From: Alphaproteobacteria bacterium
Lineage (GTDB): Bacteria; Pseudomonadota; Alphaproteobacteria; Rs-D84
Length of the DNA stretch: 42,621 bases
NCBI GenBank assembly: GCA_017513285.1
Contig: JAFXGD010000033.1
Coordinates: forward strand, 1 to 42,621
Direction of reading: 5' to 3'
Every line of letters starts with the position of its first letter. Positions within the stretch are counted from its first letter, which is position 1. The notes below the pieces were generated by a model. It made no database searches. It had not been told where the DNA came from and saw only the letters and a list, made by a program, of their open reading frames with translations. The position numbers were made by a program, and so were the translations under genes. Below are positions 1 to 42,621 of this stretch, piece after piece.

Positions 1-226
1 CGCCCACCGGTGTATTTTGCCAATCCAACGGTGTATCGGCATTGGGGATGATTTCCAATTCGATTTCTTTGGCCAATATATTTTCTGTTGGTTCTTCTTG
101 TTTGTTTCCCAACAGCAAAAACATCAGTATCAGCACAACAATAAAAGCAATTGCCAACAACAGCCATTGAACCTGTTTTGGTGTATTTTTTTTGAAATCC
201 GCTAATTGTTGTTTAAAGTTACTCAT
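1..226 (-). CDS. Partial (runs off window) bitopic membrane protein, probable VirB10/TrbI of the T4SS cluster
   Basis: Not in ORF track. ATG at 226-224 preceded by GGGAGA; reads MSNFKQQLADFKKNTPKQVQWLLLAIAFIVVLILMFLLLGNKQEEPTEN... open to base 1. One N-terminal TM helix, directly downstream of virB8-virB9. VirB10 identity rests on synteny and topology only. Confidence 0.55.
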   Translation of the reverse strand, partial: MSNFKQQLADFKKNTPKQVQWLLLAIAFIVVLILMFLLLGNKQEEPTENILAKEIELEIIPNADTPLDWQNTPVG

Positions 227-269
227 TCTCCCAACCCCGACTGGTAAAAATTACATGTATGCGTATAAA

Positions 270-1835
270 TTATTGTATACGCACAACGTTGCACGGTGCA
301 TCTCCACCGGTTTGCTTAATCAATTTATTGCACAACGTCTGCGCTTCATCGATTGTGGCAATTGGCCCGATACGCAATCTGTATAAACTTGCAGTAGATG
401 CACCTTCACCCAAATCGCCGACGCCTTGTGCGTCAATTGCATAGAATACTTTATCTTCATATGGGTCTAACAGGCCACGTGCATCGGTTCCCGAAAAGCG
501 CGCCAATAAATTTGCCCAATATTTTTCCAATGCATCTGTTGATGTGTCCGAATATAATTCGACGGCGACGCCGCTTTGGTTGCTGGCGATTACCGGTATA
601 TTATTCTGTGGCAGGTATGCGCCGGCGGTATTGCGTTCTTGGGGCAACATGTTAATTACACTGCCCGAACCATTGGTTGGCATTTGGGCCGGTATTTGTG
701 TTGGCATACCGTATCCGGCGGGCATATAGTATCCTGCCCCTGTCATTGGATTAACGGTTGCTTGATTGCCCATAAATACGGGTGTCCCGGTATAGCCGGC
801 GCCCATGCTCATTGCGGCCATGCTGTCTGTATATGCGATATTGTTTAACGATTGTCCCGACAGCATGCTTTGTGCGACATTTGCTTCGGCCAACGCCATA
901 ACCGATGCGGTATCTGCGATTAAGAATGGTTTTTCACGTTTTTTGATACATACAATTCTTTGACCGCTGCGCAAAACCATATCGCCAACGGCTTCGACGA
1001 TTAACAGTCGGCCGTCTTCACCATCTGTACGAAAACCGACGGGGGATTCGCCACCTTCGACCAACAAAGATACAACGGGTCTTTGTGTCATAGAAATAAC
1101 TTTATCCCCAAAGTCGATATATGTAAATATGCGGTCACGCCAAACACGTTCCGGCGCAATTACATAGTCGTCCGGATTTGGAACATAAATATCCAAATCA
1201 AAGCGGAATTCAGACGGATCAATTTTCATTGATTTAATCCAACCGTAATCTTCACCATCGACACCAACTGTAACGGGGCCACTGGATTTCTTTGTAAAGA
1301 TAGAACCTGCACCACCGCCGGCCTTGGTGGCGGCACCTGCGCCTGCGATTGCGGGGGCGCCCCTGTCCAACACCACATCTACCTGAGAGTATGTAATTTC
1401 ACTGGCGTTGGCGGGTTCAGCCCTTAAATAAAAGATATATCGGTTACCAGAATTACCTGTAACAATCATATTTGTGTCCGAACCAAAGTTATCTACGGCC
1501 GGACTGATGAACATGGTTTTGTCGCCTTGGGTTGCGTCAACGACAAATTGACTCTGGTCACCAATTTGAATGTCGGCAATTTGTTCGCCCATTGGCAAAT
1601 TAACCATTGTTAACATTCCATTTCGTAATTTAATTGGTAATACCGCCCCCTGTGACCACGACAGTTGGGCGTATCCTGGCTTAATACTGCCACTGGCCAT
1701 ATTGGCGGTTGGGTTGTCCCATGCGTATTGCACACCATTGAAACTGTCGGTGTTTGCATTGACAGACACGCATGTCAATATGCCTGCAACAGCCACTGCA
1801 TAAACGTTGCCTTTAAATACTTTTGCCCAATTCAT
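270..1835 (-). CDS. virB9: VirB9/TrbG-family T4SS outer-membrane core protein with C-terminal SPOR-like domain
   Basis: Signal peptide; VirB9-type segments (TMVNLPMGEQI, TNMIVTGNSGNRYIFYL, IAPERVWRDRIFTYIDF, VGFRTDG..LLIVEAVGDMVLRSGQRIVCI); Met/Gly/Pro-rich linker; C-terminal YRLRIGPIATIDEAQTLCNKL..C matching the SPOR pattern; AAGGA RBS. Confidence 0.8.
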   Translation of the reverse strand: MNWAKVFKGNVYAVAVAGILTCVSVNANTDSFNGVQYAWDNPTANMASGSIKPGYAQLSWSQGAVLPIKLRNGMLTMVNLPMGEQIADIQIGDQSQFVVDATQGDKTMFISPAVDNFGSDTNMIVTGNSGNRYIFYLRAEPANASEITYSQVDVVLDRGAPAIAGAGAATKAGGGAGSIFTKKSSGPVTVGVDGEDYGWIKSMKIDPSEFRFDLDIYVPNPDDYVIAPERVWRDRIFTYIDFGDKVISMTQRPVVSLLVEGGESPVGFRTDGEDGRLLIVEAVGDMVLRSGQRIVCIKKREKPFLIADTASVMALAEANVAQSMLSGQSLNNIAYTDSMAAMSMGAGYTGTPVFMGNQATVNPMTGAGYYMPAGYGMPTQIPAQMPTNGSGSVINMLPQERNTAGAYLPQNNIPVIASNQSGVAVELYSDTSTDALEKYWANLLARFSGTDARGLLDPYEDKVFYAIDAQGVGDLGEGASTASLYRLRIGPIATIDEAQTLCNKLIKQTGGDAPCNVVRIQ

Positions 1836-1877
1836 CTTGTCCTTCCTGTTTCTTATGTCTGTGTTATAGCACTATTT

Positions 1878-2546
1878 TTATTCCATGTCCAGTGGATCTG
1901 TCCCGCCTTCTACAACTTTGTATTGAACCACCTTTAACCCCAGTGGGTTTTCCAATCTGTTTTTCCATTTTACAGTTGTGTTGTCTGTTGCGATATCTAT
2001 ATGCAGTTTGTATGGTGTGTTGGTTGTTTGGCCAAAGCGGTCTGTACAAACATTTTCAATGGCGACCTGATATCTTTCTTGGTTTTTGGCTTTGATGTCC
2101 ATGGTTAACTGCTGTACAGATAATATTTTAACAACGCATGTTTTTTCCGGGGTTTTATTGCCCATATATTTTCTGAATGCACTGGTTTTAGAGAAGGCAT
2201 TATACACCTTGTCGTCGGACCACATACGTATTGCGCCATTGTCGGAATTCCACTTTTTCTCCATTGCGTTTTTATTTTGATATATTTCGTTTCTGTGTTG
2301 AATATACTCACGCACAAAGGCATTTTTATAATCACTCAACATTGTGTCTGTTTTTGGGATATTGTTTGTCACCATGATATCTTCGTTGGTGCGATTTTTC
2401 ATTTGCAGAAAGAAAATCTGTGGTCTGTTCAATGGAAACATATTGTACACAGTCACCACCAAAATCCCCAGTGTTACCAACAATCCTGCCAAAACAAAAG
2501 TGGTAATTTTGGTCTGTAAAACATTGGGTTCTGTGCGTGTTGTCAC
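1878..2546 (-). CDS. virB8: VirB8-family T4SS inner-membrane protein
   Basis: Single N-terminal TM helix, FVREYIQHRNEIY helix and hallmark NPLGLKV near the C-terminus. Start re-called at GTG 2546 (AGGAGAGG RBS) rather than 2600. Confidence 0.8.
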   Translation of the reverse strand: MTTRTEPNVLQTKITTFVLAGLLVTLGILVVTVYNMFPLNRPQIFFLQMKNRTNEDIMVTNNIPKTDTMLSDYKNAFVREYIQHRNEIYQNKNAMEKKWNSDNGAIRMWSDDKVYNAFSKTSAFRKYMGNKTPEKTCVVKILSVQQLTMDIKAKNQERYQVAIENVCTDRFGQTTNTPYKLHIDIATDNTTVKWKNRLENPLGLKVVQYKVVEGGTDPLDME

Positions 2547-2570
2547 GGTGCCTCTCCTTCTAATAAAATG

Positions 2571-2600
2571 ATTGTAGAAAAAAATGCGCCCCCTGTGCAA
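2571..2600 (-). promoter_or_regulatory. Putative sigma70 promoter of the virB8-virB9-virB10 unit
   Basis: TTGCAC-18nt-TACAAT on the minus strand upstream of the virB8 RBS. Confidence 0.5.
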
Positions 2601-2652
2601 GGAAAAATTTGTAATATCATGTATGTTTGTGTGTATTGAATTTAAAATGTTC

Positions 2653-2717
2653 TTGCAAGGGAATGTGAAAAATATTATAATATTTCCGCTTGATTTTTTG
2701 TATTGTTGTGCTATCCT
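2653..2717 (+). promoter_or_regulatory. Tandem putative sigma70 promoters for tRNA-Trp-secE-nusG
   Basis: TTGCAA-17nt-TATAAT (2653-2681) and TTGATT-16nt-TATCCT (2690-2717). Confidence 0.55.
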
Positions 2718-2772
2718 GTCGCAGACTGTGGTATCGGCAATCGGTGCAAAAAACGGGTGTTTTTAGTGTGTT

Positions 2773-2846
2773 AGGGGCATAGTTCAACGGTAGAATATCG
2801 GTCTCCAAAACCGCGGATGAGGGTTCGATTCCTTCTGCCCCTGCCA
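2773..2846 (+). tRNA. trnW: tRNA-Trp (anticodon CCA), encoded 3' CCA
   Basis: Cloverleaf AGGGGCA/TGCCCCT, D arm GTTC/GAAT, anticodon arm TCGGT-CTCCAAA-ACCGC, T arm GAGGG-TTCGATT-CCTTC, discriminator G then CCA; canonical position before secE. Confidence 0.98.
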
Positions 2847-2909
2847 AATTTTTTGCATGTGTCTGGTACGGTGGTTGTGGTTAATTTACGTAAATAACGG
2901 GCAATTTTT

Positions 2910-3089
2910 ATGAAGAAAATGCTGGATTTTTTAAAGTCTGTTCGCAGTGAATGGTTTAAAATTGTATGGCCATCACGTGACAGTGTCATTCGTGCAACAA
3001 TTATGATATTGGTATTTTCGGGGCTGGCCGCATTGTTTTTCTTTGTGGTGGACAGTATTCTGAACGCAATTGTTGGTTGGGTTTTCTAA
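2910..3089 (+). CDS. secE: Preprotein translocase subunit SecE (59 aa)
   Basis: Not in ORF track. MKKMLDFLKSVRSEWFKIVWPSRDSVIRATIMILVF...; ExxKIxWP motif plus one TM helix; between tRNA-Trp and nusG. Confidence 0.95.
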   Translation: MKKMLDFLKSVRSEWFKIVWPSRDSVIRATIMILVFSGLAALFFFVVDSILNAIVGWVF

Positions 3090-3110
3090 TACAGGCAAAG
3101 GAAGCATAAA

Positions 3111-3644
3111 ATGGAAGAGAAGATGCAGTGGTTTGTTGTTAACGTTCACACAAGTTGCGAAGACAAAGTTGCGCGTGGTCTGCGTGAACAGATTGATAAG
3201 CGTCGTTTAAATGCATATTTTGGTGAAATTCTGGTTCCTACACGTGAAGTGACCGAAATCAAGGCGGGTAAACGTGTAAAAAGCGAAAAGAAATTTTTCC
3301 CCGGCTATATTGTTGTTCAAATGGTTATGAATAACGAAACATTTACTTTGGTTAAACAGATTCCTCAGGTTGTAATGTTTTTGGGTGCGAAAAACAAACC
3401 GATTGCGGTCAGTGAAGAAGAAGCGCGCCGTCTGTTAAAGCAGGTGGAAGAGGGTGCCGTTGTCATGGATGATGTTGAATACGAAGTCGGGCAAGAAGTG
3501 CATGTTATCGATGGGCCGTTTGCGGGCTTTAATGGTGTTGCATCCGAAGTTGATAATGTAAAACAAAAAATGACTGTGACGGTTCTGGTCTTTGGTCGTG
3601 AAACCAGTATGGACTTGGAATTTAGTCAGGTTGAACGGGTATAA
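3111..3644 (+). CDS. nusG: Transcription termination/antitermination factor NusG
   Basis: WFVVNVH, KFFPGYIVV, KOW motif VIDGPFAGFNG, VFGRET. Confidence 0.98.
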   Translation: MEEKMQWFVVNVHTSCEDKVARGLREQIDKRRLNAYFGEILVPTREVTEIKAGKRVKSEKKFFPGYIVVQMVMNNETFTLVKQIPQVVMFLGAKNKPIAVSEEEARRLLKQVEEGAVVMDDVEYEVGQEVHVIDGPFAGFNGVASEVDNVKQKMTVTVLVFGRETSMDLEFSQVERV

Positions 3645-3703
3645 CCGGTAACGAAAAGATTTTTGTGGTTTTCTGAAAAATATCATGTAAAATCACAGCA
3701 AAC

Positions 3704-3731
3704 CGTGGTAGATACGCCATATCGTACCACG
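3704..3731 (+). promoter_or_regulatory. L1-binding autoregulatory leader of rplK-rplA
   Basis: CGTGGTAGATA-CGCCA-TATCGTACCACG stem with an asymmetric internal loop, in the expected position before rplK. Confidence 0.6.
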
Positions 3732-3758
3732 ACACAAACGAAAAAAACGGAGTGAAAA

Positions 3759-4190
3759 ATGGCAAAGAAAGAAGTAAAGGGATTGGTCAAATTGGTCGTC
3801 CCTGCAAAACAGGCTAATCCTGCGCCTCCTATTGGGCCGGCGTTGGGTGCTGCTGGTGTAAACATCGCAGAATTCTGCAAACAGTTTAACGACAAAACGG
3901 CTGATAAAGAACCTGGGATGCCAATTCCATGTATTATCACTGTTTATACAGATCGCAGTTTCGAATTTATCATGAAATTGCCACCTGTGTCGTACTATAT
4001 TAAAAAGGCCTTGAAATTAAAAATCGGTTCACACAAACCGGGTCGTGATTTTGTTGGTACATTGTCTTTGGCACAGTTGAAAGAAATTGCCGAAGCCAAA
4101 ATGCCGGACTTGAATTGCTCTTCCGTTGAATCTGCTATGAACATTGTTGCGGGTCAATGTCGTTCTATGGGCGTAAAGGTAGAGGGGTAA
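3759..4190 (+). CDS. rplK: 50S ribosomal protein L11
   Basis: [28 protein letters not shown]. Confidence 0.99.
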
Positions 4191-4194
4191 TATC

Positions 4195-4869
4195 ATGAAA
4201 TTGACTAAAAAACAGCAGACTTGGAAAAATTTGGATTCCGACAAAGTTTATTCTTTGGCCGAAGCAATCGATGCATTGCGTGAATATACATCCAAGAAAT
4301 TTGATGAAACATTGGAAATCGCTATCCGTTTGGGTATTGATGTAACCAAAGCGGACCAGAACATTCGTGGTATGTTGTCTTTGCCAAATGGCACAGGTAA
4401 AACTGTACGTGTTGCTGTATTTACTGCCAACGCACAAGACGAAGCCAAGAAAGCGGGCGCAGACGTTGTTGGTGGCGAAGAATTGATTGATTCTGTGGCT
4501 GCCGGTAATATCAATTTTGATCGCGTTATTGCGACACCTGATATGATGCCAAAAATGTCAAAAATCGCACGTGTTTTGGGACCAAAAGGTTTAATGCCGA
4601 ACCCAAAATTGGGTACCGTTACAAACAACGTTGCGGATGCGGTTGCAAATGCCAAAGCGGGTCAGATTGAATACCGTGCTGAAAAGAAGGGTATCATCCA
4701 CGCAGGCATTGGTAAAATGTCATTTACAACAGAAAAATTGGTTGAAAATGCGAATGCTTTGATTGACCAATTGAAAAAGGTAAAACCATCTACATCCAAA
4801 GGCCAATATATCTTGGGCATTTCGGTTGCTACAACCCAAGGCCCTGGCTTGAAAGTAGATGCAAAATAA
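4195..4869 (+). CDS. rplA: 50S ribosomal protein L1
   Basis: KFDETLE, LPNGTGK, LGPKGLMPNPKLGTVT. Confidence 0.99.
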   Translation: MKLTKKQQTWKNLDSDKVYSLAEAIDALREYTSKKFDETLEIAIRLGIDVTKADQNIRGMLSLPNGTGKTVRVAVFTANAQDEAKKAGADVVGGEELIDSVAAGNINFDRVIATPDMMPKMSKIARVLGPKGLMPNPKLGTVTNNVADAVANAKAGQIEYRAEKKGIIHAGIGKMSFTTEKLVENANALIDQLKKVKPSTSKGQYILGISVATTQGPGLKVDAK

Positions 4870-4906
4870 TTAAATGCGATTGGGTTTTTGCCCAATCGCA
4901 AAACAG

Positions 4907-5016
4907 ATTTCTGTCCAAGACTGATGGTGTTTGCAAAAACTTAATTCCCATCATAGACAAAGAAAAAATTCTTTGGGGCAGGAACATCAGCCCCATCCCA
5001 GAGCAATCTGGATGGA
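4907..5016 (+). promoter_or_regulatory. L10 leader (rplJ-rplL autoregulatory RNA)
   Basis: CTGTCCAAGACTGATGG...CTTAA..CCATCATAGAC core typical of L10 leaders, followed by overlapping hairpins TGGGGC/GCCCCA and CCATC-CAGA-GCAA-TCTG-GATGG. A perfect 10-bp hairpin at 4875-4900 precedes it. Confidence 0.75.
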
Positions 5017-5051
5017 AAGTTAACAAAACAGAAGCTTGAAGGAAAAAACAG

Positions 5052-5531
5052 ATGAAACGCGAAGAAAAATCGGATCTGATTTCAGCGTTACAGTCGTCCC
5101 TGAAAGAAGCAAACGGTGTTTTCGTTGTTGAAAACCATGGTTTGACGGTAAAAGAATTCGAAGAATTGCGCAATGAATTGCGTCCAATGGTTTCGTTATT
5201 CAAAGTTGTCAAAAACCGTTTGATGAAGTTGGCATTAAAAGACACCAACTTTGAACCTGTGTCTGAATTTATGAAACGCCCAACGGCGGTTGCGGTTGCA
5301 ACAGATGGTTTGGCGGTTACAAAAGTTTTGGCAAAATTTGCCGAAGCACACCCAAATTTAACAATTTTGGGCGGTAAAATGGACGCAGACGTTCTGGATG
5401 CGAACGGCGTATTGCAATTATCCAAGCTTCCTTCCCTGTTGGAAATCCGTGGCACAATTGCGCGTATCTTGGTCGAACCTGCATCGCGCTTGGCACGTGT
5501 ATCGGCAGAGTATGGAAAAAAAGAACAATAA
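5052..5531 (+). CDS. rplJ: 50S ribosomal protein L10
   Basis: MKREEK, GLTVKEFEELR, VVKNRLMKLAL, LSKLPS. Confidence 0.98.
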   Translation: MKREEKSDLISALQSSLKEANGVFVVENHGLTVKEFEELRNELRPMVSLFKVVKNRLMKLALKDTNFEPVSEFMKRPTAVAVATDGLAVTKVLAKFAEAHPNLTILGGKMDADVLDANGVLQLSKLPSLLEIRGTIARILVEPASRLARVSAEYGKKEQ

Positions 5532-5579
5532 AATCAGAATATTTTATTCTGACCTAAAACAAAAATTAGGAGTAAAAAA

Positions 5580-5945
5580 ATGGCAGACATTCAAAAATTA
5601 GTTGAAGAATTGTCAAAATTAAGCGTTTTGGAAGCAGTTGAACTGTCCAAAGCATTGGAAGAAACATGGGGCGTCAGTGCCGCTGCTGCTGTTGCAGTTG
5701 CTGCCGGTCCTGTTGCTGCTGCTGCAGAAGAAAAAACAGAATTTGATGTTATCTTGGCAGAAGCGGGTGCAAACAAATTGGCTGTTATCAAAGCTGTAAA
5801 AGACATCACTGGTTTGGGCTTGGGCGAAGCAAAAGCTTTGGTCGAATCCGCACCAAAGGCTGTCAAAGAAGGTGTTGCAAAAGACGAAGCAGAAAAGTTG
5901 AAAGCAACATTAGAAGCAGCAGGTGCCAAAGTCGAAATGAAATAA
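5580..5945 (+). CDS. rplL: 50S ribosomal protein L7/L12
   Basis: WGVSAAA hinge, [22 protein letters not shown]. Confidence 0.99.
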
Positions 5946-5951
5946 TTCATA

Positions 5952-6198
5952 TCGACAGGACCGCTTGGTTCTGAAAAAAATCTGTCGTACAACCGTGCGA
6001 CAAAACGCCGCCCGTGTGGGAATTTTCCCATGCGGGCACACAGGCGTAAAAGACGTATGTCAAAATATACACAAGACAACAGCTGGGCAAAAAGGAGATT
6101 GTTAGATAAATTGTGGTCAGATAATCGAATAAAAATTATCCGACATTTTTGATAAAATAAAATCGCAATTTATTTAAGAATTTTCTTTTTGCCCCGCT
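5952..6198 (+). promoter_or_regulatory. Highly structured rplL-rpoB intercistronic RNA
   Basis: Hairpins CGACAG/CTGTCG and GCCCGTGTGGGAA/TTCCCATGCGGGC, plus a ~33-bp G.U-rich stem 6085-6117/6162-6194. Confidence 0.6.
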
Positions 6199-6236
6199 TC
6201 GTTTGCAAAACACACAGAAAAAAAGGATTAAAACCG

Positions 6237-9200
6237 ATGGCAGTTATCCAGAAACTTAGAAAATCTTTTGGTAAAAGTTTTTTGCAAACTCCGCTTCCTG
6301 ATTTGGTTGAAATTCAATACAATTCGTATAAGGATTTCTTGCAGGCAGATGTTGACCCACAATCCCGCAAAAATATGGGATTGCAAAATGTATTCTCTTC
6401 TATGTTCCCAATCAAAGACTATGCCGGCATTGCCGACTTGGAATTTGTGGAATATACACTGGACAAACCTGTTTACAATGTAAAAGAATGCATGTTGCGC
6501 AACATGACATATTCCAGCAAGTTAAAATTGAAGCTGAGATTGATTTTATGGGATGTCGCCGAAGACGGCAAAAAGACTTTGCGTGACATCAAAGAACAAG
6601 AAATATTCATGGGCGAAGTGCCATTGATGACAGAACGTGGCAGCTTTATCGCATCGGGTGTTGAACGTGTTATTGTATCTCAGATGCATCGTGCCCAAGG
6701 TGTGGTTTTTGCAACAACCAAAGAAGCAAAAGTTGCGGGTAATCCGGTTACATATACGGCACGCATTATTCCCGAACATGGTTCATGGATTGACTTTGAA
6801 GAATCCAAAGGTGTTATTTATGTTCGTATCGACCGCCGCCGTAAAGTTCCTGCGACGGTTTTGTTGCGTTGCTTGCCATGCGCCGAAGATGAAAAGAAAT
6901 GGTTGGCTGATCCACGCAAACCGACAATTTGTGGTATGTCCGACACGGAAATTCTGTCGGCATTCTATAACCGCATTCCATTAAAGTTTGATGGTAAATT
7001 GTGGGTTGGCGAAACGCAATCTTTTGCGGGATTGGATAAATATCGTTTGAATTATGATTTGATTAATCCAAAAGACAAAAAAATCATTGCATCCAAAGGC
7101 GACCGTTTGAACGCCAAACGCATGAAGAAATTGTTGGAAACCAAATCATTCGGTATCATGCCGGAATCTTTGGTTGGTGAATATCTGTTTGACCCAATTA
7201 TGAATGGCGACGAAGTTGTAATGCCTGCGGGTACAGAAATCACCGAAGAAGTTTTGAACGATTTGGATAAAATGAATGTCAAAGAAATCAGTTTGATTTC
7301 CATCGACAACGCCACGGTCAGTGCGCACATGCGCAACACGTTATTGGCGGACAAAACAACCAATCGTGAAGAAGCATTGATTGAAATCTATAACATTATC
7401 CGTCCGGGCGAACGCCCAACATTAGAAGCGGCAATCAATCTGTTTATGCGCCAAGGTTTTGAACCTGCATACTATGATTTATCTGCGGTTGGTCGTTTCA
7501 AGATGAACAAACGTTTAAAGATAGATTCCGGTAAAAAGCCAGAAGACGAACGTTTGTTGACCAAATCTGACTTTTTGGCGGTATTAAAGACTTTGACAAA
7601 CATTATCGACCGCAAAGATACGGTTGATGATATTGACAACCTGTCAAATCGTCGTGTCCGCACAGTTGGTGAATTGTTGGAACAAAACTTCCGCACAGGT
7701 ATGGTTCGTATTGAACGCTTGGTTCGTGAAAGTTTGACATCTCCAAACATTGCGAATATGCAACCCCAAGACGTTATTAATGTTAAACCATTGATGTCAT
7801 TGGTATCGGAATTTTTGGGTACATCGCAATTGTCACAATTTATGGATGCATATAATCCATTGTCTGAATTGGAACACAAACGTCGTATTTCTGCATTGGG
7901 GCCTGGCGGTTTGAATCGTGAACGTGCCGGCATTGATGTACGTGACGTTCATCCGACGCACTATGGTCGTTTATGCCCAATTCACACCCCCGAAGGTGCA
8001 AACATTGGTTTGATTAACCATTTGTCTGCATATGCACGTGTCAATCCATATGGGTTTATTGAAACACCATATTATGTTGTTGAAAACAGTCGTGTAACAG
8101 ACAAAATGGTATATTTGACGGCGGACGAAGAATTGGGTCACAAAATCGCCCAAGGTAACACCCCAACAAACAAAGACGGTGCATTGGCCGAAGATATGGT
8201 TACGGCCCGTGTTGATGGTGAATTTACCATGGTTGCCAAAGAAGAAGTTGACTTAATTGACGTTGAACCACGTCAGGTGGTATCCATTGCAACCGGCTTG
8301 ATTCCATTCGTTGAAAACGACGACGCAAACCGTGCTTTGATGGGTTCGAACATGCAGCGTCAGGCCGTTCCATTATTACGTGTTCAGGCACCATTGGTTG
8401 GTACCGGCATTGAACGTGAAGTTGCACGTGATTCCCGCACCGGTAAAGTTGCAAAGCACAGCGGTGTTGTTGAATCTGTTGATGCGAACCGTATTGTGGT
8501 TAAATGTATGAACAGCCGCAACGTTGTGACGGGTGTGGATATCTATAACCTGGAAAAATTCGAACGTTCGAACAGTGAAACAATCATTCACCAAAAACCG
8601 TTGGTCAAAGTTGGCGACCGTATTTCTGCGGGCGACATCATTGCGGACGGTTCATCTATGAATTATGGTGAATTGGCATTGGGTCGCAACGTATTGGTTG
8701 CCTTTATGCCATGGCGTGGATATAACTATGAAGACTCTATTGTTATTTCCGAACGCATTTCACGTGACGACGTCTTTACATCTGTAAAAATCGTTGAAAA
8801 AGAATTCAAAGTACGTGATACCCAATTGGGGCCTGAATCTTTGACACGTGACATACCGAACGTTGGTGAAGAAGCGTTAAAGAATCTGGACGAATCCGGT
8901 ATTATTTACGTTGGCGCCCGTGTGAAACATGGTGACATTTTGGTTGGTCGTGTGACACCAAAATCTGAAACTTTGTTAACCCCAGAAGAAGCGTTATTAC
9001 GCAACATCTTTGGTGAAAAGGCATTAAACGTAAAAGACACATCTTTGCGTGTTGGTCCAAACGAAGAAGGTACAGTTATTGGCGTTAACGTTCTGACCCG
9101 TCATGGTGTCAAGAAAGACGAACGTACCCAGATGATTGAACTGCAAAAAATCGAACAGATTAACAAAGATCGTGAAGCCGAAGTTGCAATTATAGAAAAA

Positions 9201-10370
9201 GGCTTTGCGGACCAAGTATTCCAGATTGCGGAAAACCTGGTTATCGAATCTGGCACAGGCAGTTTGAAACCATTCGTTGGCAAAAAATTGACCGGTGAAG
9301 TTTTCGAAGGCATTCGTCCATCAGACGTCAAAAAATTGGCTGTCAAAAATAAAGAAGCCCAGGCAAAAATCGATGAATTGCGCGAACAGCATGTTCTGAA
9401 ATTAAAGCAATTGAACGAAAAAGCCGATGCCGAAATCGCAAAAGCAACCGAAAGCAATTCTTTGAATGCCGGTGTATTAAAAGAAGTAAAAGTATACATT
9501 GCGCATAAAATGAAATTGCAACCTGGTGATAAAATGGCGGGGCGTCACGGAAACAAGGGTATTGTATCCAAAGTTGTTCCTGTTGAAGACATGCCGCACT
9601 TGGCGGACGGTACACCGGTTGATTTGGTATTGAACCCATTGGGTGTGCCATCACGTATGAACATCGGCCAGATTTTGGAAACCCACCTTGGTATGGCTGC
9701 CCGCACATTGGGTGCCCAGATTGGTGCGGTTTTGGACGAAGTCAAAGCCAAACGTGCCGTTACGGATGATTTGCGCAGTATCATGGGTACGGTTTACGGC
9801 CCAGAAACCGCCGAAAAATTGGAAAAAATGACCGACACAGACGTACGTGCCCAGGCGGCCTTGTTACGTGACGGTGTTCCAATGGCGACGCCAACCTTTG
9901 ACGGTGCGACACCCGAAGACATTCGCAGTATGTTGAAATTGGCGAAATTGCCAGAAACGGGTCAATTTGACTTATACGACGGTATGACGGGTGAAAAATT
10001 TGCACGTCCTGTGACCGTTGGTGTCATGTACATGTTGAAACTGCATCACTTTGTTGATGAAAAGATTCACGCCCGTTCTATTGGCAGTTACTCTTTGGTA
10101 ACCCAGCAACCATTGTCTGGTAAAGCCCACATGGGTGGCCAGCGTTTGGGTGAAATGGAAGTTTGGGCATTAGAAGCGCACGGTGCAGCCCACCTGTTGC
10201 GTGAAATGCTGACTGTCAAATCGGACGACATCACCGGCCGTAACAAGATGTATGAATCCATCATTTCGGGCAGTGATGACATCCAAACCGGTACGCCAGA
10301 GGCCTTTAACGTATTCGTACGTGAATTACGTGGATTGGGTCTGGCGATGACACCCAAGAAAATTGATTAG
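6237..10370 (+). CDS. rpoB: DNA-directed RNA polymerase beta subunit
   Basis: [53 protein letters not shown]. Start re-called at ATG 6237 (AAGGA RBS). Confidence 0.99.
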
Positions 10371-10436
10371 TGGTTAGTGTTCCGGTTGCCGGTTATCCGG
10401 CAACCAACCTAACAACTAATACCTAACCACTAACAA
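10367..10436 (+). repeat. Nested inverted repeat with heptamer tandem units between rpoB and rpoC
   Basis: TTAGTGGTTAG (10367-10377) / CTAACCACTAA (10423-10433) enclosing GGTTGCCGG/CCGGCAACC; four tandem heptamers CTAACAA CTAATAC CTAACCA CTAACAA at 10409-10436. Confidence 0.75.
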
Positions 10437-10459
10437 CTCTTTCAAGCGAGGAAAATATA

Positions 10460-13400
10460 ATGAGCAATATGTTGCAAAAGATATTTGGACAAATCGAAAC
10501 CAAGGAACAATTTGATGCCTTGCGCATTACGATTGCGTCCCCAGAAGAGATTTTATCTTGGTCGCATGGCGAAGTAAAAAAGCCAGAAACCATTAACTAT
10601 CATTCTATGAAACCCGAATCCGAAGGTTTGTTCTGTCAACAGATTTTTGGTCCGGTCAAAGACTATGAATGTGCATGTGGAAAATATAAAAGAATCAAAT
10701 TCCGTGGTGTTGTCTGTGAACGTTGCGGTGTAGAGGTTGGTTCCGCATCCGTTCGTCGTGAACGCATGGGGCATATTAAATTGGCCATGCCGGTTGCACA
10801 CACATGGTTTTTACGTGAAGGTAAAATTGCAACTTTGTTGAACAATTTGCCACAAAAGAAGTTAGAGCAGGTTATTTCATACGATGCCTATATCGTTATT
10901 GAACCCGGTCTGACAAATTTAAAGCAATATGACGTAATCAGTGAAGATGAATATCAATCTGCGGTTGAAGAATTTGGTGCGGACGCATTCCATGTTGGTA
11001 TTGGCGCCGAAGGTGTTCGTTCCATCATCGCCGGTTTGGATATGGGCGATGAACGCACACGTCTGCGTGCAGAATTATCTGAAACGAAATCCGAAGCAAA
11101 ACGCAAAGCTTTGATAAAGCAGTTGAAATTGGTCGAAGCATTTTTGGATTCGAAAACGGAACCTGCATGGATGATGCCGGATATTATTCCCGTTATTCCA
11201 CCGGATATGCGTCCGTTGGTGACGTTGGATGCGGGTCACGTTGCGGCGTCTGATTTAAATGATTTGTATCGTCGTGTAATTATTCGTAACAATCGTTTGA
11301 AACGCTTTATGGAAATGCATGCACCTGACATCATTATCCGCAACGAAAAACGCATGTTACAAGAAGCGGTTGATTCATTATTTGACAATGGCCACAAAGC
11401 ACGTCCAATGGTATCCCAGAATCGTCGTCCTTTGAAATCGTTGTCTGATTCATTGCGTGGTAAATCCGGTCGTTTCCGTATGAACATGTTGGGTAAACGT
11501 GTTGACTATTCTGGTCGTTCGGTAATTGTATCGGGGCCAACCCTGAAATTGCATCAGGTTGGCTTGCCCAAGACAATGGCATTGGAATTATTTAAACCAT
11601 TTGTTTATGCACGTCTATTGGCGGGTGATTATGCAAACACATTAAAGACTGCACGTAAAATGGTTGAAAACGGCGAAGACGTTGTATGGGAAATTCTGGA
11701 AAAAGTTATCCACGAACATCCTGTATTGTTGAACCGTGCGCCTACATTGCACCGTCTGTCGTTGTTGGCATTTGAACCTGTTTTAATCGAAGGAAAAGCA
11801 ATCCGTTTGCATCCATTGGTCTGTGCGGGCTTTAACGCTGACTTTGACGGTGACCAGATGTCTGTTCACGTACCAATTTCATTAGAGGCCCAATTAGAAG
11901 CACGCACATTAATGTTGTCATCGAACAACGTATTGTCGCCTGCAAACGGTGAACCTATGACCGTCCCAACGCAAGACATGGTATTGGGTGTTTACTATAT
12001 ATCATTGATTAATGGTGAACACGATGAAAAATCGCCACGCTTTGCGAACATGGATGAAGTAAAATTGGCATTGGAAAACAAGACAATTACATTACACACA
12101 CCAATTGTTGCACGCATTAACGGCAAGACATACAAAACAACGGCGGGCCGTATGATTTTGGGTGAATTGTTGCCACAATGCGAAGAAATGCCATTTGATT
12201 TGGTAAATAAAGTAATGCCACGTGGTGAAATCAAATCTTTGTTGGCAACGACATACGAACGCTGTGGCGACAAAGCGATGATTTTGTTGGCGGACGCATT
12301 AAAGAACACCGGTTTTGAACAGGCTGCACGCAGTGGTATTTCCATTGGTTACGACGACATTGTGATTCCTGCAGAAAAGAAAGACTTGATTGCGGAATCT
12401 GAACAAGTTGCGGCCGAAATCGAAGAGCAGTATCAGAACGGTTTGTTATCTGGTGGTGAACGTCACAACAAACTGATTGACTTGTGGCAAAAGACGACCG
12501 ACAAATTGGGTGATATGGCATATGCCGCATTGGGTAAAACCACCGGCGACAATTGGAATTCTGTATACATGATGGCGTTATCTGGCGCCCGTGGTTCAAA
12601 ACGTCAGATTCAACAGTTGGCCGGTATGCGTGGTATGATGATGAAACCAGACGGTTCGATTATCGAAGTTCCGATTATTTCGAACTTTAAAGAAGGTCTG
12701 ACCATGTCTGAATACTTTACGTCCACCCACGGTGCCAGAAAAGGTATGTCGGATACGGCTTTGAAAACGGCTGACGCAGGTTATTTGACACGTCGTTTGG
12801 TTGAATTGGCGCAAAACACTGTTATCACGGAACATGACTGTGGCACAACAGAATTTATTACGGCCAAACCGGTTTATACGGGTTCGACATTATCTGTTGC
12901 GTTGGGTGATGTTGTATTGGGACGTACTGCGGCCCATGACATTGTGCATCCAATCACCAAAGAAGTTATCGTACCTGCCGGCGAATTGATTACCAAAGCG
13001 GCATCGAAAAAGATTAACGAATCCGGTTTACCATCTGTTGATGTGCGCAGTGTTCTGACATGTTGTTCGGATGGCCTGTGTGCAAAATGTTATGGTATGG
13101 ATTTGTCACGTAATGCATTGGTACACGTTGGTGAAGCGGTTGGTGTTATTGCGGGTCAATCGATTGGTGAACCTGGAACCCAGTTAACATTGCGTACTTT
13201 CCACATTGGTGGTGTTGCCGCCGGTGGTGCCGAAAGTCACTTTATCGAAGTTCCGGTTGCGGGTACAATCAAATTGTCGGGTGTTAACACAATTAAGAAC
13301 AGTGCCGGCCGTGTCGTAGTATTATCACGTAATGGCAAATTGGCGGTTGTGGATAAATCTGGTGAAGAATTATTCAGCAGCAACTTGCCATACGCATCTA

Positions 13401-14569
13401 TGTTGATTGTTAACGACGGCGACAGCGTTGAAAAAGGCGCAAAAGTTGCCGAATGGGATCCATATTCAAACACAATTATCGCCGAAAAAGACGGTATTGT
13501 GAACTTCAACGACTTGGTTGAAAACGTATCATACCAAGAAGAAGTTGATTCCATGACTGGCATTGTGTCACGCAAAGTTATCAATTGGAAGACAAACACG
13601 AAAAAGGCATTGAAACCTGCGATTACATTGGTTGACGCATCTGGCAACGTAATCAATTTGGGTGGCAAAAAGGTTGCAGAATATCTGTTGCCAATCTATT
13701 CGGTATTGAACGTTGCGAATGGTGACCATGTTGTTGCCGGTGACATTTTGGCACGTATCCCTGTCCAAGCAAAACGTACAGGCGACATTACGGGCGGTCT
13801 GCCACGTGTTAATGAATTGCTGGAAGTTCGTCGTCCAACCAATCCTGCATTGTTGGCGGAAATCGACGGTACGGTTGAATTAGAAGATGCAAAATCTAAA
13901 ATTATCATCCGTATTGAACCATCGGACGGCACTGCGCCGGTTGAATATGCGGTTCCAAAGGGTACAAACCTGTTGGTGCGCAGTGGCGACGTCGTTCGCA
14001 AAGCGGAAAAGTTGGTTGATGGTGATCCTGTTCCACAAGATATCTTGCGTATTTTGGGTCAGAAAGCCTTGGCAACATTTATGGTTGACCAGATTCAACA
14101 GGTTTATCGTCTGCAGGGCGTGACCATCAATGACAAACATATTGAAATTTTGATACGTGAAATGACACGCCGTGTTGAAATCACGAATCCTGGTGACACA
14201 GGCTTCTTGATGGGCCAGGTTGTTGACCGTGTTGATTTCGAAGAAGAAAACGCACGTGTTGCACGTGATAATGGCAAATTGGCCGAAGCGTCCCAAGTCT
14301 TGGTTGGTTTGACACGTGCATCATTGACATCACGTTCATTTATTTCGAACGCATCGTTCCAACAGACGACCAAAGTATTGGTAGATGCCGCAATCAGTGG
14401 TTCAACCGATAAATTGGTTGGTATTAATGAAAACTTGATTGTTGGTCGTTTGATACCAATTGGCACGGGTGCATATGTCCGTCGTGTACGTGAAATTGCC
14501 CGTGAAGAAGAACGTGCAGAAAAATTGGCACGTGAAGGCAACGGTCAGCAGCAATTGTTGGATATCTAA
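10460..14569 (+). CDS. rpoC: DNA-directed RNA polymerase beta' subunit
   Basis: Zn finger CACGKYK..CERCGVE, catalytic NADFDGD, trigger loop GEPGTQLTLRTFHIGG. Confidence 0.99.
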   Translation: MSNMLQKIFGQIETKEQFDALRITIASPEEILSWSHGEVKKPETINYHSMKPESEGLFCQQIFGPVKDYECACGKYKRIKFRGVVCERCGVEVGSASVRRERMGHIKLAMPVAHTWFLREGKIATLLNNLPQKKLEQVISYDAYIVIEPGLTNLKQYDVISEDEYQSAVEEFGADAFHVGIGAEGVRSIIAGLDMGDERTRLRAELSETKSEAKRKALIKQLKLVEAFLDSKTEPAWMMPDIIPVIPPDMRPLVTLDAGHVAASDLNDLYRRVIIRNNRLKRFMEMHAPDIIIRNEKRMLQEAVDSLFDNGHKARPMVSQNRRPLKSLSDSLRGKSGRFRMNMLGKRVDYSGRSVIVSGPTLKLHQVGLPKTMALELFKPFVYARLLAGDYANTLKTARKMVENGEDVVWEILEKVIHEHPVLLNRAPTLHRLSLLAFEPVLIEGKAIRLHPLVCAGFNADFDGDQMSVHVPISLEAQLEARTLMLSSNNVLSPANGEPMTVPTQDMVLGVYYISLINGEHDEKSPRFANMDEVKLALENKTITLHTPIVARINGKTYKTTAGRMILGELLPQCEEMPFDLVNKVMPRGEIKSLLATTYERCGDKAMILLADALKNTGFEQAARSGISIGYDDIVIPAEKKDLIAESEQVAAEIEEQYQNGLLSGGERHNKLIDLWQKTTDKLGDMAYAALGKTTGDNWNSVYMMALSGARGSKRQIQQLAGMRGMMMKPDGSIIEVPIISNFKEGLTMSEYFTSTHGARKGMSDTALKTADAGYLTRRLVELAQNTVITEHDCGTTEFITAKPVYTGSTLSVALGDVVLGRTAAHDIVHPITKEVIVPAGELITKAASKKINESGLPSVDVRSVLTCCSDGLCAKCYGMDLSRNALVHVGEAVGVIAGQSIGEPGTQLTLRTFHIGGVAAGGAESHFIEVPVAGTIKLSGVNTIKNSAGRVVVLSRNGKLAVVDKSGEELFSSNLPYASMLIVNDGDSVEKGAKVAEWDPYSNTIIAEKDGIVNFNDLVENVSYQEEVDSMTGIVSRKVINWKTNTKKALKPAITLVDASGNVINLGGKKVAEYLLPIYSVLNVANGDHVVAGDILARIPVQAKRTGDITGGLPRVNELLEVRRPTNPALLAEIDGTVELEDAKSKIIIRIEPSDGTAPVEYAVPKGTNLLVRSGDVVRKAEKLVDGDPVPQDILRILGQKALATFMVDQIQQVYRLQGVTINDKHIEILIREMTRRVEITNPGDTGFLMGQVVDRVDFEEENARVARDNGKLAEASQVLVGLTRASLTSRSFISNASFQQTTKVLVDAAISGSTDKLVGINENLIVGRLIPIGTGAYVRRVREIAREEERAEKLAREGNGQQQLLDI

Positions 14570-14575
14570 TATAAC

Positions 14576-14646
14576 ACCATGTCCGGATGCATAATCTGGG
14601 CATGGTAAAAAGTTTTCCTTGCAAATGCGCAGAAAATGAATAGAAT
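14576..14646 (+). promoter_or_regulatory. Hairpin ending rpoC followed by putative rpmF promoter
   Basis: ACCATGTCCGGAT/ATCTGGGCATGGT stem; TTGCAA-16nt-TAGAAT at 14619-14646. Confidence 0.5.
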
Positions 14647-14675
14647 AAGACAGTCATAATAAAAAGGATAGTAAA

Positions 14676-14825
14676 ATGGCAACGCCAAAAAGTAAAACCA
14701 GTAAAGCACGTTCCGCACAACGTCGTTCACATGACGCATTGTCTGTGATGCCATGCGGTGTATGCAAAACATGTGGCGAAAAGAAACGTCCACATCACGT
14801 TTGTCCTGCATGCGGTGCGAAATAA
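14676..14825 (+). CDS. rpmF: 50S ribosomal protein L32 (49 aa, zinc-ribbon form)
   Basis: Not in ORF track. MATPKSKTSKARSAQRRSHDALSVMPCGVCKTCGEKKRPHHVCPACGAK; AAGGA RBS; upstream of plsX. Confidence 0.97.
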   Translation: MATPKSKTSKARSAQRRSHDALSVMPCGVCKTCGEKKRPHHVCPACGAK

Positions 14826-14850
14826 TACAACCAAATAAAATGGAATTAAC

Positions 14851-14888
14851 CAGGGCAGGGCGGTAATCATCGTCCTGTTCTGCTTTTT
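14851..14888 (+). terminator. Intrinsic terminator/attenuator between rpmF and plsX
   Basis: CAGGGCAGGGCGGT-AATC-ATCGTCCTGTTCTG (G.U-rich) followed by CTTTTT. Confidence 0.65.
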
Positions 14889-14895
14889 ATATACT

Positions 14896-15966
14896 ATGTC
14901 AGAAGAAAAAAAGATTATTGCGATTGATGCCATGGGTGGTGACAAAGGGCCGAATGCGGTTCTGGGTGGCATGAATCAGTATTTATATCAAAACGGCGAA
15001 GGGCATGTGTCATTTCGTCTGTTTGGCGATGAAAAGAAATTACGTAAATTGTTGGCAAAATATCCACGTGTTTCCCGTAATGTAGAGGTTGTACACGCCC
15101 CAAACGTTATCAAAGGTACCGATAAAGTTATGGATGTTTTGCGTCACGCCCAAGATACGTCCATGTATATGGCCATCAAAGACGTCCGTGAAGGCAAATC
15201 TGCTGCGATAATCAGTGCGGGCAACACGGGCATATTAATGTCCTTGTCAAAATTGGCGTTAAAGACCATTGATGGCATATCACGTCCTGCGATTACCACA
15301 ATGTTGCCGTCTGGTGCGGGTGACAGTCGTGTTGTTGTGTTGGATTTGGGTGCGAACGTTCATTGTGATGAAACGATATTATTTGACTTTGCCGTATTGG
15401 GCAGTGTTTATGCCGAAGTTGTTGGCAAAATGCCACGTCCAAAATTGGGCATTTTGAATATTGGTTCCGAAGAAACCAAAGGTAACGACGTCTTGATACA
15501 TTTGAACAAAGTGTTAACGGCCAACAAAGATAAATTGCCATACGAATATCTGGGCTTTGTCGAAGCCAGTGATATCAGTGCCGGTCGTGTCCAAGTTGTT
15601 GTCACCGACGGCTTTACCGGCAATATTGTATTAAAGACGGTCGAAGGCACCGCCAAATTGATTAAACGTGTTGTTGTTGAAAACTTCAAAAAATCGATTT
15701 TGGCAATGATTGGTGCGTTCTTTTTGGTGCATGTGTTTAAACGTTTAAAGCATAAAATTGATCCACGTTCATATGCGGGTGCGACCTTTTTGGGTTTGCG
15801 TGGTTTTGCGTTTAAAACGCATGGTAACAGTGATGCCTTGGCATTTGCGAATTCGATTAAATATGCGGTGGATTTAACCACGGCGAATTTGAATGGTTTG
15901 ATTGCCGAACGGGCCCGTGCATTGGCGGATGTGCGTTCACAAATAAACGCACCCACCGCAGAATAA
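14896..15966 (+). CDS. plsX: Phosphate acyltransferase PlsX
   Basis: IAIDAMGGDKGP, ISAGNTG, LDLGAN, LNIGSEETKG, VVTDGFTGNIVLKTVEG, KTHG. Confidence 0.98.
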   Translation: MSEEKKIIAIDAMGGDKGPNAVLGGMNQYLYQNGEGHVSFRLFGDEKKLRKLLAKYPRVSRNVEVVHAPNVIKGTDKVMDVLRHAQDTSMYMAIKDVREGKSAAIISAGNTGILMSLSKLALKTIDGISRPAITTMLPSGAGDSRVVVLDLGANVHCDETILFDFAVLGSVYAEVVGKMPRPKLGILNIGSEETKGNDVLIHLNKVLTANKDKLPYEYLGFVEASDISAGRVQVVVTDGFTGNIVLKTVEGTAKLIKRVVVENFKKSILAMIGAFFLVHVFKRLKHKIDPRSYAGATFLGLRGFAFKTHGNSDALAFANSIKYAVDLTTANLNGLIAERARALADVRSQINAPTAE

Positions 15967-15992
15967 AAAATCCCGCAAATGCGGGATTTTTT
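15965..15992. terminator. Bidirectional intrinsic terminator (plsX / mraZ)
   Basis: AAAAAATCCCGC-AAAT-GCGGGATTTTTT. Confidence 0.9.
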
Positions 15993-16071
15993 ATTATCAG
16001 TTGTCCGAATAATGGCAATTTTGATTCAGTTTATATATGTACCAGATTGTGCGTCAAGCATAAAGTCGGCA

Positions 16072-16521
16072 TTATTCGCCAATTTTTAAGTTTGGACGTG
16101 TCCCACGCAGGTTCTGCAAAGATTTTTCTTGGGCGGCATGGAATGCGCCCGGGTTCCATATTTGGAAACTGTTTCCACGACCGACAAAAACCGCTGAATC
16201 TGTAATGCCTGCATGCTTTAACATATCCGCGGGTATAACGATGCGTCCGGTTACATCAAATGCCAATGGGCGTGCATCTGCAAACAGCATGGCGGTCAAA
16301 TCATCCAATTCGCTGTCGAATACGCCCATTTTGTCGGTTGCGCTGGCCATTTGTTCCATGCGTGACATGGTCACACCTTCGATGCAATTATTTGTAAAAG
16401 ACCGGAATAAAATCACACCGGCAAAGTCTTCTTTGGCAATTGCCGCACGAAAGGAAGCCGGTACTGAAATTCGCCCTTTGGTATCCAACCGATTTTCATA
16501 AGATGAGAGAAATAATGCCAT
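16072..16521 (-). CDS. mraZ: Transcriptional regulator MraZ
   Basis: Two AbrB-like repeats LDTKGRISVPASFR and FDVTGRIVIP, and FVGRGNSFQIWNP. Confidence 0.96.
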   Translation of the reverse strand: MALFLSSYENRLDTKGRISVPASFRAAIAKEDFAGVILFRSFTNNCIEGVTMSRMEQMASATDKMGVFDSELDDLTAMLFADARPLAFDVTGRIVIPADMLKHAGITDSAVFVGRGNSFQIWNPGAFHAAQEKSLQNLRGTRPNLKIGE

Positions 16522-16575
16522 TTTATGATAAATTTTGGGTTAATTTTTTACCTTTTTCCTTTCTGCGTCACATGC

Positions 16576-16648
16576 AATTTAGCATGGGGATTTATGGTTG
16601 TCAATGACAAATTCATGTTTTTTTATGGGAAATTATGGTTTTTTGGGT
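16576..16648 (-). promoter_or_regulatory. mraZ sigma70 promoter overlapped by 10-bp-periodic MraZ-type boxes
   Basis: Minus strand TTGACA (16604-16599)-17nt-TAAATT with extended TG. Plus strand ATGGG/ATGGT/ATGAC/ATGTT/ATGGG/ATGGT at 16584, 16594, 16604, 16615, 16625, 16635. Confidence 0.8.
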
Positions 16649-16695
16649 CAAAAATAAATTTTTTTAAATAAAATGAAAATAAATGCATTTTGTGC

Positions 16696-16725
16696 TTGAC
16701 CTGCGATTCGTTTTTGTTCTAAGAT
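16696..16725 (+). promoter_or_regulatory. Putative promoter for the 113-aa gene (implies ~170-nt leader)
   Basis: TTGACC-18nt-TAAGAT. Confidence 0.5.
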
Positions 16726-16901
16726 GTTTGTATAGACAAGCAAGGGAAAAAGAATTCTCCCAGAAATCTGCGGAAAAGCCGGTTTTTTGGGAAAAACAAA
16801 AATAAACAACCAATGTAAGTCTGGTTAAATTGTAAATACCGACGTATTTACATGAAAACTGGCTGAAAACAACAATAACGCCCGAAAGGAGGGGAACGCA
16901 C

Positions 16902-17243
16902 ATGCCAAAAAACATCAAAGAAATAATGATTGCTTTAAACCAAGTTTTAACAACAACGGTTTGGGTTAACGAAGATCGTCAAATCATATCTTTGGCGGAT
17001 GAATTAAAAATTGGCATGAATAACACTCCTCGTTCTATCGAAGATTTATCACGTCCATCATTGGTTGGTGCATATGTTTCTTTACAGATTCGTACCGACA
17101 ACTTTGATATTGCGGCCGAAACATTGGATACAAAAGCGTTGGCATTGCGTGTCAAAGAAATGGTCTTTGCCGAAGCAAAAAAGATTATGGATGCCGCCGA
17201 CGCAACAGTTACAACATCGGAATCCGTCGCAATCGCAGCATAA
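16902..17243 (+). CDS. Hypothetical protein (113 aa) with C-terminal VAIAA degron-like tail
   Basis: Strong RBS AAAGGAGGGG, host-like codon usage, own terminator; no family recognised. Confidence 0.85.
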   Translation: MPKNIKEIMIALNQVLTTTVWVNEDRQIISLADELKIGMNNTPRSIEDLSRPSLVGAYVSLQIRTDNFDIAAETLDTKALALRVKEMVFAEAKKIMDAADATVTTSESVAIAA

Positions 17244-17306
17244 TTGCTGGATAAAATGTGCGTGTCTGATGTTTATCAGTTTCCGGATAACCGGAAGGAA
17301 GGGAGC

Positions 17307-17337
17307 CACCGTCAACATTTGTTGGCGGTGATTTTTT
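17307..17337 (+). terminator. Intrinsic terminator after the 113-aa gene
   Basis: CACCGTCAAC-ATTT-GTTGGCGGTG-ATTTTTT. Confidence 0.85.
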
Positions 17338-17407
17338 GGAATTCATACCTGATGACATATATGTCCCGAATATGCAAAATATTAATGTATAACCAAAAGG
17401 GTGTAAT

Positions 17408-17923
17408 ATGTTCAGAAAATCAAAAATTTGTATAACAATTTTGGCGCTGTATGAAATTGTGGCGATATGCTTGCTGCATTTACAAAGCACGTGTACCGCC
17501 ATGTTTGGTTCCGTGTTTTGTGGCACGTGGTTTCGTTATTTTATTTTCTGTATTGCGTTGCCGGTTGTTGTAATGTTGGTATGGATGTGGATTGCCGGTG
17601 CGATACGTGCGCATCGTCGTCGTCGCTTTATTCGTCGTGCCAAAGGCGCCCTGCACAGTCTGGTGTCGGGTATTCGTGGCCGTGTTATGGAAAATATATC
17701 GTCTGATGATATTGAACGGATTATTATTGCGGCGGTTTTATTTGGGATAAAGCGCTATGTTGATCGTCATCCTGACCTGCATCATGGCATAAACAATGTA
17801 ATGGATTTGGCGGACGGCACGATTGACATATCGGATGTGTCGGTATCGCAAACAGGTGTCCGCAAAGCCCGGCAGACGACCAAACGACGTGGTGACAAAA
17901 AATCCAGTGTACGCCGCAAATAA
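17408..17923 (+). CDS. Hypothetical membrane protein (two N-terminal TM helices, Arg/Lys-rich cytoplasmic part)
   Basis: AAGGGTG RBS, hydrophobic segments at about aa 7-24 and 43-66, RAHRRRRFIRR after TM2, terminator directly after the stop. Confidence 0.8.
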   Translation: MFRKSKICITILALYEIVAICLLHLQSTCTAMFGSVFCGTWFRYFIFCIALPVVVMLVWMWIAGAIRAHRRRRFIRRAKGALHSLVSGIRGRVMENISSDDIERIIIAAVLFGIKRYVDRHPDLHHGINNVMDLADGTIDISDVSVSQTGVRKARQTTKRRGDKKSSVRRK

Positions 17924-17926
17924 ACC

Positions 17927-17977
17927 AACCGCCGAACGGCGGTTTTTTCTTGCAATCGCATAAAAACACTGTATAAT
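17927..17977 (+). terminator. Terminator running into the rpsA promoter
   Basis: AACCGCC-GAAC-GGCGGTT-TTTT, then TTGCAA (17950)-16nt-TATAAT (17972). Confidence 0.8.
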
Positions 17978-17983
17978 TTCATT

Positions 17984-18104
17984 CGATTTTGCGGGTGGGC
18001 GCAAATTCAATCCGATTAACCCCACAAGACCCCCAGAGAGATTTTAGGTGGCCTGCCACCCGAAACACTCGGCGAAGGGTGGCAAACTTTGATGAAAATT
18101 TCTT
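17984..18104 (+). promoter_or_regulatory. Structured, SD-less rpsA 5' leader
   Basis: AAGACC..GGTGGCC element and TGCCACCC/GGGTGGCA stem (18054-18083); AU-rich with no SD before the ATG, as is usual for rpsA. Confidence 0.5.
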
Positions 18105-19793
18105 ATGAAAGATTTATCCAAAGATTTATTTAATCCTGTATCCGGCGAAGACTTTGTCCAGATGTTCGATGCGAACTATGGTTCCCAAGAAACTTTGCAG
18201 GGTTACGCAACCAAAGGTACCGTCAAAGACATTCGTGGTGATTTTGCGATGGTTGACGTTGGCCTGAAATCCGAAGGTCGTGTTCCGTTAAAAGAATTCG
18301 GCGCATCTGTCCCATCTGTTGGCGACATTATTGACGTTTTTGTTGAACGTTACGAATCCCGTGAAGGTACGGCGGTTCTGTCATATGCCAAAGCACGTGC
18401 AGAAAAAGCATGGAAAGATTTGGAAAAAACAGTTGCCGAAGGTGTCGATCCCGAAGGTACAATTATCGAAGTTGTTCGTGGTGGCTTTACCGTGGACATC
18501 AATGGCGTATTTGCATTTATGCCATCGTCTCAGGTTGACCACAAACCAATCCGTGATGCGAAATCTTTGATTGGCTTGAAAGACAAATTCCGTGTATTGA
18601 AAATGGATGCTTTGCGCACAAACGCAATTGTATCACGTCGTGCAATCCAATCTGACACAATCGCTGCGGCGCAACGTGAAGCGATGAAGAACATCGAATT
18701 GGGTGCGGTTATCGAAGGTACAGTTAAAAACATCACAGATTATGGTGTGTTCATTGACTTGGGCGGCATCGATGGTTTGTTGCACGTAACAGACTTGTCA
18801 TGGAAACGTGTTAACCACCCACGTGAATTGGTACATGTTGGCGAAAAAATCAAAGTCAAAGTTATCCAATTCGACCCAGAATCACATCGTATTTCTTTGG
18901 GTGCAAAACAATTGGAAGAAGATCCATGGGAAACAGCGTCACGTGCGTTCAACGTTGGTGACACGGTATCTGGTAAAGTATCGTCTTTGACAGATTACGG
19001 TGCATTCATTGACTTGGGCAACAATATCGAAGGCTTGGTTCACATGTCTGAATTGTCTTGGACAAACAAAAACATCCACCCCAGCAAGGTTTTGCAAAAT
19101 GGCCAGGATGTAAACGTTATCGTTTTGGGTATTGACCAAGATAAACGTCGTATTTCATTGGGTTACAAACAATTGCAACCAAACCCATGGAAGCAATTTG
19201 CCGAAACACACAATGTTGGCGATGTGATTACAGGTCCAATTAAAAACACAACTGAATTCGGTTTGTTTGTTGCTTTGACATCTGAATTGGATGGTATGGT
19301 TCATATCTCTGATTTGTCTTGGAACAAATTGGACGAAGAAGAATTAAAGAAATTCGTCCGTGGCCAAGAAGTGACTGCGAAAATTTTGGATATTAATCCA
19401 GAAAAAGAACGTGTCACATTGGGTATCAAACAATTGACAGAAGGTGCCGAAAACAACGCCGCTTCTATCAAGAAGGGTGCGGTTGTATGTGGTACAGTTT
19501 CCGAAATCACACCTGATGAATTGGTTTTGACATTGGCGGGCGATGTGCGTGGTGTTATCCGTCGTACAGACTTGTCACGTGAAAAATCCGAACAAGACAC
19601 AGGCAAATATAACATTGGTGACAGCGTCGAAGCATCTGTTGTTTCCGTTGAAGACAACACTGTTAAATTGTCTATCCGTGCCTTGCAGGTGACATTGGAA
19701 AAGCAAGCGGTCAAAGAATTCTCGAACGAAGCGGACAGTGGTTCTGTTTTGGGCGACATTTTGGGCGCTGCAATCGAAAACAGCAAAAAATAA
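18105..19793 (+). CDS. rpsA: 30S ribosomal protein S1
   Basis: Six S1 repeats (VDVGLKSEG, TDYGVFIDLGGIDGLLHVTDLSW, EGLVHMSELSW, DGMVHISDLSW). Confidence 0.99.
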   Translation: MKDLSKDLFNPVSGEDFVQMFDANYGSQETLQGYATKGTVKDIRGDFAMVDVGLKSEGRVPLKEFGASVPSVGDIIDVFVERYESREGTAVLSYAKARAEKAWKDLEKTVAEGVDPEGTIIEVVRGGFTVDINGVFAFMPSSQVDHKPIRDAKSLIGLKDKFRVLKMDALRTNAIVSRRAIQSDTIAAAQREAMKNIELGAVIEGTVKNITDYGVFIDLGGIDGLLHVTDLSWKRVNHPRELVHVGEKIKVKVIQFDPESHRISLGAKQLEEDPWETASRAFNVGDTVSGKVSSLTDYGAFIDLGNNIEGLVHMSELSWTNKNIHPSKVLQNGQDVNVIVLGIDQDKRRISLGYKQLQPNPWKQFAETHNVGDVITGPIKNTTEFGLFVALTSELDGMVHISDLSWNKLDEEELKKFVRGQEVTAKILDINPEKERVTLGIKQLTEGAENNAASIKKGAVVCGTVSEITPDELVLTLAGDVRGVIRRTDLSREKSEQDTGKYNIGDSVEASVVSVEDNTVKLSIRALQVTLEKQAVKEFSNEADSGSVLGDILGAAIENSKK

Positions 19794-19815
19794 TTTGCAT
19801 ATTTGTGAATTATTT

Positions 19816-19858
19816 CACCGTTTGGCATCTTGCCAAACGGTGTTTTTCATGATACAAT
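19816..19858 (+). terminator. rpsA terminator containing the -35 of the next promoter
   Basis: Perfect 12-bp stem CACCGTTTGGCA-TCT-TGCCAAACGGTG plus TTTTT; TTGCCA (19830)-17nt-TACAAT (19853). Confidence 0.85.
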
Positions 19859-19883
19859 TAAAATATATTATGGGGTGACGATT

Positions 19884-20444
19884 ATGACGCACAAACCAGA
19901 AATTATTGTCATGATGGGCGGCCAAGGTGTTGGCAAAGGAACTTTCTCTAAAATGTTAATGGCGCGACACGATTTCGATCATATCGAAGTCGGGGCGATT
20001 TTGCGTACTGCGCCTGCGGATTCTGATATTGGTCGCACGATTGCATCTGGCAATTTGGTGCCGGACGAACTGTTATTCGATATGATGCGTGAACGCATAT
20101 CCGATACACGTGACACGATTTTGGATGGTTTTCCCCGTAAATTGACCCAGGCGCAATGGCTGGTTAAAAACTATGCCAAAACACATAATGTTCATGTGTT
20201 ATATTTGCATGTGCCGACGGATATTTTGATTGCCCGTATAAACAAGCGTATTCGTGAAGGCGGCGGTCGCACCGACGATGCGAACCCCGATGTCATTCGT
20301 CGTCGTTTGGAACTGTATCACACGGTCACAATGCCTGCGATTGAATGGTTGCGCACCGCACCGGGTATAAAGTTTTCTTATATCAATGCGGATGGCGATG
20401 TACGTGATAACTTTGCGGAAATAGTTGCGGCTTTACGGCCATAA
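19884..20444 (+). CDS. Adenylate-kinase-family nucleoside monophosphate kinase (short LID)
   Basis: P-loop GGQGVGKGT, GNLVPDE, LDGFPRKLTQA, GRTDD. Start re-called at ATG 19884 (GGGGTG RBS). Confidence 0.9.
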   Translation: MTHKPEIIVMMGGQGVGKGTFSKMLMARHDFDHIEVGAILRTAPADSDIGRTIASGNLVPDELLFDMMRERISDTRDTILDGFPRKLTQAQWLVKNYAKTHNVHVLYLHVPTDILIARINKRIREGGGRTDDANPDVIRRRLELYHTVTMPAIEWLRTAPGIKFSYINADGDVRDNFAEIVAALRP

Positions 20445-20455
20445 ATCATATTGTT

Positions 20456-21367
20456 TTAATCTTTGGCCCTTGGATGGGCATGTGCATAAATATTGGATAT
20501 TTCGGCCATATTTACTTTTGTGTATAACTGTGTCGTTGACAATGACGCATGCCCCAATAATTCTTGCAGACTGCGCAAATCTGCACCACCCGCCAACAGC
20601 GCAGTTGCAAACGTATGTCGCAGTGCGTGCGGTGTCACATAGTCGGGCAGTTGCAACCAATGTCTTAATTTTTCCACGACCTTTTCTGCCATGCGTGCCG
20701 ACATTGGCAGCCCCCGCACACTGCGAAACAGTTCATCGTTCGCATCGTTTCCAAACGGGCGTAAATTCATATATTTTTCAATCGCATCCCATACGATTGG
20801 CAATACCGGCACCAATCTTTCTTTGTTTCCTTTGCCGGTAATTCTTAATATGTCGGGGTGACCGTATGTGTCACAGTTTTTTAATCCCAACGCTTCGGAA
20901 ATTCGCAATCCGCACCCAAACAGTAATACCACCAACGCCCAATCACGTGCCGCAATCCATGGTTCGTCTGCATCGATATCGGCGATTGCGCCCCGCATAT
21001 GTTCGACATCAATTGCATCAATTGCCTTGGACAGTTTTTTTATCACCTTGGGTGCCGATATCAATCCGATGGATTCGTTTTTTATACCATATTTTTTTGT
21101 TAAAAATTTAAAGAATCCACGCACTGCGGATAAAGTCCGTGCCGTTGATTTATGTGTTAAACCATTTCTTTGGCAATCGGCCAAGAACGAACGAAAGCAT
21201 ATTGTATCAATCCGTCCCATATCCTGCAGCAATGGCGGGGTACTGGTATAATTTTCATAGAACTTCAGAAAGTCTGTAATATCACGTTCATATGCCGTTA
21301 CGGTATGTTCCGAATAATGTTTTGTTTGTCCCAAGTATTCCAAAAATTCCGCAACGGCATTTTGCAT
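20456..21367 (-). CDS. xerC: Tyrosine recombinase XerC
   Basis: SEHTVTAYERD, GLRISEAL, GKGNKERLVP, TPHALRHTFAT..GADLRSLQELLGHASLSTTQLYT. Confidence 0.9.
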   Translation of the reverse strand: MQNAVAEFLEYLGQTKHYSEHTVTAYERDITDFLKFYENYTSTPPLLQDMGRIDTICFRSFLADCQRNGLTHKSTARTLSAVRGFFKFLTKKYGIKNESIGLISAPKVIKKLSKAIDAIDVEHMRGAIADIDADEPWIAARDWALVVLLFGCGLRISEALGLKNCDTYGHPDILRITGKGNKERLVPVLPIVWDAIEKYMNLRPFGNDANDELFRSVRGLPMSARMAEKVVEKLRHWLQLPDYVTPHALRHTFATALLAGGADLRSLQELLGHASLSTTQLYTKVNMAEISNIYAHAHPRAKD

Positions 21368-21375
21368 ATGTGTCC

Positions 21376-22113
21376 TTATTTAATTTCAAAAATTGCATTC
21401 ACGGTAACGGATACATCTGTGTCTTTTGCGACGATTGTACCGGCGGCGACATCGGCATTTGCACTGGTTGCCATTGCGACTTTTGACCGCATTAAATTAT
21501 ATGCGGGCTGTGGGTTATATGCGGTGTTTGTTCCATATGACACCGCCAACATTTTACCTGCTGTTTTGCTGTCACCGGCGGCCAATGCATTTGCACGTGT
21601 GCGTGCATTTTCGACCGCCAAAGACATACATTCTTCCATAATTGGTTTTAATACTTTGGCACTGGTGTACATACGCAAATCTTCGGAAAACACATTTTTT
21701 TGACCTGCGAATTTTGCCAACAAGTTTTCAATGGTTGTCGTATTATCTGCGGACACTTCGACGGCGATTGTTGTTTCAATCCCCAATATTTCAGATTTCT
21801 GCAGTTCACGATTCCACTCTGATTTTTCATATGAATTAAATTGTTTGGTTTGGATTTCGACCGGCTGGGTTTTTAAATAGTTCACAATATCGGCCATCTG
21901 TGCGGTTGCGTCCCGCATAGAATCTGCGGCATTTTGTGCCAATGCCGCAACACGCAATGTTATTGCGGTTTTATCTTTTGGTGCAGATGTCAAACATTCC
22001 CCCACAACGGATATTGTTTTTGGGGCGTCCGTTGTGCGCATTGCATCAAACACCAACGACATAACAGCGGCGGCCCCGATGACTGTACCAATCCAAATAA
22101 CGGTTTTTTTCAT
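21376..22113 (-). CDS. SIMPL/YggE (DUF541) family periplasmic protein
   Basis: N-terminal anchor, TISVVGE....PKD, AVENARTRANALA, terminal VSVTVNAIFEI; AGGAGAG RBS. Confidence 0.85.
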   Translation of the reverse strand: MKKTVIWIGTVIGAAAVMSLVFDAMRTTDAPKTISVVGECLTSAPKDKTAITLRVAALAQNAADSMRDATAQMADIVNYLKTQPVEIQTKQFNSYEKSEWNRELQKSEILGIETTIAVEVSADNTTTIENLLAKFAGQKNVFSEDLRMYTSAKVLKPIMEECMSLAVENARTRANALAAGDSKTAGKMLAVSYGTNTAYNPQPAYNLMRSKVAMATSANADVAAGTIVAKDTDVSVTVNAIFEIK

Positions 22114-22132
22114 TTTCTCTCTCCTGTTTTAA

Positions 22133-23125
22133 TTATCCCAGCATTGCTTTTTTTACACGTTGCATCGTACGTTCTGCGATTTGTTTGGCCTGTTGTGCGC
22201 CGTGATTCAATACCGCATCAATTTCATGTTTGTTTTCCATCAATCGTTCGTATTCTGTTCGTGCGTCTTTTATTGCGCCATTGATTTTATCGAACAGTAT
22301 TGTTTTTGCAGTACCATATCCCATTCCACCACGTCGGAACATATCGGCAAATTCTGCGATTTCTGGTTCGGTGGCGAAATGCTTGTACAATTGGAAAATA
22401 GTGGATTCATCGGGGTTCTTTGATTCTTCTGGTGTTTTAGAATCCGTGATGATGCGCATAATTTTCTTTTTCAATTCATTTTCCGGTGCCATTAACGGTA
22501 TGGTGTTGTCGTATGACTTGCTCATCTTGCGTCCATCCAAACCGGGAATCAGTCCTGATTCTTTACCTATAACGGGTTCTGGCATTTTGAAAGTTTCACC
22601 ATATATTGCATTAAAGTGTCCGGCAATATCCCGTGCAAATTCCACATGCTGTTTTTGATCGGCGCCGACCGGCACGATATCTGCCCCATACAGTAATATG
22701 TCAGCCGACATTAAAATTGGGTATGTGTACAATCCCATATTAACACCCGCATCAACATCCACGCCATTTGCGATATTTTTATCCATGGCGGCTTTGTACG
22801 AATGCGCCCGGTTCATTAATCCCTTTGGTGTGACATTCATCAGCAGTGTATTTAATTGATAAATTTGTTCAACGTCGGATTGTCTGAACATCAGTGTATT
22901 ATTTAAATCAATTCCCAACGCCATCATAATTGCGGCGGCCTGATATGTGTGTTCACGCACAGTTTTTGGGTCGTATATTGTATTCAGTGCATGCAAATCC
23001 GCAATAAACATGATTGTTTTTTGTGTTTTTGCGGATTCTATCATTGGCTTTAACGCACCGATATAGTTGCCAAAGTGTGGCATTCCGGTTGGTTTGATAC
23101 CGGTTAAAACGATTTTATTTGTCAT
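22133..23125 (-). CDS. trpS: Tryptophanyl-tRNA synthetase
   Basis: TGIKPTGMPHFGNY (HIGH-like), ADLHAL, YPILMSADIL, VPVGADQKQH, KMSKS. Start re-called at ATG 23125 (AAGG RBS). Confidence 0.98.
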   Translation of the reverse strand: MTNKIVLTGIKPTGMPHFGNYIGALKPMIESAKTQKTIMFIADLHALNTIYDPKTVREHTYQAAAIMMALGIDLNNTLMFRQSDVEQIYQLNTLLMNVTPKGLMNRAHSYKAAMDKNIANGVDVDAGVNMGLYTYPILMSADILLYGADIVPVGADQKQHVEFARDIAGHFNAIYGETFKMPEPVIGKESGLIPGLDGRKMSKSYDNTIPLMAPENELKKKIMRIITDSKTPEESKNPDESTIFQLYKHFATEPEIAEFADMFRRGGMGYGTAKTILFDKINGAIKDARTEYERLMENKHEIDAVLNHGAQQAKQIAERTMQRVKKAMLG

Positions 23126-23169
23126 AATGATTACCTTTTCTGTTTTGTATTTTAATTGTTTTCTGGATG

Positions 23170-23313
23170 AAATAAAAGCCCAAAATTTAACAACGCCCGG
23201 GATACGGCGCACAATAAAGCATCAGGCGGCAACGCGCCAACATTTATTTACAGAAAAGATAAATTTGCTGTTAAACATATGCAAATTATAAAACATAATA
23301 TTTACAAAATCAA
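23170..23313 (-). promoter_or_regulatory. trpS promoter and putative ribosome-mediated attenuator
   Basis: TTGATT (23313-23308)-17nt-TATAAT (23290-23285); crossing helices GGCGCG/TGCGCC and CGCCTGATGC/GTATCCCGGGCG; weak CCCGGG/TTTGGG stem plus CTTTTATTT. Confidence 0.65.
23222..23278 (-). CDS. Putative trpS leader peptide MFNSKFIFSVNKCWRVAA (leaderless uORF)
   Basis: ATG begins 7 nt after a perfect TATAAT; Trp-Arg near the end; TGA stop; followed by alternative hairpins. Confidence 0.7.
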   Translation of the reverse strand: MFNSKFIFSVNKCWRVAA

Positions 23314-23314
23314 T

Positions 23315-23340
23315 AAAAATCCCCCAAACGGGGGATTTTT
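23315..23340 (-). terminator. Intrinsic terminator after infB
   Basis: AAAAATCCCCC-AAAC-GGGGGATTTTT overlapping the infB stop. Confidence 0.9.
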
Positions 23341-25750
23341 ATATTTGCGCACGAACTTCTTCTACTTCATAGCATTCGACCCGGTCGCCTTCTTTTAAAT
23401 CGTTATATTTATCAAAGGACATACCGAATTCAACCCCGCCGGATACTTCTTTTACTTCATTTTTTTCACGGCGCAGTTGTCCGATTTTGCCGTCATAAAT
23501 TACGACATTGTTACGCAACAATCGCACAAAAGCATCTTTTTTAATTGTGCCTTCGGTCATGCGACATCCGGCCACACGGATACCTTTGCCCACGGTAAAC
23601 AGCGCGATAACATCTGCGTATCCAATAAAGTTTTCTTTTCTTTCTGGTGCCAATTTACCGGACAAAATTTCTTTGATTTCATCTGTGATACGATAAACCA
23701 CGCTGTGATATCTGATATCGACACCATTGCTGCGTGCCATATCACGCACAGCAGAATCTGCACGCACATTAAATGCGATAATTACGGCACCGGATGCGGT
23801 TGCCAAACGAATATCGCCTTCGGTGATTTGACCGACACCTGCGGACAAGATATCAACCCCAACTTTATCCGTATTGATTTCTTTAATCATATCACTGATT
23901 GCTTCGACGGAACCTTGGACGTCTGCACGCAATACGACCGGCAGTATCATCTTTTTGTTTTCGTCACGCTTTGCGAACAATTCTTCCAACGAAGACCGTT
24001 TAACGGCATTTGCTTTATCTTTTGCCTTTTGCACACGATATGCGGCAACTTCACGTGTTTGCGCTTCGGTTTCCATGACACGTAATTCGTCACCTGCGCT
24101 GGGGACTGTGTTCAATCCCAACACGACGGCCGGTTGGCCCGGTTTGACAGATTTGACACGTTCGCCGGCCGAATTTATCAATCCACGCACACGGCCAAAT
24201 GTTTCACCAACAACGAATACATCGCCAATTTTTAATGTTCCTTGGCGCATTAATACGGTTGCGACTGCGCCCAAACCTTTTTCTTGTTTTGCTTCGACAA
24301 CGAATGCGACGGCGGGCATATCGGGATCTGCTTTTAATTCCATCATTTCTGCCTGTAACAGAATTGCTTCTTCTAATTTATCCAATCCGATACGTTTTGT
24401 TGCAGAAATTTCAACGCATTGCACATCGCCACCCATTTCTTCGACTTGCACTTCTTGTTGCAGCAAATCTGTCTTTACCCGCATTGGGTTTGCTTCTGGC
24501 AAATCGATTTTATTGATTGCGACAATGAAAGGCACTTTGGCGGCACGGATATGGTTAATTGCTTCGATTGTCTGTGGCATAATAGAATCATTTGCGGCCA
24601 CGACCAACACGACGATATCGGCCATTTGTGCGCCACGTGCGCGCATTGCGGTAAATGTTTCGTGTCCCGGCGTATCCAAGAAAGTAATCATTTCACCCGA
24701 TTGCGTTTTTACTTCATACGAAGACACGTGTTGTGTAATACCACCGGCTTCGCCTGCGGCAACATTTGCATTACGGAATGCGTCCAACAAAGACGTTTTA
24801 CCATGGTCAACGTGTCCCACAACGGTCACAACGGGCGCCCGTGGTGCCAATTTTTCTGGGTTTGGTTCACGTTCCAATTGGTCGGCATATGGTTTTACAT
24901 CGACACGTTTAACGGTTGCGCCGAATTCTGTGGCGACCAATTCTGCGGTATCTGCATCAATAGATTGATTGACAGATGCCATCATACCCATTTCCATCAA
25001 TTTTTTGATAACGTTGCCGACTTTTTCTGCCATTGCGGCGGCCAAATCTTTCACGGTGATTGTGTCACCCAATGTGACAACGTGTTCGACTTTCTGTGGT
25101 GCAGAAAATACCGCCCGTGCTTTTTCACGAAAGCGTTTTAATGATGCTTCGGATCTGCGGCGATTTGCACCACGTAATCCGATTTCATCGTCATCATCAC
25201 CGTCGCCACCCATAATGATATCGTGCAAATGAATTTTGCCGGATTTTTTAAAGTCCTTTTTATTTGCGAACTTGTTTGGGCGTCCTTCATCGTCATCGTT
25301 ATTGCGGTTTTTGCGATTTGCACCCGCAACCGCATTATTCGTAAAGACTTTTTGTGTCTGTGCCGGTTTTGCAGCTTTGACCGGTTGAGTATTTTCTTCT
25401 GTGGCATCATTGGCACTGTTATTGGCATTTTCACGTGCGGCCAACTGTTCACGAACCTGTTCGTATTCACGTGTTTCACGTTCGATTTCTGCGGCCCGTG
25501 CAGCCCGTGCGGCTTCTTCTGCGGCTTCACGTTGTCTGCGTTCTTCTTCACGTGCCTTGGCGGCGGCCAACACTGCACGCAGTTTTTCATCTGCGGCATT
25601 TTTTTGTGTGGCAGGGGTGTTTGGTTCATCCCTTAATTCTTTATTACCCGGTGCGACGACCCGTCTGCGTCTTTCGACAAAGACGGCATCGCCTTTTTTG
25701 CTGCGAACCGCATCGGTTGTAACAGATTTTCCCAGTGTCAATGTTGCCAT
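23339..25750 (-). CDS. infB: Translation initiation factor IF-2
   Basis: [48 protein letters not shown]. Confidence 0.99.
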
Positions 25751-25787
25751 ATATATTCACTCCGTTTATATCATTATCAAATAACGC

Positions 25788-27326
25788 TTATTCGTTATCC
25801 TGTTTAATGTCGTATGCCAATTCACGTGCTTTCATAATTACACGGCCCGCCAAACGGTTTGACATAGTATCTTCGCCCAAGATTTCGACCAATTCATCTG
25901 TTGCCAAATCTGCCAAATCTTCCAAAGATTTAATGCCTGCTTCACCCAATTTCATGATAGTTGGGCGTTTGATAAAGTCGAACTTTAACAAATCATCAGA
26001 CATACCAATTTTGTGGCCGTTATCCAAATAGTCTTGTTCGACTTTGGCCAAATAATCTTTTGCACGTTTTTGTAATTCTGCGGCCAATTCTGGATTAAAT
26101 CCTTCGACGGCTTCTAATTCTGCGATATCGACGAATGCGATTTCTTCGATTGTGCGGAATCCTTCTGTAATCAGCAGTTGTGCAATCATTTCATCGACAT
26201 CCAACCCACCGATAAACAGTTCTGTTTTTTCTTTAAATTCTTTTGCACGTCTTTCTTGTTCTTCGACTTCGTTCATAACGTCGATATTCCAACCTGTCAA
26301 TTGGGATGCCAAGCGCACATTTTGTCCACGGCGACCGATTGCCAAAGATTGTTGATCTTCGTTTACGACCACGGCTGCGCTGCGTGTATCTTCATCGACG
26401 ATAATTTTTGCGACTTTTGCCGGTTGCATTGCGTTAACGATAAAGACGGCCGGGTCTTCTGAATACAAAATAACGTCAATTTTTTCGCCGTGACATTCGT
26501 TAATAACGGGTTGGATACGTGTACCTTTGATACCGACGGTCATACCGACTGCGTCAATAGATGGGTCTTGTGTTTCCACGGCGATTTTTGCGTGTGAACC
26601 CGGCGCACGTGCCACGGACTTGATTTTGATAATGCCTTCATAGATTTCAGGCACTTCTTGCACGAACAGTTTTTCCATAAACATTGGGTGTGTACGTGTC
26701 AAGAAAATCTGTGGGCCTGTATTGGAACGTGCGACGTCCATAATCAATGCGCGCACACGGTCACCCACGGCCAATCTTTCACCTGGGATTAATTCTGTTC
26801 CTTTGATATATCCTTCGGCTTTGCCATTAATATCCACGAATACATTTCCGAATTCGATACGTTTTACAATTCCGCTGACGATATCGCCGATATTGTCTTT
26901 GAATTCTTCGAACTGACGTCCTTTTTCTGCATCACGCACACGTGCGGTCATCATTTGTTTTGCGGTTTGGAACGCCATACGTCCAAATTCAGGTTCGGGC
27001 AGGGCGTCTTCCACCACGTCGCCAACGGATGGGTTTTTGGCATATTTTTTTGCCTGTTCCACGGTCAGCATAGTGTTCGGGTCATAATCATCGCCTGCAT
27101 CTGCGGGTGATTTGATAACATCGAATAAACGCTTTACATAAATTGCGCCATTTTTGCGATCAATAGATGCGGTAATATTAAATTCTTCGCCATATTTATG
27201 TTTTGCAATTTTTGCGATTGCGGCCTCTAAAGATTCGATAACGACGTCACGGTCGATTTGTTTTTCTTGGGCCAAAGAATCGATTGCTAACAATAAATCT
27301 TGGCGTGGCATAGATACAAAAGACAT
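25788..27326 (-). CDS. nusA: Transcription termination factor NusA
   Basis: FGRMAFQTAKQ, S1 and KH domains, EVPEIYEG, LAIGRRGQNVRLASQLTGW, acidic C-terminal repeats. Confidence 0.99.
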   Translation of the reverse strand: MSFVSMPRQDLLLAIDSLAQEKQIDRDVVIESLEAAIAKIAKHKYGEEFNITASIDRKNGAIYVKRLFDVIKSPADAGDDYDPNTMLTVEQAKKYAKNPSVGDVVEDALPEPEFGRMAFQTAKQMMTARVRDAEKGRQFEEFKDNIGDIVSGIVKRIEFGNVFVDINGKAEGYIKGTELIPGERLAVGDRVRALIMDVARSNTGPQIFLTRTHPMFMEKLFVQEVPEIYEGIIKIKSVARAPGSHAKIAVETQDPSIDAVGMTVGIKGTRIQPVINECHGEKIDVILYSEDPAVFIVNAMQPAKVAKIIVDEDTRSAAVVVNEDQQSLAIGRRGQNVRLASQLTGWNIDVMNEVEEQERRAKEFKEKTELFIGGLDVDEMIAQLLITEGFRTIEEIAFVDIAELEAVEGFNPELAAELQKRAKDYLAKVEQDYLDNGHKIGMSDDLLKFDFIKRPTIMKLGEAGIKSLEDLADLATDELVEILGEDTMSNRLAGRVIMKARELAYDIKQDNE

Positions 27327-27362
27327 TCATATACTCCTTTGCGTTTATTAAGATGTCTTACG

Positions 27363-27445
27363 AAAAGGCGGGGTTTCGTCAACCCCGCCCCCAAAATTAC
27401 TTTCAAGAACACCACATATTATAAATACGAATCGTGAAAAATCAA
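27363..27445 (-). promoter_or_regulatory. nusA promoter and terminator-like leader hairpin
   Basis: TTGATT-16nt-TATAAT (27445-27418); GGCGGGGTT-GACGA-AACCCCGCC-TTTT in the leader (27389-27363). Confidence 0.7.
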
Positions 27446-27508
27446 GGTAAAAATACATTTCATAAAAATGTGGCGGATTCAGAATTTTTTATTTATAATC
27501 GACTGGCT

Positions 27509-28552
27509 ATGATGAAAATAATACGAAATTTGTTTGCGCCGGCGGCAAATAAAACAACGGCTGGCGAATTGGCGACCAAATTTGGTCTGGAATTACGTGG
27601 TGATGCGAATGCGCCGGTGACGGGTGTTGCGCCGATTGCGGATGCCCGTGCGGGTCAGTTGGCTTTTTATTCCACCGAACAGAACAGCAATGCGTTCAAG
27701 ATTTTGCCATTATCTGTTTTGCAAAACACCCGTGCGACGGTTATATTGGTTCAACCGGAAATGGCCCAACATGCGCCAACCGGTGCGACATTATTGGTGA
27801 CGGACAGTCCCCGTGGCAACATTGTCAAGATTTTGGGTGAAATTTATCGTGCCAAGCCACGCTTTGGCATCAATCGCAATGCGCATATCGACCGTGGTGT
27901 ATTCTTTCGCAAAAAAAGAACGACCTATGTTGCCCAGTTTGCGACCATTGAACGTGGTGCGGTAATTGAACCGGATGTCAAGATTTATCCATACGCATAT
28001 ATCGGCCGCAATGTTGTATTGGGTCGTGGGACGGTTGTGCACAGTGGTGCGCACATTGAAAATGCGACGATTGGTGCGGATTGCGTAATAAATTCTGGTG
28101 CGGTTATTGGTAAAGATGGCTTTGGGTACACCCGCCAAAATGGGAAAAATGTCTTTATTCCGCACGTTGGTCGTGTTGTATTGGGTGAACGTGTGTCTAT
28201 TGGTGCGAACACATGTGTTGATCGTGGTGCCATGACGGACACACGGATTGGTGACGGGACGAAAGTTGATAATTTATGTCAAATTGCCCATGGTGTTGTG
28301 GTTGGTTCTGAATGCTTTTTGGCCAGTGGCGTTGGCTTGGCGGGTGGCGTTGTTATTGGCGACCGGGTTTTATTGGGTGGTCACGTTGGTGTTGCCAATG
28401 GTGTCAAGATTGGCAATGATGCATCTGTTGGCGCAAACAGTGGTGTTTTCCGTAATATCCCAGATGGCGAAAGTCATATGGGGTATCCGGCGGGGCCTGG
28501 GACTGAATTTATGCGTCACTATGCATGGTTGCGTAAAAATGCGAAAAAATAA
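27509..28552 (+). CDS. lpxD: UDP-3-O-(3-hydroxyacyl)glucosamine N-acyltransferase LpxD
   Basis: Hexapeptide repeats, VIGKDGFGY, IPHVGRV, IGANTCVDRGA, KVDNLCQIAHGV. Start re-called at ATG 27509 (or 27512). Confidence 0.95.
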   Translation: MMKIIRNLFAPAANKTTAGELATKFGLELRGDANAPVTGVAPIADARAGQLAFYSTEQNSNAFKILPLSVLQNTRATVILVQPEMAQHAPTGATLLVTDSPRGNIVKILGEIYRAKPRFGINRNAHIDRGVFFRKKRTTYVAQFATIERGAVIEPDVKIYPYAYIGRNVVLGRGTVVHSGAHIENATIGADCVINSGAVIGKDGFGYTRQNGKNVFIPHVGRVVLGERVSIGANTCVDRGAMTDTRIGDGTKVDNLCQIAHGVVVGSECFLASGVGLAGGVVIGDRVLLGGHVGVANGVKIGNDASVGANSGVFRNIPDGESHMGYPAGPGTEFMRHYAWLRKNAKK

Positions 28553-28567
28553 TTGATTCATGCACAA

Positions 28568-28702
28568 ATGATTGATAATAAAAAGGCTATTGTTCGTATT
28601 TATCCACCAAAGCGCATTTTGCAAAAAATGCCAACTGATAAATTTGTAAAGCCAACAGTAAAAATCATAATCGAAAGTTGGATGCTGTCCAAACAAAAAT
28701 AA
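28568..28702 (+). CDS. Candidate small basic protein (44 aa) between lpxD and fabZ
   Basis: MIDNKKAIVRIYPPKRILQKMPTDKFVKPTVKIIIESWMLSKQK fills the gap and ends at the fabZ RBS; no clear SD. Confidence 0.35.
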   Translation: MIDNKKAIVRIYPPKRILQKMPTDKFVKPTVKIIIESWMLSKQK

Positions 28703-28715
28703 AAGGAAAGGAAAA

Positions 28716-29162
28716 ATGATAGATGCAAAAGAAATCGAAACGGTAATTCCGCATCGTGGTGACATGCGCTTGGTTGATGAAATTCGTGAATATAATGATA
28801 CCAGTGCTGTTGGCATAAAATACGTCCGTGATGATGAATTTTGGTGTTCTGGTCATTTTCCGGGCGATCCGATTATGCCGGGCGTATTACAGGTCGAAGC
28901 ATTGGCGCAAACGGCATGTTATGTTGCATTTGCCCGCATGACCGATGCGGAACGTGCCGGTATGTTGGGGTACTTTACCACCATGGAAAAGATAAAGTTT
29001 TCGCACATGGTCCGCCCCGGTGACAAATTGGAATTGCATGTTGAATTATTAATGACCAAGATGAAGTTGTACAAATTCCACGGGATTGCGTTGGTTGGTG
29101 GGAAAAAAGTTGCCGAAGCGACCTTTACTGCGGTCATTCAACGTGCGGATTCGGGGCAGTAA
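28716..29162 (+). CDS. fabZ: 3-hydroxyacyl-ACP dehydratase FabZ
   Basis: IPHR..MRLVD, GHFPGDPIMPGVLQVEALAQ, VRPGDKL. Confidence 0.97.
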   Translation: MIDAKEIETVIPHRGDMRLVDEIREYNDTSAVGIKYVRDDEFWCSGHFPGDPIMPGVLQVEALAQTACYVAFARMTDAERAGMLGYFTTMEKIKFSHMVRPGDKLELHVELLMTKMKLYKFHGIALVGGKKVAEATFTAVIQRADSGQ

Positions 29163-29170
29163 AAAAATAC

Positions 29171-29252
29171 TTGATTTTTGATTAAAACTTGGCATAATTT
29201 ACGGCGTTCCTGCTGATGACAATGGTGTTATCGGCTGATTAAACCATAGGAA
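29171..29252 (+). promoter_or_regulatory. rpsF promoter and S6:S18-binding leader
   Basis: TTGATT-16nt-CATAAT; TTCCTG pairs with the SD segment TAGGAA; inner stem GCTGATGACA/TGTTATCGGC; unpaired CCA just 5' of the SD (CCR motif of S6:S18 leaders). Confidence 0.7.
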
Positions 29253-29258
29253 AATAAA

Positions 29259-29597
29259 ATGGCTTTTTATGAAAGTGTCTTGGTTTTTCGTCAAGACTTA
29301 ACCGAACCGCAGGTAAAAGAAAAAGCGGCAAAATTCTCTGAAATTATCAAAGAATTGGGTGGTGATGTTAAATCCACAGAATTCTGGGGATTGAAAAATT
29401 TGGCATATATCATCCGCAAAAATCGCAAGGCTCACTATGTTATGTTGAACATTGAATTGGGCGGTGATAAAATTACAGAATTGGAACGTCGTTCCCGCAT
29501 TGACGAAGACGTTATCCGTTTCTTGAATGTTCGTGTTGACGAATTGGCTTCAACACCTTCTATCATGATGAAAAAGAATACCGAGGAGGCTGAATAA
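29259..29597 (+). CDS. rpsF: 30S ribosomal protein S6
   Basis: [28 protein letters not shown]. Confidence 0.98.
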
Positions 29598-29824
29598 TGG
29601 CAGTTCGTGCAGCAATTTATCGTAAAAAATCAAACCCATTAAAGGGCAAGGTTATTGATTACAAAGATACCAAAACATTGGCGCACTATATCACAGAACG
29701 TGGTAAAATTGTTCCATCCCGTATCAGTGGTGTTTCCCAGAAAGATCAACGTGCATTGGCGGTTGCCATCAAACGTGCGCGTCATTTGGGTTTATTGCCA
29801 TTTGTTCGTAACAACTTGGGTTAA
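29597..29824 (+). CDS. rpsR: 30S ribosomal protein S18
   Basis: [30 protein letters not shown]; TAATG coupling to rpsF. Confidence 0.98.
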
Positions 29825-29869
29825 AATTTGGGCATATGCTCTAACTTATAAAACATAAGGACAGATAAA

Positions 29870-30463
29870 ATGAAAGTTATTTTGACAGAAAAAATCACAA
29901 AGTTGGGCAATATCGGTGATGCGGTCGAAGTTAAAACCGGTTTTGCACGTAACTATTTGTTGCCAAACGGCAAAGCGATGCGTTTCACTCGTGAAAACGT
30001 TGCATTGTTCGAAGCGAAAAAAGCAGAATTGACCGCCCGTCAAGAAGCGGCCAAGAAATCGGCCGAATCAAATGTTGATGCGGTGCGTAATGCAAAACTG
30101 CACATGATTCGCCAAGCGGGCGATACCGGCCAATTGTATGGTTCTGTATCAACACGTGACATCGCACGTATGTTGAAAGACGTTGCAAACGTATCTGTTG
30201 AATCTGCCCAGGTTATGTTGGGTGCGCCAATTAAATCTGTTGGTGTATTCGAAACATCTATTGCATTGCACCCAGATGTTATCGTACCTGTTAAAATCTA
30301 TGTTGCGCAATCACAAGACGAAATTGACGCCTTGGTTGCGGGTAAATCTTTGACATTCGGCACCAAGAAAGTGGAAGAAGAAGTCGAAGAAGTTGCCACA
30401 GCAGAAGTTGCAGAAACATCCGCCCCTGTGGCCGAAGAATCTGCCGCAACAGATGCAGAATAA
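29870..30463 (+). CDS. rplI: 50S ribosomal protein L9
   Basis: MKVIL, VKTGFARNYLLP, GQLYGSV, acidic tail. Confidence 0.98.
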   Translation: MKVILTEKITKLGNIGDAVEVKTGFARNYLLPNGKAMRFTRENVALFEAKKAELTARQEAAKKSAESNVDAVRNAKLHMIRQAGDTGQLYGSVSTRDIARMLKDVANVSVESAQVMLGAPIKSVGVFETSIALHPDVIVPVKIYVAQSQDEIDALVAGKSLTFGTKKVEEEVEEVATAEVAETSAPVAEESAATDAE

Positions 30464-30478
30464 TTTGATATCTGAATT

Positions 30479-30506
30479 AAAAAGTCCCCCAAATGGGGGA
30501 TTTTTT
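30479..30506. terminator. Bidirectional terminator (rplI / hypothetical)
   Basis: AAAAAGTCCCCC-AAAT-GGGGGATTTTTT. Confidence 0.9.
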
Positions 30507-31410
30507 AATAATCGTTATTTTCTAATGTGTGTTTAACTATGTCTTCCAAATGAAATGCATTGATTTCCGTTGCGGATTTCAGGTACTCTGAAATTGGTGC
30601 AGGTTTATATGTTTGCCTGTCGTAATACATTATTTGCGCCCCCAGTGCAGTTTTGGACGGTTGTAAATTATCCAATGCATGTGATAATTCGTGTGCCACT
30701 GTGATGATAAAGGTGTTGAACACCGTGTCGTTGTATTTTTTTGCCAAATTTTTGATGTTTTTCATATAAATATTTACATGTACATGTGGCGTATTATCAT
30801 TGGTGTACCTTATTTTGCATGTTCCGGTCATCAATGGTTTGTCGTCACATTCTGGGTACAGGTCGGCATATAAAATTGGTGCGCCTATGTCGTTGCGCAG
30901 GTTATAAAAATTCACGAAATCATCGGTTATGGTCCACAATAACTCTTGATATGCGGTAAATTCATTTTCTGGCGATGCGTTTTTTGCGGCTTGTATTTGA
31001 TCGGGATATTTTTGTAATCGTTTAATCCAATTCAATGCATTTATTGCGCTTAATGTTGACATGTTTGGCATATTTTTACCCAACATATTACGTGCATCGT
31101 CGAATTTTTTTGCTTTTATCAGTTTGGCCAGTGTTGGATTAAAAGTATCGAATTGGCCACCGGTATATGCCAAGTCTGGGTTGTTTGCAAAATCCAAGAT
31201 GGGCATATTGCGTGGTCTGTATTTGTCCAATTCGATTGCGATCTTTAATCGCAGCCATTGCAACATTGGGTTTTGGTTTTGGACAAAAGATTTCATATCG
31301 TCGGACAGTTGTTGATATGCATCGTCTGTTGGATTTGGTATATATTGTTCCAATTCATCCAACCAATGTTTTGCAAATTTTAATTCAAAGTTCATATCGT
31401 TTGTCGCCAC
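30505..31410 (-). CDS. Hypothetical protein with C-terminal HExxH zincin-like motif
   Basis: 301-aa AT-rich ORF, GTG start with AAAGGG RBS and upstream TATAAT; TVAHELSHALD followed by SATEINAF. Confidence 0.75.
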   Translation of the reverse strand: MATNDMNFELKFAKHWLDELEQYIPNPTDDAYQQLSDDMKSFVQNQNPMLQWLRLKIAIELDKYRPRNMPILDFANNPDLAYTGGQFDTFNPTLAKLIKAKKFDDARNMLGKNMPNMSTLSAINALNWIKRLQKYPDQIQAAKNASPENEFTAYQELLWTITDDFVNFYNLRNDIGAPILYADLYPECDDKPLMTGTCKIRYTNDNTPHVHVNIYMKNIKNLAKKYNDTVFNTFIITVAHELSHALDNLQPSKTALGAQIMYYDRQTYKPAPISEYLKSATEINAFHLEDIVKHTLENNDY

Positions 31411-31544
31411 TGTGTACCCTTTGCCACGATTATATCAGAAATATTGCCAAAATCACATATATATCTGCCGGCGCTTTTCTTTTGGACGTGTTATGGAAAC
31501 TTTGTTTTGTTCCATGGTTGCCGTCCTTATTTTTATTGTCGTAC

Positions 31545-31576
31545 AAAAAAACAGGGGGGTGTTCCCCCCGTTTTTT
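31545..31576 (-). terminator. Intrinsic terminator after efp
   Basis: Minus strand AAAAAACGGGGGG-AACA-CCCCCCTG-TTTTTTT. Confidence 0.85.
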
Positions 31577-31584
31577 ATATTTAA

Positions 31585-32154
31585 TTATTTTGCACGTTCT
31601 ACATATTCCAATGTTTCTGTATTAACGACAATTCTTTCGCCTTGTTCGATAAATACAGGTACCTGAACACGTACGCCGTTGTCCAAGATTGCGGGTTTTC
31701 CACCACTGCCTGTGGCGGTTTGTCCCTTTAATGCAGGTTCTGTTTCTTCAACGGTTGCGATAACTGTTTTTGGCAAAGAAATGGATACAGGTTGACCTTC
31801 AACAAAGTTTGCCTTTACAACCATTTCTGGGGCCAAGAATTTCATCATTTCGCCCAAAGAATCCACCGGCATTGTGAACTGTTCATAATCGGACAGATTC
31901 ATAAAGAATGCATCGCTGCCATCTGCATACAAATATTGGCAATCGAAATCTTCGACCATTAATTTTTCAACTTTGTCTTCTGCGCGCCAACGGTCGCCGC
32001 CCTTGTTTCCGGAATCGATGTCACGCAAATCGGCCTGAACAAAAGCGCCACCTTTACCCGGTTTAACTTTTGTGATTGATGTAACCGAATATCTTTTTCC
32101 GTTATGGGAAATCACCCAACCCACACGCATATCGTTTGCAATATAAGATGCCAT
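31585..32154 (-). CDS. efp: Elongation factor P (Lys-loop type, PGKGG)
   Basis: KVKPGKGGAFVQ, QYLY, KGQTA..KPAILDNG..VQVPVFI, EYVERA. Start re-called at ATG 32154. Confidence 0.98.
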   Translation of the reverse strand: MASYIANDMRVGWVISHNGKRYSVTSITKVKPGKGGAFVQADLRDIDSGNKGGDRWRAEDKVEKLMVEDFDCQYLYADGSDAFFMNLSDYEQFTMPVDSLGEMMKFLAPEMVVKANFVEGQPVSISLPKTVIATVEETEPALKGQTATGSGGKPAILDNGVRVQVPVFIEQGERIVVNTETLEYVERAK

Positions 32155-32216
32155 ATTTGTACCCCTTTTAAATTTTCTGTTTTGATTATAAAGATAAAGT
32201 GTCCAAACGCAAGTAT

Positions 32217-32759
32217 TTATTGTGATTGGCGTTTGTGTTGCCAATATCTGTCGATACTGTCCATAATCAGTTTATCTGCCGTTGCACGATCGGCCCAACC
32301 CAAGATTTTAGACCAAGAATGTGGTTGCAAATCTTTATAGTGTTGAAAGAAATATTCGATTTTAGACCGCAAAATTTCGGGCAACTGTTCAATAAATTCG
32401 ATTTTTTCGTAATATGGATCGATTTTATCACGTGGTACACAGATGATTTTTTCATCGCCACCGGCTTGGTCTTCCATCAACAGTGCGCCGATTGGTCTGA
32501 CTTCGATAATCACACCTGGGCGCAGTGGTGCATTACAAACCACAACACAATCCAATGGGTCGCCATCATCGCCCAATGTTCCCGGAAAATATCCATAGTT
32601 CGCCGGATATGCCATTGGGGCGTGCAAAATTCTGTCCACCTTTAACAGGCCGGTTTCTTTGTCGATTTCATATTTAACATGCCCATTTTCAGGAATTTCA
32701 ATAATTGCATTCATTTTCTTTGGTGGCAATTTTCCTGGGGCTATTTCACCTATTGTCAT
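32217..32759 (-). CDS. ppa: Family I soluble inorganic pyrophosphatase
   Basis: IEIP, KYEIDK, YPANYG, DGDPLD, DEKI, FFQHYKDL. Confidence 0.98.
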   Translation of the reverse strand: MTIGEIAPGKLPPKKMNAIIEIPENGHVKYEIDKETGLLKVDRILHAPMAYPANYGYFPGTLGDDGDPLDCVVVCNAPLRPGVIIEVRPIGALLMEDQAGGDEKIICVPRDKIDPYYEKIEFIEQLPEILRSKIEYFFQHYKDLQPHSWSKILGWADRATADKLIMDSIDRYWQHKRQSQ

Positions 32760-32841
32760 ATTTAATTGTCCTTTGTTGTTTTATCGGGCAATATTATCAC
32801 AAAAAAATACGAATGCAATTATTTGTGTTTCAAATCTTTTT

Positions 32842-34824
32842 TTACCACAGTTTTACACGTTCGTCTGGTGCGATAAACATTTGGTCTGTTTCGGTTATAC
32901 CGAATGCGTCATACCATGCGTTTATATGTGGCAAAATACCATTGACACGATTTTTGCCCAAAGAATGTTCGTCGACTTTGGTTAATCTCAGTTCTTCTTC
33001 TGCACGAATATTCTGCGCCCATGCGCCGGCGTATGCGATAAAGAAACGCATGTCGGCGGTCAAATTCGCGACATCTGCCGATGGGGTGCCGTATTTTTTG
33101 TATGCGTCAAAAGCAATAGTCACACCGCCGTAATCAGCCAAATTTTCGCCCAGTGTAAATTCACCATTTGCAAACACTTCATCATTAATCTTGATTTTAT
33201 CAAAGAATTCCTTCATGACTTTTGCACGTTCGTCAAATCCTGCTGCGTCTGCGGTGGTCCACCAATCTTTCATATTTCCGTCTTTGTCAAAATGACGTCC
33301 GGAATCGTCGAATCCGTGGGTCATTTCGTGTCCGATAACGGCCCCAATTGCGCCATAGTTAAACGCATCGTCCGCCGACATGTCAAAGAACGGATATTGT
33401 AAAATCCCGGCCGGAAAGCAAATTTCATTTGTAGACGGGTCATAATACGCATTCACTTCGTGTGCGTTCATGTACCATATGTTTGGATCTTTTTTCTGGC
33501 CAATTTTTGCAATCCAAAATTCATCTTCGAATTGTGCGACACGCACCATATTTTCCCACAAAGAATCATTTTTGATTTCCAATTTATCATAACTGCGCCA
33601 TTTGTCGGGGTACCCGATTTTTGCACGGAATGTGGATAGTTTTTCCAATGCTTTTTCACGTGTTTCATCGGACATCCAATCTAAATTTTCAATACGGTCT
33701 GCGTATGCATGTTGCAGATTTTTTACCAATTTTTGCATACGTTTTTTTGCATCGCCGGAAAAGTATTGTTCAACATATAATCTGCCGATTTCTTCGCCCA
33801 AAGACCCGTCCAACATAGATACCGCACGTTTCCAACGTGGTTTTGGTTCTTTTTGGCCGGCCATTGTTCGGTTATAGAAATCAAAGGCAATATCGTATGT
33901 TTTGTCATCTAATACAGAATCTGCGGCACTGACGATGCGGTATTTCAGATATGTTTTAATCAATTCCATATCTGTATCGTTCATGATTGCGATTGATTCT
34001 GTGATTGCTTCGGGTTGTGCGATATTGATAAATTCTGCATTTGATGCGCCCCGTGTTGCCAAGAAAGTATCCCAATCAAACCCGCTGAACTTTTCTTTTA
34101 CTTCTGCAACACTCATTTTGTGATAGTTTGCATGTGGGTCACGCAATTTTTCTTTTGGATAGAAAGATTTGGCCATGCGTTCTTCCAAGTTATACAGTTT
34201 TTCTGCGTCCACATCCAAACCAAAGTTTTTCATTTGTTTTTCGATAAATTCTTTGTATTTTTTTCTGACCTCTACGGATTTTGCATCTGTATCAAAATAG
34301 TAATCACGTGACAGTCCCAATCCGCCTTGTCCAATGTTGTACAGGAAATGTTCGCTGTCCATTTCGTCCAATGCCACGCCGTCGCCCCAGAATGCAGATG
34401 AAAAACTAAAAATTTTACCCATATATTTTGGCAGGTCCGCACGTGTCAGTGTATCGATTTCTGTTAAATATTTTTTAACCGGTTCAACGCCGTCGGCATT
34501 TAATTTGTCTGCATCCATTGCAATTTTGTACAGCATTCCAATTTTGCCGGTATCGTTTTCTGCAATTTGGCGTGTACGTTCTAAATTCGTGTTGCGCAAA
34601 ACTTCGAATGCGCCAAATCGTGAATAGTCATCGGGGATTGGGTGTGCCGTTTGCCAACCACGTGTTGCATAATTATAAAAGTCTTCGCCGGCTTTTACCG
34701 ATGTGTCCATATTTTCAATTTTGATACCTGCATTCAATGTTTTCTCCTTTGTAATATTGTGTGCGAATACGATTGCGCCTGCGATCGCAACGATGCCAAT
34801 TATATTTAAAAATTTTCCTTCCAT
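32842..34824 (-). CDS. M13 (neprilysin/PepO-like) zinc metalloendopeptidase with N-terminal anchor or signal
   Basis: DFYNYA, KIGYPD, VNAYY, FPAGILQ, HEMTHGFD, GENLAD. Confidence 0.96.
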   Translation of the reverse strand: MEGKFLNIIGIVAIAGAIVFAHNITKEKTLNAGIKIENMDTSVKAGEDFYNYATRGWQTAHPIPDDYSRFGAFEVLRNTNLERTRQIAENDTGKIGMLYKIAMDADKLNADGVEPVKKYLTEIDTLTRADLPKYMGKIFSFSSAFWGDGVALDEMDSEHFLYNIGQGGLGLSRDYYFDTDAKSVEVRKKYKEFIEKQMKNFGLDVDAEKLYNLEERMAKSFYPKEKLRDPHANYHKMSVAEVKEKFSGFDWDTFLATRGASNAEFINIAQPEAITESIAIMNDTDMELIKTYLKYRIVSAADSVLDDKTYDIAFDFYNRTMAGQKEPKPRWKRAVSMLDGSLGEEIGRLYVEQYFSGDAKKRMQKLVKNLQHAYADRIENLDWMSDETREKALEKLSTFRAKIGYPDKWRSYDKLEIKNDSLWENMVRVAQFEDEFWIAKIGQKKDPNIWYMNAHEVNAYYDPSTNEICFPAGILQYPFFDMSADDAFNYGAIGAVIGHEMTHGFDDSGRHFDKDGNMKDWWTTADAAGFDERAKVMKEFFDKIKINDEVFANGEFTLGENLADYGGVTIAFDAYKKYGTPSADVANLTADMRFFIAYAGAWAQNIRAEEELRLTKVDEHSLGKNRVNGILPHINAWYDAFGITETDQMFIAPDERVKLW

Positions 34825-34826
34825 TT

Positions 34827-35888
34827 TTACTTCACCAATTTTACGATTAAGTCATCCAAAACCAACATTCCCCGGCGTGTGGGTGCGATGCGTCCATTTT
34901 GCACAGTTACCAAATCGGGGTTTGCCGATGCCCATTCCATATCAATAACGTTTTTTACATGTTCTGTCAACTGGCAACCACGCACCGTTCGCATGCCGGT
35001 TATAATCATTTCTGTTGCCCGCATATCATCTGAAATTGGGTCAAATTGTGCGTTTGCGCCCATTTGTTCGTACCAAATACCATTACACAATACACGTCCC
35101 GCTGCACCACGTCCGATGCCGATATATGGTTGGCCGTCCCATATGTTTAAGTTGTGCGCACATTCTGCGCCCGGCATTGCATAGTTCGACACTTCATATC
35201 TGGGTAATTTTAGGTAATCTGTAATTGCGTTATACATTTGCGCCATTGTTTCATTTGTTGGCATATCCAAATTCATTTTACCAAATGGGGTATTGGGTTC
35301 TATGGTTAATTCATACATGGCGCAGTGCGTCAATCCCAAATCATTTATTTGTTTGCATGTTTGAATTACGTCTGAAACACTTTCGGTGGGCAGGCCATAA
35401 ATAAAGTCACCCGATACACGCAATTTTAATTTGTTTGCGGCCGCAATTAAATCGCATGCATCACGAATAGTGTGTTTTCGTCCCAAGAATTTTAATTTTT
35501 CATCATCAAAACTTTGAATTCCAATCGATAAGCGTGTGACACCGGCGTGCATAAAATCGGCCAGTTGTTCCGGGGTGATTGTTCCCGGGTTGGATTCCAA
35601 CGTGATTTCATATGTGTTTGATAAATCGGTGTGTTGCTGCAATGTCTTAATTATCCTATCAAAGTATTGGATGGGCATCAATGACGGTGTTCCGCCCCCA
35701 AAGAAAACAGTTGGTACGGGTATTTTGCCTAATTTTTCGCCCCACATGCGAATTTCGTCGCATATATCGTCTGTGTATTTATCCCAATTTGGCGCCGCAC
35801 ACGCATGCGAAAAGAACGCACAATAATTGCACTTTGACATACAAAAAGGCACGTGAATGTATATATTATGTTGATTTTTATGTGTCAT
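34827..35888 (-). CDS. hemW: Radical SAM heme chaperone HemW (HemN-like)
   Basis: YIHVPFCMSKCNYCAF, FGGGTPS, EITLESNP, YEVSNY, HNLNIW. Start re-called at ATG 35888, 7 nt after TAAAAT. Confidence 0.92.
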   Translation of the reverse strand: MTHKNQHNIYIHVPFCMSKCNYCAFFSHACAAPNWDKYTDDICDEIRMWGEKLGKIPVPTVFFGGGTPSLMPIQYFDRIIKTLQQHTDLSNTYEITLESNPGTITPEQLADFMHAGVTRLSIGIQSFDDEKLKFLGRKHTIRDACDLIAAANKLKLRVSGDFIYGLPTESVSDVIQTCKQINDLGLTHCAMYELTIEPNTPFGKMNLDMPTNETMAQMYNAITDYLKLPRYEVSNYAMPGAECAHNLNIWDGQPYIGIGRGAAGRVLCNGIWYEQMGANAQFDPISDDMRATEMIITGMRTVRGCQLTEHVKNVIDMEWASANPDLVTVQNGRIAPTRRGMLVLDDLIVKLVK

Positions 35889-35986
35889 GCATGGCATTTT
35901 ACAACGTCAAAACCATTGTGCAAGTGGTAAATGAAAAATACTTTTTTAATATTCAAAATTATGTTATAATAAACGCAAAGTTGACA

Positions 35987-37504
35987 ATGAAGGCAAGGAA
36001 AAGTTTATTTTTGTCGGGCATTTTTGCGCCGTTTGTGGCATTTGCTGCGAACGAAGGTGTTCCTTCGTATTATCAAACATCTGCGGCGCCCACGGCCAAT
36101 CAAGTTGCATATGGCGAATATGCCAACCAAGGTTATACGAAATACGTCGGCAAATCCGGGGTAAAGCAGGTTGTCGGAACACGTACCCAAACGTATCAGG
36201 TTCCACGTGTTCAAAATGTTCCGGCCTATATGGGTGGCATGACGGCCAATGGTATTGCGATGCCCGCCGCGACTGAGCCTGCAACAACCATGTATGCGGG
36301 GTATGCGCGTCGTTTTGCAGACTTTGAATTTGAAACGGGTGTAAATTCCATATTGGAATGGGATGATATGGTATGGAATGAATTATATTTCGGCGCCCGT
36401 CATAATTTCAGTTTGCGTGACTTTGATTTATCTGTTTTTGGGGAATACAGATATGGCGACATGTCGCATGGCGGATTGGCCATGGACTATGATTTAAAGC
36501 CATTTGATAATTCTGACCCGACATATGGAATATTTACAATATCCGTAGGGGACCAGCGTGGGCGCAGCAATCATTTCCGTTTTGGTTTGTCGGCCCATCA
36601 TGTGTGGGATATTGGTGGATGGAAATTGTCACCAACATTGGGTTATGAAATATTTAAGCATAACTTGGAAATGTCCGACCATTATTATCCGAATCCCGGG
36701 ATTTATCTGCCTTTGATGACCAACGGCGGTGAATATGTGTTTGGGGACGAATTGGGGAATTATTATGCGGTTCCTGTTGGTACCGAAGCGCCATCTGATT
36801 GGTATCAGGTATGTATGTCACCCGAAGATATCAAAGTCGTCACAAACACCCCGACGGGCAGTTTGGATGGTTATTTAACGTTGGGTGATTCATTGATAAC
36901 CGGCGATTATGAAATTACAATGGGTACTGTGCCGTGGGGTGTCGGTGCGGGCGAATGTGTCATTATTGGTGGCGATGGGCCGGTTGTTGTTGGCGGCACT
37001 ACACATATCTATAACACAACCTGGTCTGGTTTTTATGTGGGGTTGGAAATTGAAAAGCAGGTCACATTAAAAGATAAACTGCGATTCTATATGCAATTTG
37101 GCATGCCGAAATATTCATCCGAAGGTATATGGCCAAACCGTACCGATTGGCAACAGAACCCCAGTTTCTTGGACGAAGGCGATAATGATGCCTACTCATA
37201 TTTGGCGGAAATGGAATATAATTACAAATTATCTGACCGTCTGCAGTTGTCATTAAAAGTTGATACCAACTTATTCCATGTTGGCAATATTCCCGGCGAA
37301 TTGTACATTGCGGAAACATCGCAATATGTCATAGATGAAAATGGCCAATACGTCATGGAAGAAATAATTGATGAATTTGGCAATATCTATTACGTTCCGT
37401 TATTGGAAACTGTTCCGGCCCATACCGAGCAGGTCAGTAATTCCCTAAAGCGTGCCACGTGGCAATCGTTTGGCTTGCACATCGGAATTAAATTCGCATT
37501 TTAA
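35987..37504 (+). CDS. Outer-membrane beta-barrel protein, omptin/Protochlamydia-OMP-like, with large acidic insertions
   Basis: Signal peptide MKARKSLFLSGIFAPFVAFA; SILEWDD, DYD, YNTTWSGFYVG, YSSEGIWPNRTD; C-terminal beta-signal GLHIGIKFAF. Start re-called at ATG 35987. Confidence 0.75.
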   Translation: MKARKSLFLSGIFAPFVAFAANEGVPSYYQTSAAPTANQVAYGEYANQGYTKYVGKSGVKQVVGTRTQTYQVPRVQNVPAYMGGMTANGIAMPAATEPATTMYAGYARRFADFEFETGVNSILEWDDMVWNELYFGARHNFSLRDFDLSVFGEYRYGDMSHGGLAMDYDLKPFDNSDPTYGIFTISVGDQRGRSNHFRFGLSAHHVWDIGGWKLSPTLGYEIFKHNLEMSDHYYPNPGIYLPLMTNGGEYVFGDELGNYYAVPVGTEAPSDWYQVCMSPEDIKVVTNTPTGSLDGYLTLGDSLITGDYEITMGTVPWGVGAGECVIIGGDGPVVVGGTTHIYNTTWSGFYVGLEIEKQVTLKDKLRFYMQFGMPKYSSEGIWPNRTDWQQNPSFLDEGDNDAYSYLAEMEYNYKLSDRLQLSLKVDTNLFHVGNIPGELYIAETSQYVIDENGQYVMEEIIDEFGNIYYVPLLETVPAHTEQVSNSLKRATWQSFGLHIGIKFAF

Positions 37505-37529
37505 TATAATGTATATCAAAGGGTGACTG

Positions 37530-38582
37530 ATGAATAAAATCGCATTTATGTGCTTGGCATGCGTGGCATTTGCATCGCCGTCAGTTGCGTCTACGGTATC
37601 TGGTTCTTTTGATTTGGACAGATGGTACGCAATTGTCGAAGGCGTTCGGTCACGTGCCACGTCGGAAAACATATCGCCGGAAATTACGGATGCGACATTA
37701 AAGTCTGTTGCATTGATACCTTCGATTTTAAAAAGTGATAAAAATCAGTCTGAATTCAAATTGACCTTGGACGGATATTTGCAACGTACAGTAAACCCCA
37801 CACGCATTTCGACCGGACGCCGCATGCGCAAAACATATCCAACTTTGTTGTCCCGGGTCGAATCACGCTTTGGCGTTCCGCCACATGTGATGTTGGCATT
37901 TTGGGGCATGGAATCGAATTATGGTGCTGTAAAGTCACGTCACAGATTAATAGATGCATTCTTTACACTTATGTACGATGGTCGCCGTGAAACATTTTTT
38001 ACAAACCAGTTATTGGCCCTGATGCGTATTGCGGATAAAAATAATTTGGACATAAACGGGATACATGGTTCTTGGGCGGGTGCCATGGGGCATTTTCAAT
38101 TTATTCCCACGACATTAAATCAATATGGCGTGGATGGCGACGGTGACAAACGTACAGATATTATTAATAATTTGCCCGATGCGATGTTCAGTGCGGGTAA
38201 CTATCTGAATAAACTGGGGTGGAACAAAAACGAAAGGATTGTTCGTCGTGTGGTTTTGCCATCTGATTTTGATATTTCGATGTTGGACGGGAAAACAAAA
38301 TTAACACTGCCCCAGTGGGCGGCATTGGGGGTGACCAATCCGGATGGTTCGCCGTTGCCGTCTATGGATATGACGGCGGGATTGGTTGCGGACGTTGCGC
38401 AAATTACACAAATGCGTGCCGATGCCGCCCAGCAATCAGCGTCGGCCATGGATACAGATATTGCCCCGATGCCGGTTATTAATGCATATTTAACCTATCC
38501 AAATTTTTATCGTATCAAGCGCTGGAATAATTCCAATTGGTATGCGATTGCGATTGCCGAATTGGCGGATGAATTACATTGA
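37530..38582 (+). CDS. Lytic murein transglycosylase (MltB/SLT_2 family)
   Basis: Signal peptide, QSEF, WGMESNYG (catalytic Glu), GSWAGAMGHFQFIPTT, EF-hand DGDGDKRTDI, WNNSNWYAIAI. Confidence 0.95.
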   Translation: MNKIAFMCLACVAFASPSVASTVSGSFDLDRWYAIVEGVRSRATSENISPEITDATLKSVALIPSILKSDKNQSEFKLTLDGYLQRTVNPTRISTGRRMRKTYPTLLSRVESRFGVPPHVMLAFWGMESNYGAVKSRHRLIDAFFTLMYDGRRETFFTNQLLALMRIADKNNLDINGIHGSWAGAMGHFQFIPTTLNQYGVDGDGDKRTDIINNLPDAMFSAGNYLNKLGWNKNERIVRRVVLPSDFDISMLDGKTKLTLPQWAALGVTNPDGSPLPSMDMTAGLVADVAQITQMRADAAQQSASAMDTDIAPMPVINAYLTYPNFYRIKRWNNSNWYAIAIAELADELH

Positions 38583-39461
38583 TTTGTGATTAATTCTTAT
38601 TATTTGAATTTTATTAAACAGATAAATTTTGGTGCATTTGCCATACGCTTTGATGGTGATTATTGGCATAAAGCCCAAGATTTTTATCGTCTTTGTTTTT
38701 CTGACGGGCTTATATTGCTGCAGTTGTTTCCATTCATCATAATAAATTGGGTATTTTTCACGTGCATATGCGACGATTGTTGGTGGCAAATCATACATTT
38801 TTTGCCATTGTCGGATGGTGGTATTGTTTCCGTCCCATACGTATTTCAACACCACATCGGGCAGGTTGTGAAAGAATGTGTGCGGTATTAAATCTATGAA
38901 CAACATTCTGTCTTCGCACGGTGAAAATTTTTCTGTATATCTGACCCCTGATGTGTCCAGTACGGATTTGCGTATCATGCATCCCGAATGCACAGGGTTG
39001 CAAACATATGTATCGTTTATCAGTGATAATTTAATATCGTGATCATGGATTGGTCGTTGTGCGGTTGGGTATTCTTTGCCATTTTTGATTTCGATGACAT
39101 TTCCGCCCACTGCGCCAATGTGTGGATTGTTGTCCAAGAAATCTGATTCTAACTTTAATCTGTCTGGCATGGATATATCATCGTGGTCTGCAATGGCCAA
39201 GTATTCTCCACGTGCCAAATCGATTAATTTATTGCGTGATTTTGTGATTCCCATATTGCAATCGTTTTTCATATACCTGATACGCTTGTCTGTATATGAC
39301 ATAACGATATTTTCCAATTCTGTGTTATTGGGGCTGTCATTTAATATTAAAAACTCAAAGTCCGTAAATGTTTGCGATAAAATGCTGTCTATCATCGCAC
39401 GCAGTGCATCTGGCTTGGTGTTATAAACAGGGGTCAGAACGGAAATTTTTGGTTTTTTCAT
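38574..39461 (-). CDS. Family 2 glycosyltransferase
   Basis: ISVLTPVYNT, SILSQTFTDFEFLILND, ARGEYLAIADHDD, CEDR. Confidence 0.95.
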   Translation of the reverse strand: MKKPKISVLTPVYNTKPDALRAMIDSILSQTFTDFEFLILNDSPNNTELENIVMSYTDKRIRYMKNDCNMGITKSRNKLIDLARGEYLAIADHDDISMPDRLKLESDFLDNNPHIGAVGGNVIEIKNGKEYPTAQRPIHDHDIKLSLINDTYVCNPVHSGCMIRKSVLDTSGVRYTEKFSPCEDRMLFIDLIPHTFFHNLPDVVLKYVWDGNNTTIRQWQKMYDLPPTIVAYAREKYPIYYDEWKQLQQYKPVRKTKTIKILGFMPIITIKAYGKCTKIYLFNKIQIIRINHKSM

Positions 39462-40672
39462 AATTTTTGCCTTGCTATAAATTCGATAATTTCATTCAGG
39501 TTTTCTGGTGGGTTAATTGTTTTTAATACCAATCCCTTGGCATAGTGTTTAACACGTTCTGCCGGCGCCCCCATGTCAAAGCATATAACCGGCAATCCCA
39601 TGGACATTGCTTCGGATGTGGTGTATGAAAAAGTTTCCGGCCACACAGATGGTATGAATACTGCATCAATTTTTTGTTTCTCCATAATACGTGGTAAATC
39701 ATCGGTTTTATATCGTCCATAAATCCGAATGTTTTTTGGTGCCGGGCGCATATTTCCGATGATAATTATATTTATGTTTTTATCAATATGTTGTGCCATT
39801 TCACGAATAACATTTGCGCCTTTTTGCCATGAAATATTACCCAATACCGCCAAATTAATTTTTTTGTGTTTGGGTATTTTCACATGGCGCAGATTTTGTG
39901 TTTCGTGTGGAATAACAACGATTTTGTTTTTTATATTTGGGTATGCCGTTACAAAGATGTCTTTGATTGCATCGGAAAATACGACAATTTCATCTGCAGA
40001 CTGTTCCAAAAAATTCCTCCAATTTTGCTGCCATATTTTTATACTGGTGGCGCCCGATTTCAAAGTTGCATTTGCGGTTGGATTTGTCGCCATAATTTTA
40101 CGTTTCCAACAATTTTCACATCCAGTTTTGTAATTTAATTTGCAATATGCGCCGTCACAGTTTATCAGATTAAAACTGGGGCATATTGATTGGAAATCAT
40201 GTCCACGCACAGAAATATGTGGGCGAATATATTGTGTGGCGGCGATATTTTTTATAATATGTAATATGTCCAACGCATTTGGATATCCGACCAAATTGTT
40301 AACAACGATTTTATCGATATTTATCTGGTGTGCGAATTGTTGAATATCTGTGGCTTGTGCGGTTGTGTACAGATGATTTTTATTTTGCACCCGTGTGATA
40401 TGGAATCTTTTGTTTCTGGGTCTGTATTGAATTCTTAATATTTCAAATTTGTTTTGTAATTTATTGAATTGTCGTTTGGAATAAGTTTCTGTCCCACCCC
40501 CCAACGCATGATCGAACCACAGTATATATGGCTTTTTATCGGTGTTATTGTTCAACAGCACATTCGGGTTATTTTGCCTGTCGAACCATCTGTGATACAG
40601 TGCGACCCGAAATCTTCGTCTGATACTGGGGATGGGAATCCATACGCATGCGATATTTATCCACCGGTTCAT
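39458..40672 (-). CDS. GT-B (family 4-like) glycosyltransferase
   Basis: DHALGGGTE, HDFQSICP, QKG, PSVWPETFSYTTSEAMSMGLPV, GAPAERV; ATGA-coupled to the GT2. Confidence 0.9.
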   Translation of the reverse strand: MNRWINIACVWIPIPSIRRRFRVALYHRWFDRQNNPNVLLNNNTDKKPYILWFDHALGGGTETYSKRQFNKLQNKFEILRIQYRPRNKRFHITRVQNKNHLYTTAQATDIQQFAHQINIDKIVVNNLVGYPNALDILHIIKNIAATQYIRPHISVRGHDFQSICPSFNLINCDGAYCKLNYKTGCENCWKRKIMATNPTANATLKSGATSIKIWQQNWRNFLEQSADEIVVFSDAIKDIFVTAYPNIKNKIVVIPHETQNLRHVKIPKHKKINLAVLGNISWQKGANVIREMAQHIDKNINIIIIGNMRPAPKNIRIYGRYKTDDLPRIMEKQKIDAVFIPSVWPETFSYTTSEAMSMGLPVICFDMGAPAERVKHYAKGLVLKTINPPENLNEIIEFIARQKL

Positions 40673-40786
40673 TTAACGTCCTGTTTGTTGCGGATTGTTT
40701 TGTTTGCGTTATTATACATTTATTCTCATATCTATGCATCAGGATAGATGTCCTAATCCCCGGCATACAGATAAATAATAAAAACG

Positions 40787-40815
40787 TTGAAAAAAGTGGG
40801 TGTGTTTGTTATTCT
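40787..40815 (+). promoter_or_regulatory. Putative olsB-olsA promoter
   Basis: TTGAAA-17nt-TATTCT. Confidence 0.45.
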
Positions 40816-40846
40816 GTGACATATATCATTTATCAAAGGATTATAT

Positions 40847-41800
40847 ATGGCTATTAAAATTCGTGATTTCGAAGTGCGTTTGACCCGCAACAAAGAAGAA
40901 CGTAAACAGGTACGACAGTTAAGATATTCTGTCTTTGTCGAAGAAGAGGGCGCATCCGCCACCGAAGAGCAGCGCGCCCTGGGTGAAGAATATGATTCTT
41001 ATGACAGATTTGCCGAATACATGGCTGTATTTCATAATGGTCGTGTTGTTGGTACATATCGTATTATTGACAGAAATGCTGCGGAAAAAATGGGCGGTTT
41101 TTATACGGAAACCGAATATAATTTATCCAAGATTAAAAAGTATCGTGGCAACATTGCGGAAATGTCCCGTGCATGTGTTGAAAAATCATATCGTGATAAT
41201 GCATTGGTGATGCGCATGTTGTGGGCGGGTCTTGGTGAATTTATTGTGCGCCGTAAAATTGGTATTGTATTTGGCGTTGCGTCATTTGTTGGGACAAAAC
41301 CTGCACGTTCTGCCCAGGCTATATCATATCTGTACTATAATCATTTAACGCCATTGAATTTGCGTGCGACGGTTTTGTCTGAAAATTTTGCAGATGGCAT
41401 TAATCCGAAATTATCACGCATGAATATTTTGCCCCGTGAATTTGTGGACGAAGCGGATGCAAAATCTGAAATGACCCCATTGATAAAAGGCTATCTGCGT
41501 TTGGGTGCAACCTTTGGTCGTGGTGTATTTGTGGATGCGCCCTTTAATTCATATGACGTATTTGTGATGTTGGAAACCCGCAAAATGAATGCTGTATATC
41601 AAAAGCATTTTCTGGGTCGTGAAAATGCGTTGGGCAATCCCGATGACAAAGAAAACATCATGAAGACCGTTGGGAAAATCATAACTTTCCCGGTTGTTGG
41701 TCCATTCAAAGTTGTGCGTGCATTTGTTGACTTTTTATTACGTGAAGATGCCGCCGATGCCGAATATATCGAAGATGAAGATAAAAGCGAAGAAGAATAG
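40847..41800 (+). CDS. olsB: Ornithine-lipid N-acyltransferase OlsB (GNAT family)
   Basis: LRYSVFVEE, VVGTYRI, GGFYTETEY, EMSRACV, LWAGL, FGVASF, PLIKGYLRLGA, DAPFNSYDVF. Confidence 0.88.
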   Translation: MAIKIRDFEVRLTRNKEERKQVRQLRYSVFVEEEGASATEEQRALGEEYDSYDRFAEYMAVFHNGRVVGTYRIIDRNAAEKMGGFYTETEYNLSKIKKYRGNIAEMSRACVEKSYRDNALVMRMLWAGLGEFIVRRKIGIVFGVASFVGTKPARSAQAISYLYYNHLTPLNLRATVLSENFADGINPKLSRMNILPREFVDEADAKSEMTPLIKGYLRLGATFGRGVFVDAPFNSYDVFVMLETRKMNAVYQKHFLGRENALGNPDDKENIMKTVGKIITFPVVGPFKVVRAFVDFLLREDAADAEYIEDEDKSEEE

Positions 41801-41802
41801 TC

Positions 41803-42621
41803 ATGGCAAAATTACGCAAACAAAACATTTTCAATACCACCACTGCGGCGATTAAGTTCGTGTTATTTTGGGTTATGGTTGTGATTCAATTACCCATATT
41901 GGTATTGTTGCCCCGTCGTGCGGCGGTACATTATATGCCTGTATTCATGTGGTTTTTAATCAAATTGGCGGGCATTAAAATTGTTGTGCATGGCAAATTG
42001 TCGGACCGTCGTCCTTTAATGGTTGTTGCCAATCACATATCTGTATTTGAATTGGCGACATTTCCATGCGTTTTCCGTGGCAGTTTTATTGCCAAGAAAG
42101 AAATGGAAAATTGGCCATTGGTCGGTTGGGTCGCCAAGAAATTTGGTGTAATTTTTGTAGATCGTCGTCCGTCGCATGCCCGTGATGCATTAGCGGTTGT
42201 TCAAAATGCGGTAAAAAATGTCACATATCCTATGATATTATTTCCCGAAGGCACAACCACAAATGGCGCCTATGTCAAACCGTTTAAAAGCACGTTGTTC
42301 AGTTTTGTTGAAAATTCCAACATAACGGTTCAGCCAATGGCAATGCACTATCGTTATCGTGATGGCAGTGTTATTGATGAACAAACGCTGGCCGACCATT
42401 TTGCATATTTTGACAATGCGAAAATGGACATGGGGCCACGCTGTAAAATCGAACGCAGTGCCTTTGGTCAAGTATTTCATATCATGATGTTGGGTGGATT
42501 TACGGTTGAAATAACCTTGTTGCCGCCCCCGTCTTTGGACGGTATGGACAGAAAGCAGATTGCCGAAACTCTGCAAAAAATCGTTTCGGACAAATACATG
42601 GAATTAAAAGACAAGAAATAA
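41803..42621 (+). CDS. olsA: PlsC-family acyltransferase, probable lyso-ornithine lipid O-acyltransferase OlsA
   Basis: NHIS, FIAKKE, FVDRR, LFPEGTT; directly downstream of olsB; TAA at the last three bases of the window. Confidence 0.8.
   Translation: MAKLRKQNIFNTTTAAIKFVLFWVMVVIQLPILVLLPRRAAVHYMPVFMWFLIKLAGIKIVVHGKLSDRRPLMVVANHISVFELATFPCVFRGSFIAKKEMENWPLVGWVAKKFGVIFVDRRPSHARDALAVVQNAVKNVTYPMILFPEGTTTNGAYVKPFKSTLFSFVENSNITVQPMAMHYRYRDGSVIDEQTLADHFAYFDNAKMDMGPRCKIERSAFGQVFHIMMLGGFTVEITLLPPPSLDGMDRKQIAETLQKIVSDKYMELKDKK

Follow-up and report, generated by a model that had tools for sequence, protein, structure and literature searches.

A VirB9 protein with a C-terminal SPOR-like domain, a possible wall anchor of a chromosomal type IV secretion system in uncultured gut Alphaproteobacteria

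We analysed a 42,621-nucleotide stretch of DNA from an alphaproteobacterium of the order Rs-D84 (contig JAFXGD010000033.1), hereafter the window. At one end of it we found a single ATG-started frame of 521 aa encoding a VirB9-like protein, whose segments were read from a full-length AlphaFold model (Table 1). The flanking genes fit a type IV secretion system (T4SS) operon with the order virB8-virB9-virB10, which is likewise the order of type IVA core subunits. Of the 25 related loci compared (L105-L129), 19 had a VirB8 homologue ahead of virB9; of the 19 with the fusion described below, 18 did, with no match in L111. In the related locus L075, virB9 is followed by virB10, a TrbI-domain protein. 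The rest of the truncated virB10 of the window probably lies on contig C3 of the same assembly, where a TrbI match was found at C3:17529-18134 within a 776-aa open frame. A blastp search with the VirB10 of Candidatus Enterousia against loci outside the order recovered no downstream homologue, these genes being either too divergent or cut off. The VirB10 of this clade carries an unusual extension of about 200 aa.

Table 1. Features of the virB9 locus, in window positions. Amino acid (aa) numbers refer to the 521-aa protein.
Feature	Positions	Strand	Basis or remark
5' end of next gene, cut by contig start	2..226	(-)	virB10 homologue by position
virB9 with SPOR-like tail	270..1835	(-)	521 codons plus stop codon at 270-272
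C-terminal SPOR-like domain, aa 422-521	273..572	(-)	Pfam, profile and fold; predicted beta-alpha-beta-beta-alpha-beta at aa 422-520
Tether, aa 304-419	579..926	(-)	AlphaFold low confidence and composition
VirB9 C-terminal beta-sandwich, aa 206-299	939..1220	(-)	AlphaFold and Foldseek; part of the O-layer in solved systems
Gly/Ala-rich linker joining the two VirB9 domains, aa 161-197	1245..1355	(-)	predicted disordered, pLDDT <50
VirB9 N-terminal beta-sandwich, aa 50-156	1368..1688	(-)	AlphaFold block, pLDDT 75-92; part of the I-layer in solved systems
N-terminal hydrophobic helix, aa 1-27	1755..1835	(-)	AlphaFold helix at aa 3-27 and sequence; presumed Sec signal
virB8	1878..2600	(-)	directly upstream of virB9; Pfam PF04335, E 5.1e-13

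The system is chromosomal and vertically inherited, and its host is a genome-reduced gut alphaproteobacterium. VirB4, VirD4 and a VirB11-like ATPase are encoded elsewhere in the genome. This arrangement, with a sole chromosomal virB9 and the other T4SS genes scattered, differs from that of the solved type IVA systems. The 96% complete genome yielded no TrbL/VirB6 (PF04610), which does not show that the gene is absent. The cell has a wall, to judge by one Amidase_3 gene, one SLT gene and three SPOR proteins of the ordinary kind in its genome, and by RodA, MreB and MrdA, which have been reported from Rs-D84 genomes (PMC12306168).

The core of the protein is that of a divergent VirB9. The Pfam CagX/VirB9 domain (PF03524) matched aa 57-299 with 80.8 bits (E 1.6e-22, cut-off 34.2), spanning window positions 939-1667 in the genome scan, where it was the only CagX match; all 41 aligned relatives matched it too. 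Foldseek with the full model retrieved the Xanthomonas VirB9 (6gyb_B, E 5e-16) and R388 TrwF (8rt6_B, E 5.2e-16), followed by DotH, TraO and CagX, and all the fold matches at ranks 1-20, with E up to 1.7e-4, were VirB9-family ring chains. In the predicted model, the N-terminal sandwich superposed on the N-terminal domain of R388 TrwF (7o3t_B; TM by target 0.78, rmsd 2.6) and the C-terminal sandwich matched the C-terminal domain of TrwF (7o3j_B), TraO (3jqo_B), 2ofq (TM 0.79) and CagX (5h3v). The same order of two sandwiches, with a CagX match, is thus shared with the solved proteins (6gyb, 7o3j/7o3t/8rt6, 3jqo, 2ofq, 5h3v). The score for the P-type conjugative VirB9 equivalog (NCBIfam TIGR02781) was 53.6 bits against a cut-off of 217.7, and on sequence grounds the protein is not that conjugative-plasmid equivalog. 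A PDB search with the full-length profile gave weak VirB9 matches only (6gyb, E 0.0035; TrwF, E 0.061) in addition to noise; an alpha-synuclein match was discarded as low-complexity noise.

The solved VirB9 and TrwF proteins are 255 and 266 aa long and end after the second sandwich, whereas the protein described here continues with a tether of 116 aa and a SPOR-like domain of 100 aa. The original prediction, made from the DNA letters, had proposed just this: a complete VirB9-like region, a long Met/Gly/Pro/Ala-rich linker and a terminal domain that canonical VirB9 lacks, and each of these points was borne out. The tether contains 17 Ala, 12 Gly, 11 Met, 11 Asn and 9 Pro residues, with 5 charged residues out of 116, and was predicted to be disordered except for a low-confidence helix at aa 309-323. 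Among 271 family members the corresponding spacer measures 47-179 aa (median 106), and in all 271 complete members the domain stands at the extreme C-terminus.

By profile and structure comparisons, the C-terminal domain is genuinely homologous to SPOR and has a SPOR-like predicted fold. The Pfam SPOR match (PF05036), which the original prediction expected within aa 420-521, was obtained at aa 482-508; it was marginal (22.6 bits, where 21 is the cut-off, and 25 bits when the genome was scanned) and partial, reaching from profile position 41 to 66 of 76 and taking in only the domain's second half. Some relatives missed the cut-off (17.9 and 18.6 bits), while 38 of 41 diverse family members matched SPOR at E <= 0.01 (best 2.2e-6). 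Searching 1.84 billion proteins by phmmer with the 125-aa tail gave 24 matches, six of them bona fide multi-SPOR proteins (SPOR 71-109 bits; E 6.9e-6 to 7.1e-4). Homology over the whole domain was recovered by hhalign, which aligned a 23-sequence profile with 12 canonical SPOR domains over 79 columns (97.9% probability, E 5e-13).

The model of the domain (mean pLDDT 73.8) has the RNP-like order beta-alpha-beta-beta-alpha-beta. RlpA SPOR domains were its top two Foldseek matches (E 1.7e-3); since no Foldseek match reached E <= 0.001, we applied the wide VIA search to the domain, and only 2 of 48,161 chains had Z >= 8. Top-ranked was 6ozd_B, an uncharacterised exported protein, with Z 10.3. The RlpA SPOR domain aligned to the predicted model over 77 of 77 residues by VIA-align (Z 9.1, rmsd 2.3), followed by those of CwlC (Z 6.5), DedD (5.4) and DamX (5.1). 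In an ESM Atlas feature search SPOR clusters ranked 2 and 3, with a score of 0.87 that is under the tool's 0.9 line and counts as a lead only. A PDB sequence search with the 116-aa tail returned four matches, all antibody chains, which we judged to be due to chance.

The ligand-contact residues are partly kept and partly replaced. In RlpA, two arginines hold the lactyl carboxylate of MurNAc, and a glutamine forms hydrogen bonds with the same carboxylate and with GlcNAc's N-acetyl group (PMC6895207). Arg486 and Arg488, on strand 3, are probably the equivalents of RlpA Arg309 and Arg311, judging by the register of the hhalign alignment and by the alternation along the strand, and they are kept in 275 and 288 of the 293 family sequences, respectively. 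The position of the conserved strand-1 glutamine (RlpA Q270, FtsN Q251, DamX Q351) is taken by Glu426 in the hhalign alignment; across the family it is Glu in 282 sequences, Gln in 3, Asp in 1 and a gap in 7. The position of RlpA F274 is taken by Asp430 here and is Asp in 196/293. The claim of a match to known SPOR domains therefore stands for homology, fold and the arginine pair, but not for the glutamine, replaced by Glu, nor in most members for the phenylalanine, replaced by Asp. Either replacement could weaken or alter glycan binding. The Glu variant was found only on VirB9 proteins or fragments of them; the canonical multi-SPOR proteins in the alignment carry Gln, and the three family sequences with Gln were not traced to named sequences. 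Two loop insertions, of about 5 aa and about 10 aa (the latter in the beta2-beta3 hairpin), also distinguish the domain from canonical SPOR domains. Two cysteines, C502 and C515, are invariant (293/293) and resemble the pair in one of the genome's own SPOR proteins, on contig C61; W440 is kept in 288/293. The terminal position, the conserved Cys, Arg and Trp residues and the order-wide presence would be consistent with selection on the module.

In the host order (Rs-D84, Candidatus Enterousia), 149 of 150 genomes had the fusion as their sole VirB9, and it was also present in 18 genomes from 11 other alphaproteobacterial families. On a quick tree of VirB9 cores the fused proteins formed one group with support 98. 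The original prediction was to be doubted if such fusions proved both common and already described. They are common, order-wide and in several orders of uncultured Alphaproteobacteria, but we found no description: our search of the literature on VirB9 joined to SPOR or other peptidoglycan-binding domains returned no paper on such a fusion, and database entries carry only the name "TrbG/VirB9 family", which explains how it can be frequent in databases and apparently not yet described in print. The unfamiliarity of the architecture among described T4SSs was thus upheld.

An artefact, either a chance Pfam match or a false fusion through misassembly or a missed stop codon, could be suspected from a SPOR score only 1.6 bits over the cut-off that covers 26 of 76 profile positions. 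We consider it refuted and its remaining probability negligible. The frame is unbroken in 149/150 Rs-D84 genomes and in the 18 genomes outside the order, and three other studies supply DNA-run contigs that span it with substitutions and one in-frame 3-base deletion only; the fusion is therefore no accident of assembly. The hhalign probability of 97.9% and the fold match to the RlpA SPOR domain (Z 9.1) argue equally against a chance match.

VirB9 and VirB10 form a textbook pair, and to our knowledge minimal type IVA systems are usually drawn without a wall-binding part. Our preferred reading, to which we give about even odds (roughly 0.5), is that the domain serves as a periplasmic wall anchor built into the single VirB9 of this chromosomal T4SS. 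Judging by homology and predicted fold, the two VirB9 domains would form, with VirB10, the core ring at the outer membrane, and from the end of its O-layer domain each VirB9 copy would extend a disordered tether, uncharged and about 115 residues long, tipped by the SPOR-fold domain with its conserved cysteine pair. With the copy number assumed from other systems, there would be one such module per ring subunit, and the modules may hold on to the cell's own peptidoglycan by its glycan backbone and so tie the ring to the sacculus, a job done by separate wall-binding subunits in other envelope machines. The position of the VirB9 C-terminus relative to the wall in the ring is presumed here. Because the arginine pair is kept while the glutamine and phenylalanine are replaced, the ligand is probably still a peptidoglycan glycan, and not necessarily the denuded septal form. 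The VirB9 identity of the core, the SPOR homology of the tail, the presence of wall genes, the conserved residues of the domain, the order-wide fusion and the Legionella subunits discussed below speak for an anchor; the Glu and Asp replacements, the half-domain Pfam match, the weak Foldseek E-values and 6ozd_B as the best VIA match speak against it.

AMIN domains, one of the other wall-binding folds of envelope machines, direct polar placement. They occur in PilQ, which with the LysM protein TsaP belongs to the type IVa pilus secretin, likewise a multimeric outer-membrane ring with flexibly linked peptidoglycan-binding modules; TsaP is described as a LysM domain that an unstructured stretch connects with a ring-forming domain (bioRxiv 10.1101/2020.05.29.123786). 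Neither the machine nor the ring protein nor the wall-binding folds are related to those of VirB9-SPOR. Another parallel is the Legionella Dot/Icm ring, whose T4SS outer-membrane complex is reported to include the OmpA-like wall-binding subunits DotK and Dis1 (Lpg0657), one per asymmetric unit (PMC9302130). These are separate auxiliary proteins of a type IVB system, as that source presents them, whereas the module described here is SPOR-like and fused to a type IVA-like core subunit.

The fold and the arginine pair are shared with the SPOR domains (PF05036) of RlpA, FtsN, DamX, DedD and CwlC, and canonical SPOR domains occur on division and wall-hydrolase proteins, whereas this one sits on a secretion-ring protein. 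The SPOR-like domains of VirB9 might read amidase-denuded glycan at the division site, so that rings would be assembled or captured at the septum and reach the new poles. All characterised SPOR domains are reported to bind denuded glycans and to localise to division sites (bioRxiv 10.1101/2022.07.01.498525 and PMC6895207), the genome encodes one Amidase_3, and both arginines of the lactyl-binding patch are retained within a domain of whole-length SPOR homology. We nevertheless regard septal targeting as improbable: the glutamine needed for septal localisation of FtsN and DamX is Glu in 282/293 sequences and the stacking phenylalanine of RlpA is Asp in 196/293, while Gln together with Phe or Tyr persists in the three ordinary SPOR proteins encoded by the same genome. 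Judged from the RlpA contacts (PMC6895207), it is precisely the denuded form that a glutamate beside the lactyl carboxylate should work against.

The family-wide substitutions at two contact positions, and the restriction of the Glu variant to VirB9 proteins and their fragments, could instead mean that the fold was re-purposed for a ligand other than the cell's own peptidoglycan, its acidic substitutions suiting the sheet to dock a protein partner (e.g. another T4SS part) or to bind some other glycan. Should the tail pass through the outer membrane, even a partner cell's wall or surface might be what it binds. The extended VirB10 of the clade and the dependence on partner cells proposed for Rs-D84 bacteria (PMC12306168) would suit such a role. 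We hold it to be doubtful, as the arginine pair, the cysteine pair and the overall SPOR sheet show the same conservation as those of SPOR domains that bind glycan, and no candidate partner was identified. Moreover, the C-terminal domain of VirB9 lies under the outer membrane in the solved rings (3jqo, 7o3j). A bolder version, also unlikely on present evidence, has the SPOR fold re-tuned to another wall state (peptide-bearing, N-deacetylated or that of a partner cell) rather than to denuded septal glycan, as a lineage-defining part of the secretion machine. Were it true, the machine would be the route by which the partner-dependent Rs-D84 and allied orders deal with other cells.

If the predicted architecture holds, uncultured gut Alphaproteobacteria across an entire radiation have built a module of a wall-binding type into a core ring subunit and kept it. 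Nature would then have set up a test of whether type IV secretion is affected by fastening the ring to the wall or by positioning it through a wall cue, and the domain itself, a SPOR variant whose contact residues have changed naturally, lends itself to the study of ligand specificity. The fusion also points to a conserved secretion system in organisms for which dependence on partner cells has been proposed from genome analysis; the main text of that analysis makes no mention of secretion, T4SS or VirB, and its supplementary files might list T4SS genes (PMC12306168).

Finally, the promoter scan gave 9 promoter-like sites (8.5 expected) and the terminator scan 8 terminator-like sites (4.2 in shuffles), neither usefully above shuffles. 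Metatranscriptome contigs from one run covered window positions 1405-1900 and 2268-2462 only, and not the tail; DNA carry-over is possible. The in-frame 3-base deletion seen among the independent DNA contigs came from one run and lies at window position 1315, within the linker between the two VirB9 domains.

By homology and predicted fold, the product of the virB9 gene is a VirB9 ring subunit, and a flexible spacer with a SPOR-fold module at its end prolongs the chain. In the Pfam search, CagX/VirB9 was detected at aa 57–299 with 80.8 bits (E 1.6e-22), above the cut-off of 34.2 and inside the aa 40–300 where it had been expected. The SPOR domain expected at aa 420–521 was recovered above the cut-off (22.6 bits against 21), but as a short match (aa 482–508); the same site scored 25 bits in the genome-wide Pfam scan. 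A full-length AlphaFold model, built from a 41-sequence alignment, was compared with the PDB by Foldseek: all chains listed at ranks 1–20 (E up to 1.7e-4) were VirB9-family ring chains, with Xanthomonas citri VirB9 (6gyb_B, E 5e-16) and R388 TrwF (8rt6_B, E 5.2e-16) at the top and DotH, TraO and CagX among the others, while the RlpA SPOR domain came at rank 27 and matched the VirB9 tail. The fusion claimed in the original prediction was thus confirmed by a single reading frame, by both Pfam domains and by the fold matches. Its description of the linker as rich in Met, Gly, Pro and Ala also held, as the 116-residue tether contains 17 Ala, 12 Gly, 11 Met, 11 Asn and 9 Pro, with just 5 charged residues.

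Coordinates of the virB9 gene, its neighbours and the segments of its protein (G000, the window's own genome assembly; C27 and C3, contigs of G000; L075, related locus on a complete chromosome)
Feature	Location	Strand	Remarks
virB9 fused gene	window 270-1835	-	single frame, ATG start, 521 codons
virB8	window 1878-2600	-	directly upstream of virB9; Pfam 5.1e-13
downstream gene, by position the 5' end of the VirB10 homologue	window 2-226	-	cut at window start, which is the start of contig C27
TrbI/VirB10 match	G000:C3:17529-18134	-	the genome's only one; near end of contig C3; 776-aa open frame
virB10 homologue	L075:9525-12008	+	827 aa
tRNA-Trp (CCA)	window 2773-2846	+	between virB8 and the nusG-rplK-rplA-rplJ-rplL-rpoB block
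N-terminal helix	aa 3-27		AlphaFold model
first beta domain	aa 50-156		AlphaFold, block pLDDT 75-92
Gly/Ala-rich inter-domain stretch	aa 161-197		AlphaFold, low confidence
second beta domain	aa 206-299		AlphaFold
tether	aa 304-419		AlphaFold, low confidence
compact C-terminal domain	aa 422-520		AlphaFold, pLDDT mostly 75-91

An artefact behind the apparent fusion is excluded. In sequencing runs of three other studies, DNA contigs covered all 2.7 kb, differing by substitutions and one in-frame 3-base deletion, and one of them extended beyond the window start. The deletion, seen in one DNA run, lies at window 1315, within the Gly/Ala-rich inter-domain stretch. Contigs from RNA libraries covered window 1405–1900 and 2268–2462 only.

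Several independent lines, from sequence and from modelling, identify the tail as a homologue of SPOR. Among a diverse set of 41 relatives, Pfam assigned CagX to all 41 and SPOR to 38 at E <= 0.01 (best 2.2e-6). The last 125 aa served as a phmmer query, and among 1.84 billion representative proteins only 24 matched at E <= 1e-3; of the 17 that were scanned with Pfam, 7 contained CagX, 4 were short fragments with SPOR and 6 were bona fide multi-SPOR proteins (SPOR 71–109 bits; phmmer E 6.9e-6 to 7.1e-4). Profile–profile alignment (hhalign) of 23 VirB9 tails with 12 canonical SPOR domains, including the three of the same genome, reached 97.9% probability (E 5e-13) over 79 columns and spanned the whole domain. 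The tail-domain model (mean pLDDT 73.8) showed the order beta-alpha-beta-beta-alpha-beta, and only two of 48,161 chains reached Z >= 8 in VIA-align: residues 82–166 of 6ozd_B, which form a domain in an exported, uncharacterised protein of Burkholderia pseudomallei (Z 10.3), and 6i0n_A, in which the SPOR domain of RlpA is bound to denuded glycan (Z 9.1, rmsd 2.3, 77/77 residues). CwlC (6.5), DedD (5.4) and DamX (5.1) scored lower. RlpA SPOR also gave the top two Foldseek matches to the tail model (E 1.7e-3 and 4.9e-3), none reaching E 0.001, and searching PDB sequences directly with the tail returned no genuine match.

The best 120 database proteins (492–524 aa, 71–98% identity, query coverage 94–100%) carried a precomputed SPOR label in just 3 cases, and all the named ones were 'TrbG/VirB9 family P-type conjugative transfer protein'. 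The named genome records belonged to Candidatus Enterousia or to unclassified alphaproteobacterial MAGs from gut or faeces. Within the host order, Rs-D84, exactly one homologue was present in 149 of 150 sampled genomes, so that each of the six families and 22/22 genera were represented; the remaining genome, which gave no match, is 72% complete. The match ran unbroken to residue 520 or 521 in 140 genomes and was split inside one open frame (464–508 aa) in 9, a second piece being listed only for two of these (G148 and G006). Of 400 genomes from elsewhere in the class, 43 had a VirB9 match, and ORF comparison placed the fused form in 18 genomes outside Rs-D84 (11 families; genome size 0.9–2.5 Mb), with VirB9 of 485–605 aa and the same terminal domain. 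One of these families is an order of its own, with the fused form in 27/28 genomes, 11 of which also have an ordinary VirB9 without the domain (open frames of 290–399 aa). Seven of these 11 second copies contain one in-frame TGA inside the match (G557:C29, G554:C88, G552:C64, G564:C8, G347:C2, G561:C41 and G563:C87) and could represent a recoded element or pseudogenes. When this clade was used as the starting point of a search, 1,254 of the 8,000 proteins scored reached E <= 1e-10, and 19 of the best 120 were labelled CagX+SPOR.

Across 271 complete members, the spacer measured 47–179 aa (median 106), and the domain ended at the last residue in 268 and at the last but one in 3. We built a quick maximum-likelihood tree of the VirB9 core only (53 rows, midpoint root). 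It included every locus-derived ORF that covered the core sufficiently (42) and 11 database proteins, the survivors of k-mer thinning from 259 with sufficient coverage of the core. All 30 fused rows were separated by one branch (SH-aLRT 98), and one change of fusion state was enough, which was equalled by 0 of 500 label shuffles. The closest plain group on this tree comprised the VirB9 of six fetched loci (L124–L129, from G446, G302, G181, G432, G280 and G170), the nearest non-fused relatives, with open frames of 410–561 aa that end in Pro-rich tails without a SPOR-like domain.

In the SPOR–glycan structures as described in PMC6895207, RlpA Gln270 is a hydrogen-bond donor to the MurNAc lactyl carboxylate and the GlcNAc N-acetyl group, the carboxylate is held by Arg302, Arg309 and Arg311, and Phe274 stacks on a sugar; the Gln270 equivalents FtsN Gln251 and DamX Gln351 are required for septal localisation. 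In the hhalign register, these Gln and Phe positions correspond to Glu426 and Asp430. Among 293 tail sequences, the Gln position is Glu in 282, Gln in 3 and Asp in 1 (7 gaps), and the Phe position is Asp in 196, Asn in 32, Gly in 22, His in 15 and Ser in 10. Arg486 is kept in 275, Arg488 and Trp440 in 288 each, and both Cys in all 293. Because Glu and Asp are found family-wide while all three ordinary SPOR domains of the same genome retain Gln and Phe/Tyr in the alignment, we consider the tail a predicted SPOR-fold homologue with a conserved yet altered ligand face, and do not class it as a functional SPOR domain in the sense of a denuded-glycan binder. The interpretation given in the original prediction is supported in part: the VirB9–tether–SPOR homologue stands, but its ligand contacts are changed.

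The most likely role that we infer for the tail is a periplasmic wall tether for the ring. Each ring subunit would dangle one SPOR-fold module into the periplasm, where the module would tie the ring to the sacculus by binding the glycan backbone of the wall in the same cell. The retained Arg and Cys pairs are consistent with a periplasmic glycan binder, and the genome encodes one Amidase_3, one SLT and three ordinary SPOR proteins. Rs-D84 genomes are described as reduced and as containing genes for rod shape and wall synthesis, and the lifestyle as probably dependent on partners (PMC12306168). Septal or polar targeting of the ring through denuded glycan, as first proposed, would suit the SPOR homology; we consider it unlikely, as Glu and Asp at the contact positions speak against a preferred ligand that is just the denuded strand of the septum. 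The same altered face could accommodate a ligand other than the wall, or the module could be exposed and act like an adhesin, a similarly doubtful reading beside the retained Arg pair.

Wall-binding parts are known in other envelope-spanning machines: DotK and Dis1 of the Dot/Icm ring are reported to have OmpA-like domains (PMC9302130), and type IVa pilus secretins to bear PilQ AMIN domains and TsaP LysM (bioRxiv 10.1101/2020.05.29.123786). Whereas those domains are OmpA-like or belong to pilus secretins, here the module is SPOR-type and covalently fused to the core VirB9 of a type IVA-like system; this architecture, its conservation in several orders and its changed ligand face are new. Fusions are common (149/150 Rs-D84 genomes and 18 elsewhere), yet our search, which covered the main texts of openly accessible literature, found no paper joining VirB9 with a SPOR domain or sporulation-related repeat, in agreement with the original prediction, which knew no such architecture among described T4SSs. 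No such fusion appeared by title among the papers listed as pairing type IV secretion with SPOR domains, where the SPOR proteins in the papers checked were unrelated, or VirB9 with peptidoglycan-binding domains. Within the same coverage, no paper linked RF32 Alphaproteobacteria to type IV secretion, and a term search of the main text of PMC12306168 did not return 'secretion', 'T4SS' or 'VirB'.

Only the tRNA-Trp gene is noted as separating virB8 from the nusG–rpoB block, and therefore the T4SS operon abuts a core housekeeping cluster. On the related complete chromosome (L075), the order is nusG, virB8, virB9 (507 aa) and virB10. A 10-pair hairpin (window 258–285, minus strand) lies over the virB9 stop codon, immediately ahead of where the next gene begins; the whole scan gave 8 terminator-like sites against 4.2 expected. 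The window's own assembly (1.10 Mb, 96% complete) has one CagX gene, and its T4SS genes occupy separate chromosomal places: VirB4 on contig C38, VirD4 on C9, the VirB11-like ATPase on C67 and virB8-9-10 on C27/C3. TrbL/VirB6 was not found in it with PF04610. VirB10 is unusually long in this clade, reaching 827 aa in L075, and its open frame in the window's own genome spans 776 aa; the homologue has TrbI at aa 406–613, followed by about 200 residues with a Cys-rich end without a Pfam match. Finally, at a locus from another order with fused VirB9 (L118), two VirB8 paralogues precede virB9, and the gene just downstream (4331–7399, plus strand), truncated by the locus end, encodes a protein that exceeds 1,023 aa and contains beta-flower repeats (PF21785, 173.5 bits).

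Follow-up and report, generated by a model that had tools for sequence, protein, structure and literature searches.

The trpS gene of Candidatus Enterousia, a gut alphaproteobacterium with a genome of about 1 Mb, is preceded by a conserved upstream open reading frame (uORF) with a single Trp codon, and the observation of this leader and trpS as a whole was confirmed in the present analysis. We consider it rather probable that the uORF acts as a leaderless leader-peptide attenuator, which would sense charged tRNA-Trp and control trpS mainly at the level of translation. The best reading is a translational attenuator resembling the poly-Cys small ORFs (sORFs) of mycobacteria, that is, a kind already known with a new member at trpS. 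The window, meaning the whole stretch of DNA analysed, comprises 42,621 nt of contig JAFXGD010000033.1, and all features of trpS, its leader and the infB terminator described below lie on the minus strand.

Architecture and conservation of the trpS leader

The lineage is uncultured and lives in the gut, and the available part of a published account reports genomes of about 1 Mb without amino-acid biosynthesis (PMC12306168). In the host genome, which is 96% complete, a search for the trpA, IGPS and anthranilate-synthase families gave no hits, and 14 of 14 controls were recovered; hence, a Trp leader has nothing besides trpS to control here. The trpS leader is present in a single copy in the genome. 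The regulated gene (22133–23125, 330 aa; PF00579, E = 1.8e-53) starts with the ATG at 23125, and gene spacings of 19 nt and 8 nt suggest that leader control may extend to the two genes 3' of trpS. On the 5' side of the leader, after the infB stop codon, lies the strong intrinsic terminator of infB (23313–23342), a 13-pair stem followed by a T run (−18.1 kcal/mol), which, judged from its sequence, shields the leader from transcription coming out of infB.

Of the 102 trpS loci examined in the genus, 73 have a module of this architecture, and because of this recurrence the sequence feature is more than chance. These loci represent 68 distinct sequences, and counts out of 68 refer to these distinct module-bearing trpS leaders. 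None of the other 29 loci had a comparable leaderless sORF without Trp.

Promoter P1 (23285–23313) consists of TTGATT (23313–23308) and TATAAT (23290–23285) separated by 17 nt, and ends 6 nt before the uORF ATG. It is the best sigma-70-like match in the region 22500–24000, agreeing at 10 of 12 positions. The −10 box lies 4–9 nt before the uORF ATG in 66 of the 68 relatives and 6 or 7 nt before it in 61; a perfect TATAAT is present in 49, and the −35 element matches at at least four of six positions in 57. Since the gap is so short in these 61 relatives, the uORF is predicted to be leaderless, given the start of transcription that P1 implies, and 6–7 nt leave no room for a Shine-Dalgarno (SD) sequence before it. 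The uORF behind TTGATT-17-TATAAT described in the initial annotation is thereby upheld, with a geometry that fits a leaderless start, and the other elements it listed on the minus strand were likewise all found where it had placed them. One metatranscriptome run contained 15% of the sampled words and gave only short contigs of relatives on this region; one 300-nt contig runs from the 5' end of trpS across the leader to beyond P1, is uninformative on RNA ends and could be DNA.

The uORF MFNSKFIFSVNKCWRVAA (23222–23278; ATG at 23278, TGA at 23224–23222) has 18 codons plus the stop and lies 96 nt upstream of trpS. Its single TGG (codon 14, 23237–23239), the proposed sensing codon, is the fifth codon from the end in 54 of 68 relatives. 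The frame, ORF length, Trp position and 6–7 nt gap from −10 box to ATG are kept across the 68 distinct loci; the peptide has 18 residues in 55 of them, and the stop codon is TGA in 31, TAA in 25 and TAG in 12. Frame 0 is open in all 68 by selection of the set, whereas the alternative frames are uninterrupted in just 6 and 14 sequences. The expectation of the initial annotation that a uORF with Trp would recur upstream of trpS in relatives was borne out in all 68 sequences; divergent lineages keep or add Trp (..VWWRR*, ..KRWQRSW*), and L007, L094 and L015 have two Trp codons. Gene finders would call none of these uORFs.

At the level of the peptide, Trp-Arg never varies and Ile-Phe-Ser is highly conserved; the N-terminal residues are not conserved. 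The nucleotides of both blocks are kept as well, third codon positions included (AUC UUU UC and UGG CG), and both have a pairing partner in the RNA. The residues following Trp-Arg vary in identity and number (0–4), as in AA, VA, DA, HA, GA, CAR or a stop after one residue. Because the CGCC nucleotides are retained while the tail peptide varies, this part of the uORF is constrained as RNA and not as peptide. When 150 further genomes of the class were searched with a covariance model of the leader (R1), no match was obtained; within the reach of this search by sequence, the family is thus confined to the genus, and analogous leaders elsewhere lie outside its scope.

The conserved partner of the GGCG in the Trp-Arg codons is the CGCC in the last uORF codons, whereas the initial annotation had sought it downstream of the stop. 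The resulting hairpin A:B (23225–23238; median −5.6 kcal/mol) keeps its four G-C pairs in 62–67 of 68 sequences, and a fifth pair is found in 12, with five double changes. The model proposed in this work assigns no role to this conserved hairpin. Further downstream, an inner hairpin GCGCC/GGCGU (23193–23210) in the variable insert of the 'long-form' leaders is variable or absent in relatives. It is followed by a conserved block (23169–23184) made up of the terminator 3' arm UUUGGGC (23184–23178) and the U-tract UUUUAUUUC (23177–23169); the GC-rich stretches and the GGGC with its T-tract (23181–23169) had been recorded before and were seen again. The GGGC pairs with an upstream GCCC in relatives, with compensatory changes to GUCC/GGAC, GACC/GGUC, GCCU/AGGC and GCAU/AUGC. 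The weak U-tract stem of the initial annotation thus stands as a hairpin with compensatory changes, but its 5' arm in the window may be either CCCGGG (23201–23196) or GCCUGA at the stop codon. The hairpin is weak, with a median of −5.7 kcal/mol compared with −18.1 kcal/mol for the infB terminator.

On the 3' side of this terminator we found an element missed by the initial annotation, a hexamer TAnnnT in which all 68 sequences share the T, the A and the final T. In the window it reads TAAAAT (23149–23154), with a −35-like TTTATT (23176–23171) within the U-tract; TAAAAT is present in 50 of 68 leaders, and the hexamer lies 24–26 nt before the trpS ATG in 49. It is also kept in relatives without the uORF, for example L006 and L014. 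The element is probably the −10 box of a second promoter, P2, a function to which its position and invariance point.

Leaders of a similar kind are present in the same genome at two further synthetase genes. A leaderless uORF with His-His precedes hisS (15 of 16 loci in the same genus), and one with a run of three to seven Thr codons precedes thrS (19 of 19 usable loci). By sequence, the leader codons match the cognate amino acid at trpS, hisS and thrS alike. The hisS and thrS leaders have the same layout of a uORF followed by P2; a clear terminator was not found in either.

Pairing of the uORF with the trpS Shine-Dalgarno

Codons 7–10 of the uORF are complementary in sequence to the SD of trpS, and both sides co-vary, a relationship that had also been missed. 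The anti-SD segment (23249–23263, codons 6–10; core AUCUUUUCUG at 23260–23251, codons 7–10) pairs with the trpS ribosome-binding region (23130–23144, core GAAAAGG at 23140–23134). The pairing is present in the minimum free energy (MFE) fold of the window leader, and the duplex is predicted at −15.4 kcal/mol (z = −3.8). When the uORF 5' of Trp was paired with the last 28 nt before trpS in all 68 leaders, the mean duplex energy was −11.1 kcal/mol and the mean z −2.2, with z < −2 in 41 relatives; a significant anti-SD was not found in L002, L003, L044 and L049. Lineage-specific solutions were also observed: L100 and L105 have a compensatory pair AUCUUUGC/GCAAAGGU, and L007 and L094 a different duplex of 16 bp.

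Several tests, all of which ignore phylogeny, support co-variation of the two segments. In a partner-swap test, own partners scored −10.74 and swapped ones −9.10 (z = −6.9), and none of 300 permutations was as good. In alignment A1, 82.3% of the anti-SD:SD cells were paired, compared with 79.8 ± 0.4% in shuffles, none of 500 of which reached the observed value; sliding the 3' partner by 1–3 columns lowered the paired cells to 36–58%. Counted for the anti-SD segment at 23249–23263, 84% of cells were paired, and changes on both sides were seen in 6 of the 10 pairs. RNAalifold on a MAFFT alignment of the 68 sequences predicted no consensus pairs, and therefore helices were named by hand and counted. 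As a single sequence, the window leader has an unremarkable fold (z = −1.18), the stability of which is equalled by 26 of 200 shuffles. The initial annotation had anticipated covarying helices; such helices were found, but its own are not conserved.

The effect of ribosomes on the duplex was calculated by partition-function folding of the 68 leaders with ribosome masks of an assumed footprint size. In the free leader, the SD core had a median unpaired probability of 0.01. A ribosome stalled at Trp raised this median to 0.46 and a disome to 0.56; with a ribosome at the stop codon it was 0.017–0.02. The rise exceeded 0.2 in 37, 51 and 5 of 68 leaders in these three states, respectively. For the window's own sequence, one stalled ribosome barely frees the SD (from 0.00 to 0.04), and a disome raises the value to 0.30. 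Between the end of the anti-SD and UGG lie 11 nt, which places the anti-SD at the outermost edge of the footprint assumed for a stalled ribosome. The duplex sequestering the ribosome-binding site (RBS) in attenuators of the mycobacterial type is thus found in silico, and a stalled, not a terminating, ribosome is predicted to disrupt it, weakly so in the window sequence.

The following course of events is proposed. RNA from P1 would have the AUG of the 18-codon uORF at its very 5' end or preceded by a single nucleotide, and codons 7–10 would pair with the trpS SD about 115 nt downstream; because of this pairing, P1 transcripts extending past the weak terminator would be translationally silent for trpS. 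When Trp-tRNA is scarce, a ribosome would stall with UGG (codon 14) in the A site, and its trailing edge, together with a queued second ribosome, would cover the anti-SD, so that the SD is freed and TrpRS can be synthesized. With ample Trp-tRNA, ribosomes would reach the stop codon and dissociate, allowing the anti-SD and the SD to pair again. As the terminator sits between anti-SD and SD, control in cis needs read-through. P2, 3' of the terminator, would probably provide basal trpS expression independent of the uORF; its transcripts, if it is active, would lack the anti-SD and dilute the regulation.

Alternative modes of control

A uORF of 18 codons bearing UGG on the trpS strand is what leader-peptide attenuators in general have. 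In classical transcription attenuation of the trpL type, the model of the initial annotation, stalling at Trp would free a segment for an antiterminator and permit read-through of the hairpin and U-tract at 23201–23169, where RNA polymerase would otherwise stop. All parts of such a system are present: Trp is followed by Arg in the leader ORF, the Trp codon lies in the 5' arm of a first hairpin, and a second hairpin, which has compensatory changes, abuts the U-tract and forms an intrinsic terminator, though a weak one. Some 11 nt past the first hairpin, at the position expected for a hairpin-dependent pause, there is a U-run. However, a conserved, mutually exclusive antiterminator was not found, and MFE folding with ribosome masks gave no pattern of a stall-dependent one. 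The helix adjoining the U-tract was predicted in 54 of 67 free leaders, in 61 of 67 with a ribosome stalled at Trp and in 48 of 67 with a ribosome at the stop (42 of 67 in all three states), that is, it is commoner when the ribosome is stalled, which argues against antitermination by stalling. The proposed helix between the Trp-Arg codons and downstream GCGCC has a partner in just 14 of 68 sequences (CGCC in 24). A helix between the stop-codon region and the 3' arm of the terminator, suggested by MFE folds, was rejected for lack of co-variation (z = +1.4); L046 and L032 compensate in the other arm and not in the stop-codon region. Together with the low stability of the terminator and the lack of a clear one in the sister hisS and thrS leaders, these results make trpL-type control unlikely.

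Slightly less probable still is that the P1 transcript mostly ends at the weak terminator, yielding a translated small RNA of about 105 nt, the anti-SD of which would repress P2-made trpS mRNAs in trans until a stall at Trp masks it; in a related idea, inverted attenuation, termination before P2 would relieve promoter occlusion. In favour of this reading, a near-consensus P1 is followed by a terminator between uORF and gene and then by an invariant −10-like hexamer. The anti-SD:SD co-variation fits action in cis and in trans equally, the terminator is predicted in most ribosome states, and the available part of a study on Sinorhizobium describes a terminated trp attenuator RNA, rnTrpL, that acts in trans (PMC6614838). 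Against it, the terminator is weak, and so, at 10–13 bp with many A-U and G-U pairs, is the duplex if it has to act in trans; the hisS and thrS leaders share the layout without a clear terminator, which favours read-through and action in cis. If regulation in trans were nevertheless true, it would, together with hisS and thrS, represent ribosome-gated riboregulators that tune synthetases in an auxotroph with a genome of about 1 Mb.

It is very improbable that the uORF encodes a functional small peptide or a TnaC-type arrest peptide sensing free tryptophan instead of tRNA charging: its invariant Trp-Arg and highly conserved Ile-Phe-Ser would suit such a peptide, but both blocks are kept as RNA-partnered nucleotides including third positions, the N-terminus and the residues from Trp-Arg to the stop vary, conserved residues at fixed distances from the stop, as in TnaC, were not found, and the hisS and thrS leaders carry their own cognate codons.

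Relation to known leaders and biological meaning

In the window, the sole Rfam match at gathering thresholds was a tRNA (2773–2843), with no leader family, and relaxing the cut-off to E = 10 brought up neither a Trp leader nor a T-box. Phe_leader matches of 27 and 23 bits, compared with a cut-off of 55, are located on the infB terminator. In Firmicutes, trpS is controlled by a T-box riboswitch, which shares with the present leader the gene and the signal, tRNA-Trp charging; there, the tRNA is bound directly, whereas here the translating ribosome would be the sensor.

The comparisons below draw on the available parts of the cited accounts. Mycobacteria have leaderless poly-Cys sORFs on which ribosomes stall, and the stalled ribosome prevents a structure from sequestering the RBS downstream (bioRxiv 10.1101/834739, Canestrari et al.). 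The translational attenuator favoured here for trpS would share with these an sORF at the 5' end of the transcript, codons for the sensed amino acid, an RBS-sequestering duplex blocked by the stalled ribosome and thus control of translation and not by termination, as well as several loci of one design (here trpS, hisS and thrS). It differs in having a single Trp codon and not a Cys tract, a synthetase of an auxotroph and not a biosynthetic operon as target, and an anti-SD that precedes the sensing codon by 11 nt and does not lie within it. In addition, it contains a GC hairpin, a weak terminator and a candidate internal promoter, belongs to an alphaproteobacterial host and is known from sequence and folding.

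In Deinococcus deserti, transcription starts at the AUG of leader peptides, and leaders enriched in cognate codons precede amino-acid genes and synthetase genes such as cysS; 14 leaders are predicted to act by transcription attenuation (PMC4007540). Like the leader predicted here, these are leaderless, with cognate codons before a synthetase gene, but belong to a different phylum, have a different predicted mode of action and show no sequence relationship to ours. With classical trp attenuators, the leader shares Trp followed by Arg near the end of the ORF, a regulatory codon in the 5' arm of a hairpin and a terminator-like hairpin before the gene; unlike them, it has no SD before the uORF, one Trp codon and not two or three, and an anti-SD pairing; a conserved antiterminator was not found. 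As a gene behind a leader, trpS itself has precedents: attenuators of the trp type have been predicted for it in Streptomyces (PMC1262725), and in Caulobacter the trpS mRNA has a small translated leader CDS (PMC4117421), for which translation is what was reported, whereas here a mechanism is proposed.

The 68 natural variants with their compensatory changes constitute a ready mutational series for a system in which a single hungry codon, together with an anti-SD 11 nt upstream, would gate translation. At least three synthetase genes of this organism, trpS, hisS and thrS, keep leaderless leader peptides with cognate codons, which suggests that the supply of imported amino acids is sensed directly by translating ribosomes to set synthetase expression, with no regulatory protein involved.

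The trpS leader and its setting

All the elements listed in the initial annotation were present in the minus-strand sequence of the window. The infB gene (23339-25750, minus strand; IF-2 domains) is followed by a strong terminator (23342-23313, minus strand, -18.1 kcal/mol), at the edge of which the sigma-70-like promoter P1 begins (TTGATT-17-TATAAT, 23313-23285, minus strand). P1 is the top sigma-70-like match within 22500-24000, agreeing at 10 of 12 positions. Six nucleotides past its -10 box lies the ATG (23278) of an upstream ORF of 18 codons (uORF, MFNSKFIFSVNKCWRVAA), with the Trp codon at 23239-23237 and the TGA at 23224-23222, and trpS (PF00579) starts at 23125, all on the minus strand. 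A SIMPL-family (SIMPL/DUF541) gene (21376-22113, minus strand) follows trpS after 19 nt and is itself followed, after 8 nt, by a tyrosine-recombinase gene (XerC/D-like, 20456-21367, minus strand); judging from this spacing, both genes (20456-22113) probably belong to one operon with trpS, odd companions for a synthetase. Rfam searches, both at gathering thresholds and with E values up to 10, placed no family on the trpS leader, whether T-box or Trp leader. The sole Rfam match in the window at gathering thresholds was a tRNA gene at 2773-2843 (plus strand, 63.3 bits). Folded alone, the leader of the window was not unusually stable (z = -1.18).

The assembly comprises 1.10 Mb, is 96% complete and has a GC content of 43%, and its close trpS relatives are public MAGs from animal guts titled Candidatus Enterousia or Alphaproteobacteria bacterium. 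The Rs-D84 lineage is described as having reduced genomes without amino-acid biosynthesis (PMC12306168). Trp_syntA, IGPS and Chorismate_bind gave no match in this genome, each family being matched in 14 of 14 control genomes; therefore, there is no biosynthetic operon for a Trp leader to control here.

The trpS loci of 22 same-genus genomes, 8 genomes of other genera and the best 80 public relatives were collected. Upstream ORFs 14-20 codons long in which Arg or Gln follows Trp were found in 73 of 102 same-genus loci and in none of the 8 outgroup loci; the remaining 29 same-genus loci showed no comparable leaderless ORF without Trp, and what they yielded were unrelated frames or the 3'-terminal part of rpsD. 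Five of the 73 were duplicates, and 68 distinct sequences were kept. The uORF encodes 18 amino acids in 55 of these, 19 in 7, 16 in 5 and 17 in 1, with Trp fifth from the end in 54 and TGA, TAA and TAG as stops in 31, 25 and 12, respectively; the other two reading frames are open in just 6 and 14. Divergent lineages keep or add Trp, as in the endings ..VWWRR (L007, L094) and ..KRWQRSW (L015). In 66/68, a P1 -10 element that has A2 and T6 precedes the ATG by 4-9 nt; the element reads exactly TATAAT in 49/68, and a -35 matching at least 4 of 6 positions is present in 57/68. The gap from -10 to ATG is 6 or 7 nt in 61/68, which leaves no room for a Shine-Dalgarno (SD) sequence and makes the uORF, with its predicted start site, almost certainly leaderless.

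When 150 genomes of the genus were sampled, a covariance model built on the leader hit 62 of them (46 of the 107 of high quality), nearly always once per genome; in 150 further genomes from elsewhere in the class it hit none. In a quick trpS tree the uORF loci lie within a single derived portion of the genus, and their distribution, which takes at least 4-6 state changes, fits one gain and several losses. Locus L041 (about 1320-1410) appears identical to window 23222-23313 across P1 and the entire uORF; the region after the stop differs (short form versus long form), the trpS proteins are only 78% identical, and the trpS tree puts the loci in separate clades. Such a mosaic suggests recombination with a breakpoint directly 3' of the uORF.

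Conserved RNA elements of the leader

Two hairpins are conserved. The first joins GGCG, from the Trp and Arg codons, to CGCC of the last codons (23238-23225, minus strand); of the 68 sequences, 62-67 retain each of its four G-C pairs, and 12 form a fifth pair, with five double changes. Whereas CGCC is constant, the peptide tail varies (AA, VA, DA, HA, GA, CAR, or just one residue before the stop), hence the constraint on the uORF tail, as read from the alignment, is on RNA and not on peptide. Since a U-run lies about 11 nt 3' of this hairpin, it is possibly a pause hairpin. The second lies at the U-tract, where the block AUUUUGGGC-UUUCAUUU hardly varies and GGGC pairs with GCCC about 14 nt past the uORF stop. 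Several lineages carry compensatory variants (GUCC/GGAC, GACC/GGUC, GCCU/AGGC, GCAU/AUGC, GCACAA/UUGUGC, GCCA/UGGC), and double changes occur in three of its four pairs. It is weak, with a median of -5.7 kcal/mol, or -8.35 when the stop-codon region joins, compared with the infB terminator.

A -10-like hexamer at 23154-23149 (minus strand), overlooked in the initial annotation, has T, A and the final T invariant in 68/68 and variable middle positions (TAAAAT in 50, TAGAAT in 5, TACAAT in 3, and others), as is typical for -10 elements. In 49/68 the distance from the hexamer to the trpS ATG is 24-26 nt. A TTNATT stands 16 nt upstream of the hexamer, within the U-tract, and the uORF-less relatives L006 and L014 retain the hexamer. 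We infer that it is the ancestral trpS promoter (P2). In L014 and L021, which lack the uORF, a hairpin and U-tract directly adjoin the conserved -10-like TAAAAT before trpS, and the overlap of terminator and -35 may thus be older than the uORF module.

Likewise overlooked was that uORF codons 7-10, AUCUUUUCUG, are kept as nucleotides, third positions included, and can base-pair with the ribosome-binding site of trpS, CA(A)GAAAAGGU. When RNAduplex paired the uORF part 5' of Trp with the last 28 nt before trpS, the energy averaged -11.1 kcal/mol and z, taken against dinucleotide shuffles, averaged -2.2, with values below -2 in 41/68. Altered SD flanks come with a matching anti-SD in L100 and L105, L007 and L094, L098 and L102, and L075 and L078. 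With phylogeny ignored, an anti-SD paired better with the SD of its own leader than with SDs taken from other species (-10.74 vs -9.10, z = -6.9, 0/300 permutations). Taken jointly, and again ignoring phylogeny, the three helices paired in 82.3% of cells vs 79.8 ± 0.4 in shuffles (0/500), and double changes occurred in twelve pairs, a count that 4/500 shuffles reached; with partners slid, 36-58% of cells paired. RNAalifold predicted no pairs on the same alignment.

Models of attenuation

Both transcriptional and translational attenuation were tested by folding with ribosome-masked nucleotides, using assumed footprint sizes. For the translational model, the full leader of the 68 sequences was folded and the median unpaired probability of the SD core was taken. 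From a baseline of 0.01 without a ribosome it went to 0.46 with a ribosome stalled at Trp (rise above 0.2 in 37/68) and 0.56 with a second ribosome queued behind (51/68), and was 0.017 with the ribosome at the stop codon (5/68). The window itself gave 0.00 free, 0.04 stalled, 0.30 queued and 0.00 at stop. In most of the 68, 11 nt separate the end of the anti-SD from UGG, a conserved geometry that fits coverage of the anti-SD by a stalled ribosome or disome.

Transcriptional attenuation, in which stalling at Trp was held to select an antiterminator, received no support. In 67 transcripts folded up to the U-tract, the helix abutting it formed in 54 without a ribosome, 61 with a ribosome stalled at Trp and 48 with one at the stop codon (42 in all three states), a modelled trend that is, if anything, opposite. 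A downstream GCGCC to which the Trp-Arg codons could pair, as postulated, is present in just 14/68.

The favoured reading of these foldings is thus a leaderless translational attenuator sensing Trp-tRNA: a ribosome stalled at the Trp codon, or a disome, would cover the anti-SD and free the SD, basal trpS expression would come from P2, and read-through from P1 would be restricted by the weak terminator. In mycobacteria, this way of working, with a stalled ribosome covering the segment that sequesters the SD, is reported as experimentally shown at leaderless sORFs with poly-Cys (bioRxiv 10.1101/834739), which the Enterousia leader would resemble in its predicted working; it belongs to no Rfam leader family. 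Leader-peptide control of trpS is given as predicted in Streptomyces (PMC1262725), a translated small leader CDS is noted on the trpS mRNA of Caulobacter (PMC4117421), and leaderless leader peptides are predicted before synthetase genes in Deinococcus deserti (PMC4007540). Our literature search returned no account of this trpS leader in Enterousia or the order Rs-D84.

Sister leaders at hisS and thrS

A scan of the window's genome (G000) for leaderless sORFs gave two further leaders. On contig C83 (locus L111, plus strand), a uORF (MVKARLFFVELHHARAGEY, 523-582) stands 6 nt after a TATTAT box and upstream of hisS (661-1953, PF13393). Its tail reads ..LHHARAGEY, and among the 16 same-genus loci whose upstream sequence was usable, 15 retain His-His or at least one His; a GC hairpin that co-varies runs from the second His codon, with an extended -10 (TGATATAAT) downstream. 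The anti-SD signal is weaker than that of trpS (-7.5 vs -6.5, z = -2.4, 5/500). On contig C61 (locus L137, minus strand), TTGATT-17-TATGAT and 7 nt precede a uORF (MNLFKCFFTTTTTTPAGV, 2139-2083) upstream of thrS (2001-268). A Thr run (3-7 residues) and, after it, an ACCCC/GGGGU hairpin were found in all 19 loci whose upstream sequence was usable, two of them belonging to other families of the order, and a TTGCGG-17-TATAAT-like promoter lies downstream of the uORF. The shared predicted layout of P1, uORF, GC hairpin, P2 and SD shows a repeated design, and the occurrence of cognate codons at three synthetase genes gives strong support to amino-acid sensing by these putative leaders.
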